Shown here: positions 1 to 64,000 of the stretch, piece after piece
Numbering within the stretch: position 1 is the first letter of the stretch
Layout of the letters: each line of letters starts with the position of its first letter
From: Guillardia theta CCMP2712
Taxonomy: Eukaryota; Protista; Cryptophyta
DNA: 64,000 bases
Assembly: GCF_000315625.1 (NCBI RefSeq)
Contig: NW_005434673.1
Span: 1,256,011 to 1,320,010 of the forward strand
Direction: 5' to 3'
Program-made: the position numbers and the translations under genes
The notes under the pieces: generated by a model
Told to the model about the DNA's origin: nothing
What the model saw: only the letters and a program-made list of their open reading frames with translations
Database searches by the model: none

Positions 1-119
1 AGGAGGAGGAGGAGGAGGAGTGGAGGAGGAGGAGGAGGAGGAGGAGGAGGAGGAGGAGGAGGAGGGGAAGGGCGGATAGAATTGCAAGAGTAAGAGGAGG
101 ACGAACAAGGTTTCACTTG

Positions 120-1086
120 CTACTCACATCAGTGTTCGCATCCCTTGACCAGCATGCTTCTGGGGTTGGCTCTGAATGAGATGTCACGCGGGAGTAGAGG
201 AGGAGGAGAAAGAGGAGGAGGGGAGGGCAAGGGGAGGGGAGGGAGGTAGGATCAAAGGGGGAGCGAAGCAAGCGGGGAAGAAGAGGAGGAGTGAAAGCTG
301 GGCGGAGATAGGAAGGAGTGCTGAAGGAAAGGAGGATAAGAAAGCACCTGGATACAGGTAGGAGCAGGAGAGCTTGACTTGAGGAGGATGATCAAACCAG
401 TAACGATTGATCTGAAGAGAAGGGAAAGCGGTGATACATGTAAGGGCAGAAAAATGAAGATGCGAATTGAGGTGGGTAGAAGGGGAGGGGAGAGGAGAGG
501 GCAGAAGAGGGCAGGAGAGGAGAGGAGAGGAGAAGAAAGAGAGGGAAAGGGGGGAGGATGGTAGAAGCAAAGCAGCAGGAAAGAGAATAGAGGGAAGGGG
601 AGGGGAAGGGGAGAAGGGAGATGAAAGAAGGAGTAAATCAATGGATGGAAGGTTATGAGTTCGCGGTGGGAAAGGAGAAACAGCAGCACCTGACTCTCGT
701 CATGAAAAATGGCAACAATGTCTTCCTCGAGATCTCTGCCAACAAAGAAGGAGCAAGAGAAGTCAAACAGGGAAGGACCAAGGAAGGGAAGGCAGAAGGA
801 AGGGAAGATGGAGAGAGGAGAGAAGGAGGGAGGAAAGGAGTGGAGAAGGGAATGGAGCAGAGGGAGGAACATGGTGAAGGACAAGATAGTTTGAGGGGAT
901 CGAGCAACAGAGGCAGAGGACGAGAAAGGAGATGAGAGCAGTGGGGAGGAGAGCAGGGGAAGGAATATGGTTGCGAGTATCAACTCACTGGTTCGTCCTC
1001 TTGACAAGTTCTTTGAGCATCTCAAGCACCTGCCCGGCTACTTTGTTACCTCCTCCTCCTCCTTACAACCCTCCTCATTCTTCTGT

Positions 1087-1131
<45 letters not shown>

Positions 1132-1516
1132 CCTCTTCTCTTCCTTCTCACCTTCTGGCTCCTTCCCCCATAGAAACCTCCTGCAAAGTAATGCCTGCCT
1201 TCCCCAGCTCGCATTCCAGCTGTGGACTAACGAAGGGAGGAGGTCAGGTCGAGCAGGAGGAGCAGTTCCTACCTCCTCCCGCTTCTCGTACACGGCTCGA
1301 GTGACCAGCGCCGCGTTGCCTGCACAGGATGCGAGTTAAGGGGAAGTAGCAGGAAGGGAGAGGAAGTTAGGAGCAAAGCGAGGACGGCGAAGGGGAGAGG
1401 ATCGTAGTGAGGAGCAAAATTTGAGGCAGTAGAGGCAGCAGAAATATTAGGATTGATGATGAGTACAAGGAGGAGCAGGAAGAAGCAGAGGAAAAGGAGA
1501 GAGGAGGGCGAAACAG

Positions 1517-1555
<39 letters not shown>

Positions 1556-4500
1556 AGGGCGAGGGAGAGGAAGGCTCAGGATGAGACACCATGATGCTGT
1601 CGCCACATGGTTCCTGGCTCGGCATTGACTGACCATGCCTTTTGGAAGCGTCCAACAACCTGAAGAGTTCTCAGAGAGGGGAGAGGAGAGGGAAGGAGAG
1701 GAGAGAAGGAGAGGAGAGAAGGAGAGGAGAGAAGGAGAGGAGAGGAGAGGAGAGGAGAGGAGAGGAGAGGAGAGGAGGAAGGTAAGAGATAGATAGGGAA
1801 AATCAAATATTTGCAGTCAAGCTATGTTTGCATTGACACTATGATTGATATCACTGAGGAGGGAGAAGGCGAGAAGGAGGAGGAAGAGAGAGAGACGGAG
1901 CTTTGACCTCACTGCCGTCATAGAATGCGTTGTCGGCATGCAAAGTTCCAACAGTTTCACCTGATACGCAATGTGGATGAGTAGAGAGGGGCGGTGAAGG
2001 AGGAGGTGAAGACAAGGATGCGACGGGAAGTAGGAAAGCGTTGGGAAGGGAAGAAGGGCAAGATGAAGCGAGGAGGAGAGAAGCAGACTGGAGGAGACAA
2101 GAAGGAGACGGGAGGAGGGGGGAGAGGGGAGTGAAGAGGAGGGGAGGAGAGGGGAGGAGCAAGGATTTGCAAGCAGAGTGGAAGAGTAGGCGTCGTCAAC
2201 ACCGAGGATTTCTTGTGAGACGTAAGAGACGAAGGAAACATCTGAAGCGCAAGTGAGGAGGAGGAACAACAGAGGTGACATGCTCAGCACTACCGACATC
2301 GACAGCAAACACATAGTCCATAGCTCCCCATAGCTCCGCGTGCTCTAGGTAGGAATGGGCGCGTCTGACAGCAAGCATGAAATGGATTGAGACTGGTTCA
2401 TCACCTACTTCATCGATGCTGATGGCCACCCGTCATGCTTCCTGTAGACAGCGTGGACCCTCCCGTCCTCCCATGGTCCTGCCAGCGTCTCACCAAGGAG
2501 GATCAGAGGGAGAGAGGGGAGGAGGGAGGAGGAAGAGATGCAGGAAGAGGAGGAGAGAGAAGGGGACGAAGAAAAAGAGAGGAGGCAGAAGAGGAGAAGG
2601 ATGGAGAAGAAGACGAGAAAAACTCTAAAGAGGAAGAGGAGAAGCAGAACAGAAAGGAGGAATGCAGGAGAGGAAGAATGAGGAGAAGGTCTTTTCGTTG
2701 TTGAGGAGGAACCAACTTGTGTCTTTGAGTTGCTCATGCACAGATGAAACCGAGTCTGTGAACACAAAGTAGTGCAGCTCGGCAATATCCTGCAAGCAAC
2801 CTTTCAGCATCAATCCCTTCCCTTCCCTTCCCATGCACAGATCTGAGAGCAGGCCATAAATCTACGATGATGACAACCAACAACATGTTGTATCCAGCAT
2901 CCTCACCCGCAGCAAGTAAGATTCAGCCGAGCTGACTGTTGACCTGTGCAAAAGGGTCACAAGGACGATGCGAAGAAGGTGCAACGACCGAACAAACGAC
3001 GCATATCTTCCGGATGCGACTGTCAGGATCCCAACTTTCAACAGCTGCTGGAACGTTGGTCAGATCTCGAGCTCCTCGACTGGCTGTGACGTTTCACTTG
3101 TGGGGCATGGGGCGTTCCGATGGCTTTCACTGCGACGTGCTTGTCATTGTGCGATCATCTTCTCTGCTACAAGTTTACCTGGACATGCTGCTCTTGCCTC
3201 TAGCCTCTTAGAAGTCTTGTCGTGCCTTGCAGCAGCTTTTCAGGAGTACATCACACTTAAAGTATTCCCTCACATCTCGAACAGCCTGACTTCGTCTCCT
3301 CTGCAAATATGATGTCAGTGGCAAGAATCGGCAGTTTGAGCCATCACGGACCTGCTGTATGTTGCTGAAGAAGCAAGGAAACGTTGGAGGTGCGCAATAC
3401 AAGCATGCGATTCAGCATGTGTTGGTGTATGCCAAATCGCATCTCTGGGATGGTTTGAGCGAGGTCAGAACATATGGAGATGACCTGTAGGCTTGTAGCG
3501 CTCCTATATAGTCCTTCTTGGCCATCAAAACTCTCCCAAGTGCTGCGAAAGGATTTAAATGATGGATGGGAGAAAGAAAGGAGGATCAAGATGAGGTTGA
3601 GAGAAGGACGGTGAGTAGAAGGAGAATGAGTTGTATTAGGAGGAAGAAGAGGGATGCGGCGACAATAATTTTGAAGACATCAGGATATTCTCAACCATTC
3701 TCATGGACAAAATCACGTTAAAACATCTCACATGCTAAAAGCCGTGGCATGGTTGCTCCGGGAGCGTTGGACATAGCAGATATCAGTCGAACATAACTTT
3801 GTTCTACAGACATTGTCAAACCACAGCGCTATCACCTGACATCTCACGACCTGACAAGTCCAGCTGGCCTCTCTCGTAATGCTGCTCATAGTCAACAAGA
3901 CATTTATCTTCATGTAACGAACTCTTTCTCACTTGAATTGCAACTCGTTCCATGTCATCGATTGTTGTCACGTTAGACAAGATGTTGACCTGATGCATCC
4001 TTCAGTCTCCTTTCTTCTCTTCCCTCCCCTCCCCTCCCTTCTTCTCTTTCTTCCCTCCTCCTATCTCTCTCCCTCTCCTCACATGCTCGGTATCATCCAG
4101 ATCCGGCGCCAGCATCCCATCGCCAACATAGAAGAATTCCTGAGCAGTCCGACCCTTAGTCTCATCATCACCCCATCATCGTCATCACCACACTATCATA
4201 CGCAACCGCCTCGTCCTCCTCCGTCAGTTGTACCTGGCGAACCCTCACAGCAACGAAGACGCTGCTCTCTGCTTACCTCCATCACATGATACCCTACTTG
4301 TAGCTGCGACATCTGCAAGCTGACCGCCCGCTCCTCCGTTCGGTACACCTCACGGCCATCCATGTACAGAATGACTCTGAGAGTAGGTCACTGTCCGCGT
4401 ACTCCAGCGCTCCTCCTCTCTCATCTCCTCCTTCCCTCCTTCCCTCCTCCCTCCCTCCTCCCTCCTCCCTCCTCCCTCCCTCACCTCGATCCTCTCCTGC

Positions 4501-4701
4501 TGCTCATGGCAGAGACTTCCAGTGGAACGACGTCTCCCTGCATCCACCTGAGGCCATGGTACGGACTTGAAGGAGCTTCACCCGCACGCGCTCCCCGTCC
4601 TCGGGTCTTGTAATGGTCACAGCCACGTCCTGCGAGTCGGTCCTATCCTCCGCTCCTCTCGCTTGCAAGAGCAGGAGGAGGAAGAATATAAGCCGCCGCA
4701 T
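120..4701 (-). CDS. Secreted or membrane glycosyltransferase family 6 (ABO/alpha-1,3-Gal(NAc)-transferase-like) with an uncharacterised N-terminal region; multi-exon, 3' end may run off the window
   Basis: Signal peptide MRRLIFFLLLLLQARGA at ATG 4701. Spliced exons give, in order: KVGILTVASGRYASFVR-STVSSAESYL (~2900-3045), ELHYFVFTD (~2760), WPSASMK-RAHSYLEHAELWGAMDYVFAVDV-DVSFVSYVSQEILG (2200-2470), ETVGTLHADNAFY (~1930), YEKREE-STAGMRAGEGRHYFAGGFYGG (1165-1295), DIVAIFHDESQ-INRYWFDHPPQVKLSCSYLYP (345-740). These are colinear with ABO motifs HYYVFTD, VDVD, GTLHP, YERR, YYLGGFFGG and WHDESHLNKY. Confidence 0.88.
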
Positions 4702-4726
4702 CGCTTTCCTTCTCTCCCCCTGCAAT

Positions 4727-6110
4727 CATGCGAGAAGGAGAAGACTGGAGAAACGACAAGGAGCAGGAGGGCAGGAGCAGAAGGCTGAGAGGAGGAGCTG
4801 TAAGGTAGGGTTCTGCCGATTCTGCAGCTTGAGCTGTTGACTGCCTTCACTGGGACGAAGAGGAGGGAGGGAGGGAGGGCAGGGAGGCGAGGGAGGGAGG
4901 CGAGGGAGGGAGGCGAGGGGANNNNNNNNNNNNNNNNNNNNNNNNNNNNNNNNNNNNNNNNNNNNNNNNNNNNNNNNNNNNNNNNNNNNNNNNNNNNNNN
5001 NNNNNNNNNNNNNNNNNNNNNGTGAAAGTCCACCGAGTACAGCATGAAATGGACGCCGGGGGGAAGGGAGGGGGGGAGGGGGGGAGGGGCAGGGGAGGGG
5101 GGAGGGGGGGTTAGGATGAGTCAAGGATCGAGGAAGCAAACGAGTGCTAGACCTGATCCCAACTCTTCACTAGCTTGTTCTACACTCTTGCCATCTTTCA
5201 CCATCAGTCTTGTCCCATCCTTGTACTTGTTGCCTTCCTCCTCCATCGCTCTCCTCCTGATGCCCTCATCCTGTGCTCTACCTGCTCGCACCCGTCCTCC
5301 ATCTGACCATCCATGCAGCACAGCGTCTTCATCCACATGGCTCATCCTCATCAGCGGTCAAAAGCTGCGGAGGGAAAGGCACTAGATGCAGAATCTTAAT
5401 AGTGATCAAAGACAGCTAGAAACCAATCCAGGGCTGATGAGCTCAAATTTCGGCTTGAGATGAAGGAGTCATAGCCCTAGTTAATGATATCCTGCTGATG
5501 ATAGCTCTTTTACAACATCTGCTAGAAGCAACTGCGAACATTTGTGGCTACGGTCATCTGACGGCAGCCACAAGTGACATCTGACCTGATACCTCGCAAT
5601 GGATCGCTGAAGACAAACTAAGTGGATTGAGGATGGATCATGAGAGAATGGCACCGACACAGACACATAACAAATCGACGATGTCGAGCACCATCATCGT
5701 GTCGTTTCAATGTCTTCGAGATGTAATTGGAATCGCCCAAGACAAGGCCTTTCAAAACGATCGACTGTGACATCACACTCCTGATAGAATTGTAGATGAT
5801 TCACATCATGCAATCAGGTGAGTAGGAAGTAACAGCGGGCAGGAGGAGCTGGAGCTAACATGAGTTTGCGAGATTCTTCTCCCTTTGAAGGATCAAGCCG
5901 ACGTTTTCTCGCAAGAAGAATGAGCGACATGTTCTTCGAGAGAACCAACTGTTCGATTGATACAAATTGTCTACGAGTATGTCACGTTGGTTTATTACAA
6001 GCTTGTTGATATTGAACAATTTTGTGTCGCTCTCTAGATTCGCACATCCATCCCTCTCGTAGGACATCAGGAGCGTTCGCCACCGCGGCTCTCCTATCCT
6101 AAGTCGAGAG
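4727..6110 (+). CDS. Possible spliced gene of unknown function, spanning an assembly gap
   Basis: Several GT..AG intron-like segments and open exon-like stretches (e.g. SRRFLARRMSDMFFERTNCSIDTNCLR). No recognisable domain; strand and structure uncertain. Confidence 0.25.
4922..5021. other. Assembly gap (100 N)
   Basis: Run of N. Confidence 1.
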
Positions 6111-6134
6111 CAAAGGCTTCGATGCTTCTTAAAG

Positions 6135-6647
6135 TTACTCGAGGAAGTACCGCCCTGAAAGCCTCCCCTCCTGCTCTGAAACTTCCAATACATCCCTCAT
6201 ATCCATTACTGGTAGACTGTTCCCTTCCACCTGCATACTGCCTTTCCTCCGATGGAAGGTCGGGAGCCTGACGCTCGTGAAGTTCCCGTCCCGGCTGATG
6301 GACTTGGCCAGGCACGCCCGCGCGCTCTTCCCCAGCCTCTCGTACGCTCCTCCGTCCGTCAGGCTGCCGTGCTGGTCGATGGATCGGAAGTGCGGGCCCT
6401 TGCACACCACGCCGAGGAGCCAAGCGGGGCAGGATCGATGGGTGAGGGTGATGACGGGGGCGGAGTCGGGGTCGGGGAGGGAGACGCTGGAGCAGCTTGC
6501 GGAGAAGGGTCCTCGGGCCCAGCTTTTTCTGCGTCTGTTTTGCTGTTCAAAAGAGAAGGAGCGGGAGGAGGGGGTAGGGCAGACGAGGGTGCATCGTCTG
6601 TGAGAGGGATAAATGCCATGATGGCTAGATCGGAGCGAGGGAGACAT
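6135..6647 (-). CDS. Orphan small-protein family, copy 1 (~170 aa, intronless)
   Basis: Frame ending RLSGRYFLE*. Differences from copies 2/3 outside the core are largely synonymous or conservative in this frame (CTT/CTA, CTC/TTG, TAA/TAG, CGC/CGA, AGA/CGT, GAA/GAC). Confidence 0.65.
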   Translation of the reverse strand: MSPSLRSSHHGIYPSHRRCTLVCPTPSSRSFSFEQQNRRRKSWARGPFSASCSSVSLPDPDSAPVITLTHRSCPAWLLGVVCKGPHFRSIDQHGSLTDGGAYERLGKSARACLAKSISRDGNFTSVRLPTFHRRKGSMQVEGNSLPVMDMRDVLEVSEQEGRLSGRYFLE

Positions 6648-7019
6648 GATGTTGCGAGAGGAGACAAGTGGGAGAGACGAGGAAAGGGGAGGGTGGCAAG
6701 GAACAGATCAGAGCTTGCTTTAAGAGGGAGGGTGCAGGGGCGGGATAAGAATTAGTGTTTTGGAACTGGTTTCTTGTCAGCAAGTCACGAGGGGCCTACC
6801 AGTGGAATAAAGCAGTCACGCGTACAAACTAACTTAACGTCAGCACTTTGCGAGATGACCGGAGATCCTTGCCGACGTGACCGGCTGTCTTGCGACGGTC
6901 AGAACTGTCGCCACATTTAACTAATCCTGATCGTGGTACAGCGTTAAGCCCAGTTTTTTATCAGTTTTTACCTATATCCACCGTCCTGACAGGCTCTGAG
7001 TGACATGAGATGTTAAAAC

Positions 7020-7480
7020 ACTGGGGCACGAGTAGCACCTGCGGCATCACACTGACTGGTCACGGTTTGACTGATATCTGGCTCGCAGAGTCCCGGACTC
7101 GCCGTGAACGGAGGCAGGCTGAGGCCTGCTGATCTCGTGACTCCGAGGCTCTCCGGCGGCTGACCTTGGCAACTTAGCTTTCGTGCTCCCGTGAGCCATG
7201 CAAAAATCATGCGGCTGGATGGCCTCATAAAGAAGGCCTCATGATGATGGTTTCCTTGTTTCCAAGTGAAGTTTTAAACTGAGTTCTTGGCCCTGCTAGC
7301 CTGTCCGTCAAAGTGAACGCCGCTGCGGGCCGCCCGGCGCCCTTTGTCCGGCCTGGGTACCGTGCCGTAGTACGCCGAGGCTCGTGCGGTACTAGCGGCA
7401 TTACCACTTGAAGCCTGAAGCCTGCCACTCACTCCCTGGCACCGCACTGGCTGCCGCAGTGCCAGCCTGCAGTAGGTCAC
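7020..7480. repeat. GC-rich intergenic island (palindromic-word class)
   Basis: Shares words CTCGTGAC, GAGGCTCTC, GGCAACTT, CGTAGTACG and GGTACCG with 9850-10800. Confidence 0.5.
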
Positions 7481-7653
7481 GCCTTAGCAACATTGGAATG
7501 CTGCAAACGATGTCATCAGTAGGCGAACTTCAAGACAGTGAGCCTTGACGGATCTATCAATCGATCAGCCCCCAGATCACATGATGGCGTGACAAGGTCA
7601 AAGTTCTGTCAGTTGAAAGTCTGACACGTTCTTAAGTCGTTTTATTGAAAGCC

Positions 7654-8184
7654 CTACTCCAAGAAGTACCGCCCTGATAGCCCCTCCTCCTCTCCCCCTT
7701 CATCGTACGGCGCCTCCTCCCCGTTGCTTCCCTCTCTTGTAGCTACGCTGCTCCCCTCCCGGCCCCCGCACTCCAGCTCCTGATGGAAGGTCGGGAGCCT
7801 GACGCTCGTGAAGTTCCCGTCCCGGCTGATGGACTTGGCCAGGCACGCCCGCGCGCTCTTCCCCAGCCTCTCGTACGCTCCTCCGTCCGTCAGGCTGCCG
7901 TGCTGGTCGATGGATCGGAAGTGCGGGCCCTTGCACACCACGCCGAGGAGCCAAGCGGGGCAGGATCGATGGGTGAGGGTGATGACGGGGGCGGAGTCGG
8001 GGTCGGGGAGGGAGACGCTGGAGCAGCTTGCGGAGAAGGGTCCTCGGGCCCAGCTGCTACGTCGTCTTTGGGACTGGTCGAGGGAGAAGGAGCGGGACGA
8101 GGGATCAGGGCAGGCAGGACGCGCGGAGTTGCGAGCAGTCTGGTTGTTCTTTTCGCGGCGGCAGGCGCTAGCTGTAGCAGGCAT
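7654..8184 (-). CDS. Orphan small-protein family, copy 2 (176 aa)
   Basis: ATG-initiated ORF MPATAS...SSRSFSLDQ...WLLGVVCKGPHF...SVRLPTFHQ...GLSGRYFLE*. AATAAA lies just after the stop. Confidence 0.7.
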   Translation of the reverse strand: MPATASACRREKNNQTARNSARPACPDPSSRSFSLDQSQRRRSSWARGPFSASCSSVSLPDPDSAPVITLTHRSCPAWLLGVVCKGPHFRSIDQHGSLTDGGAYERLGKSARACLAKSISRDGNFTSVRLPTFHQELECGGREGSSVATREGSNGEEAPYDEGGEEEGLSGRYFLE

Positions 8185-8899
8185 CTATCGATTGCTTTGA
8201 CCACTTTGATCGATCGTATGTTTTGCAGGAGTTTGAGCACAAGAGAAGAGCAGAGAAGCGAAGCAGAGCAAGCGGGATGCGGGATTGGTTTCTCTTCCGG
8301 TCAGCTTGGGATATCACAGAGGAGCAAAAAGGAGGCCGGGGGGGAGGGTCCGTTGTTAAAGCCGCAGTTAAGACCTGTCACGGAACAAGTAAATGGCCCC
8401 ATGCACCTCTCATTTAATGGTGCCCCTCGCCTTCCGGTATTTCCCTCAGTGAGGCGGACTGCCTCGAAGGCGAGTCGTCCGCGAGCAGAGGCAAGTCAGC
8501 CTCAGCGGCTGACGTCACCCTGGTGGAGTCCATGGCAACCTGCGCAGCGCGACAGAAGTCGGAGCCGCCGCTTCAGTACTGTGACGATCATCGCCAGTAT
8601 CTGCGATGAGTCGATCGATGAGTCTGGCCAGCATATGGCTCTGGGCCTTTTTACTCTTCACGGTAGCTCGCGGCATTGGCTTCTTTCCTGACACGAGTCC
8701 GACAGCACTGAGTGCTTCTTTCTTCTCAGCATGCTTCAATGATCTTCGATTCTCCATGAGGCAGCCCATGTCGTTCAGGTTGCCGCCGATTCGGCAGATC
8801 AGTCGTTACTAGGATCTCGCTCCTGTCGATTTTTGCTCATCAAGTCCAAAGAAACAATTCATAAAACAAATACAAGGCCGCTCTGCTTCCCGGTGCCCC

Positions 8900-9038
8900 C
8901 CGGCAGCTGCTCTTCTACCAAGCTCATACTAGACCAAAACAGCCTCCTACTGTAACCGATGTATCGCAACAAATCACCACCGCCCAGAGCTGACACTGTA
9001 CCTCTCTCCGCTCTGATCCCTCCTCCCGCTCCTTCTCC
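8900..9038 (+). pseudogene. Inverted 5' fragment of orphan family copy 3
   Basis: 8942-9038 is a reverse-complement match to 9502-9580 (gcctcctactgtaaccgatgta...tgtacctctctccgctctgatccctc.tcccgctccttctcc), with indels and a stop. Confidence 0.75.
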
Positions 9039-9072
9039 GCTCACACGTTCTCAAGTCGTTTTATTGAAAGCC

Positions 9073-9582
9073 CTACTCCAAGAAGTACCGCCCTGATAGC
9101 CCCTCCTCCTCCCCCCCTTCATCGTACGGCGCCTCCTCCCCATTGCTTCCCTCTCTTGTAGCTACGCTGCTCCCCTCCCGGCCCCCGCGCTCCAGCTCCT
9201 GATGGAAGGTCGGGAGCCTGACGCTCGTGAAGTTCCCGTCCCGGCTGATGGACTTGGCCAGGCACGCCCGCGCGCTCTTCCCCAGCCTCTCGTACGCTCC
9301 TCCGTCCGTCAGGCAGCCGTGCTGGTCGATGGATCGGAAGTGCGGGCCCTTGCACACCACGCCGAGGAGCCAAGCGGGGCAGGATCGATGGGTGAGGGTG
9401 ATGACGGGGGCGGAGTCGGGGTCGGGGAGGGAGACGCTGGAGCAGCTTGCGGAGAAGGGTCCTCGGGCCCAGCTGCTACGTCGTCTTTGGGACTGGTCGA
9501 GGGAGAAGGAGCGGGACGAGGGATCAGAGCGGAGAGAGGTACAACGGTTCTGGGCGGGTACATCGGTTACAGTAGGAGGCAT
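9073..9582 (-). CDS. Orphan small-protein family, copy 3 (~169 aa)
   Basis: MPPTVTDVPAQNRCTSLRSDPSSRSFS...GLSGRYFLE*. Nearly identical to copy 2 over ~9044-9528. Confidence 0.7.
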   Translation of the reverse strand: MPPTVTDVPAQNRCTSLRSDPSSRSFSLDQSQRRRSSWARGPFSASCSSVSLPDPDSAPVITLTHRSCPAWLLGVVCKGPHFRSIDQHGCLTDGGAYERLGKSARACLAKSISRDGNFTSVRLPTFHQELERGGREGSSVATREGSNGEEAPYDEGGEEEGLSGRYFLE

Positions 9583-9849
9583 GGCAAGCGCATGCAGGAA
9601 GGAACAGGTGATGTAGAGCTGTTTTGAAGCAAGAAGACCAGTACTGTGAGCTTGGCAGGAGAAGGGCAGAGGGGCAGCGTGAAGCACAGTGGTGATGAAT
9701 TTTTGATTCGAGGGGAGGGAGAGGAATTTTTGTCAGCAGGTCACGAGGGAGTTATAAGTTGAGACCTTTTTCTCCGTGTCATGGTGCGATTGGGTGGCCG
9801 TAAGGAAGTTTGAAGGTCGTAATGTTTCATGCTGACGGTCGAACCTCGT

Positions 9850-10800
9850 GATCCGGTCACGGGGCCCACGCAGTGACAGCATTCTTTTCAGTGGGGCCCG
9901 TGGCAACTTGGCAACGAGAAGTACGGTCCAGCGTGACTTGCCGGATGGAAGGACTCGTGACAGACAACTGAGGCTCTCAGGCTTTTACACTGAGAGCCGG
10001 CGGCCGGGGCCCCCGGGCCTCAATGAATCTGGACTCCCCGGCGGCCGCGCTCCGCGGCCCGGCCGCCGGGTGTTGACTCAGGCCCGGCTCCGAGCGCCGG
10101 GCCGCCGCACGGCGTAGTACGGTAGCTGCCGCTGCTACTAGGCTAGACTCGAGTAGTCTCTGCCCGGCAGTGCGGCACCGCCGGCCGCCGGACGGTCAGC
10201 TGGCACCGTCTCAGCCTCGAGTCCGGCAAGTGACAGTGGCCGGGCACTGGCATGACAGTCCGATAACGGATGGCATACTGCGATACACCGCCCGGGCCCC
10301 GGCGGCTTGCACTCAGTGCAGCTCAGCGGCTGCCGGCCCGGCGGACTCGGACTCCGGACTCGCGGCGGCGGACGGTCGGATGATGCCGAAGTGCCCCGCT
10401 CGGCCCGGCCCGGCCGGCGCCCGGCGGAGCGCGGAGGCTGCTGAGCCCGGACGCCGGGGCGGCGTGATCGGTGATCGCTCCGCGGCCGCGGCGTCCACGG
10501 TCACTGATGCCAGAGATCGGCATCAGCGGCACTGCCGCACTGCAGTGCGGCACACGGTCACTGCCACCAGGAACACGGTACTATACTACCGGGCCCGCAT
10601 GGTGGCCGGGGGCCGAATCAGTGATAGAGCACTCAGTGATAGATAGAGCTCACCGGGAGTCCGACTCAGTAGTGATAGAGTGTCGCTGCCGTCACGTGGT
10701 ACGGTACCGGCCCCCGGGCCCGGCGGCCGCGGGGGCCGCCGGCGGAGGGCGGTACCGTAAACTTTTACTCAAAGTTAAGTTAAAAATCAGTCAACACTGT
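9850..10800. repeat. GC-rich intergenic island (palindromic-word class)
   Basis: Very GC-rich, dense in CCGG/GGCC/GTAC/ACTCAG/TACGGTAC. No credible ORF. Ends in an AT-rich 30-bp motif. Confidence 0.65.
10762..10791 (+). promoter_or_regulatory. Conserved 30-bp motif CTTTTACTCAAAGTTAAGTTAAAAATCAGT
   Basis: 28/30 identical to the reverse complement of 13480-13509. Function unknown. Confidence 0.5.
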
Positions 10801-10842
10801 AAAACCGTGACGGTCATACATTTCTTGACTCAAAGTCGGACA

Positions 10843-11840
10843 ATGTGTGGGTCAGGGGAGCAGATGGTTGGCAGAAAGAAAGAGATGGAAGCAAGAGAGA
10901 GTGTCTACTCCCTCCTTTTGTATCTTGTAGAGCTCAAGGCCTTGTAAGGGATCTTATTGATTCATTCTAGAGAGAGTGTCTACTTCCTCCTTTTGTATCT
11001 TGTAGAGCTCAAGGCCTTGTAAGGGATCTTATTGATTCATTCTAGAGAGAGTGTCTACTCCCTCCTTTTGTATCTTGTAGAGCTCAAGGCCTTGTAAGGG
11101 ATCTTATTGATTCATTCTAGAGAGAGTGTCTACTTCCTCCTTTTGTATCTTGTAGAGATCAAGGCCTTGTAAGGGATCTTATTGATTCATTCTAGAGAGT
11201 GTGTCTACTCCCACTAGGCGTGGTCAGATAGAGACAGACAGACAGACAGACAGATATTACTTGAGTGATGCGAGGGGAAGGGATGACGTTCAGCGCCAAG
11301 GAAAATGATTCAGAATCGAAGTTTGCGTAGATGCATGGTTGTCCTTCAACTGAATGTTTTCGTTCAGAACGTGGAGCTTCATGGGTGATTGTGCCAATCC
11401 AGTCCTGCTGAACATTTACCGTCTCCACAAGCATGCCTACAAGCCTGATAATAGAGTCACCTATGAAAGGTACATGTCCGACCCTATCCGACCACAGCAA
11501 GCGACAGGGTGAAGCGGTGGAAGAAGGTAGCCTGCCGTTCTTCTCGCAAGTCACTCAGACTCTGCTCATTGCAGGTCAATCGCCCTTCGTCCGCCCCAGC
11601 TACCTCCCATAGCATTGGAATTCGCTTGCAACTGATCTTGGAGCGGACGAGAATGCCGAATTCGATCAACCTGCTGGAAACTTTTCGCTCATCCAGGTCT
11701 GGATCGTCAAGAGTTCAGTCTTGATCTCTGAAAGAAATGTCGTCAATGTTAATGTCAGAAAGAAGAGCGATGTCGAGGTTTTTATCAGTTATTGGATCGA
11801 ATCCACAGGAGCACAAAAATCCAGCAACAAGTCCATAGAT
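10843..11840 (+). CDS. Possible micro-exon-rich gene of unknown function
   Basis: ATG 10843 downstream of a GC island; several GT..AG introns; exon RVKRWKK-VNRPSSAPATSHSIGIRLQLILERTRMPNSINLLETF. Confidence 0.35.
10893..11212 (+). repeat. 75-bp tandem repeat, ~4.2 copies
   Basis: Unit agagagagtgtctac(tccc/ttcc)tccttttgtatcttgtagagctcaaggccttgtaagggatcttattgattcattct, starting at ~10893, 10969, 11044, 11119 and 11194. Confidence 0.97.
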
Positions 11841-11855
11841 AAGTTGTCATGCTCT

Positions 11856-13213
11856 TCAATGAACTATAGAAGGCAGATTTGCTATCGCCCTCTTCTTCTT
11901 CTTCTCTTCAATGTCTCTGACCCGATGTCTTCGCCTTCTACGTGGATTCACGTCCTCCCATTTCCCATTTTCCGCATAATTACGTAGCTTTTGACTCTGG
12001 AGCAGCAAGGTCATGCAAATTGGCGCCGAAACGTTCTAATACGAGTGTGTGACACGATGAAGCTTCGGCCAGGGTCTCAGCTGTCTGCCCACTTGAACTC
12101 TCACTGCCTATCTTGGCACCAGCAGCCAACAAGAACCCGCACGCCTCGTCACGGCCCTGTCAGCCTGGTCATTGTGCATAAAAATCGACAAGAGTCAGGT
12201 CACACTTGTTGAGCTGCGGCCATGAGAGGCGTGTTGCCATCCACGTCAACAGCTTCTAGCCTTGCTCCGCTTTCAAGCAACAGACCACAGAGCTTCACGA
12301 AGCCTGCGCCTGCAGCTGTGTGGAGAATGGAAACTCCGTCGTTGTCTCTCGCGTTCACGTTGGCGCCCAATCGTACCTGGTCGACAACCGTCAAAGAACT
12401 TGAAAGATCAGCTTGTCCAGGAGGGACCAGACACTTTGACATCTCAAATTTCAGCTCAAAGCTGCCTGGCAACCATGTCATACACAATGCTCGCAGTATG
12501 CTCTTGCGGATTCACCAAATGGAACATCTCTCCCTATATCTTCACTCTTCCATGGCCAGCAAGCAAAGTGCAGGGGCGTTCGACCATAGTCAGCTCGGCT
12601 TTCTGTACGATGCTGTGAGGAAGATTTCAAGAGATCCAAGTTGGCACAAACCTATTTCAGCCCCAGCCTTCACCAACAACTCGACGCATGAGATATCGTT
12701 TGAGATTACCGCGAGATGCAATGATGTTCGGAATTTCGTCTGCGGATGAGGCTTGTTCGGGTCCCCTGCTGACAAGATCATCTGCGGCAAGGAATGCAAG
12801 GGCCTCAACCGCCAGCTTCCAGCATGAAAGCTACCCCCTTGGAGTCTCCTGAACAAGCTCGTGTTAACAAACTTGACCAGGTCAACGAAGGGCAAGCCTT
12901 TTTGTGCTGCTTTCCACAGCTCGATCTGGACATCATCCTTGTAGACGCTTGACGAGGGTAGAGACTCGTCCTCGTCTAAGGAAGAGTACTCCTCAAGATC
13001 AATGTTGACGGCCATCGAGAGCGGCACCCCTTCTCTAGCACACGCCTTTCTCCTCTTCAGCTCAACCTTCCTGTCCCATTCACTCCCATCGTCTGTACTT
13101 CTTGTTACGACAGGCCATGTTCTGCACGAGAGGAGGGACAGGCTGGACAGGAGGAGCAGCGTCGTCAGCCCCTGCCTTGCCCCTTTCCGTCCCCCCGCCA
13201 TCACTGTCACCAT
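11856..13213 (-). CDS. Ankyrin-repeat protein with an N-terminal hydrophobic (signal-like) segment
   Basis: KFRTSLHLAVISNDISCVELLVKAGA; GANVNARDNDGVSILHTAAGAGFVKLCGLLLESGARLEAVDVDGNTPLMAAAQQ-GRDEACGFLLAAGA. Confidence 0.9.
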
Positions 13214-13239
13214 GCCATGAATCGGAAATGAGTCTAATC

Positions 13240-13870
13240 GACTTCGCGGGCCGGGCCCGACTCTTACTCCGATATAGACTCTGGCGGCACCGTGGCCGGG
13301 CCGCACTGCCGCGTGACCCGCCGGTCACCTAGTACGCCCGGGGGCCGGGTACAGTAACGACGGTCCGAGCCTTCAACCGTTAGTCGATCTACTCTCGTGG
13401 TCCTGCGCGCAGTTAAGATGTCCGACCGGCGGCGGGTCAAGCCTCCTCTACTCTCCTCAAAGGCATTGTCCGTCATCGTACTGATTTTTGACTGAACTTT
13501 GAGTAAAAGACCGTACTCCTGCCGTTGTCCTCGTTCTGATTGTAAACTTAACTAAGTTAGTAAATTGACTAAGTAAATTAGTCTGTTGCCGGGGGGGCTG
13601 ACTCAGCACGGCCGGGCGGACTGATCGCGGCGCGGCGGCCCTCGGCCAAGAGTCTGACTCGCCGGACACGACTACCGTACTACGGTACAAAGCCTTACCT
13701 CTGACTCTGACCCGGCCCGGGTCAGTCACACAGCACGTACGGGACTGGGCTGAGAAGTAGATACTGATAAGATGGTACCGGTGGCACAATTATGGTTCAC
13801 TGAGCTTGACTTTACTGGCTCGTCACAAGACATGAGGAGTCCGATTCGATGCCCGGGGCCAGCAGAAAGT
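13240..13870. repeat. GC-rich intergenic island (palindromic-word class) containing the 30-bp motif on the minus strand (13480-13509)
   Basis: CCGGG/GGCC/TACCGTACTACGGTAC/ACTCAG words, with an internal AT-rich AACTTAACTAAGTT patch. Confidence 0.65.
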
Positions 13871-13900
13871 GGCAAGGTCTTGATTTTCACACTTGCTTGC

Positions 13901-15818
13901 TCAAACGTTGGTGAACTTCTTGAAGTTTTCGACAGTGCGAACTTCAGGGGAGGAAGGCTCGAGGACCTTCACTTGTCCGTCCTTGGTAACGAGAGAGATG
14001 GTTGGGAAAGACTTGGCCTTGAAGGTCTCCTGAACAAACTCACGGTCCTCATCTCCACGGTACTTGAGAACTTGGATCTGCTCTCAAAATGAGATCGCAG
14101 CTCCTATGGCCGTTGCCGTCCTCTCATTCATTACCTTGTCTCCGTACTGGGAAGCGAACTTCTCGAGCTCCTCCTCCATGCCCTGCGACACGTCAGACCC
14201 TCGCGATGCCAACATCATTTGCCGGACCATGCAGAACTTGCACCAGGGAGCATAAGTGACAACAAGAGCGTCCTTGCCGGCAGATGTGATCTTGATGGCG
14301 TCGTTCTTGGAAAGGTTCTTCACCTGTCACAACATCAACAACATGCCAACTTCGCCTCATCCCCGTACCTTGCTCTTGCCGTCCTCCCACAAGTCCCTGT
14401 CGAAGGTCCTCTCAGCTCCGGCCACATGGATGCCGCACTCGGTCTTGGCTGATCCATCCTTGTTGGCGAGACCAGTGAACCTGTAAGGGCTGAGGAGACA
14501 GCAGCTGCGTTGCTGACGCGTTTACCTTCCCTTGCGCTCAGCCGCGTAGTCCAACCACTCGGCTTTCTGTGACTCGATTAGGATGTGATCGTCCTTTCAA
14601 TCTCATTCCCACCTTTCCGACAAACTTGTAGTCGACGAACTTCACGGAGCCATCCTCAGGCACCTTGACAGTGTCCTTGGCGTCGCCAATCGAAGGGAAT
14701 CCATCAGCGTGCAGGGGATGGATTGGGATCTTGTATTTGGTGATGTAGTCGAAGCAATCCTCGAAGGTCCAATAAGCCAACGGGTTGATCTGACTTATGT
14801 CATACAGCAGTTTGACAACATTTTCCTCGTGTCACCTTTGCCAACCCTCCGCCGATGGGAGCATTCTCGAACAGATCGATGTATGCACGCTCGAAGCCGT
14901 GATCCCTCCTGCGCCCGTTGATCATGACGTCAGTGTTGAGAGTCTTGAGTCCTGAAAAACTTTGAAATCAGATCATCCCTCAAAGAACAGTCGGTGAGAC
15001 CTCGCTGGAATGGCTCGACCTTGCAAACCTTGTCATACTGCTCGATGTCAATCTTCCACAAGTCGGCACCAAACTGCAAGAAAATGAGGGGAAAATGCAA
15101 CAAACGAAGAGGTGTTGCAGAAATGGAACCTTCTTGTCGTATTCAGCTTTGTCCGCGCACCCAACAGCTTGAAAGACTTCGGCCTTGAACTTGTAATGCT
15201 TCTCGAGCTCGTTTAGGAAGGTCATCGTTTCTGGGAACAGGTGGAAGGTGTCGACCACCATGATCTTGACCTGATATAATGTCACGACCATAGACATCAA
15301 CTCAATCCATCAACCTTGCCGCTCTCGAGGTACCCGAGTCTGTGAAGCAAGTGTGTAATCACACAATCTCCAGCAATCATTGCGTTGGGGAAAACAGCAT
15401 TCTGAAAGTTGTCGACTTGCTTGAGAGCAAACATGGCCTGCTCCTCAAGGTGCTCGAGTCGCTTGTCCTTGGTCTGTCACCCTTGACTCAGCAACGCAGA
15501 AGGTGAGGGCGAGCAGCGTGACCTGCTGGATCAATGCTTCCATGTCGAACGCCATGCGCGGCATGGTAGCATGCTTTCTGCACCACTCCCATCAGTCGAC
15601 CAGAAGACATATCATGCTGCTCTATGGCACCTCGTCTGAGGACGGCTGTGCGCTTGCGCTGCACGAAGACGAGGAGTGGAGCTTCTGATAGGGCAAGCTC
15701 GTTAGTGAGGCAACAAGGAATGATACTGTATGGATCACCGAGAAAGAGGAAGCATACCACCATGGTGGAACGCTGACGCGCTCAACAATGCAGCGAGGCA
15801 GAGAATGCTGCGAAGCAT
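13901..15818 (-). CDS. APR: Plastid-targeted adenosine-5'-phosphosulfate reductase (APR-B type) with a C-terminal thioredoxin-like domain
   Basis: MLRSILCLAALLSASAF presequence; VVDTFHLFPET, YDKVCKVEPFQR, INGRRRDHG, INPLAYWT, HPLHADGFPSIGD, GRFTG, KTECGIH; C-terminal YAPWCKFC and KSFPTI. Confidence 0.93.
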
Positions 15819-16126
15819 GTTCGCCTGTCCAAGAATACAATTAGGGTATGAACAAGAAGGAGCTTTCATCAAACTGAAAAGGCAGGAGCTCTTCTTCTAT
15901 CGAATTTCCATCAGGCCTTCATGAGATTTGCAATGCATCTGCTGTTCTCTACGTGATGTTGCCCCATCTAGTTCCCCCCCACCATCCTCTCCGCCTCCCC
16001 CGCCCACCTCGCCTTGCTACGCCTCGCTCTGCGACCCATACTCGTGGTTCTATCCCTCTTGTCAGCCTATCATTTCCTCCTGTTTCAACGCTCTCATGCT
16101 CTCATGCTCTTGTAATCCTTGCCATC

Positions 16127-16166
<40 letters not shown>

Positions 16167-16641
16167 CATCTCTTTCATTATTTCTTCCCACGCGACATTC
16201 CTTGCGGCGGCCTCGTGTAAGAAACATGAGAGACGCGATGTAAAAAGCCATGAGGGTAGGGTGAGAGGATTCCTGCACCGGTACATCTAGGTATCTACTG
16301 GTACTAAATAAACGGGAAATCAATGGGTCAGGGTGGTTCAACGACAGGGTGGAGGGTGTAAAGTACTACAAGAGGGGTTGGGTGGGGTTAAAAAATAATT
16401 TCCGGTAGGGGTATAATGTCCATTAAAAGAGGGGGTGGGGGTTGCCATTCCCTTGGAATACAAAATTGGACATGAGAAAGTTTCGCTCAAAGTTTGAATC
16501 CGCAAAGTTTGTGAAATTGGGTAATTGGATGGGCTCGCCTCAGTGTAAAGATACTCATTAAATAGTGGATATGAATGCAATTGATGCCTTTTCAATTGTC
16601 TGTGTGGTACTCTGAGGCGGGTTTTATAGTTCTATCAGCGA

Positions 16642-17955
16642 ATGAATCGCAGTGGACTAACAAGGGTGCGAGTGGTGGAGGGTAGTGGAACAGCAAGCTA
16701 TGGCGACTTGTCAAGACCTAGTCTAGGAGGAACAAGAGCGGAGATGGGTGGGCCATGTGTGACAAGGCTGTTGTCACGCACGTTGAACAAGGCATGGCCT
16801 TGGCTTCAGCAACGAAAGTTCTCAAACGGCAGATCGAACGATTTCGCACGGCGCTACGAAGCCATGATTCGAGATGAAGTGATAAGAGAGGACGAGAGGC
16901 AGAGGAATTTGTTGAGGACTTTATCATTGATCTTCTCAAGAATAAGAAAGGAGGCGGCAATTTCAGACGGGCCCAAGTCAAACAGCGTCGCGAAGGCAAG
17001 GAAGGGTTGTTACATCCACGGACCTGTCGGAGCTGGGAAGACAATGCTAATGCACATGTTCTATGAGAGTGTTCGCAGCCTAGTTCCCACTCGACGAATT
17101 CACTTCCATGAGTTCATGCTTTCAATTCATTCACGCATACACACCTGCAAGCAAACCCGACCAGGAGTTTCTGCGATTCAGGAGGTGGCGCGGGAGATGG
17201 CTCGCGAGAGTGAAGTTTTGTGCCTTGATGAAGTTCAGCTTGTGGACATCGCAGATGTTGCCATCCTCTCTCAGATTTTGCCTGTCCTGTGGCAGCATGG
17301 CGTCTGCATGATTGCAACGTCAAATGTTCCTCCGAGCAGGTTATTCGAGGGCGGGTTGAACAGACATGTTTACATGCCCAAGCTAGAGAGGCTTCTTGCT
17401 GACCATTGCTTCATCTTCGACATGTCATGCAGTGGGGTTGAGGACAGGGATCATCGCCAAGACGCGCGGCCTGCACCCGGGCTGTACCGACTCTCGAACG
17501 CAAGGGAATCCTTTGACAGCTTGTCAGTCATGTGGACTTTCCTTTCTGCTCTGGACTGTCAGAGAAATATAATCCAGCAACATCACAGTGAGAGTGGCAG
17601 GATTTCTCTACCTTACGGGAGAAGTTTGCTCGCTAAGAAGTTGGGGAGGAGAATCATTTGGTTAGAGTTTGCTTCCCTCTTCAACAGTGCAACTGGCGCA
17701 ACAGACTTCCTGACGATCGCCAACAGGTAAGCTTGCAACTCAATAGCACGTCGGTAGATGACTGAGATGAAAGATTCGACGTATGCATCCTCTCCGGAGT
17801 TCCAAGTTTTGATCTTCACATGCACAATGTGATGTTGAAGTCTAGGAAGGAAGCGACAATGACGTTGGGCATGCAGGAGGCGAGGAGGTTCATGAACTTC
17901 ATTGACATCTTGTACGATGAAGGCTGCGGCCTGATCATCTCGGTGAGATCATGTT

Positions 17956-17986
<31 letters not shown>

Positions 17987-17999
17987 TTGTTTGTTTGTT

Positions 18000-18034
<35 letters not shown>

Positions 18035-18822
18035 TTGTTTGTTTGTTTGTGTTTGTCGCTGTCTCAGCCTCGTCGCCTCAGGCAGAAAAACCTGCGAATG
18101 AACTTCTGAAGGATGTTGTCGAATCCGAGGATCACCAGGTGCAGAGGCCAAAGAAACTTTTCCTCCTCTTCCCTCGACAATCTTCACTCCTCACTCTCCT
18201 ACCAGCTTCTTCATCCTCTTCCTGCCACCGTCGACAGCCCAGAGCTCGCTGTACTTCGTCGAGGGGGCGCATCCTCGAGTAAGTTCAACTGGTGAACTTA
18301 CTTGCTGGCCTCACTCGCTGCAGGCGCAGCAACGACCTACATCGGAGATACGGAATGGAGCAGCACTGGGAGGTTGGGAGTTTCTCTAGCGGCTCTGTCG
18401 GCTGTCAAGGAGCTCTCGTTCTCCAAGCACAGAGCGGTGAAGTAGAGCAAGAGGAGGGAGAGGCAGGGAGGGGAGAAGTAAGAAAGAGGAGGAGGAATGA
18501 GAGGCGGAGTGAGAGGATGGAGAAGTTGAAGTGAGGAGGAGGAGGCGCAGTGAGGTGAAGGAGGAGGCACAGTGAGTTGGAGGAGGAGGTAGAGTGAGAG
18601 CTGGAGTGAGAGCTGGAGGAGGAGGTAGAGTGAGAGCTGGAGTGAGAGCTGGAGGAGGTGGTGGAGTGAGAGCTGGAGGAGGAGGTAGAGTGAGAGCTGG
18701 AGTGAGAGCTGGTGCAGGTCTCTCGGCTCACGGAACTTCAAAGCTTCAACTATCTCGCTACTCGCAAGAGATGCTCAATGCTCGCCGACATCCTTCCTCT
18801 GCTCCCACTGCCTACATCCTGA
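16642..18822 (+). CDS. AFG1: AFG1/LACE1/ZapE-family AAA+ ATPase
   Basis: KGCYIHGPVGAGKTMLM (Walker A), RIHFHEFM, LCLDEVQLVDIAD, ATSN.PP..LFEGGLNR, EARRFMNFIDILYD; C-terminal ELSFSKHRA-VSRLTELQS after an intron. Confidence 0.93.
18540..18715 (+). repeat. Intronic minisatellite (GAGTGAGAGCTG/GGA-rich units)
   Basis: Repeated gagtgagagctggaggaggaggta inside the last AFG1 intron. Confidence 0.85.
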
Positions 18823-18836
18823 GCACAAGCCAGGCC

Positions 18837-20237
18837 TCATGATTGACCTCCTTTTGCTCGCATGACCTCGAGGAGGCGATCGACGAGCTGAGACTTATTG
18901 CCCGTGGTAGAGCAACTGCAAGTGGGTGAGAGCAATGAAACACGGGAACGAGGGGGGAGTTGAGGAGGGAGAAGCACAGTGAGAGGGGAGCACGGGGATA
19001 GGAAGGAAAGGAAGGAGCTCACTTGTACTCCTTGAGAATCTCCTTGAGCTGAATGACCTTGAGGTCTCCGACGATGCTCGGATGGACCACAAACTTGAGC
19101 GACTCGCTCTTGTGAGCAGGAGCAGGAGCAGGAAGCTGCGGATCAACCTTCACTGTCTCCACTTCCAGCTGACTGAAGTCCAGTGAGCTCTCGCTCGACG
19201 ATGCTCCATGTTGCTTCCCCTCCTGCTCAATCTCGTATGCCTCCAACTTGTTGTCGAAAGGCTCGGAGAAGGCCTCAAACTCCTCTGGCATGTCAACAGA
19301 AGTTTTCTTGCTCTCCTCCATGTCGCTCGTCTTGTCCATATCCTCTTCTGAGATGTAGTTGTATCGATCTGTGCTGCAGTCTCAGCGCTAGCACATTCCC
19401 CTCCCCTTCCCCTCCACCACCGTGATCGCCGTTCTTGTCCAGCAACTCCAGGTTAGCCCCATTGATGAAGAACAGCTCTGGCGACTACACGGCTTGTCTT
19501 AGTCCTCCTCAACTATCTCGCTTGCCTCCTCCTGCTACTCTCCCTCCTCACCTCGTCGAGGAAGCTCCTTAGATTCTGGTAGTGATACCTCAACAACTCG
19601 AGCGCATTGCTGCTCCAGCCCTTCAGTCTTTCGCTTTCTCCTCCTTCTCTCTACCTCCCGTCGATCGTGTTGGCTTGCAGATGTCGCCCAACGTCTCGCA
19701 TGGTCTGCCGCCCCCCGTTGTCCGCAAGGAAATTCACGACCAGCTGAGACAAGCTCTGTGAAGGAGCGTGAGAAGTCGTAGAGGGGGGGGACGAGGCTGG
19801 AAGTTTCAACAAGATAAGAAGCGGAAAGGATCGGAGGAGACGAGGAATAAGACGGGGAGAGAGCAACCTGCTGGATGTGACCTAGCTCAATCACGCTGTC
19901 CTTCTGTTTGCGACGAACGGTGATCCTGATCATTATGAGGACATGTCGGGGAGAGGATGCATGCAAGTGAAGAGGAGAGTTGAGGGCAGAGAGGGAGTTA
20001 GGTCGGCAGCGGCCTCTACCTGTCAATGGCGTCGTCGATGAAGATCGGCTCGAAGTCGTAAACATGCGAGCTGAACCAAGAGAAGTCAAACAAGGTTTTG
20101 TTTCCTTTGACTCACCTGCGATCTAGGAGATCGCGATTGCAGCTGTTGCGCATCGATGCAAGAAAAACTCTTTTCCCTTTCTGGATTGTTGATTCACATG
20201 AAGGGTAGCGGAAAAGTAGATGACAGGACTGGTGAGT

Positions 20238-20308
<71 letters not shown>

Positions 20309-21465
20309 GCGATGGCGATGGAGATGATGATGGAGATGATGATGGCGATGGTGGTGGTGGTGGTGATGATGATGATTGCGATGATGATGGCGATGATGAT
20401 GGAGATGATGATGCAGATGATGATGATGATGATGATGATGAGGTTGTGGTTTTGGTAGTGATTGTTGAGGACGAAGAGGTAAGGCAGGAACAGACCTGTT
20501 TGACTCTCGACATGGCGGGCATGAAGTCCTTGTCGCCTGTCATCAGCACGCAGGCATCGTACCCATCCTGAAGTGAAGCATAATGCATCATATCCACCGC
20601 TGCAAAACCGTCACCATTGGCCCCGCCAGCATCGCATTGTCGCACCGAGACTGATGTCGACGCACTTCTCTTGTCCTCCTGTGTGTGTGAGCAGGTGAAC
20701 TTCAAAGTTGCTCCTATCCATCTCCTGGAACATGCGGACGCGAAGGCTCGACGGGTGGGTGCCGCTGCGGACCGAGCCGAAGACGATAACGCGCATTACG
20801 TCCACGAAGCGACCAGGCAGATGACGCTGCAAGGTCTCTCGGATGAAGGCCTGGAGCTCCGCCCAGTCGATGGAGAAGTCTTCTATCCAGTTGGTTCCGA
20901 ACTTCTTGATGAAGGGGCAACGGCTCTGACCTCTGCTGAAGAAGCTGTAGAAGAGCCATGTCCCATCGATGAAGATCATAACCTTGATCGGTACCGGCAT
21001 CAGATACCCTCGTGCTCCCTCCTCCCACACCAAGTCCCTTCTACTCGCTGCCGAACTCTCCTGCTCCTGCTTGCTGCTAGCCTCGCTCTTGGAGGTGTAG
21101 CTGAATGACGGCAGCCGGTCAAGCTGAACCTCGGGGATCCCAAATGAGTTGGAGAAGGTGAGAGGAGGCGATCCTCCACCTCGACCTCCTCTTGTTGTCT
21201 TTGTCCTCGAGTCTCCTGTTCGGCTGTTGGGATAGAACCTCTCCTCTTCTTGCTCCAGCTCACTTGCCTCGCTGCTCTCCCACACAGAAGGGATAGGCCA
21301 GCCCCTTCCTGGGTTGCCTTGCATTCTGCCATCCCCTCGTGGCATCTTCGCATTCAGCAGCATGGCTCCTGGCCTCAGAGCTGTGCAGGCTCGATGGTGA
21401 TGTGGAAGGCACATGCTCAAGGGTATGGAGGATCTCATGAGAACGAGAAAAGCTGCGCCCCCCAT
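18837..21465 (-). CDS. NYN (LabA/DUF88, PIN-like) domain protein with an OST-HTH-like segment and a C-terminal SAP domain
   Basis: VMIFIDGTW, EKCVDISL-AVDMM, VLMTGDKDFMPAMSRVKQ-KGKRV; LVVNFLADNGGRQTMRDVGRHL; DLKVIQLKEILKEY..GNKSQLVDRL. Confidence 0.88.
20238..20445 (+). repeat. (GAT)n-derived microsatellite in an intron
   Basis: Long gatgatgat run with GGC/GGT/GGA variants. Confidence 0.95.
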
Positions 21466-21713
21466 GTTTCACCGAAATTTTGTGGAGCTTGCTTCGTTCA
21501 AACTACCAGACGCGTCTGGTCGTGCTTGTGCTTTCCTTGATCTTGATCTCGGTTCAGCTCCTTTCTTCTAACGGAATTCTCGTTTCTGCACCCCTCATTC
21601 ACCCTCTCTCCCTCTTTCCCTCTCTCTTCATCTCGCACTACCTCTTCCACCCTCCCCCTATCTTCCTCTCTCTCTCTCTCTCTCTCTCTTCCTCTCTTTT
21701 CTATCTCTCGCTT

Positions 21714-21762
<49 letters not shown>

Positions 21763-21908
21763 CCCCTGCTCTTTGCCCTGCCCTCCTTTCAGCTTCGCTC
21801 CACCATATCGGGGGCCGCTAGGGTTTAGAGGCTTCAGGGGGGCAGTGAGGGAGGGTGGGTGGATACAGACAATTGGGGGGGGTACCTTGATTTGTGTCCG
21901 TGGGAGGC

Positions 21909-23111
21909 ATGGCAAGACAATGGTTGGCGACAGGGTTGGCGATGGCATGCAGGGCTGAGCGTTCGATGGCGGTCGCAAGTCTGCATGAAGGACCGAGGAG
22001 GTACCGCGAGAGACTTAGCAGAGCATGCTCTGCTGCTTGCAGACTGAGATCGGCGATCGGCGGGAGGCGGTGGGTGTCACAAGCAAGAATGTCCAGGGAC
22101 CTTTGCGAGATATCAGAGCTTGATCAGTCGCAGAGCAACTGGAAGCAGCCCTCGATCGTCCTTGTACAGCCCTACCTGGACATGTTCTCTTGCTCTCCTC
22201 CTCCCCCCGGGCTCTGATGCCTTGCACAGGAACGTCGGGTCGGTGGCCCGAGTCATGATGAACTTCGGCCTGTCGGATCTGAGGATTGTTCGGCCAAGAT
22301 GCGACCCCTTGTCCGAGCCCGCCATGTCCAACGCTTGCGCTGCAGTCCCCATCCTAGAGAATGCCAAGATCTACGACAATGTGAAAGAGATGTTGTCTGA
22401 TTGCTGCTCACTGAGGTGAAGGTACGAGACGCCATTCGCGACAACGATCATGTGGTTGCCTGCACGGCTAGGAGAAGAACCCTGGAAGACATTCCAGTCA
22501 TCTTTCCCTCTCAGCTTCGATACTTGCTGTCTGACGTCAGGGCTGTTCGCAACTTCGAAGAGAAACATCTGGTGGATACAAAACACGTGATGAAACTCGG
22601 CTTGTTGTTCGGAGCGGAGCGAAGTGGTTTGACTAACGAAGAGGTCGCGCATGCAGAGTATATCCTCAACATCCCGTCTTTTCCCGGTGATAATTCTCCC
22701 ATCCTTGGGCTTCTCACTTTGATCCCGCTAGGCTTCGGTGTCTTGAACCTTTCGCATGCTGTTGCCATCGTCGGGTACGAGTTGTGGCAGTTCCGAGAAG
22801 AGCGTGCGAGGCGGCCGTCGTACCCACAGGTGCAAGAGCAAGAGCAAGAGCAAGAGCAAGAGCAAGTCCCTCGTGGAGCTCGGCATGCAACAAGATTGGA
22901 AGTTGTGCATGCCATGGACAGGCGAGAGCAGCAGCATGCAATCATGGCGTGCGATCGTCTGACGTTGATTGGCAGGATTGACGCTCGAATTCTGCAAGAG
23001 AAGCGAAAGTTCAACGCTAACAGCCTTCGACGAGTGATGCTGCGAGGCTACGTCACAGAGAAAGAGCTGAGTTACTTCCATAGCATCCTCACGAGAATGT
23101 TTGAGGGATAA
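21909..23111 (+). CDS. SpoU/TrmH-family (TrmJ/LasT-like) RNA 2'-O-methyltransferase
   Basis: IVLVQP..-NVGSVARVMMNFGLSDLRIVRP, VACTARRR, LLFGAERSGLTNEE, LNIP..-FGVLNLSHAVAIVGYEL. Confidence 0.92.
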
Positions 23112-23899
23112 ACTAAGTGAGTGGAGCCTCGTACCAGCAAGAAACTAGGGGAGCGTCTCCTGCTTCCTACGATTCTTCGTACCAGGTTGAGATGTCTCCG
23201 ACAAGCTCTCGTCTGTTCAGGAATTGAATGGAGCACGAGCACACTAATCGGATTGTAGCATGATCCTGCTGGAGAAGAGCGACTGACAGGCTTAGCCAAG
23301 CAAGGAGCTCGAAGGCTGCTGTCAGAAAGACTCAAGCACGTGAGCAGCGTACTGACGATGCTTCAGCAGTGCTGTTTCCGCTACCACCTCGTGTTTGTGA
23401 CGTCAACTTTTATCCGATTGATGTTGATGATTAAATCATCGCGATGACCCACTGGTCCGCCGGGCCTGACTGTAAGCTCTGAAGACCTACACTGGCAGCA
23501 TCTTCCGAAGTGGGAGAGGGCCAGGAAGTCTGAGCTCGGAGGGCGCGAAAATGATGGCATACGAAAGAGGAGGACGAGCACGTTCCGTTGATGAAAACCG
23601 CATAAGAAGAGACGTTTCCATTGCTGAGAAAGGAAAACTCGAAGATGACAAAATGAAGAGTCTGGGAAAACGCCGTTTTGTTATTGAAAAGCATGTCCTG
23701 CAAACAATTTATAAAAGTGCTTGCAGCCATGTAGAGCCCCGGGGCAGTGTGAAAAGGATGTACAAAGGACTAGAATTGAATCATAGCCTACTCGATCGAA
23801 CTTCACTGCCGATAGTGAAGGTCATCGATGATCAGCGCAGTTTTGATTGTTTTTTGCCCGGAAGGCACCTGAGTGTAAGGCTGACGCAGTTACAGATCA

Positions 23900-24070
23900 T
23901 CGGCCCGTACTGATTTCGGGCCGGGGATCACCAAGGCCGTTGAAGCCTTCCGACCGTCCGGTCGGCGTCTGAGTCCGTCGGCGATCCGATCAGAAACCGC
24001 GTGCCGGGGCCCGGCCGGGCGGCCCGGGCCGGCGAACTAAAACTTAGTATCTGTTTTTTTTTGTTTTACA
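23900..24070. repeat. Short GC-rich intergenic island upstream of the large + gene
   Basis: ccggtcggcg/gccggggcccggccgggcggcccgggccggc followed by an AACTAAAACTTAG T-rich patch. Confidence 0.5.
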
Positions 24071-24105
24071 CCGAAGACCGTTATGGCTTCAGGGGGACCA
24101 GGAGC

Positions 24106-25965
24106 ATGAGAGCGCTGGAGGAGGCGACGAGGGTTGTGAGGGAGGCGCTCGAACTGCAGGCAAGCAGCCTCGCCTCAGAGCTCTCAGCTCTTGCAGCTGA
24201 CTGTCTCATGCAGGCAACTTGTCATCATAAGTTGAGTCAGTGCGGGTACGGCGATGGGAGAGAGGACGATGGGTTTTCAGGGCAGGAACAAGAACTGTCA
24301 CCCTCCCTTGCAAGTGCCCAGACCCATGACGAGGTCATACCTGCCTGCAGCTACGTCGGAGAAGTTCTCTTCTCACCCTCGCACAGTTGCTCCTGTCTTT
24401 GCTGCAACACCTAAGGCAATCCAGCGACTGCATCAGGCGATGCATGAAGGTGATCTTACGCGAGAGGCTGCCACGAGAGAATGACGCGTTTCTAGGCGTT
24501 TGAGGAGGAGAGAGAGTCTGCAGCTGGACTGGAGCAGCTTCTGGAGTCAGCCAATCAGGTCCGCTCCTGTTCTTTGGTGTAAATCTGCCGACGAAATTTA
24601 CCAGGAGATGGCATTGATGTTAGAGGCGCTGCGGGAAAGCGATGAGCAGACGGCCATGCAGAGAAGGACGGCGAGCTCCAAGTTCGTCTTGAATGCATTC
24701 CGAGAAATTGTGAAGAAGAACGTTTGATATCCTTGTTGTCATTATAATATGACTGAACGTGTATGATAGCGTGACAAAGGTGCTCTTGAACAGCTTCATG
24801 AAGAGGTTGATGTGAATTGTTTCGCAAGTCAGTGTTTGAATTCGAGCAGGTGGAAGAAAGCATCAAGACATTCTTGAAGGAAAGAGCAATGCTATCTCGA
24901 TCTGTAACCTACTGCTCCATCACTCACTCATATCTCACGATGAAGTAGATCCAGAAAGACTGTAAGCGCTCGCGAGACGCTGCTACTGGTCTCTTCCATA
25001 AGGTATATCTCGCCCTCTGACCCTCTATCTGACTCTTTCTCAAGGTTTCAGAGTTGCATGCAAGGAGATCGCGGTTTCATCCCTCGCGCTCCTGCTGCTC
25101 TTGACCTTGTTGTCTCAGGTTGAGCAGGCGAAGATTCTGCGTCTTCCCGGTAGAGCGAGGATAGTTTGTTGCGGTCTTGACCTGCTGCAGGTGTCGATGT
25201 TGTCAAGGACGAATCAGGAGAGACATCGGAGAAGTCTGAACTCGAGCCCGGATGAGGAAGAGCACGAGAGTGAAGGTACTTGACTTCCTTAATCTTCTGC
25301 CTCATCTCGCTCTCCAGCCGTGTTCTTTGCGGAGATCCGAAAGATTCTTGAGATGAACGAGAAGCTTGCGAGTTCAAATGCGAGTCTTATGTAAGTTCTC
25401 CTCTCATTCCTCTCAGCCTTGCTTCTAGAGGAGCTGAAACAGATAGATAGGGAAGGGGAGAGGGAGAGAGGGAGAGGGACAAGGTAGGGAAAGGCAGGGG
25501 GAGAGAGAAGGAGGAAGGAGGAAGGACGGAGAGGAATTCTGACGATTCTGTGCTGTAGGGAGGCGATGGAGGAGCTTGAGCGCATTGAAGTTATCCGTCT
25601 GAAGAGGTGAGAGAGAAGCGGACTCGTCTTGTGTGATTTTGCTGCAGCGAGCGAGATCGGCTGCTGTCCAGGGTGCAGCGAATGACTAGAAGGCGATAGA
25701 CGTGGCAACGGGAGGGCAGGCGGGTGTGCTGACGTCAGTGACAGTTGCTGTTCGCTAGAGGAAAAGTGCGATAAGCTCGAGGAAGAAAAGGAAAGACTCC
25801 GTGCGCAGCTGGAAGCGACCAGGTTGCGCGCAGAATCTCAGTCAGAGTCCTTCGCCTCGGCGCTGAAGGAGTCGGAAAAAGCATTGAAGGTGAGGTCGAG
25901 AAAGAGAATGAGGAGAAGATAAGAGGAGAAAAGATTAAGCAATGTAATGGCGGCGGCGGCGGTTG

Positions 25966-26015
<50 letters not shown>

Positions 26016-29000
26016 GCGGAAGAAGCAGGGAGACGGCTTATTCATGCTCATGCAGGAGGCTGTCAGCAGCGTGTGGAATGGGCAAGAGAGGAGGACAGAA
26101 AGGTTTCGCTCAATTCCCCTTTAAGACCCCAACTTTACACCTCACAGCCCTGCGAAAGAGAAACAGATCATTCAGCTGCTCCAAGAACGATCCCAGCTCA
26201 GGGCGACCGTAAGTGACGAGCTTCCTCTGACGAGACTGGGGGCGAGGAAGTGATGGTAACGCAGGTAGCAGCGCTAAATGCTTCACTTGAGATCTACCAG
26301 CGAGAAGTTGTCCAGCAGCGAAGCGTCGATCCATCGGCTGAGCAAAAGGAGGAGGAGGAGGAGGCAGCGCGAGCGAGAGAGGCTGTCTATTCTCGTGAGA
26401 CGCCATCGTCGTCGTCCACCCTTCCAGCTTCAGACAACCAACAAGTTGGCAGTGAACGCCCTAAGGGACTGATGAGCTTGCTGAACAGAAGGAGGGAGAG
26501 GAAAGATGCAGACTCGACCCCAGGCCCTCTTCCTCTTTCTTCTGCGAGCTCTGTTTCCTTCCTGGCTCCAAGAAGCTCACATGGCAGGCCTGGCAACGAG
26601 TTCGATCACCTCCAGGAGCAAATCGATGTCATGCACAAGTCCATTTGGAGCCTCTTGGGTTCGCAGGGGAGCACAACGGCGGAGAAGGATGTGGGCGTGC
26701 AGGAAGAAAGAAGGGAGAACAATCAAGAGGAAGACGAAGAAGACGAAGACGAAGACGAAGACGAAGACGATGCGGAGAGAGAAGAAGAAGAGGAAGTGGA
26801 GGTGAGAACGAGTTTTCAGCTCAGTCCGATGGGCAACAAGCATGCAAGTCTTCAGCGGCTCAGCTTGGAATCTCCTCTGCAAGGGCCCCTGGACTTGGAA
26901 GACTTCACAGAGAGTGTTGGGAGGGAGCGACGGGGGGAGGAAGCATCGCTTGCCGTGAGCGAGGACGGCCTCTTCGACCTTGTCATCACAGTCCTACAGG
27001 CTGACCTGCCTCAGCTTGAGAGGGCGTTGAGGAACAGGAAGACAGGAGGAGCGGCGGACGGAGTTAGCGAAGCCGTCCATGTCATTGCAGAGGCAGGCAA
27101 GAGACGTCAGGCCCACAGCTTGTCCGCCTCCTCCCTCCTTGTCGACGATCCGCAGCCTTTCCTTGGTCACCCCAACGGGCAGTCGCTCAGCAGCAAACCC
27201 TCCTTCCTCTTCCGATCCTGCTCTGCCAACTGCTTCCTTCGTGTGTCGCTGTGGACAGGAGGTCAAGGGGATCCGATGCGATCTCTTGGATGGACCAAGG
27301 TGTCGGTAAGGAGGGGGAGGGGAGGGGGAGGAGGAGGGGGAGACAGTGTGGGGAGAAGGATGGAGGGAATGGAGGAAGGAAATGATAGTGCGACAGGTGA
27401 AGGAGATTCTCCCAAAGGTCCTCCATGCTGATATGGATTGCTCGGTCAAGCACAGCGACTGGTTTCCTCTCTCGGTGGACCCAGCAGCGTCTCGGGTGTC
27501 AGGAGACGGAGGGAGTGACGCGATGAAGGCTGTCAAGCTTCTCCTGTCTGTTACCTACCGAGGGAGCACAACAGATCTGTGACAAGAGTGTGGCGGCTAA
27601 GAGCGCATGGCAGCAGAGGAGAGGTGATGTTGAGAGTTACGAAATGTTACTTGATGTTGAGATATAATGTTGCTTCATGTTAAGATTTGATGTTGTTTCA
27701 TGTTGAGAATGAATTTTGTTTCATGTTAGTGCTTCAGCGGGAGGGTGAACCAGCGAGCGGATGAAGGTAGGGTTCAAGAGGAGGGAAAAGGAGAAGGGAG
27801 GGTGCAGGAGAAGGGAGGGTGCAGGAGTTGAAGAGGAGAAGGATGAGGACAACGGGATCTGGAGACGATCGGATATCGTGGATGAGGAGGAGGAGAAGAT
27901 TCATCCTCCTGGTCGTGTCCGCTGTCGAGTCGTACACACTGGCACAGGTGGATGTGGGTGAGGGGAGGGAGCGGGGGAGGGAGGGGGGGGTTGTAGGCAA
28001 GAAAGGAATTTAGAAGACAATGATGATACTAAAGGAGAGGTTGAAGTAGACTGAGGAGGCAGTGGTGTTAGTGGTCATGGTGGTGATAAAGGAGGGGGGA
28101 GTGGTGGATGCGGAGGACTGAGGAGGATGGGGCCGGGGGCAGGCAGAGAAGGGATCGAAAGACAACTTTGTGCTGAGAACAAAGTCCTTAACATGAGGTA
28201 GACAAAAGTTTCGATTTCAATGACAACATACATGGAAAAGGCAAGCCGGAGCAAGCAAAGGAGGAAAGGTAAACCAACAAAATCCGCCTCGACAGGAAAC
28301 TAGGAAAGGGAGGAGACAGCAAACACAAGTAGCGTGAAAGATAAGACCGTTGATGGCTGCCAAACTCAGTGAAATCTTTTTTTCTTTGCTATGTTTAGCA
28401 GCCCGCCTCGGGATTGCTGGTATTCTGTTATCGAAGGCACCTGTTCTCCCTGCTGTTCTCCCCTCTCCCTTGCTCTCCCCCCCCCCCCCCCCCTTCCATG
28501 TTTCTCCCTCCCTCCTCTCCCTCTATGGAGGCTTCCAGTGCTTGTTGCGACAGGCCATGAATCAGGATCCTGTCTCTCCTCCCTCCCTCCCTGTCCCTCC
28601 TCGTCTCCGACGTTGCCCGAGTAGCGAGACGTATCGATGCATGCCGGGCAGGGTGCGAGGGAGGCGATTGGGATTCATCAACTGCGGGGCCTGACTTTGC
28701 TGGCTCATCCGATACCCTCGCCCCATCCCTTCAATGAGACTGCAGCATCTGATCGCAGAAAGTTCCTGTCGGCCATGCGGGAGCTGGATGCTGAAGAGGT
28801 AGTCTTCTCCTCTCCTCTTCGCGTCTTGACCGAGATGAAGGTGTGCGAGCTTGACGACGTCTCTCTAGATAACATCACAGCGCTCGCACAAGACCCTCGT
28901 CGCTTGCAGACCACCGCAGACAATGCAGCGCTGGTTGTGCTGGTAGTTGCCCTAGGGCGAACACAGGAGCAGAGGTTGCAAGTACAGGACCGGGAGGGCA

Positions 29001-32000
29001 GATGGGTCTTCGCAAGGGAACTGGTGGATAGCGTCTACTTGATGAGCTCGCACAAGAAGTTTCGGGTCTGTCTTGTGATGCTCAGCGTCTTCTTGCAAGA
29101 TTCCAAGGCGCTGCTCTGCTGGACTCCGGCGACGCTGGCGGTTGAGGAGGGAAGGAGGGAAGGGAGCGCTATGGTCATGTGAGCCCCTGAGCACTTGAGG
29201 AGGAGGAGGAGGAGGAGGAGGAGGATGACGCTGCTCTGCACAGGGTGTGGGCTGCTTGCCCCGTTCATGAGGGCTGGATGGACGAGAAGGGATCGGTCTG
29301 CTCTTGTTGTGTTAGAGGGTCGGATGACTTTCTGCAGGTTGTAACTCAAGTGGTGTGTGAGAGTTTGTGCGCGAACGCTGAGATTCAGAGCATCGAGGGG
29401 AGCATGCAAGAGGTAGTGAGTCGATAGGTGACCAGTCAGTGATGCATGGCAGGTGAAGGAGAAGCTGGACTGGTACAGAAAGAGCAAGGGCTCCGCCTCC
29501 TCCTCCTACTCCAGGTTTTCTTACTTGTTGTCGGGCAGAAGCCAATTGACGTGTGATGGTACCAGAGACTCGAGGATGTGGAGCATGGCCCAGGTCGGCG
29601 TGCTGCTGAGGAGCGAGAATGAGCGGGAGCATCGGCTCGAGTTCGATCGCGTTTGTCAGCCTTCCTTCAGCCCCAGGTCAGGCAACTGCCTGGCTCGCCC
29701 GCTTCTAAAGCAGAGCAAGTGGGAACACCAGGGTGCTGGAGGATGGAACGCTGGCTCCTCGCGTCCCCTGGCAGACTTTCAGCGAGCACGAGCTGGAGGT
29801 AAAGGTGAGCATCGCCTGCCCGACGCCGGGGGCCAAGATCTTCTTCTCCTCCGACGGGTCGATCCCTTCCCCCGACTCCCCCACGTCCTCCCTCTACACG
29901 AAGCCTGTCCTGCTCCAGCACCGCGACGACAGTGCACGCGACTTCATGCTGCAGGCTGTGGCAGTAGAGGAGGGGAGGCGGCCGAGTCGGGTGGGAAAGT
30001 CTCCGGTGTATCGCATCCTAGGGGAGACGAAGAGCGTTACGTTCGAAGAGACGAGGGAGGAGGACAGCGTCTTTCTGTCCATGACCTGTTGCACTCAAAA
30101 CGCCATCATCTACTTTGATGAGGATGGGAAAGTTCCTTGTAAGAATTCCTCCGTCTATTCCAGACCGATCCGAGTGAGGAGCAAGGTTGTACCCCCTCCT
30201 GCCCCCCCCCCTCCTGGTCCTCTTCCCTTCCTTCTGTACTCCATTTCCCTCTCCTCTCCTCTCCTCTCATCGATTCCTCAACTGCAACAGGAGATAAACA
30301 CAATCGCCATCGCCCCCAACTGCGTCCCTTCCACCATCTCCACCTATCGTCTCCTCGAACAGGTCGACACATGCTGGGCATCTTGCCGACTGACAGCTGG
30401 CAGCTTCAAGTTCCTCGAGTACGGCTGGAGGGCGAAACGATGCCACCCTCCTCCCTCGATCCAGAGCTCGTAGGCCAGCAAGTGTTCCTTGACATGGCGA
30501 GAGTGTCAATCGAAGGGGAGGAGGAAAAGATGGGGTTTAAGATCACTTACACGCTCAACGGTGACTCACCCTCCTCCTCCTCTGCTCTCTACCGTGAGCC
30601 TCTTGTCTTTGACAAGCCCGGATGTTACAGGTCCTCAACGCTCTTTGTTCCCCGCCTAGCGCTCTTTCCTTTTTCTCTCTCCTCTTCCCTCCTTGTCCAT
30701 CTCCTCTCCCTCCTTCCTCCTCCCTGTTCCTTCCTCTCTCCTCCTCTCCCCCTCCTGGTTCTTCTCTCCCCCTTTCTCCCTCTTTCCTTCCGTTGCTCTC
30801 ATTTATTTGAGCTCTCCTCCCTCTCCTTCAGCTCTTTCGCACTTCCTATCCTGTTCCTAAGGTGTCTCGCAGGCTAGTCTGCATGGCCATGGCATACAAG
30901 ATGGCTGATTCCCTCCTCGCCACCTGCGACTTCATCGTTCAGAATCGTTTGAGCTCCCCAGAGTTGCTTCCTAGGTGATACCCTCGTCCCTCGTCCCTCG
31001 TCCCTCGTCCCTCGTCCCTCGTCCCTCGTCCCTCGTCCCTCGTCCCTCGTCCCTCGTCCCTCGTCCCTCGTCCCTCGTCCCTCGTCCCTCGTCCCTCGTC
31101 CCTCGTCCCTCGTCCCTCGTCCCTCGTCCCTCGTCCCTCGTCCCTCGTCCCTCGTCCCTCGTCCCTCGTCCCTCGTCCCTCGTCCCTCGTCCCTCGTCCC
31201 TCGTCCCTCGTCCCTCGTCCCTCGTCCCTCGTCCCTCGTCCCTCGTCCCTCGTCCCTCGTCCCTCGTCCCTCGTCCCTCGTCCCTCGTCCCTCGTCCCTC
31301 GTCCCTCGTCCCTCGTCCCTCGTCCCTCGTCCCTCGTCCCTCGTCCCTCGTCCCTCGTCCCTCGTCCCTGCTTCTCCTTTCTCCTCCCTTTCCGATTTTC
31401 AGTCCTTAGCTCATGTCAAACTCTGTCTGTGCTGGTCTAAAGCTTATGGGCAGCTCGGGAACGTTCCGGGAGAGGACGGAGCTGGCAATGACGAGCGAGC
31501 ACAAGGATGCTAGCATCTTCTTCACCCTCGATGACTCCGATCCTTCTCCCTCCTCCTCCTCTTCTCATCTCTTTCAGCGTCCCATACGCCTCGACAGACG
31601 CGATCAGGATCTCTTCACTGGAACTGGTTTGCTCCAAGGAATCTCGCTCCTTCCATGGCAACCCCTCGAGCTTCGGTGCTTCCTCTCCCTCTCCTCTCAG
31701 CACTCTGACAGTTGCCTTCTCCTATTATCTCCCCAACCCTCGCTCGCTCGCTCGCTCGCTCGCTCTCACCCACCCACCTCCCTCCCCTCTCCTCCCTGCT
31801 CTTGTCCTTTCTTTGTTCCCTCCCCCCCCTCCCCCCTTCACTTTCTCCTCATCCCCACCTTCCTCGATTGGACATCTCCTACAGATTCACCGCTCGCGCC
31901 ATGGCGAAAGGTTTCATCGACTCGCCGGCGTCTCACGCTCGCCTTGTCCTCCTCCAAGTAGTTGAGACTCCGCGCGTTTCTCCCTCCCCCGGCGTCTTCC

Positions 32001-33097
32001 TGGAGCTCGTTGAGATTCTCTTCACCTCCTCGACCCCAGGAGCTATCCTCCACTACACCCGAGACGGTCAGGAGCCCAGCAAAGACTCTCAGGTCCTCCT
32101 CTTCCTCCTCTGCTGCTGGTCACAACCTTCAGGTCTGTGTCGGCCCCATCGTCCTCAGGGATGCAGGATGGACGGAGTTCCGAGTGCGGGCGGTGAGGGA
32201 AGGGATGTGGGAGAGCGAGGAGCTGTGCGTCAAGTTCGGGGTCGAAGCGCAGGCACGGCATGATGAAGCGTGTGCAGGAGCTGAGACGCTGTGGCAGGTG
32301 ATGGCGTGGGGGAGCGGGAGCGGCGGGAGGCTGGGAGGAGGAGACGAGGAAGATCACGAGCTACCCTCTCGCGTCCTCGGGCTCGAGGACATCAACGTCG
32401 CTCGAGTCTTTGCGGGTCGATCGCACAACCTTCTACTTACTAGCTCTAGCAAGGTACTGCAGAGGAGAAGCTGGCCTGTCCTGAACGTGCGAGTAGGTGC
32501 TGTCAATGGGAGTAGGACTGGGCGGACGGTTGGGAAGGAAGGAGACGAGCAGTCTGCTGCCGAAAGAGATTCCTGCGATGATCGAGGTAAGACACGAGGA
32601 GCCGTTGCTGTTGCTCTCCCATTGCTGTTGCTCCTGCTTCCTCCTTTCCCTCTTCCCCCCCTTCTCCTTCCCCTCTCACCTCGTCTCTCACCTCTTCTCC
32701 TCATTCTCCCTTCTCCCTCTTCTTCACTCCCTCCTTCTCCTTCTTCCTGTCCCTCCTGATACAGCTGAATGTTGATCCTCAGATCGTTCAGGCAGCCGCA
32801 GGAGAGAGGCACTCTCTGCTGCTGAGCAGGTGGGAGAGAAGGGAAGTCGTAACGAGGGAAGGGAGAAAAAAGGGGAGATGGGGAGGGAGGGGAAGGGAGG
32901 GGAGATAGTGAAAGTGCAGCAGCTCAGGCATCGTCTTCTCCTTCGGGGATGGACTGCAAGGACAGCTTGGACAGGGTGACATCGTGAACCTGGTGGAGCC
33001 AAAGGCAGTTGAGGTGAGAAGGAGTAGAGAGGAAGAGGAGGAGGAGGAGGGGGAGGAGGCGAGAGGAGGCGAGAGGAGGCGAGAGGAGGAGGAGGAG

Positions 33098-33129
<32 letters not shown>

Positions 33130-34480
33130 GGAGGAGAGGATGATGATGATGATGATGATGAGGAGGAGGAGGAGGACTTGAAGAGTGGAAGAGAGAGATT
33201 TCAAGAGAAGGAGATGCAGGTAGTGCGAATAATGGAAGCGAAAGGGAGCAGATCGAGGAAGAGGAGATTAAGTGGAGAGAGGAGGAAAAGTGAGAGGAAA
33301 CGTACTGACAGCTGTCAAGGAGGACTTGGTCGATGTCGTCTTCGTTGCTGCGGGAGGGTGAGAACGAATCGTCGCTCTTCCTACCAACTTTGCGTTTCAG
33401 GTATCACTCCCTTGCAATCGAGAGGAATGGGCATGCCACGTCATGGGGGCGAGGAGGTGAAGGGCAGCTGGGGTCGGGAACGAGGTACTCGACCAGTCGT
33501 CCGTCCCCTATGGTCAGCACCAACCTTGTTGCTACATGTCCCCTGACGATGTTCAAGTTCGCGTCCAATGAGGGCGGGGCTCGACAGGGTACTGCTGCAG
33601 GAGACGAGGAGGAGGAAGCGACTGACGTTCAGGCTGCAGGACTTTACGGCTGCAAGCTCAAGATGATCGCAGCAGGGGACTGGCACACGGTGAGGAAGAT
33701 GGAAGTGGGAGAGGAGTAGAGGGAGAGGAGTAGAGAGAGAATGAGGAGTGAGAGGGAGAGGAGGACAGAGGACTTAAACCAAAATTGCAGGTGGCCGTGA
33801 CAATCACTGGTGAAGTTTTCACTTGCGGTCGTGGACTGGAGGGTCAGCTCGGGCATGAAGGCGTCAACTTCTTGCTTGTCCCTACTCGCATTCTCCTCAA
33901 CAATGTCAAAATCGTGCAGGTTGTCTTGACTTCAGTCGATCGACTACTTTCCTCCTCTTGACTCTCCTGCTTCTCCCTGAACATCTCAGGCAGCAGCAGG
34001 TCGAGAGCACAGCCTCCTCCTCGACGACAAGGGCAAAGTGTGGGTGTGCGGCAGCAACGAGAGAGGACAGCTCGGAACCGGTGTGCGTTGACTCCTCCCA
34101 AGGAGACTGACGGCTTCCAGGTCTTGACGGAGGCTCCAGCATCCCTTGCATCCTCGAGCCTCTCCGCTCTTCCAACATCGCGAGCATCTTTGCCGGGCCC
34201 GCAACGTCAGCAGCGGTGGACGAGCAGGGGGCTGTGTTCGCCTGGGGCTCCAGTAAGTCTCCCCGCAGCAAGTGATTAGGTGACCAGGGTGCTTGCAGAC
34301 AGCAGCGGCATGTTGGGGCTGGGAGACAGCGAGGACAGGAGGACTCCCTGTGCTATCACGAGCCTAGGAGGGCTACAGGTCACTCCTCCATCTCCCTCCT
34401 CCATGTGATCACTTCGTCTCTAGGTGGTGGACCTGGCTGTCGGTGCGCAGCATATGCTGGCACTGACAAGGTGGAAGTAG
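24106..34480 (+). CDS. Large multi-exon protein: coiled coil, C2-like domain, degenerate caspase-like domain, Fn3-associated/CHB_HEX_C repeats and RCC1 repeats (may be two genes)
   Basis: C2-like: FDLVITVLQADLP..LRVSLW..LGWTK. Fn3-associated: VSIACPTPGAKIFFSSDGSIP, ITYTLNGDSP, IFFTLDDSDP, STPGAILHYTRDGQEP. RCC1: VMAWGSGSGGRLG, AGDWHT..VFTCGRGLEGQLG, AGREHSLLLDDKGKVWVCGSNERGQLG, LAVGAQHMLAL*. Confidence 0.8.
30981..31369 (+). repeat. (CCCTCGT)n heptanucleotide array, ~55 copies, intronic
   Basis: Uninterrupted 7-mer run immediately after a GT donor (gtgata). Confidence 0.98.
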
Positions 34481-34579
34481 CCGACACTCTCAGTTCTAGT
34501 AAGTTCACAACACAAGATCTCCACACAGCCAGCAGCTACACGCTAACACTGCTGCCTCTGGTCTTGCCATGCGCGTCTC

Positions 34580-35495
34580 TCACCGCCAGAGGTTCGCCAG
34601 CACGGGGGCAGTCTCAATGAGCTCGATAGGCGAGGAATGCGAGCCCTTCATCTGCTTGAACGCAGGGTACTCGGAGGAGGAAGTGGTGTCGAACGCGAAG
34701 AACCCATCCTCAGGCACTCCAAGTTGTGCGTCAGGGTAGAACTCGGGCATGGAAGGCTTGCCAATGTCGTCCCAGGGCTGGATCAGCGTGTAGTAGTGCG
34801 CTGGCTCCTTGGGGCCATCGGGGAAGCCTTGAGCCTGAATGGTGAGGTACTTGCCCATGTCATGAGGGTCGTCGTCCGACTTGTCAACAACGACAGGATC
34901 TGAGATAAAGTCAGGTGGAGCTAGAATGAAGCACATTCACCCACATCCTGTTACTATGTCCCATGGACCCTTCCTCCACAGGTCATCCTTTCCGCTGCAA
35001 GCGCACACTACTCGCTGATCCGGGTTGTATGTCGAAAATCCGGTGCACCGACAGCGTCCAACAAAGTCATCCTTGCTGACTGTGGACCAGCCGCCATACA
35101 GCGCTTGGCGCCCGCGGGGAACCGCGGCCGACAACATTTCATACTCGCTGGTTCGCTTGTTCAATGTCACGATAGTAAGAACTGCAGCAAGCAACAGTGC
35201 GACCTGCGTACTTCTGTCAGAGACAACTCATAGCATCTAGTGACCTCTTGAGGAACACTCCTCTTCTTTCCCCTCTTTCCCAACTCATCCTTCCAACATC
35301 ACAGTTGGTTTTCCTGCGCATCGTCCTTCATATCTCCTCCGCTAATCATATCGAAGATCAATCGCTTGCTTGCGGAACCATGCTCTCTGCCCTTTCGTCC
35401 ATGGCACCAACTCTCTCCTCCACAGTCTCCTGTCCCTCCTTCCTCCTCCTCCTCGCCCTTACCGCTGCAGCAGTCGCTGCCGTGGCCCTGTGCAT
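34580..35495 (-). CDS. Small hypothetical protein with an N-terminal hydrophobic anchor or signal
   Basis: MHRATAATAAA-VALLLAAVLTIV..; Cys cluster CRCTG..VCACSG; acidic Pro-rich C-terminal exon 34580-34915. Confidence 0.7.
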
Positions 35496-35853
35496 TGCCG
35501 CGCCTCTTCGTATCTTTGGAAACGGTCTTGAATAACGTATTTGAAACGGTTCATAACGAGTTTATTGATTTTGGCGGGAAGGGCAGAATGGCGCGAAGGC
35601 AATTGAAGACATGGGGGAGGGAGGAATGGGGAGGGAGGAAGGCAGCAAGAGAAGAACGAGGACGACGATGAGGAGAGAAGTGAGTTGACGAGAGGAGGAA
35701 GAGAGGAAGAGAGGAAGAGGAAGAGAGAGAAACCAACACGCGCAGACGTTTTGACAAGAGAATGAACAAAACAAGAGTTAGCTTTTTTAAATATTGCGAT
35801 GCGGTTTCAGAAATGTCGTTTGATCCTGAACAAACAGACTGAAGACCGGCAGC

Positions 35854-38800
35854 ATGGACGTCGACGAGCTGTCCATGGTTGAGATGGCGTCGGATACAAA
35901 CTTTCTCTCCTCATCTTCGTCTCCTGGGAGCAGGAAAAGAGCTGTCCCAGAGAGTGATGCTGCCACAAAAAGGCCATGTCTGTCTGGAGTCGAGCCTCAA
36001 GGTCTTCAGATTCGAGACTCGAAGGGCAACGTTCACGTCTTTAGAGAACGAATCAGCGTAATAGTCCAGCCACCCGTTGCTGATGCCTGTCTGACACCTT
36101 CGTCAGGCACAGAGCGAAGACATGACCAACACCACCCTGTTACAAACGAACATCTTGAACCTTGCAGCAGAGCTAGCTCTTGAGAAATCAAGAAGGCCAC
36201 TCCAAGAAGTCTCTCAACGCAATCGGTGAGCTCTACTGTACGCTAGTAACAGCTCATCGAAAGTTGCAGCCCTGCTGAGAATGTGCAAGATGGCAAACTA
36301 TGGGTCGACAAATACAGACCCAGAAGTTTCCTGCAACTCTTGAGCGATGAGGTACGTTGCAGGTCTTCACAGACGGAATGTGATGGAGATGATGATAGAA
36401 AACCAATCGATCTGTTCTCCAATGGCTCAAGGAATGGGATCCATCTGTGTTTGGGAAGAATGCGAAGGGTCCGCAAAGGCCGAATCCCATGAGCAAGGTG
36501 ATGACAGTGCTATATGATTGGATAATCCGTCTAGCTAATTGGAACTCAGATTCTCTTGCTGCATGGGCCCCCTGGTACCGGCAAGACTACCCTGGCCCAT
36601 GTGCTTGCAAAGCATGCAGGATATTTTCCTGCTGAGATCAACGCGAGGTATGAGAATCACTCGTCCTTTGACAAATCTATTCAAATGCTCTGCCAACAGT
36701 GACGAGAGAACTGCATCTGCACTCAAGATCCGTAATACACAGTTTTTGTGTGTTTGATGTGGTCTGATGATACCATTTCAGGCCTGGAGGCGCTCGCGGA
36801 GATGAGAGGCTCCTTTACGGGAGGCCGACCGAATTGTATTATACTTGATGAAGTGGATGGAATCGGTGGCAATGAAGGCCAGGTCGACAATCAGTGAGAC
36901 GTTCTCAGACATGACGTTTCCCACAGGCTTTAGCGGATATTCTCTTGAAGATGTGTCGCGAATCTGGGAAGGACTCACAAGAAGACACAGTACTCGATCA
37001 AGACATGAACGACAAAACCTAAATATATGGCAGGAAAATGATCACCCAGGAGATCGAACCGATAAGAATGCAAAATCTGGGCAAAAGAAAAGAAAACACG
37101 TGTCTGTAAATCGTCCAATCATTTGCATCTGCAATGACGTGTATGTCAATCTCCTCCTCGTTAATTTTTCGAATGATGTTGTATGTAGCTATGCTTCATC
37201 GCTCAGAGCGGTCAAAAAGATCGCTCACATTGTGCGCTTTGCTCCCCCCGAGGAACAGAGAATGATTTCAAGGCTGCAGACAATTTGTATGTCATTATCT
37301 TTGTTGGCTCGTGAAACATCTGAAATCTGTCAGGTCGAGCTGAGCAATTCAGCATTGACCGACAGGCTCTGAGTATGGTGTACGAAATGCATAATGGCGA
37401 TATAAGATCATGTTTGAATGCGCTTCAGGTGACATGGTACATCGAAATCATATCGAGCTGACCCATATTCTCAGATGCTTTCTCGCGACGGTGGACACGT
37501 GGATGTAGCAAAGCTACGAACCGTTGGAGATTGCGTGCGGGTAGAATGAAGCAACTATCTTCGATCTATTCAAGGACTACTACGCAGGATTGCAACATGA
37601 GTAGCGGACTATTTGATGTCTGGAATGCTACTTTCAAGCTTGCAGCAAAGCAGGACCAGAAGCAAGGGGGTAATTATGTCGAGATCCGAACGAAGCAAGA
37701 TAACAATTTTTCCGTAGTCAAGCACATGGATTTGCATAAGTTGCTGAATTTTCATTCTTCCAGCATGACGACTATTTTACTGGGTCTCTTTTGCCTATTC
37801 CACTTCCTGGTTTGCATTCCAATTTGATTTTTGGGCAATAGGATGCCAACACAATTTCCCAAAAGTGAAATATACCGATCCAAGAATGCTCAAGGTCAGT
37901 AATATCTCTTGTTCAAGTCATCAGTTATAACGTGCATGCATACAGACTAGCGCTTGCTTGGAGTCTTTGGGGGATGCAGATGTCATGCACAGCTACATCA
38001 ACCAACATCAATCATACTCGTTGAGCCCGTACCTCAAGATTCCTTGTCTCAAATTCCACCATCTTTGTGCCGCTCCGCAATGGCCTTCTATCGAATATCC
38101 ACGAGCTGCCTCTGAGGTTTGTTGTCGTTCTTCCATCTCACGAAGTAAAACGGACTGGTGTACAACAGGTTATCCAAAGGCAGAAACAAAATATGAACGT
38201 AACTCAACATGTACTGACATCTATGAATCCATTGCTACGAAGATACGTTGATCGTTACATACTTGCCATCGACTTGATACCGGAGTTGAATGTGATTTTG
38301 CAGCCGGACATCAAAGTGGTAAGTGTTATGAGGGGATGATTCAAAGTTTTGAACCAATGCAGACAAATATGCACCTCATGAGCGCAGAGCACCGGCAACG
38401 CATTCAAGATCACGTCTCTATCATGCTCACCTTTGGCTTGCGATACCGTCCACAGACTCAAGATAACGGCAAGGCAGAATTGGCCATGCAACCGTAAGAG
38501 AAGTATTACATGTTTACGCTGACTCACGAGGATTGGTAGGCCCATTGAGGACTTAGTGAAAAACTTAAGCAAGAACTATCAGAATGCCCTCAAGCACGAA
38601 CTTATGACTCACATCGAGCAGCTGGTTGAATCTACTTGCTGTCACTTTTCATGTTGATGGGAGTCCCTTGTAGGTTGAGATCGCAGCGCTCAAGAAGCGA
38701 GAGGAAAGAAATCCAAAGCAGGAGGGCGAGGAGAAACAAGTGGTAACGACAGAACCCTAGGAGATTGCGAGGGTGTGATTCAATTTACTTCAGAGCATCC

Positions 38801-39084
38801 CTGCAAATTTTACGACACCTCCTACGATAAAGAATAAGACGAAAGTCTTCGGGAATGGTACTGTGACAAGCCTTTGAAGTGTTTGGTGACAGTCAATTGC
38901 AGCCGGATGGGCTTCGCTCTCTCAACATGCAGCAAGCAAGAGTCATCTCGCCTGCTCCAACAGTGATTCCAACGTCTTGCTGTCCATGGCTGACCTGTTT
39001 CCAGCACATCCCGTTAAGTACAAGTTCACCGAAGGAATGACCAACGCGATCAAGCGCCCTGTGTTCCTCCGAGATCTTCTCTAG
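35854..39084 (+). CDS. CTF18: Chromosome transmission fidelity protein 18 (alternative RFC large subunit)
   Basis: LWVDKYRPRSFLQLLSDE, VLQWLKEWD, GPPGTGKTTLAHVLAKHAGY..EINASDER, PNCIILDEVDG, RPIICICND, GDIRSCLN; C-terminal KYKFTEGMTNAIKRPV. Confidence 0.95.
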
Positions 39085-39085
39085 T

Positions 39086-41270
39086 TCACTTAAGGGCCCC
39101 AGGCGCAAGCACACTCCACAAGGCCTTGACAAGAACCTCTGTGTATGCTTGTGAATCTGGAACAAAACCATTTTCAAGATGCATGGAATGCAGCTCGTGA
39201 AGTTTTTCGTTGTCGTCCTCAATCTCGATGTTCGCATTGCATGCCATGGCCTCCAACAAGATGGTTTCTCCTGAACCCTCGCTCGTCATCGGAAAGTAGA
39301 CAACACGACTGCTGCGGTACAACTCTCTCCTTCTGGTCGCGTTGGGCATCCGCTCTACACGCACTCCCGCAGCCCGAAGCTCTTCCTCGATAACAGGAGA
39401 ACTTCTGTCCACGTACCTCCCAGCAAAGAGCCTAACGCCCTCCTTGTCTATCAACAACTCAGGTCGACTCGAGGAGGTAAAGTCGCCGATCACAACATAA
39501 TCCAAAGCAGGCGCCTCCGCCTTTCGGCCCTCTAGCTGAAGGAGGCGAGGGTCGATACCTTTGGCTTGAAACACGTTGAGTGATGGGAAGTCTTGCTTCA
39601 ACATCCTCTCTTGCCATGGCGAGTCGCACACGAACACGCCATACACCGCCGCAGCCTCTTCGTCCGGAGTGCAGTGCGGCCCGTGTAGAATGATGCCGAA
39701 AGTGGCTAGCTGGACTCCCTTCTCAGCTCTGCGGGGGTTGATCCGCTCGTTGTATTGGCGGATGAAGTAATCCGCCTTCCCTGAGAAGTCTCCCCAGCCG
39801 AGGATGAAGTGGAATGTGTCCTTCAAGCGAAAGTCTATCTCGGGCTGATCTTCCAGGTTCATGTACCCGATGTTGAGCAGGATCATGTGGAAATGCCGGC
39901 GGAGAAGCCGAAGCGTCTCCTTGAGCCCGTCAGACCAGTTCGCCTCATCCTCGGGCGCCATGTCGTAGAGGAAGATGACCTCCGGCTTGTACCCGAACCG
40001 AGGGGCCATGGCGACCTGAAGCTGCTTGCGGTCGTCATCGGACAGGGTGCGCTTCGGGAGGAACGACCAGTCGACATCGACGACAACACCGTCCCTTGTC
40101 ACGAGATGGGACTGGACGAAGCTGTGCTCCAACTCTCTCACTCGAGCCAGGCTGAACTCGTTCGGAGCCTCTAAGGGATACTCGTCGAACTCCATCAAGT
40201 CCTTCATCGCCCTCCATCGATGGAAGTTGGTGTCTCGTTCAAAACGAGCCCACGTCTCGTCCTCACTGAACTCATGATGATTGATCAGGATGACAGGAGT
40301 CTTCAGGTCGTTCCAGGCCTTGCCGATGTCCGAGGGGTTTTCCTTCATCCTCTGGCCCATGATCACAGCTCTATCCTTGACATTCGCCTCCTGTGAATCG
40401 TCTCCTACATCCAGCGCCTCGTCCAGCCCGTTGAGCTTCGCGTACAGCTCCCAGGAGGCCGTGCAAGCCGCACACTCGAACCACTCAGTGGGTATGAACT
40501 CGTCCTTGCCGATGTTGGACCAGATGTCTGCCGTCATAGTGTTGTTCCATGACTGAACCTCCCAGCCCTCAGCGATGGGGTCGACAGTGACGGGAGGGTC
40601 GAAGATAGTTAGAGTCTGCAGCAGCAGGGTCACGGTCAGGAAAGGAGACGACGAGTTTCACCGAGTGGTCATTCATCAAGCTGTGATGCAGTCGACCCGG
40701 AGGAGGAGCGACTCTCCTCTCGGGGTAGGACAAGAGTACATCCCTCTTATGCTCCTTGAAGAACTTGACTGTCCTCTCCACGAACTGAGCTGGGAGCCAG
40801 ACGTTGTCCTGAACGACAGAGACGAAAGGAGCGCGAGAGAGGACCAGACCTGCCCAGCCTCATCACTCATCTAACATCTCTCTCACGATCTCACCCGTGT
40901 TGATGGCGTTGCACTGACCGAAGCGCTTGCCTCGAGTCTTGGGCTTGCTCTGTACGATGGCTCTCAGAGGAACTCGAAGGTTCTCGGCGTACTTGGCTGC
41001 TTCGTGATGCCTCTCCTTGTTGAGATCGTCGACGATGATAAGTTCGAAGTCTCGGCGAGACTGTTGTGCCAGACATTCCAAGAGGACGTCGAATCCTCCT
41101 GGTCTGCAAGCGAGTAGGTGAGGAGCAGGTGAAAGAGGTAAGACGTACCTCTTGGTGATGAAGATGATGGACAGAGGAGGCGGATCAGTGGTACATGTCT
41201 CCTTGGTTTCTGCTAAGGTCAGGCAGACTAGAAGCAGGAAGCTACACTCGGCTACAAAACGATGCTTCAT
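39086..41270 (-). CDS. Secreted glycosyltransferase: N-terminal GT2-like (GT-A) plus C-terminal GT4-like (GT-B) domain
   Basis: Signal MKHRFVAECSFLLLVCLTLA; LSIIFITKR-PGGFDVLLECLAQQSRRDFELIIVDD, CNAINTG, VVQDNVW; C-terminal LYRSSRVVYFP..EGSGETILLEAMACN. Confidence 0.82.
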
Positions 41271-41654
41271 CTGCCTAAGCAGAATAAGGGAACCAGGAGA
41301 GAAAGAGGGGAGGGAGGGCAGGAAGGGATGGAGGGCAGGAAAGTTAGATGGATGGAGGTATGGATGGATGAAGAGAGGTAGGGAGAACGCGAGAGAAGCG
41401 GGAGGGAGGGACGGAGGGCAGGAAGGGAGGGAGAGAGGGACGGACGGACGGAGTGGACGGACGGAGGGAGGGAGGGAGGGAGAGAGGGAAAAGGGGGGCG
41501 AGGGGGGAAGATGTCAGATCGCAAGGGTTTTTAACGCTGGTCTTTCATTGACTAAACTTTTCGCCTTCGCCCATGGCGGCGCGGGGGCGGCTGGACACAG
41601 CCGCTCGTCAGTTTGCTGGAGATGCGAAGACAGCGACGCTGTCAGACAAGTGGC

Positions 41655-44600
41655 ATGCAGACAGCAATCCCTTCCAAGGCCTCGGTGAACCTCCTCCTCC
41701 TCTCCTTCCTCGCCTCCTCCTGCTTCCACCCTCCCTTCCTATTTCCTAGCCTTGCTACCTCCCTTCTTCCATCCCCAGCTTGCCCCTGTCCTGCTGTTGA
41801 GAGTTTCAGTAGACCCTGTTCATCTCGCACTCTCCCGCCTCCGACGTCGCAACTATGACAAGTGCATTGATGTCGCAACCGAGCTCCTGGGAAGGCACGG
41901 CGTTGACCAGCAGGTCGGGGAGTTTGAAATTCGTTTGCCATCGTGACGATAGCAAGCAGGTGTGGTGGATCAAATGTCGAGCCCTGACCAACAAGAATGG
42001 CATTGTCGACACAGAGTTCGATGAAGAAGGTCTTGCCGAGCTTCTCCTCGATGAGAATGCTACAGCTCAGGTCCCGCGTCCTGGCACTTCACTCAGTCGG
42101 TACTTCCCAGCCTTCTCCTCCAACTCTCAGCTCACCTTGTCGCAGCCCCCAGTCCTCTACAGTGTCTGGGCCTTCACCTGCCGTCAGACCCATGACCAAC
42201 AACGGTCGTCCTCTCTCCGGCTTCTCTCGTCCGGGCTCAGGCTTGACCAAGCCCGGCACCGGCATGTCACTTGAGCGAGCCATGACGTCGAGGTCAGCCA
42301 GCTGCCGCGTGTCTCTCGCTGACGTCTGAGCAGCCGCGTCGGCACTGCCATGACGAGGCCCGTCACTACCTCCGGTCGCTTCGTGCGCCTCGGAACCGCC
42401 TCCCTCCAGGTGCTCCTACCTCCCCGCCCCTCCCACTTCCTTTCCCTTGCCCTCCTCCCCTCCGATTCCCTCCTCCTCCTGCCTCCCTTCCCCTCACCTC
42501 CTCCCCCCCCCTCCCCCTCCTCCTCCTCCTCGCCCTCCCCCTCCCCCTCCTCCTCCTCCTCCTCCTCCTCCTACCCCTCCTCCTCCTTCATCCCCCCTTC
42601 CCCCTTTCCTCGGCCCCAGTGCTGACGAGACTTCAGTCCGAGCCTGGCGGCGCCTTCGTCAACCTGGAGAAGCTCAACATGCAGAAATACGCGGAGAGAC
42701 CTTCACTCGCCAAGGTACGAGAGAACGAGGAGGAGGGGCGGGGAAGGGAGGGAGAGGGAGAAGGAGAGGGAGAAGGAGGAGAGTAGGAAGGGGAGAGCTG
42801 GACAGGGAGAGGGAGGAGGAGGAGCAGAGTAAGTGGAGAGGAGGAGAGGACGATAATCTGCTAACCTGGATGCCGCAGGCCTTGTGCGACTACATGCTCA
42901 GCGTTGAGCACAACCCTAGGAAGGCAGTCGAGCTGGGAGCAGGTGAGGTCGACTGCCCAGCACGCCGCGAGCTGACGACGTGCCGCTATTCAGCTGCTAC
43001 CTCAGCTGTGAACTTCGCGGACTGGTGGTGGAAGGTGGGACGAGAGGAGGAGTGTTTGAGGTGAAGTTGCTGCAGATGAAGCTGGGACGAGGATATTACC
43101 AACTGGGTTTGCTTCGAGAGGCAGAGCTCCAGGTTGTGTAACTCTTTTTCCTCCTGCTCCTCCTGCTCCCCTTTCTCCTGCTTCTCCAGCTGTTGCACCT
43201 GATGTTCGTCCTGCTTCTCTTTCTTCTGCTCCTCCTCTTCCTCCTGCTCTTTCTGCAGTTTCTGCTTCCACCCATCCCAGTCGACTTCCTCACTTTCCGC
43301 TTGCATGCTGATTGCCTGCCAATGATGTCCATGGACAACAATGAATTGCTTTATTAGTATCTTTCTTCTTTGAAGCTCCAAGAGATGGTTTGCACCTACC
43401 TTCAGGTGTCTCTCTCTCTTGATTTTTCCTCCTCCTCCCTTCTCCCTCTCCTTCCCCCTTTGTCCCATCTTCCCTCTCCTCTTCTCCCCTCCCCCCCCCT
43501 CAACACTTCTCTTCTCACTCATTCTTTTGCATCAGCTTGCCAACGTCTATCTTCGGCTTGACCAACCTCGCAATGCACTCGACGTTTACAAGCAGTCAGT
43601 TCCTTTCTTTCTTCTTCTCCTCCTCCTCCTCCTCCTCCTCCTCCTCCTCCTCCACACACCTTTCATCTCGAGCCCCTCTGCCCCCCCCCACATATTTTTN
43701 NNNNNNNNNNNNNNNNNNNNNNNNNNNNNNNNNNNNNNNNNNNNNNNNNNNNNNNNNNNNNNNNNNNNNNNNNNNNNNNNNNNNNNNNNNNNNNNNNNNC
43801 GACCAGGTACTCATCTCCTCCTCCTCTTCCACCGCTACATTGTCCTGCCCTTCTCTTGCCACCTCTGCCTCCCGCCCTCTGCCCCCTGGCCTCTTTTCCC
43901 CTGCCCCCTGGATCCTCCCATTACTTTCCCTTCGTCCGTTTCTCTCTCTCTCTCCTCCCCTCTCCCTGCCCGTTCCATTCTTCCTTCTCCTTTCCTCCGT
44001 CTTCTCCTGACTCTCTTCCTCTCCCTCGTTGGCCGATTTCTTCTGCTCTGACATTGGTGCTAGCCGGAAGTTGCTTTGCGATACTACCGCCGGCTGCTCC
44101 AGATGGGGGTAATGGGAGTGAAGAGAAGGAGAGACGGAAGGGAGGGAAGGGAGGAGGAGGAGGGGGAGAAGGGGAGGGAGGGGGATGAGGAGAGGAAAGA
44201 ATGTGAGTGACGGAGAGGACAGGTCAGCTCCTCGGCTCTCTGGAACAATTTGGGACTCTGCTGCTTCTACGCAGGGCTGTACGACATGAGCCTGACATGC
44301 TTTGAGCAAGCTTTGATCTCTGCTGAGGACGACACCCTTGTAAGTACAGAGGAGAGGAGGAGGAGGAGGGGCGGGGGATGCAGAGCAAAAAGATCAGGAG
44401 GAGGCAGGGGAGTGAGGGAGAAGGCAGAAGCAGAAGAGGGGGATATAATGAGAGGCAGAAGGAGGGAGGAATGACGGTGGGCAAGGGGTAGGGGGAAGAG
44501 GAGGGGAGTTGGACGAACTCTAGGGGCGGGGCACGGGGATGGGCGAACTCACTAGAGGTGGCAGGGGGATATTTGGTACAACATCTCGCATATAGCTATC

Positions 44601-45294
44601 GGCATCGGAGATCTTGGACTTGCTTATCAGGTGAAACATCTCTTGTCCTCCCCTCCCCTCCACTTCTCTCCTCTCCTCCCCTCTGCTCCTCTTCTCTCCT
44701 CTCCCCTCCTCTCCTTCTTTGCCCCACTCTTCCCCCGCGCCTCTACCCCTCTCCTCTCCTCCCCTCTCCTCCTCTCCTCTCCTCTCCTCTGCTCTGCTCT
44801 CCTCTCTCCCCCTCTCCTTCTCCGCCCCCCTCCCCCTCCTGTTTCTGTCTCTTTAGCTTCATTCGTGACTTTTCTGCAGACTCTCAAGGTCGCTGTAGCT
44901 GCCGACCCGAACCATGCAGAGGCGACGGTACGAGGAGAGGAGAGAAGGAGGAGAGAGACATAAGAGGAGGAGACGAGCAGAGGAATTGATAAGGAAAGAG
45001 GAGGAGGGAGAATTTCGGGAATCGGAAGCGTATGTAAGGAAGAGATGTAACGAGCTGCTTGCAGAACAATCTCGCCATCCTCGAACTGCGCAAGGGCAAT
45101 GTGGAGCTGGCAAGAAGGTGCTGGAGAGGATGGCGGAAGGGGAGGATATGAAGGCAGGAGGAGGAGGATGGGGAAGGAGGAGGGGAGGGGAGGAGGCACT
45201 AATTCTGGTTGCAGTGGGTTCAAGGAGGCAGGCAAGCAGGGGCCTCACGCCTTCGAGGTACGTCGAGGGGGGTGGAGGTTGCTGGGGGATGTAG

Positions 45295-45362
<68 letters not shown>

Positions 45363-45888
45363 ATGGAAACATAAACATCGGAGAAGGGCGAGAGGAAGGA
45401 CAGCAGGACGAGAAGTAGACGCAGGGGCAGGAGAGGGAGAGGGAGACGGAGACGGAGACGGAGCAGGAGCAGGAGCAGGAGCAGGAAGGAGCAGAAAAAG
45501 CAGGAGAAGGAAGAGGAAGGAATAACTGGTACTAAAGTCACTGCAGCCTCCCTTCAACTCTGCCCTTCTGGCCTACAAGCTGGGAGATGCCCAGGTAAGG
45601 AGCAGCTGCTGGCAGCTGGAGGTCTGCTGAAAGAGCTGCAGGAGAGCTTTCAGCTGGTACAACAAGCCTTGCTCTGCTACCCCGACCACGTGGAGTCCAA
45701 GGAGCTACTAGAGCAGGTTCTGGCTACCCTCATCCTCCTCTTTCTCTTCCTTCTTTCTCTTCCACCCTCCATCCTCCTCCTCCTAGTCACTCCCTCCGTC
45801 CTCTTCAACCTCCCCACCTGCATCCTCTCGCTCTCCTCCTGCTCCTGCTCCTCCTGCTCCTGCTCCTCCTCCTTGGTCTTCGTCCTCC

Positions 45889-45920
<32 letters not shown>

Positions 45921-46103
45921 CTCCTCCTCCTCCTCCCCTCTGTCCTCCCTCCCTTCTCCCTTCTCTGACCTTATCACCTCCTCTACTCGCCTTTCCTCCT
46001 CTGCCTTCATCCTTTCGTCGTCTCCTCGCTTTCCTTTCCCCTCTACCACACTCACTTCACTTCCACTGATACTGGACCGTAGCTGAAGCAGAAGTTCAAC
46101 TAA
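41655..46103 (+). CDS. BBS8: Bardet-Biedl syndrome 8 / TTC8 TPR protein (interrupted by a gap)
   Basis: WWIKCRALT, EEGLAELLLDENATAQVPRPGTSL, GRPLSGFSRPG, RPVTTSGRFVRLGTAS, DWWWK-MKLGRGYYQLG, VYLRLDQP, LWNNLGLCCFYA, DIWYN, CYPDHVESKELL. Confidence 0.96.
43700..43799. other. Assembly gap (100 N)
   Basis: Run of N. Confidence 1.
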
Positions 46104-46245
46104 CAAGTAAAGAGTCCTCAACATCATGTGCGAAGCGGTGGGAGGAAGAGGAGCCGGCAGCTAAGAAGGAGGAGGAGGATGGAGGCGGAGGCTGAAAGGG
46201 AGGAAGAGGAAGAGGAAGAGGAAGAGGAGGGACGGGAGGCACCTT

Positions 46246-47954
46246 TCAGCTTCGAATTTTCTTCATGTGGTTGGCGCACAACATGGAGTAGCGAGAGGAG
46301 GGAAGGAGGTGAAGGGGACCGCACAACCTTTCGTAGTCCTTCCACAGCTCCCGCCAGTATACCAGAAACTGATATGGGCAATACCTGCCGGAGAAATTAT
46401 CTCCTCTCCCCTCCTCTTCTCCCCCTCTCCTCTCTCCTCCTCCTCCTCTCGTCCTTCTCCCTCCTCCTCTTCTCCTCCCTCCTCCTTTCGTCCTTCTCCC
46501 TCCTTCCCCCCTCCCTCCTCTGCTTTCCCCTGACCTTTCCACCTCACTCCCTCCTCTCTCCTCTCTCCCCATCTCGCTTTCCCCGTCCCCCCGTCACCTG
46601 TCGTATATCTTTGACACTTTCTGTACTGCCCGAGCAGCAGATTTTTCATCAACGCCATGAAGGGACTTGAGGTGCCGGAGCTGCCAGACAGTGAGCAGAG
46701 AGGAAGGCGAGAGGAGGAGAGTGAAATCAGACGAGCAGGTGTGGACAAGGAGGGAGGGAGGAAGAGGAGGTCGAAAACGACAAAGGAGGAGGAGAGGGCA
46801 GCGACGCTCACGGTCTCGGAGTCAATGGCGATGTTGTTGTAGATCCCCAGTAGCATGAGCATGTTGTCTGTCTGTTCTCAGACTCACTCTCCCTTCCTCC
46901 TGTCTCCTCTTCCCTCCCATCCACTTCCCTCCCCGTCCTCTTCTCTCTTCTCAACTCCCCCGCCTCCACTCTCACCGCGTAGGGGCCGAACCCCTCGAGG
47001 GCAAGCAGCTTCGCCCTCAGTTCGCCCTGCTGAGCCTCTCCGACGGATGGAGAGCGACAGCGTCGAGCGAGCTTCTCCAGCTCCTCCAGCTCCTCCGACT
47101 CGACAGCTCTGACGGCAGAACAATCTTAGACACAAGCAGAGGTAACGCTAGTGTTGACGTAGATGAGCAGCAGCAGCAGCAGCAGGCGGCAGCGGCAGCA
47201 GCAGCAGTGGCAGTGGCAGTGGCAGTGGCAGCAGCGGCAGCGGCAGTGGCAGCAGCAGCGGCAGTAGGTAGCAGTGATCACGGGAGGAGGAGCTGAACCT
47301 GCGAGCGAGGCTGATGAGTCTTGCTGCTCTATAACCGACGCCGCACTCGCGCTTCAAGTCCTCAGGATCCCAAGAGCTGAGCAAGAGGGAAAGGTAAGAG
47401 AACGAAGAGCAAGACAAGGACAGCAAAGATAAGGAGGAGAATAAAGCACGATCAGCAAGAGGGGAGGGCGAGGATGCGGACAAAGACAAGAAGGGTGAGG
47501 ATCAGAAAAAGGTGGACGGGGAAGAGAACGAGAAGCAGCAGCAGCAACAGCAGCAACACCACCACCACCACCACCCACAGCACTAGCTGTAGCAGCGGCA
47601 GCGGCAGCGGCAGCAATTTCCTTTGCGCTGCTGCTGCTGCTGCTGGAGCCGCTGCCGCTGCCGCTGCTACAGCTAGTGCTGTGGGTCCTCACCTCAGTTC
47701 CAAGGGAGTTGGAAAGCCGCCGCAGCTGCTGACTTTTTCACACAGCAGTTGGTTCATAGTGATCGTCCTCCCCCAGCTGAAGTTCAGCAGGTCAGCCGCT
47801 CCTCCAGCTAGCGCTCCCCTCACCCCGCATTGCAGAGGGTGATGGTTTTGCAGGCGTCCTCAAACATGCTGGGCGATCGGAACAACCTGAGACGGATGAG
47901 AGGAGGGCCTGGAGCAGGACGAGGACGAGGACGAAGACGAGGACGAGAACGAGA

Positions 47955-47992
<38 letters not shown>

Positions 47993-48944
47993 AAGGACGA
48001 GGACAAGGACAAGGACAAGGACAAGGACGAGGACGACGAGGAGCATCAGGAGGATGAGGACGAGGATGAGGACGAAACATTGGGGGACACGAGGTCAGAG
48101 GAGGAGGATTGGAGCCCACCGGAACCAGTGGTCTTGTTCTGCTTGTGGGAAGAGAGAACGAAACTCTTGCTCGCGTCGGTTGTCTTCAGGTGAGATCCGC
48201 AGCATCCTGGTGACCTGTCGAGAGCTGCTGAGCTGCGTGACGTGCAGAGTCGAGGGCCCCACCTGTCTAACAACCTCGCCGACTTCCTCCTCCCCCAGGC
48301 TCTCCTCCAAGAAAGCGATCAGCTCGCGTTCTGACGAGTCTTCATCCGTCCACTTCGATGCCGAGAAGCATAACTTGACATGAACCTGAACGCTCTCATT
48401 CAGAACTCTTCCTCCACTCCCTTTGCTTCTCCTCCCTCTCCTCCCTCTCCCTTCCCCTTCTCCCCTCCCCTTACCGTCTTCGATCCTCCAATGCTGAGGG
48501 GGCGGGAGAAGACTCCTGGGAGAGGTCTCCCCCAAGGACCCTCTAGCAGCGTCTGATGCGGGTCCCACGTGTTGGGGGCAAGCATGAAGAAACCATATGT
48601 GCACACATACTGAAATAGCTCTGGGGCCCCTAGGGCGACTCCGAGGCTGAGCCAGCAGGAGGGAGGGCTCTATCAAGAGGTAGGAAAGAGCTTCCTTTGA
48701 GAAACTTTATCGAGCCGAGAGACAAGCTCACCTGCTCTGAAGTTCTTTGCAATCTGATATCCTCTCTCAAGGAAAAGCCTTTGGGTCGGTCGGAAGGTAT
48801 GTCACAGGCTCTCTGGAGGGCGGTGTCTTCCGTGCTGGATAGAAGTACCTTCTGATCTTGCTTCTCACTACAGCTCTCCTCCCCTCCCCCCCCTCTGCCT
48901 TTCCTCCTCTTCCTCGCCCGCCAAGTCGAGCTTATCGGCGGCAT
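46246..48944 (-). CDS. HhH-GPD superfamily DNA glycosylase-like protein
   Basis: CTYGFFMLAPNTWDP, QVTRMLRIS, RLFRSPSMFEDACKTITLCN, WGRTITM, FPTPLEL, CGVGYRA, LEGFGPY, IAIDSET, PYQFLVYWRELW. Confidence 0.82.
47574..47685. repeat. Perfect 38-bp inverted repeat with a 36-nt loop, intronic
   Basis: 47574-47611 cccacagcactagctgtagcagcggcagcggcagcggc is the exact reverse complement of 47648-47685. Confidence 0.95.
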
Positions 48945-49048
48945 TGCGATACCTCCGAACGTTTCCTTAGGGCACTGGTCATCCATCATCACCCCTCAAC
49001 GCCTCTTCCAGTTCTTTTGCTTCCTTTTTTACTCCTCCCTCGTCCCCC

Positions 49049-50783
49049 ATGCAAGGACATGGCGAGTCGAGGAGGCAGAACGACAACGAGGAGGGGGAGG
49101 GGGAGGAGGACATGAACGTCAAGGTCCTCAGCGCCGACCAGCTCGCGTCTGGTACTAGCGATGATCTGCTGGATGAGGAGGATATGGACTACGAGGATGC
49201 GCTTGACGCGATGGGGGTGGGGGGTTACCAGAAGTTGCTCATGGTGGTATGCGGGCTGGCAAACGCGACAGACGCCATTGAAATCTTGTCGCTCTCCTAC
49301 GTCATCCCGGAGATTGAGACTGAGATCGCCGCATGGAGCTTGGGGGCCTTGAGCTCAGCGGTGTTCGCCGGCATGCTCATCGGGGCGCTGGTTGGGGGCT
49401 TCCTGAGCGACGTGATTGGCAGACGACCAGTGCTGATGTGCTCGATGCTCCTCAACGCCATCTTCACGGCTCTCTTTGCTCTCGCGGCAGGCGAGTACGT
49501 CATGGTTGTACTTCGCTTCTTCACCGGCTTCGGCGTGGGAGCAAGCGTTCCTGTGGTGTTCGCTTACCCCGCTGAGGTCGTTCCCTCTGCAAACAGAGGC
49601 ATGGCGATCACGGTGGTGGCGCTCTCTTGGATGATCGGGAGCATCGTGGTGGCAGGGTTGGCATGGGCCATCATCCCCTCTTACGGGTGGAGGCTCTTCG
49701 CTTTCGCGTGCTCCCTTCCCGCTCTCGCGTGCTCGATCTGCCTTATGACCGTAATCAAAGAGAGCCCGCGCTTCCTGCTGGTCAAGGGCAAGACCAACGA
49801 GGCGTCCAAGGCCGTCTCCCATATCTGCCGCTTCAACAGCGCGAGCTTCGGGAGCAACGAGACGCAGGTGGTGCGGATCAAGGCTCTATCCCTAGATCAC
49901 GGCAACGAGAAGCTGTGGTTTCGAGTACGTCAGCTCTGGCAGCACCGCCTCCGGACTCGCTCCTTCCTTCTCGCGCTCGTGTGGATCGGGATCTGCTTCG
50001 GGTGGTACGGGCTTGCCACCTGGATCCCGACGATGCTCAAGGAGAAGAACGTTGCGCTATGTTGGGGGGAGGCATCAACAAGGAGCTGCCTGTACCAGAC
50101 AGCAGTTCTTGTCGCACTTTCGAACCTTCCAGGAAACATTTTGAGCCTCTTGCTGGTGGATGTGATCGGAAGAAACACGCTGCTCTCTGTTAGCATGTTT
50201 CTCTCTGCTCTGAGCGCGATAGGAGCATGGTTGTCCAAAGACGGCGTCGCTACTGGTATCTTTTTCTGTATCTTCAATGGAGTGAGTGTCGTCGGATGGA
50301 ACGTAAGTGACCTGCTTGCCCTCCCTCCCCCTCCTTCTCTCGCCCCCACTCCCCCACTCCCCCTCCCTCCCACTTCCCCACTCTTTCCCTCTCTTCCTCT
50401 CCCTCTCTTCCTTCCCCTTGCGTGCCTGGCTCTGTGCCCCGTCGCTTCTGCTCCTCACCCTACCGAACCCTCCACGTCTACTCGACCTCGTCTTGCACTG
50501 AAACGCTCGCAGATTCTTGACATTCTTTCCACGGAGATGTTTCCCACGGCTCTTCGCGGGGTAGCGATGGGGCTTCTCAGCTCGCTCGGTCGCATCTCAG
50601 CTGCTGTGAGATCATTGAGTGTGCTCTCGTGTCGTTCTCACTCCCCAGCAGGTTGCTCAGCTGCAGTTCAGCACGGCGTCTTCTGATCAGAGTCTTCTTT
50701 TCAGTGCCATCGCTCTCAGCGTTGGGGCAGGAGCTACTCTCTTCCTGCCGAACTTGACGAAAGTTCGACTGATAGATGTGTAA
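49049..50783 (+). CDS. MFS transporter, SV2/SVOP-like
   Basis: ALDAMGVGGYQ, GLANATDAIEILSLSYV, GFLSDVIGRR, RFFTGFGVG, ESPRFL, VDVIGR, TEMFPTALRG. Confidence 0.93.
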
Positions 50784-51003
50784 AGCCATGTAGTCTACAA
50801 ATATATGATACAAAGTCTTGTCCTCTTCGGCTCGTCTCCGGCCTTGCGTGACCTTGCTTCCTTCCTCCAGTTCCTCTGCATCCTTCATCTTCTGACCTTC
50901 CTTTCCTCTTCACTCCCTCTCCCTCCCTCCCTCCCCTCCCCTCCCCTCCCTCCCTCCCTCGCTCCCTCGCTCCCGCTTCCTTGTCCTCCTCGTCCTTGTC
51001 CTT

Positions 51004-51057
<54 letters not shown>

Positions 51058-51614
51058 TCGTCCTCGTCCTCCTCGTCCTCCTCGTCCTCCTCCTCCTTCT
51101 ACTGCTCATGCTCTTGCTCGGCCTCGCTCTTCCTCCAGTTGGTTGCCCGACGTGGTGTAGAGGGCAGAAGTACCCCACCCTTTTAGTCCATTTGTGTACC
51201 CTACCCTTCTTTCCTCATATTAGTACCCCTATTTCGTTGAAATTGAATATCACCCTACCCCGATGTTTGATAAAAAAGATCAAGAGGGATTGAAAGGGTT
51301 GTTGGACCTGGGAGGAGGAGGAGGAGGAGGAGGAAGGAGGAGGAGGAGGAAGGAGGAGGAGGAGGAGGAGGAGGAGGAGGAGGAATAAGACCGCAAATAG
51401 GTGAACTAGCCAGGAGGAGGAAGGAGGAGGAGGAGGAGGAGGAGGAGGAGGAGGAGGAGGAGGAGGAGGAGGAGGAGGAGGAGGAGGGGGAGGAGGAGGA
51501 GGAGGAGGAGGAGGAGGAGGAGGAGGAGGAGAAGGAGACGGGGGTGGGAGATATGGTGGGAGAAGAAGCAGGAGAGGGCGAGAGAGGGCAAGGCATGGAA
51601 AGAGGTACGGAAGC

Positions 51615-54600
51615 ATGGAGGCATGGAGACATGCAGAGAGCGAGGAGGCGAGCGAGGGGAAGAGAGTTGTGCTGGGATTGGGATGCGATACGATAGTTGA
51701 CGAGGAAGACGTTGGAGAAACGATTGTAGCAGACAGAAATATGTGTGAAGCAGTCTTGCATTGGAGGCGTGTAGGTCATGAAGGCAAAGTAGTGTGGTGA
51801 CTCGAAGTGAACAGGAGCTTGTGGATGTGGATGATGGCGATGATCGTCGAAAGCGGCATAGAACGCATCGCAAACGATGGAGACGTGAAGGAAACGTCGA
51901 CTGCAACGAGTTCATCGTGCGGTTCTGTGCGGCAACCTGTGTCCTCATCCTCCTGGCGGTCTCAAGTGGGATGGCATCTCTAGGAGCATCACTGTACAGC
52001 CAGGGAAAGCTCTCCTTGTCCGATGCCTTCTCCTTCGTGCAGCCTGGCAGCCCGTCGCTGATCAACGCGGAGGTAGCGCTACTCAAGTCAGAGATCTCTA
52101 CCTTGCAAGAGACTCTGCAGGGGCTTGCGAGAGAGAAGACCGACAAGAAGAACAGGAAGAGATCGAGTGACAAGGAAGGAGGCGAGGAGGAGGACGAAGA
52201 GGTCGATGTCATTATGCAGAGCCTGCGCAGGCAGCTGGCGGCTGCTGTACAGCAAGCGGAGCGATCGCAGAACGAGTTGACAGAGCAAGTGAGGATCCGA
52301 CGAGAGCTGGAGGACGCTCATCACAAGGCGCAAGTTGAAGTTCGCAAGAAGGAGGAGGAGATCGAGTCTCTGAGGAAGCAGCGAGAGGACAACACGAGGG
52401 AGACGTTGACCAAGGAGGTGGCGAGGGCGAGAGAAGAGACCGAGCTCAAATTTCGCAACGAAGATCTGCTGAGGTTCAAGCTGAGGTGTGAGAACGAGAC
52501 GGCAGAGCTGAAGGAGGAGGCAAAGGCCCTCAAGTCGGAGCTGCTCTCCCTCCGATCTCACAACTCCCAGCTCACCTACGAGGCCGATGCCATCCGGCAG
52601 GCACTGAAAGGCAACGAGTCAGCTGCCTTGGCTGCTAATGACACGACAACCACGTTGGCAGAACGAGTTCGGTCAAGCATGCGCAGCCTCGAGCTCGATC
52701 GCAACTGGCTGCAGCGGCAGGTGGAGGAGAAGGCGAGAGAAGTGGAGGAGCTGAAGAATTCTTTGAGATCCAACGAAGAGACTCTGAGAGCAGCGAGAGA
52801 GTCGCGTCAGACGTGCGAGACTGAGCACGACCTGTTGAAAGATCAAGCCGCCAACTTGAACGCGTCGTTGGCTGCTTGTCGGAGCGACGCCGAGCGAGAG
52901 CACATGGAGGTCCGTGCTGCTCTCCAGCAGAGCGAGACGAAGGTCGCATCCAAGGAGGAGGAGGTCGAGCAGTGCAAGGCTTCGCTCAAGGAGTGCGTCG
53001 ATGCTCGGGCGGCAGAGGCTCAGGCTGGTGGCGAGGAGAGGACGAGGACGGAGGAGCTGCAGGTGAGGCTGGCGGGGCTGCAGGAGGAGCTCGCGTCTCG
53101 TGACCTCGCTCTCAAGGATCAGCAGGAGCCTCCTGCTCTCGCAGCCTCCAGCGACGTCGCATGCTCGGGCATCAACCGGCAGCTGCAGCAGGAGGTGGAC
53201 GAGTGCAACATTTCCCTCCAGCAATGCAACGAGGCCCTCTCAGACAGGCCGCTCAAGCTGCAGGAGGATCCAGACGCTGCTCCTGCCTCTCCTGCCGCTG
53301 GTTCCTGCAATTCGGAAGAGATAGAGAAGCTACAAGCAGATATTCGGATGGAGCAGAGGAAACGAGAGGTGGCGGAGAAGAAGGCGAAGGGGGAGAGAGA
53401 GAAGGCAGACGAGTTTCGCAAGGAGAAACAGAGTCTGCAGCAGGAGATGAGGGACCTGAAGCAGAAGCTGACGCAGTCGAGCCAGGGGCAGGAGAGCTGC
53501 GAGGAAGTGACAGCAAGTCTCAAGGCGGAGGAGAGGAAGCGAGAAGCAGCTGAGAAGAGACTGAAGAAGGAGGCGGAGAAAGTCGACTCGTTCCGCAAAG
53601 AAAAGCAAAAACTTCAGCAGGAGCTCAAGGCTCTTTCTGAGCGATGCCAACAAGGAGGGACGGCAACTGGTGAAGCCAGGGGAGCCGAAGCCTCGCAAGG
53701 AGAGGAAGGGGAGATGTGCGGGCTGACTCGAGAGTCGTGCGAGTCCGATGGCTCGAAGGCGTCTGAGACTTCGAGCTCCAAGACTGCGGAAGAGGAGGTG
53801 GAGAAGAAGACGGAGGAGGACGAGGTGGAGAAGAAGAAGAAAGAGGACGAGGCTCTTCGCAGGTGGAACGAGGCCCTCAAGGCTGATCCCAAGTCTGCCG
53901 CTCAGTGGGAGCATCGCGCCAGGCGCAAGGGCCCAGCGCTTGCATCCTCCGAGACGCAGGAGGGAGGGACAGAGGCAGAGAACAGCTTCTGCCACAGCAT
54001 CGCGGGCGAGCATGCGTACTTCGACCAGGAGGAGGGAGGCTGCCGGTGCAAGGCCGGGTACACGGAGGACGCAGATGGGAGGTGTGTTGCATCGGGAACA
54101 GGCGAAGCACAGGAGGAGAGTGGAGGGACGGAGGGAGGGGGCAAGGGAGAGCAGAAGAGAGGAGGAGGAGAGGGAAGAGGCATCGGCGGAAAGGAGAAGA
54201 TAGAGGAGGACGAGGTGGAGAAGAAGAAGAAAGAGGACGAGGCTCTTCGCAGGTGGAACGAGGCCCTCAAGGCTGATCCCAAGTCTGCCGCTCAGTGGGA
54301 GCATCGCGCCAGGCGCAAGGGCCCAGCGCTTGCATCCTCCGAGACGCAGGAGGGAGGGACAGAGGCAGAGAACAGCTTCTGCCACAGCATCGCGGGCGAG
54401 CATGCGTACTTCGACCAGGAGGAGGGAGGCTGCCGGTGCAAGGCCGGATACACGGAGGACGCAGAGGGGAGGTGTGTTGCATCGGGGACAGGCGAAGCAC
54501 AGGAGGAGAGAGGAGAGGGAGAAGGAGGGGGCAAGGGAGGAGATTCCGAGGATGAAGGAGTGTTGGGGATGTTGCCTGGGATGGAGGAGGAGGAGGAGGA

Positions 54601-54643
54601 GGAGAGTCTCGGTAGGCTGCCCGATACCTTCGGCTCCTCCTAG
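51615..54643 (+). CDS. Type II membrane coiled-coil protein with a duplicated C-terminal EGF-like module
   Basis: Short first exon plus a 949-aa ORF. TM segment FCAATCVLILLAVSSGMASLGASL, long heptad region, two CHSIAGEHAYFDQEEGGCRCKAGYTEDA.GRCV units. Confidence 0.85.
53813..54515 (+). repeat. Internal coding duplication, 390-nt period
   Basis: Near-identical ~305-nt blocks starting at 53813 and 54203. Confidence 0.95.
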
Positions 54644-54984
54644 TGCTATCAGAGTAAAAGTTGCGTCAACTACCCCTACCTACCATTGTATGTACTCTCG
54701 GGCTCAGTAGCTATGGTAGGGTAGTCACGGTAGAGGTACGAATGGGGCGGCGATGGGCAACTGCCTGGGACTGAAGAGGTAGGAGGAGGAAGAGGAGGAA
54801 GGGGGAGGAGTGGAGGGGGAGGAGGAAGGGGAAGGAGGGAGGGAGGGAGGGAGAAGCGAACGAGGGAGGAGTCAGTGAGAAGCTTGTGCAGAGAAAAACC
54901 TGCCGGGACAGAAGAAGAAGCTCGGACTGCACTCACAAGGTTGGATGGTGTGACCCACGTGATTGCATAAGTTCAGCTCGCAGC

Positions 54985-55554
54985 ATGGGGAACAAGTCGT
55001 CAAAACAACAGAGGCTGGAGAATGCTGCGAAGACAGGGATCTTTAACCTGACGGTAACAGGAAGAGGAGATGGTTGGCGCGTGTTGTTTGACAGACATGG
55101 AAGGAGAAGACTCTGACCTCGTTCCCTGAAAGCGCTCTAGATGTATGGATCCTTGCTGGGGGGATGAGCTTGACGTTCTTTGAAGATCCCAAACCTGCGT
55201 GTGTTGCACATCGAACGATGTGGAATCACAAGTTTGCCGTCTAAGATCGAAAAGCTCAGCACGAGCCTACAAGTTGTTCTCCTACCCTCCCGCCTTATTC
55301 TTCCCATCTTACATCTCCTCCCCTGTCCCTATTTCTTTTTCCCTCCCCCTCCTCCTCCCCTCCCTTTCTCTCCTCCTCCTTCTCTTCCTCTTCTCTTCCC
55401 TTTTCCATCTCCCTGACCATTGCTTCAGAGGTTGAACTTTACCAGGCAACAAGCTCTTGTCGCTTCCCCTCGAGCTCGGGCGTTTGCGCTTCCTGCAAGT
55501 GCTTGACTGCAGTAGCAACGGACTAACCACCCTGGTTTGAATTCTCCTCCCTCC
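54985..55554 (+). CDS. LRRC57-like leucine-rich-repeat protein (3' end lost in gap)
   Basis: MGNKSSKQQRLENAAKTGIFNL resembles the LRRC57 N-terminus; LRRs LRVLHIERCGITSLP, LNFTGNKLLSLPLELGRLRFLQVLDCSSNGL. Confidence 0.8.
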
Positions 55555-55654
55555 NNNNNNNNNNNNNNNNNNNNNNNNNNNNNNNNNNNNNNNNNNNNNN
55601 NNNNNNNNNNNNNNNNNNNNNNNNNNNNNNNNNNNNNNNNNNNNNNNNNNNNNN
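55555..55654. other. Assembly gap (100 N); hides the 3' ends of two convergent genes
   Basis: Run of N. Confidence 1.
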
Positions 55655-57530
55655 ACGAAACAGCTCAGAGCCCAATGCTCCTGCTCATGTTCTCCTCCGC
55701 TTCTCCTGCTTCTCTCACGTGATCTGCATCCAGCATCGCTTTGCTGTACTCCTGGTCAAGTCGCTCCACCTCAGCGACGAGGACCTCTTTCTCCTGCTGC
55801 AGCTGAGACGCAAGTGAGAGGAGAAGAGAGATATGAGAATGAGAAGCGAGCGAAGGGAGGAGGAGGGGAGCAGGGAGCAGGGAGAGGGGAGAGGGAGAGG
55901 GAGAGGGGAGAGGGGAGAGGGGAGAGGGAGAGGGGAGAGGGAGAGGGGAGAGGGAGAGGGGAGAGGGAGAGGGCGAGGGATGAACTCACTTCATCCACGA
56001 GCTCTAAAAGCTGTTTTGCTTCTGAGGTCTTGGCTGCAATCTCTTCCTTCATACTTCCCTCAGCCTCATGGAGCCTTCGGTTGTCCTCTTTCGCCTCCTC
56101 CAGTGCTGATTCCAGCTCCTTCACCTTCTCTTTCGCCTGCTCCTGCTCCTCCTGTAGCCTCTGAAAATCTCCAAGGGAAAATGAGATTTGAATTTCCAGC
56201 TGTCGATTGACAGCCACAGAAGCTTCCAGCTCCTCCTCCAGCCCCTCGATCCTCCTCCTCGCCTCCTCCTCCTCCCTTCCCTTCCCTTCCTCCAGCCCCG
56301 CGTACGCTGCCGTCATGTTGGCTAGCTCCTCCTCCAGCTCCTCGATCCTCCTCCTCGCCTCCTCCTCCTCCCTTCCCTTCCCTTCCTCCAGCCCCGCGTA
56401 CGCTGCCGTCATGTTGGCTAGCTCCTCCTCCAGCTCCTCGATCCTCCTCCTCGCCTCCTCCTCCTCCCTTCCCTTCCCTTCCTCCAGCCCCGCGTACGCT
56501 GCCGTCATGTTGGCTAGCTCCTCCTCCAGCTCCTCGATCCTCCTCCTCGCCTCCTCCTCCTCCCTTCCCTTCCCTTCCTCCAGCCCCGCGTACGCTGCCG
56601 TCATGTTGGCTAGCTCCTCCTCCAGTGTAATGATCATCATTCTTGTTTCTTTTTCGCTTCTTGCACGTTGCTCGCACAAATCTTCCATGATGGACTTGTC
56701 ACGCAGGAGTGACTTCTTCTGAGACGAGATGAGGCTGACTTGAGACAGGAGCATCGTCTTGTCTTGCAAAGTCTGCTCAAGTTCGTCGCTCAGGTTTTCG
56801 TTTCTTGTCTGTAGCTCTCTCACTCTACTTTCTTGCAGTGCTAGCTGATGCTCGAGCTCCTCTAGCCTCCGAGTCTTCTCCCTCAAAGCAGTCCCCAACT
56901 CATTCAGCTTGTCCTTCATCTCACTCTTCTCCCCAAAGAAAGCATCCATTGTGTGAACCGAACGTTGGCACCTTGAGATGAGCTCGAATGACCTTCAAGC
57001 TCGGTGAGATTGGTTACAAACAACAAGTTATGTACCTTATCGTCGACTGCTTCACATAGTTCTGAGTGAAGAGCGTTTTCAATCTTGCAATATCATCCAA
57101 GATGACGCTCTTGTCATATTCTTTCATGTCAGCACGAGCTTCGATGAAGGCAAGCATCTTGTCGCTAATCTCAAACACAAGATCACGAGGACGGCAACCT
57201 TTACTCCTGATTGTAGATCTAGTCGAATCACTTTCAACTTCCGTGTTTCCATTCTGCGAATCGTGACACTCTAACAACCCAGCCTGGTCTCCCTGTAATC
57301 CATCTATAGTCGAGATAACCTTCTTAATGTCCAAGAGCTCCTCCTCCATGTCATTGTCGCGTAGAATGGTTTCTATGTTCTCAACCAATCTCTTCTGCAC
57401 GGAGGAAAGATTCTGAAAACGACATCGCTCTTGCACTAGAGTCTCCTCGAGGATTTGCAGTCTTGACTCTGCTCCCCTGCGGTCACAGATAAAACGAGTT
57501 AGTGAAGCAGATCGATAGCATACTCGAGAG
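55655..57530 (-). CDS. Coiled-coil protein with four 32-aa tandem repeats (both ends uncertain)
   Basis: ORF 55771-56949 with heptads and (EEELANMTAAYAGLEEGKGREEEEARRRIEEL)x4, plus upstream exon 57030-57480. Confidence 0.8.
56226..56626 (-). repeat. 96-nt coding tandem repeat x4
   Basis: gctgccgtcatgttggctagc recurs every 96 nt. Confidence 0.95.
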
Positions 57531-58237
57531 TCTGCGTGATGTTGGTAGATAAGAAGTATGATGTTGGTAAGTGATACGTGTAGTGTTGATAGAAAAGATA
57601 TTTTGGCTTCTAGATAAAGTGTGAATTTTCCGAAAGATCTTGATGATTCTATAAGCCGAATGTCGATGAAAGATCGAAAGTCTCAACCATCCACGTCTGG
57701 GAGCTTGAGAGTGATGGCGAACACATGGCAGCGGTGCACAAGTGAGCGGGGGTACATCATAGATGATATATCATGTATCATCATACAACATGGTGGGAGA
57801 GAAGTACGGGATGAAGCAGGAATTGTGGAATCTCATATAACTATCTCCATCCTCACCGAATCTGCATGAACGCATGCGCAAAGGTTGCCGCGCTCGCCAT
57901 CCCTGCCATCGACGCTAGCATTGCCCGCGCCATTTCGAAATCAAAATTACACGCCTCGGGATGGGTGGTCAATACAGGTCCGTGTATCAAAAGACTGCAA
58001 AGGTGGGGTAGAAAGACGATATTTAGGGGGTAGATGGTACTGCGATGTAAATGATGGGGGTAGGGGTGGTGTTAACCGAACACCGTTGCAATGGGGTGCG
58101 GAGGGACGAAGATGGTGGATGTGATGGAAGAGCGAGAAGAAGAGGGGAGGGATGTAACATCGGCTTTGATTGTTCATGGCACTAAACTGCAACAAGCCCA
58201 AAGACAAGTTGACGATCTTGCTGAAGGTGTAAATGTC

Positions 58238-59408
58238 ATGTCGAGCCCAGACAGGTAGAGCTCTTCTGGTGTGATCTGAATGGTGAGTGCGGGTTTCCAG
58301 GTCGAAAGCGTCGACCCCAGAAAGAAAATACCAAGACGACGATGACAGCCATGTAAAGGAAAGTGCTCCTTTAGAAAGGAACTGACGTTGGTTGCCAAGG
58401 CGTCTCCTTCCTTTGTGGCCGAACCTTTCGAAAGAGAAGAACGTGTGCGACAACGGGTGTTGTCGGTGACATCGCTTGTGAATGAAGACCTTGAACGGAC
58501 AAGAAAGTTCAGCGTGCCAAACTTGTCCGAAGATAGCTGTTTGGGCTTGGATGATACAGATGAACTATCACAATCACACAACTTCTTCAACTTCGATCAT
58601 GCTTCAAACCCTTGTGCGAGCATTAACGAGATCTTGGAAGCGATCGGAAAAGAAAAATCCATTCAAATCACAGGCATCAAGGTAATCTAATGACGTGGCA
58701 ATCTCGAACGATGTCTCATCTCATTTCAAGGTCGATGAGGATGCTTTGGATAAGCTGGACAGGTATATCATGGAATTGTGTGATTTTCTTGAGATTTTTC
58801 GTATCGAAAGATGTTTGGCTAAAGGATCCATACAAAGCATCACATTAGCTCGATGCGAGCTTGACGATCATGTTGTCAGCAAAATCGCAAAGATGCTCCA
58901 ATCAGATCAATGGCAGTGCTTGCGCAGTCTGAGTTTGGATGGAAACCCTTCCATTTCAGATGAAGGGGCCAAGAGCTTAGCGAAAGGGTTGGCGGAGAAC
59001 AAGACCCTTGAAGGTAGTTACACTCTGATCGTCTCAACCTCTACTCAATTTACGTCAGATCTGAGTCTGTGGGGAACTGGTATCGGGGATGAGGGGGCAA
59101 AAGCAATTGCTGAGTCCCTAAAGCAAAACTGTACTCTAAGGTCAGGATGTAAAGATGGCTTCATTTGCATCTCACTGGTATTGTAGAAATCTTTGGCTTG
59201 GAGAATGTGAGAACATACAAGACACAGGAGCACAGGCGCTGTTAACATGTTTGGAATCGAACAAAACGCTACAGCAATTAGCGCTTGTGTGCACGGCGGT
59301 AATCCGAACAATTCAAGATTGACTATCAAGAGTTTTCTCATTTGCTTACAGGTATCAGAAGAATTACAGAACGAAATCGAAGATGTTGTGCAAGCAGGGA
59401 GAACATGA
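58238..59408 (+). CDS. RNI-like/NLRC3-type leucine-rich-repeat protein
   Basis: LRSLSLDGNPSISDEGAKSLAKGLAENKTL, LSLWGTGIGDEGAKAIAESLKQNCTL, LWLGECENIQDTGAQAL. Confidence 0.88.
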
Positions 59409-59596
59409 GTGTACACATAGGCGAACACCTCTATCTTGCATTTCTTGAATTTATTCATATGGCAAATTGTTACAAAAGAAAATGGGAAAATTGTTCTACA
59501 AGCTAATCTATGATTCAGCGAACAAACTTCTCAAAATTGCACGTGCACCATTAGCACAAGGATTCTGCAACATTTGCTCCTTCGATCCCTCAGGCT

Positions 59597-59999
59597 CTAG
59601 GAGTGAGAGAAGCGGCAAGAATCGCCACGAGTGCATTCTCCCTTCTGCCAGGCATAGCAAACGCCGCCGCCTCCTCCGCCGCCGCCGCCGCCGCCGCGCC
59701 CTCCTCTACCGCCGCCACCACGGCCCCCGCCGCCACGGCCCCTTCCTCCGCGTCCGCCACCACGTCCGCCACCGCGATCGCCGCCGTCATTGAAACGAGC
59801 TTTCTTGGCTTTCTTGCATTCCTCGCACCTCATGGGTTTGTTGTCGAAGCCTTTTGACTGATAGAATTCTTGTTCTCCAGCGCTGAAGATGAATTTGTTT
59901 CCGCAATCCTTGCAATCGAGTTCCTCGTCTTCAAAGCCTGAGCTGGACTTGGCCGATCCCTTTTTCTTGCCCTTCGGTTTCTCCTCCTCCTCCTCCTCC

Positions 60000-60031
<32 letters not shown>

Positions 60032-60217
60032 CTTCTTAGATTTCTTCTTTGGGGGGGGCTTCGAGTCCTTCTTACCCTTGCCCTTTTGAGGCTTCTCCTC
60101 CTCCTCTTCCTCCTCTTCCTCCTCCTCTTCCTCCTCTTCCTCCTCCTCTTCTTGTTCTTCCTCCTCTTCCTCCTCTGACTCCTCCTTCTTCTTGCTTTCT
60201 CTCTTGTTCTTTCCCAT
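59597..60217 (-). CDS. Acidic/Lys-rich protein with a CxxC..CxxC zinc ribbon (zf-trcl-like), RGG tract and CCCH zinc finger
   Basis: LDCKDCGNKFIFSAGEQEFYQSKGFDNKPMRCEECK; GGRGGGRGG; CYAWQKGECTRGDSCRFSH. Intronless. Confidence 0.9.
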
Positions 60218-60539
60218 CGTCGCTGCTTCGGTCGGTACTGAGCTGGTTTTCCCTTTTCCTCTTTCCGCTCCCTCTTTTAACCCCCTCACCGCACGTGCGG
60301 CCTCCCACCAGCCGTATTATCCCTGTGACCCCGATTGCATTGGACCCTACCCTTCAACAAGCATACCCCCTCAATCTTTCATTGAAGGGGTACATTGACT
60401 GTTAAAGTACCCTATCAATATCTACTCCAATCCCCGAATTTTATCACCCTACCCCATAAAACTACCCCATTGTGCTCGATATCCCCTAGACGATTATAGT
60501 ACCCCTACCCTGGCGTCAGACCTTCGGACCCTGCAAACC

Positions 60540-61430
60540 CTGATCGGACCGCCGCCGGCGGATCCAGTGACCCCCTGACCCCCTACCCCCCGTTTGTCCA
60601 ATGCTGATAGATGGGTGACCCCCCCTCCACACTCCCGCAGCTCGGGTCCGTAGAGTTCAGTCCCATCACCCCTCCTTACCCCGGCGCCCCTGAGCGGCGC
60701 GGCCCGTGCGGAGTCATGATTAAGGCCGGTGGCGGGCCGGCCTCAGTGCCGCGGCCGCGGCTGACACTCCCGGAGTCCGCTCAGTGACCGTATTTCAACT
60801 TTTCAAGCCTGTGAGCTCCGAGGCTCGGCGGCCGCCCCGCCGGGGATCGGACCTGGCCGCCCGGCCCCGGCCGGGCCGCCCGGCGGCCCGGGACTCCCGG
60901 AGTCCGTCTGTACTAGACTTGGAATCAGCATTCATGCTTGACTCGCCGGGCCGGGCCCGCCCGGGTGGGCCGAGCGCCACTGCCAGTGCCAAAGGTGCGG
61001 CCGCGCACGCGCCGTGCTATGAATCACGGCAACTTTACTTTAGTGTGACGCTCAGTTGAACGGGCCCGCGGGGCCCCCGCCTGCCCGCCCGGCCGCTCAG
61101 TAACTCAGGCTAGGCTAGCCTGCCAGGAAACGCCAGGCTTAAGTTACGCCGACGGTATTCAATTTGAGTCCGAGGGCCGGGCCCGGAGCCTGGCAGCCGG
61201 GCCGGGCCGGACTCCGGACTCCGCCGGGACTCAGTCAGCCCGGCGCCGCGACCGGTCACCGGCGCCCCGGGGCCCGGGCGCGGCCCGGTGACTCGTGCCC
61301 GGCTCAGTCCGACCCCTGCCCGTGCCGCCCGGCCGCCCGCCGGGCCCGGGCGGCCGGGGCGGCCGGGCGGCACCGTACGGTACTGAGTCACCCTCTTTAC
61401 TCAGGCACCCAGTGACGGCCGGAAATAAAC
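60540..61430. repeat. GC-rich intergenic island (palindromic-word class), flanked by TACCCC/GGGGTA-rich tracts
   Basis: CCGG/GGCC/ACTCAG/GGCAACTT/CCGTACGGTAC words. 60330-60540 is TACCC-rich and 61480-61625 is GGGGTA-rich. Confidence 0.65.
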
Positions 61431-62713
61431 GTTACAAAACGGTTGAGAAAGGATGGCTTCCGTATGGGAAGTTGGAGGGATTGAGGGGGTAGTGGTAGTC
61501 ATTTGTTAGGTACTTGACATACCAAACGAGTATCAGAAAGGAGGTAGGGGTGTAGAGGATAGGGGTACTGGAGGAAATGTGAACAGCGAAGGGTGATTCG
61601 ATACAACCTGGGGGGTAGGGGTTGTGGTCTATTTCGGTGGAGCAAAAATGTTCGCGCTGGTGAGTAACAAGCGAGATGAAGCAGAGGAAGTGGAGGCAGC
61701 GACGATGGCGAGGATGAGGATGATGATGATAATGTAGAGGGAGGGAGGAAGGAAGACGATGATAGAAAGGTGGTGGTACAAAAAGAGTTTTATGCTGATT
61801 GCGTCATATTCCACTGTGGAATAATGTTTTGGGCTAGGGCAGCGGAGTGTAGAGGATGAGGTCAGGAACATGCAAAGGGGATAGCGAAAGCTATTGGCTT
61901 TCAGGGGAAGATGGTCATTGAAGTAAGAGCATATGGGCTTCATGAGAGACGGGCGAACTCCTGTTGTGAGGCTAAGGGTGTGATGAAAGGTTGCTCTGAA
62001 ACGTTGAAAGGAGGTGGAAAGGAGGAAGGCGAGGAAAAGCTTGAGAATAATTGTAGTTCCGAGTGAGAACAGACTTAGATGTGTGTGTAGGGAGGGGTGT
62101 GGGGGGATATGTAGTGGGTTAGCTGTGTTTGTGGTTGTGTAGTAGTTGAATTGTGACTGTTTGAGGAATGAAAGGCAAGGTTTTGAACTCCATTCGAAGA
62201 GTTTTCGAAACTATCTTCCAAACATTTGAGCGTTTCTGACTGTATATGTTCTAGTTGCGTGCGGTCGAAGAAAACAGTTCGGAGAAGAAAGACTGGTATG
62301 GATGATTCTGTCGCGTTGCTTCGTGATGTGACTTTGTGATAGGAACGACAAGTTCTCGTGGTTTACAAACCGTGAGTGCAACAAGATCACCACCATTCAC
62401 GGCGAGAAGGAGTCGATGTCGGTCAGTGACTGCATGTGGAGAAAAATGAATGTTGAAAGCTTGTTTCAGGACACCTGCAGCGGTTTTCCACAGAGGAACA
62501 ACCAGTTCTAATCTGTCATTCACAAATCTACTATATCCCATGTTCCGCTAACTTGACGGATCTCGCCTACTTGTGATGTCTTGTTCGACGTATCTTCTAT
62601 TTGAAGCTGCAGAACCTTTGTTGTCGATGCATTATTGTTTCAACAATGCTGCGGCGATGCATGTTTAAGTAAAAGCTGTTTGGCACGAAGCGTCTTTTGT
62701 CTTATCTCGGTTT

Positions 62714-64000
62714 TCACGGCCAATGATGAGAGGATCGTGAGAAGGAATCATCAGTATTCTCCGCCTCATCCACAGCTTGAGAACTCGATGCTTCCCCCAG
62801 ATCCCTCGTGTCTCTGCCTCGCCGCATCCTCGTTGTCATCCCTGCCCACGAGCTCTTCCTCCTCTTCTTCCTGATCGAGGGCAAGACATCTTTTACGAGC
62901 TTTGCTACACGATCTCGTGTGAGATACCATCCCGGGTAGTCCTGACCGAGAAGCAGCATCAACTGATCCAGGTCCTCCTCCTCAAGCTCACTGTCCTCCC
63001 CCCTCAGCGCCTCAAACTCGTTTGGGTACGAGTTGAGGACGGAGGCCATGGCTCGCTGCAGTGAGGATCGGGCTGGTCGACCGGAGTGCAGGAAGCGGCA
63101 AGTCTTGCCGTTCAGGCAGAAGCCATTGCGCATGTAGAAGTCACACGAGCGAGGCTTCCTCTGCCAGGTGAAGTCGGAGGACGCCAAGGTCACGTTCATC
63201 TCCTCTAAGCCCTTGTCGGTCTCCCTTATGAGCCACAGCTCCTCCTCCTCTACCGCAAAGAGCTGAAGGCCGTCTCCCGAGGACGCAGTCGTGTTGCCTC
63301 CAGGAGAAGTCCAGCTGACGGTCACCTGTATGGAGCGTGAGGTTCGTCCGAGATAAAGTTTAAGGGGAACATTTTCGGGAGGCGGCGGTTCCTCCTGTCG
63401 CCACTTATTCTGATTCAACTGCTCTCTCAAAGCATGCCCAAGATCGTCAGCTCGTAGGAACAAGCTCGAGAGATCCTGCAAAGGCAGAGATGAGAGAGGT
63501 TTCAAGACAGGATGTGAGAGATTACATCGTAAGTTTGTTCTTGTGAAAAATTCTGTATGGCCCCATCAACAACAAAACAAGCAACAACACAAGTTACCCG
63601 AGATCTCTCCAGCGCTCTTGCATGCGATACGAATGATTGATGAAGAGTCTCCGACTGATTCGACAGAAGCTTTAGTAGAGCTTCCTGCTCCTCGTCCAGC
63701 ACCAAATCCTCTGAGACGTCAGGGAGAGGCAGTGAAAGTTCCTGGGACAGTTCCTTCATCACACCTTGCATTATCTCAGCCTTTTCCGCCATCGATATCG
63801 CATCCTTGGTCTGCTCCCACACCAGCAGCTTGCGCTTGTCGATTTTTGCTCTGCTCTGCGAGTGCGAGCGAGCAGAAGGAGAGTTGTCGTCCTCGACCCT
63901 CGAGACATTCCGATAGAAGGGAATCACCTGAAACTTGATGGCCGAGCTCCAAGCTCCTCGCATATTCTTGGAGTATCCACGTGGGGGAGCACGGAACACA
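62714..64000 (-). CDS. CCCH zinc-finger protein (5' partial)
   Basis: KPRSCDFYMRNGFCLNGKTCRFLH in a 263-aa ORF, with upstream exons running to the window end. Confidence 0.75.

Follow-up and report, generated by a model that had tools for sequence, protein, structure and literature searches.

The window analysed here, 64,000 nucleotides of a 1.42-Mb contig of Guillardia theta CCMP2712 (contig positions are given below with the prefix C1), carries on its minus strand a gene for a GT6 (ABO-type) glycosyltransferase. This confirms the observation made in an initial annotation of the same DNA; the find is solid, though modest. The ABO, alpha-Gal and Forssman antigens are products of GT6 enzymes, a family whose patchy distribution has been explained by horizontal transfer. 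Judged from its sequence, the locus is very probably a real nuclear gene of about 23 exons, which would encode a retaining glycosyltransferase of the GT6 family (ABO / alpha-1,3-GalT type) of approximately 520-535 residues. At least four GT6 loci, this one included, occur in the genome.

Inside the window, the catalytic domain is spread over 14 short minus-strand exons, running from 3047 to 128 and tiled in order (exons 7 to 20); all are flanked by AG and GT splice sites, and their phases agree throughout. About ten short exons had been proposed initially; the multi-exon domain stands, but the count does not. Exon 7 (2989-3047; acceptor gttccag/, donor CG/gtcgtt, the slash marking the junction) encodes QLLKVGILTVASGRYASFV plus CG and lies at positions 5-24 of a family HMM in a six-frame search and 8-20 in the tiling. 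After a 45-nt intron, exon 8 (2907-2943; G plus STVSSAESYLLR; ttgcacag/, /gtgagg) matches ...DPLIESARRYFF of the relatives without gaps. It is followed by exon 9 (2717-2789; DIAELHYFVFTDSVSSVHEQLKDT plus A; ttgcag/, A/gttggt; profile 36-52), exon 10 (2409-2478; GA plus PWEDGRVHAVYRKHDGWPSASM plus AA; ctggcag/, AA/gtaggt; profile 57-73) and, beyond a 44-nt intron, exon 11 (2294-2364; A plus RAHSYLEHAELWGAMDYVFAVDV plus G; donor G/gtagtg), in which 23 of 23 residues align to profile 75-97 and from which the DVD motif takes its D-V and the opening G of its second Asp codon. This Asp is completed (G/AT) by exon 12 (2203-2241; AT plus VSFVSYVSQEIL plus G; acceptor cttcag/AT; profile 100-110).

An algal-type insertion begins in exon 13 (1908-1960; GT plus ETVGTLHADNAFYDGSE), which also encodes the conserved His; this exon is the best single-exon HMM match (26.3 bits, E=5.9e-7 within the window) and is 61-83% identical to algal-type relatives. 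Across the intron 1907-1660, the insertion goes on in exon 14 (1590-1659; VVGRFQKAWSVNAEPGTMWRQHH plus G; ctcttcag/, G/gtgtct), whose MW.Q motif matches ...GTMWLQ / GKMWLQ of the relatives P0002/P0003. Exon 15 (1273-1319; GC plus NAALVTRAVYEKREE; gtgcag/, /gtagga; profile 171-181) is separated by a 46-nt intron from the donor-pocket exon 16 (1152-1226; STAGMRAGEGRHYFAGGFYGGRSQK; cgttag/, /gtgaga), which has AGG at ABO 266-268 and scores 19.3 bits with the family HMM. Then come exon 17 (989-1029; VLEMLKELVKRTN plus CA; gggcag/, CA/gtgagt; profile 208-217), exon 18 with the catalytic Glu (690-735; A plus DLEEDIVAIFHDESQ; ggcag/A, /gtgctg; profile 221-234), exon 19 (348-411; INRYWFDHPPQVKLSCSYLYP plus G; cttcag/, G/gtgctt), with 21 of 21 residues aligned to profile 236-256 at 15.8 bits, and exon 20 (128-171; AG plus PTPEACWSRDANTD), which ends in a strong donor, GAT/gtgagt, and is not the last exon.

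The family HMM was built from five PF03414-positive proteins (profile length 284) and used to search the window in six-frame translation, cut at stops into 2,720 pieces; the six top-scoring pieces all come from minus-strand positions 187 to 3059, follow the order of the profile and sum to about 89 bits. When 13 exon translations were aligned separately, they took ascending, non-overlapping positions within 8-256 of 284 (8-20, 25-30, 36-52, 57-73, 75-97, 100-110, 112-128, 145-155, 171-181, 182-205, 208-217, 221-234 and 236-256). The same profile finds the known enzymes, namely the solved BoGT6a of Bacteroides ovatus (1.4e-43), human ABO (~1e-38) and alpha3GalT (~1e-31). For P0025, a single-domain algal-type relative about 30% identical to the profile members, the predicted model (mean pLDDT 78.5) resembles GTA/GTB and BoGT6a with E ~1e-21, and it folds as GT6. 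Against Pfam PF03414 (Glyco_transf_6; gathering cut-off 25 bits), searched exon by exon, one of 14 pieces matches, the AGG exon (14 bits, E=0.021, profile 214-240), and the other 13 gave no match as single-exon queries, while a genome-wide six-frame scan recovered paralogues on contigs C4 and C12 and missed the locus studied here. Such poor matching of most single exons is what chance similarity, or bacterial contamination of the assembly, would give; this explanation can practically be dismissed, as the 13 collinear matches are set amid spliceosomal introns full of microsatellites of the host genome, the 1.42-Mb contig carries neighbouring intron-bearing genes, and three paralogues occur in the same genome. 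The collinear tiling effectively refutes it, and together with the collinear HMM matches it bears out the initial proposal of a multi-exon GT6-family gene in an alga.

Upstream of the catalytic domain, six exons encode an N-terminal region of about 200 residues. The first exon is ambiguous: a tentative candidate (4517-4701) begins at the ATG at 4701 with the signal-peptide-like MRRLIFFLLLLLQARG... and ends at the donor AA/gtctct in phase 2, and an alternative starts at the ATG at 4543 and ends at AG/gtgagg at 4485, without a signal peptide, the two being equally phase-compatible with exon 2. Exon 2 (4277-4376; A plus VILYMDGREVY...GYHVME; ctctcag/A, /gtaagc; phase 2 in, 0 out) has no homologue and no Pfam match. 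It is followed by exon 3 (4083-4139; EFFYVGDGMLAPDLDDTEH; gctcag/, /gtgagg; phase 0/0), exon 4 (3851-3989; VNILSNVTT...GQLDLS plus G; gcatcag/, G/gtcgtg), which has nothing significant in Pfam and within which 3932-3882 may be a further intron of 51 nt, in frame, exon 5 (3485-3542; CA plus LGRVLMAKKDYIGALQAY plus AG; ttcgcag/, AG/gtcatc), whose phases chain with exons 4 and 6 and which gave just a sub-threshold TPR_2 match in Pfam (E=0.055), and exon 6 (3274-3364; C plus NIQQVRDGSNC...SQAVRD; cttcttcag/, /gtgagg; phase 2 in, 0 out). Over the whole region no domain was detectable, the Pfam output being sub-threshold noise, and no homology was found to the N-termini of relatives. A signal-peptide-bearing region fused in front of the enzyme had been described; the signal-peptide-like start exists at the ATG at 4701, subject to the ambiguity of the first exon, but the layout resembles the anchor and stem usual in Golgi transferases more than a fused module.

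The 3' end of the gene lies beyond the window. A full catalytic domain had been placed within 120-4701, with the gene ending near 120, but its last ~60 residues are encoded beyond the window. The intron that leaves it begins at 127 (127-1, minus strand) and adjoins a stretch of 1,212 N (C1:1254799-1256010), which interrupts the gene just before the window, and the gene continues past this stretch. Three minus-strand exons lie about 1.4-2.0 kb outside, one supported and two probable. The supported one (DCVRDEGHPWLWSPWKPSQLDG; C1:1254521-1254586) has an HMM E-value of 1.9e-6 and, read with exon 20, places C, R, D, H, P and W in the register of the C4 paralogue (E...16 residues...C.RD..HPW). The two probable exons, KDVIWDKALWK (C1:1254304-1254338) and YRRFTIRCLNLSKNRY...stop (C1:1254047-1254134), are suggested by splice phase together with the W....W and (V/T)(P/I)R(I/C)LN(L/V).K registers of relatives. 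They give a candidate basic C-terminal tail, …RRFTIRCLNLSKNRY…, in phase and in register with the relatives' VPRILNLAK.K; a dedicated tail HMM on these last two exons was not significant (E ~40-60). About 1 kb separates the proposed stop from the start of the next same-strand gene.

Other ends were considered and rejected. The apparent last exon of the initial annotation (…ISFRANPRS… / …ISFRANPRSMLVKG…, with a stop near 130) is out of register with relatives; the terminal frame with …ISFRANPRSMLVKG… cannot be entered, since the coding strand offers no AG acceptor from 252 to 172, and use of the alternative acceptor two bases downstream would remove everything between YLYP and the tail. The stop at 113-115 was likewise set aside and the GAT/gtgagt donor at 127 preferred, because the next exon restores the register with the C4 paralogue.

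Four GT6 loci are found in the G. theta CCMP2712 genome, the paralogues lying on contigs C4 (EKX54020.1, GUITHDRAFT_100270), C12 and C119. A CAZy table of 2018 gives three GT6 genes each for Guillardia theta and Goniomonas avonlea (PMC6260743); that cryptophytes have the family is therefore not news. New here are the evidence for four loci rather than three, the apparent absence of the studied copy from protein databases, and the corrected structure of about 23 exons, which crosses the N stretch and leaves the window. No protein encoded by these exons was returned when the paralogue domain was the database query, none of ~160 retrieved relatives proved to be encoded here by tblastn against the locus, and no protein from the locus came from database searches with the INRYW exon in its stop-free stretch (candidates of 94-299 aa) or with an alignment in which each exon formed a row of its own (279-887 aa). 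The copy is probably unmodelled in the databases, since no database protein with these exons was found.

Would a missing protein point to a decaying or silent paralogue of functional GT6 genes on other contigs? A pseudogene would agree with the lack of any annotated or transcript-derived protein with these exons in a collection that contains G. theta proteins, and also with several weak donor sites, the ambiguous first exon and the unknown sequence that interrupts the gene. Yet about 20 exons are open, in phase and bounded by canonical splice sites, all catalytic motifs are intact, and the assembly gap alone could explain the missing gene model. The share of the locus's 31-mers was 0.11-0.24 in ten sequencing runs guessed to be RNA and 0.06 in an eleventh, which matches the 0.138 expected if the proposed exons alone are present, against 0.47-0.89 in DNA runs. 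Decay of the locus is distinctly unlikely.

The catalytic motifs are where they had been reported. DVD is encoded by 2303-2294 and 2241-2240 (GTC GAT GTC G/gtagtg...cttcag/AT) and is split by a 52-nt phase-1 intron (2293-2242), the break falling within the second Asp codon. The proposed catalytic Glu lies in FHDES (710-696, exon 735-690), and HYFAGGFYGG (1193-1164) supplies the donor-pocket loop Y-x-[266]-G-[268]-x-x-G-G with the triplet AGG, that is, Ala/Gly at ABO 266/268 as claimed. Their significance was judged against the closest relatives listed from a search of 1.84 billion proteins, of which about 155 cover the motif; these are mostly short (median 269 aa, 90/157 of at most 300 aa). 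At the DXD position they have DAD (95), DVD (49), DID (7), DSD (3), DCD (1) and DAN (1), with no NXN among the ~155 listed. Calling the DVD vertebrate-style was therefore an overstatement, as DXD is kept in all but one of these relatives, and a DXD clade of GT6 from prokaryotes and phage has been described (PMC3516806). The metal-binding DXD is the form seen in vertebrate and clade-1 GT6, with NXN in many of the bacterial enzymes. AGG is similarly the commonest triplet among the closest relatives listed (67/158), the default of this group and no special "roomy" adaptation; DXD and AGG appear as family defaults, not vertebrate hallmarks.

The Phe that replaces Trp before HDES is rare: among ~150 closest relatives listed WHDES is found in 112, VHDES in 11 and FHDES in just 4. 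An algal-specific insertion of ~30 residues comes after the conserved His (HADNAFYDGSE…MW.Q). In ABO structures both places are beside the acceptor site. The classical H antigen is probably not the acceptor.

In the mechanism proposed for the enzyme, an N-terminal signal or anchor would direct it into the secretory pathway, the two Asp of DVD would hold Mn2+, which would in turn bind the diphosphate of the UDP-sugar, the HDES Glu would act on the anomeric carbon, the transfer being retaining (alpha-linkage), and the candidate basic C-terminal tail (…RCLNLSKNRY) would close over the donor.

As for the donor, there is an appreciable, if minor, likelihood that an active enzyme takes UDP-Gal or another UDP-sugar and makes no A- or Forssman-like epitope. 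Such a choice would sit well with the two-residue difference beside the conserved His (LHADNAFY here against LHPGFY), with an identity to ABO-type enzymes of just ~26-30%, and with AGG being simply the family default. The 266/268 code was moreover set in the scaffold of the human enzyme and one bacterial motif disagreed with it; the published AGG cases are nevertheless A-type, i.e. GalNAc (PMC5377540), and BoGT6a, which carries AGG, has structures with UDP-GalNAc. Yamamoto et al. 2014 (PMC5377540) give AGG as the triplet of the pig A gene and of A-type (GalNAc) genes in bacteria, and because the literature ties AGG to GalNAc, UDP-GalNAc is a reasonable guess; it is predicted from the motif to be a likelier donor than UDP-Gal, with confidence about evenly balanced.

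That blood-group-A or Forssman-like glycans occur on the algal surface is speculation. The fullest version, in which this copy, split by the gap and absent from the published genes, adds alpha-GalNAc caps (A-/Forssman-like) to glycans of the surface or periplast and the intron-rich DXD algal GT6 clade is an old eukaryotic lineage, is unlikely as a whole; if true, such a lineage would matter for the proposal that the ABO family arose by transfer from prokaryotes to vertebrates. No assay of any cryptophyte GT6 was found in the literature searched, and an assay of donor and acceptor would, as far as that literature shows, be a first.

Among known systems, the C4 paralogue and algal-type metagenome/MMETSP proteins (P0001, P0155-P0159) are most similar, sharing DVD, the HADNA(F/Y)YDGSE...MW.Q insertion, the C.RD..HPW.W motif and, by the candidate last exon here, a tail of the form (V)PRILN.AK, with ~47% identity over aligned profile columns, summed over exons. 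The C4 gene differs in being intronless over a 1,076-aa open frame, in an extra C-terminal domain of ~450 aa, the like of which was not found in the 12 kb downstream of the gene studied, and in having YSG/VHDES in place of AGG/FHDES. With human GTA/GTB and the pig A transferase the gene shares DVD, the Glu of HDES and the GG..GG donor loop, AGG being the pig A motif. Identity to these enzymes is ~26-28% at family level, and the gene differs from vertebrate GT6 in the ~30-residue insertion after the His, in Phe rather than Trp before HDES, in far more numerous introns and in an N-terminal region that is unrelated.

Among solved structures, BoGT6a (PDB 4AYL/4AYJ) matches the family profile best; its structure title names it a blood-group-A synthase. 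It carries ...YYAGGLSGG, and its GEGRYYYAGGLSGG closely resembles GEGRHYFAGGFYGG of the gene studied, YLYPE being common to both. It differs in being minimal (246 aa), in lacking the algal insertion and in having NAN in place of DXD, and it is metal-independent (PMC3961637). DXD is kept in the minimal GT6 proteins of cyanophage P-SSM2, Parachlamydia and marine metagenomes (clade 1; Pham et al. 2012, PMC3516806), although these have a single domain (220-270 aa) and lack introns, the algal insertion and the long N-terminal region. Of the non-algal relatives listed in the 1.84-billion-protein search, the closest are short and have DAD or DVD, in many cases together with AGG or CGG; one of them, P0014, has the identical YFAGGFYGG.

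The GT6 locus on the minus strand of the window is a real member of the family and probably a functional gene. In the three minus-strand reading frames, each of its motifs lies in a short open stretch apart from the others (KVGILTVASGRY, ELHYFVFTD, DYVFAVDV, GTLHADNAFYDGSE, HYFAGGFYGG, AIFHDES and NRYWFDHPP). A six-frame scan of the whole genome with the Pfam model PF03414 (Glyco_transf_6) missed this locus on contig C1 (the contig of the window) and picked up two paralogues, on contigs C4 and C12. PF03414-positive relatives were then gathered with the C4 domain as query, and a family profile made from five of them was searched against all six frames of the 64-kb window, cut at stop codons into 2,720 pieces. 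The top six pieces all came from the minus strand (187-3059) and lay at profile positions 5-24, 73-99, 111-137, 183-210, 220-245 and 237-260, matching their genomic order. Exon borders were set by eye from AG/GT sites and phases, and when 13 exon translations were aligned to the profile one by one, they fell at ascending, non-overlapping positions (8-256 of 284). Taken singly against Pfam, only the HYFAGGFYGG exon gave a match (PF03414, E=0.021, 14 bits); the silence of the others is expected, because the pieces are only 12-25 residues long. With the motifs seen and the 13 exons collinear on the profile, the GT6 gene in short exons proposed in the initial annotation is upheld in its main features.

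The GT6 exons are exons 7-10 (3047-2989, 2943-2907, 2789-2717 and 2478-2409), 11-14 (2364-2294, 2241-2203, 1960-1908 and 1659-1590), 15-17 (1319-1273, 1226-1152 and 1029-989) and 18-20 (735-690, 411-348 and 171-128), all on the minus strand and placed by AG/GT sites and phases. The multi-exon structure stands, with 14 GT6 exons inside the window instead of the "about ten" first counted, and the gene continues beyond the window, where its 3′ end had been placed inside. The DVD motif is split by an intron exactly as had been claimed (…GTC GAT GTC G|gtagtg…cttcag|AT…). The GT6 introns come in two sizes: four are very small, at 44-52 nt (2988-2944, 2408-2365, 2293-2242 and 1272-1227, minus strand), and the others measure 117-308 nt and, read on the coding strand, consist mostly of CCT/CCTCC microsatellites; positions 1686-1741 are an intronic microsatellite within the gene.

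Upstream of the first GT6 exon, six more exons with compatible phases form a chain that opens with an ATG at 4701 (MRRLIFFLLLLLQARG…). An alternative first exon, which has an ATG at 4543, encodes no signal peptide and ends at a strong donor at 4484, is just as compatible and leaves the gene start ambiguous. The approximately 200 N-terminal residues showed no likeness to Pfam families or to the N-termini of relatives. An N run of 100 letters, which may be a scaffold gap, is located at 4922-5021, 220 nt upstream of the start codon. Elsewhere in the window, an element is present at 6090-9700 in three direct copies, spaced by 1,531 and 1,419 nt, with 96-98% identity across 300 nt or more. Open frames overlap in these copies on the sense and antisense strands (MEGREPDAREVPVP… / …GRYFLE).

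At the other end, a strong donor (GAT|gtgagt) closes the exon at 171-128. The post-catalytic motif of the C4 paralogue, C.RD..HPW.W, matches an exon at C1:1254521-1254586, 1.42-1.49 kb before the window start (E=0.001 by tblastn; E=1.9e-6 in an HMM search of 12 kb), and when the two exons are read consecutively, C, R, D, H, P and W stand exactly in the register of that paralogue. Two small minus-strand exons, C1:1254304-1254338 and C1:1254047-1254134, the latter with a stop at its end, follow in phase, and their W….W and (V/T)(P/I)R(I/C)LN(L/V).K motifs are spaced as in relatives. They scored without significance in the tail HMM and are therefore graded only as probable parts of the gene. A run of 1,212 N (C1:1254799-1256010), reaching exactly to the window start, lies inside a long intron and splits the gene; it may be a scaffold gap. 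The next same-strand gene starts about 1 kb past the proposed stop, which bounds the 3′ end; a long open frame of about 750 codons (C1:1252977-1250725, minus strand) belongs to it. No second domain of the C4-paralogue type was found in the 12 kb searched downstream.

The family profile detected four GT6 loci in the genome, on C4, C12, C119 and C1. The C4 paralogue, a 1,076-codon open frame without introns, is identical throughout to a protein of Guillardia theta CCMP2712, EKX54020.1 / XP_005841000.1 (GUITHDRAFT_100270). The C12 paralogue is a spliced gene, and the C119 locus (C119:72292-73714, plus strand; 4227-5712 of its local stretch L007) gave only three weak exon matches. The C4 protein (4995-8225 of the local stretch L004) also carries a C-terminal domain of about 450 residues with the motif W.VWSSDMHIGP..DLKQ, conserved in algal GT6 proteins of transcriptomes and metagenomes; a Pfam search gave no match to it, and a protein-atlas feature search pointed only weakly (0.86) towards DUF2827 and glycosyltransferase clusters. 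Three GT6 members have been listed for Guillardia theta and three for Goniomonas avonlea (Cenci et al. 2018, Table 2; PMC6260743). No protein with the exons of the C1 locus was found in any protein search, in a collection that includes the NCBI proteins of the species; hence, this copy is probably unmodelled or badly modelled, and the N run, if it is a scaffold gap, would account for the failure to model the gene. GT6 was already on record for this alga, and the C1 gene is a new and apparently unannotated member.

Each of ten presumed RNA runs contained 0.11-0.24 of the sampled 31-mers of the locus and an eleventh 0.06, against 0.47-0.89 in DNA runs and a share of 0.138 computed for the case that only the proposed exons are present. 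These shares are compatible with a spliced transcript and prove no junction.

Among solved GT6 enzymes, the family profile matched BoGT6a of Bacteroides ovatus (1.4e-43), human GTA/GTB (~1e-38) and bovine alpha3GalT (~1e-31). A model of P0025, a single-domain algal-type relative (mean pLDDT 78.5), had GTA/GTB and BoGT6a as its best structural matches, with low confidence in the algal insertion. By family analogy, it would be a luminal enzyme of the secretory pathway, with DVD holding Mn2+, a retaining transfer using the HDES glutamate and a basic tail closing over UDP. The DVD motif had been called vertebrate-style, a label that is overstated: the approximately 155 nearest relatives covering the position have DAD (95), DVD (49), DID (7), DSD (3), DCD (1) and DAN (1), with DXD thus in all but one and NXN in none. 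These relatives are mostly short proteins (median 269 aa), and phage and prokaryote GT6 enzymes with DXD have already been described as a clade (PMC3516806). On this distribution, DXD is the ancestral GT6 state and not a vertebrate signature.

The residue before HDES is Phe, not Trp, which is rare among the relatives, and an insertion of about 30 residues follows the conserved His. Both places flank the acceptor site in ABO structures; H-antigen should not be assumed as acceptor, and the blood-group-like algal glycans first suggested are speculative. In the C1 gene, the triplet at the donor-pocket positions ABO 266-268 is AGG. This is the triplet seen most often in the closest relatives (67 of 158; CGG in 37), and the donor code was derived in a human enzyme scaffold (PMC5377540), so that the odds of UDP-GalNAc being the donor would be roughly even; the earlier prediction of this donor is reasonable but unproven. 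AGG was reported for the pig A gene, and AGG and CGG for bacterial A-type (GalNAc) genes (Yamamoto et al. 2014; PMC5377540). BoGT6a carries the same AGG triplet as the C1 gene.
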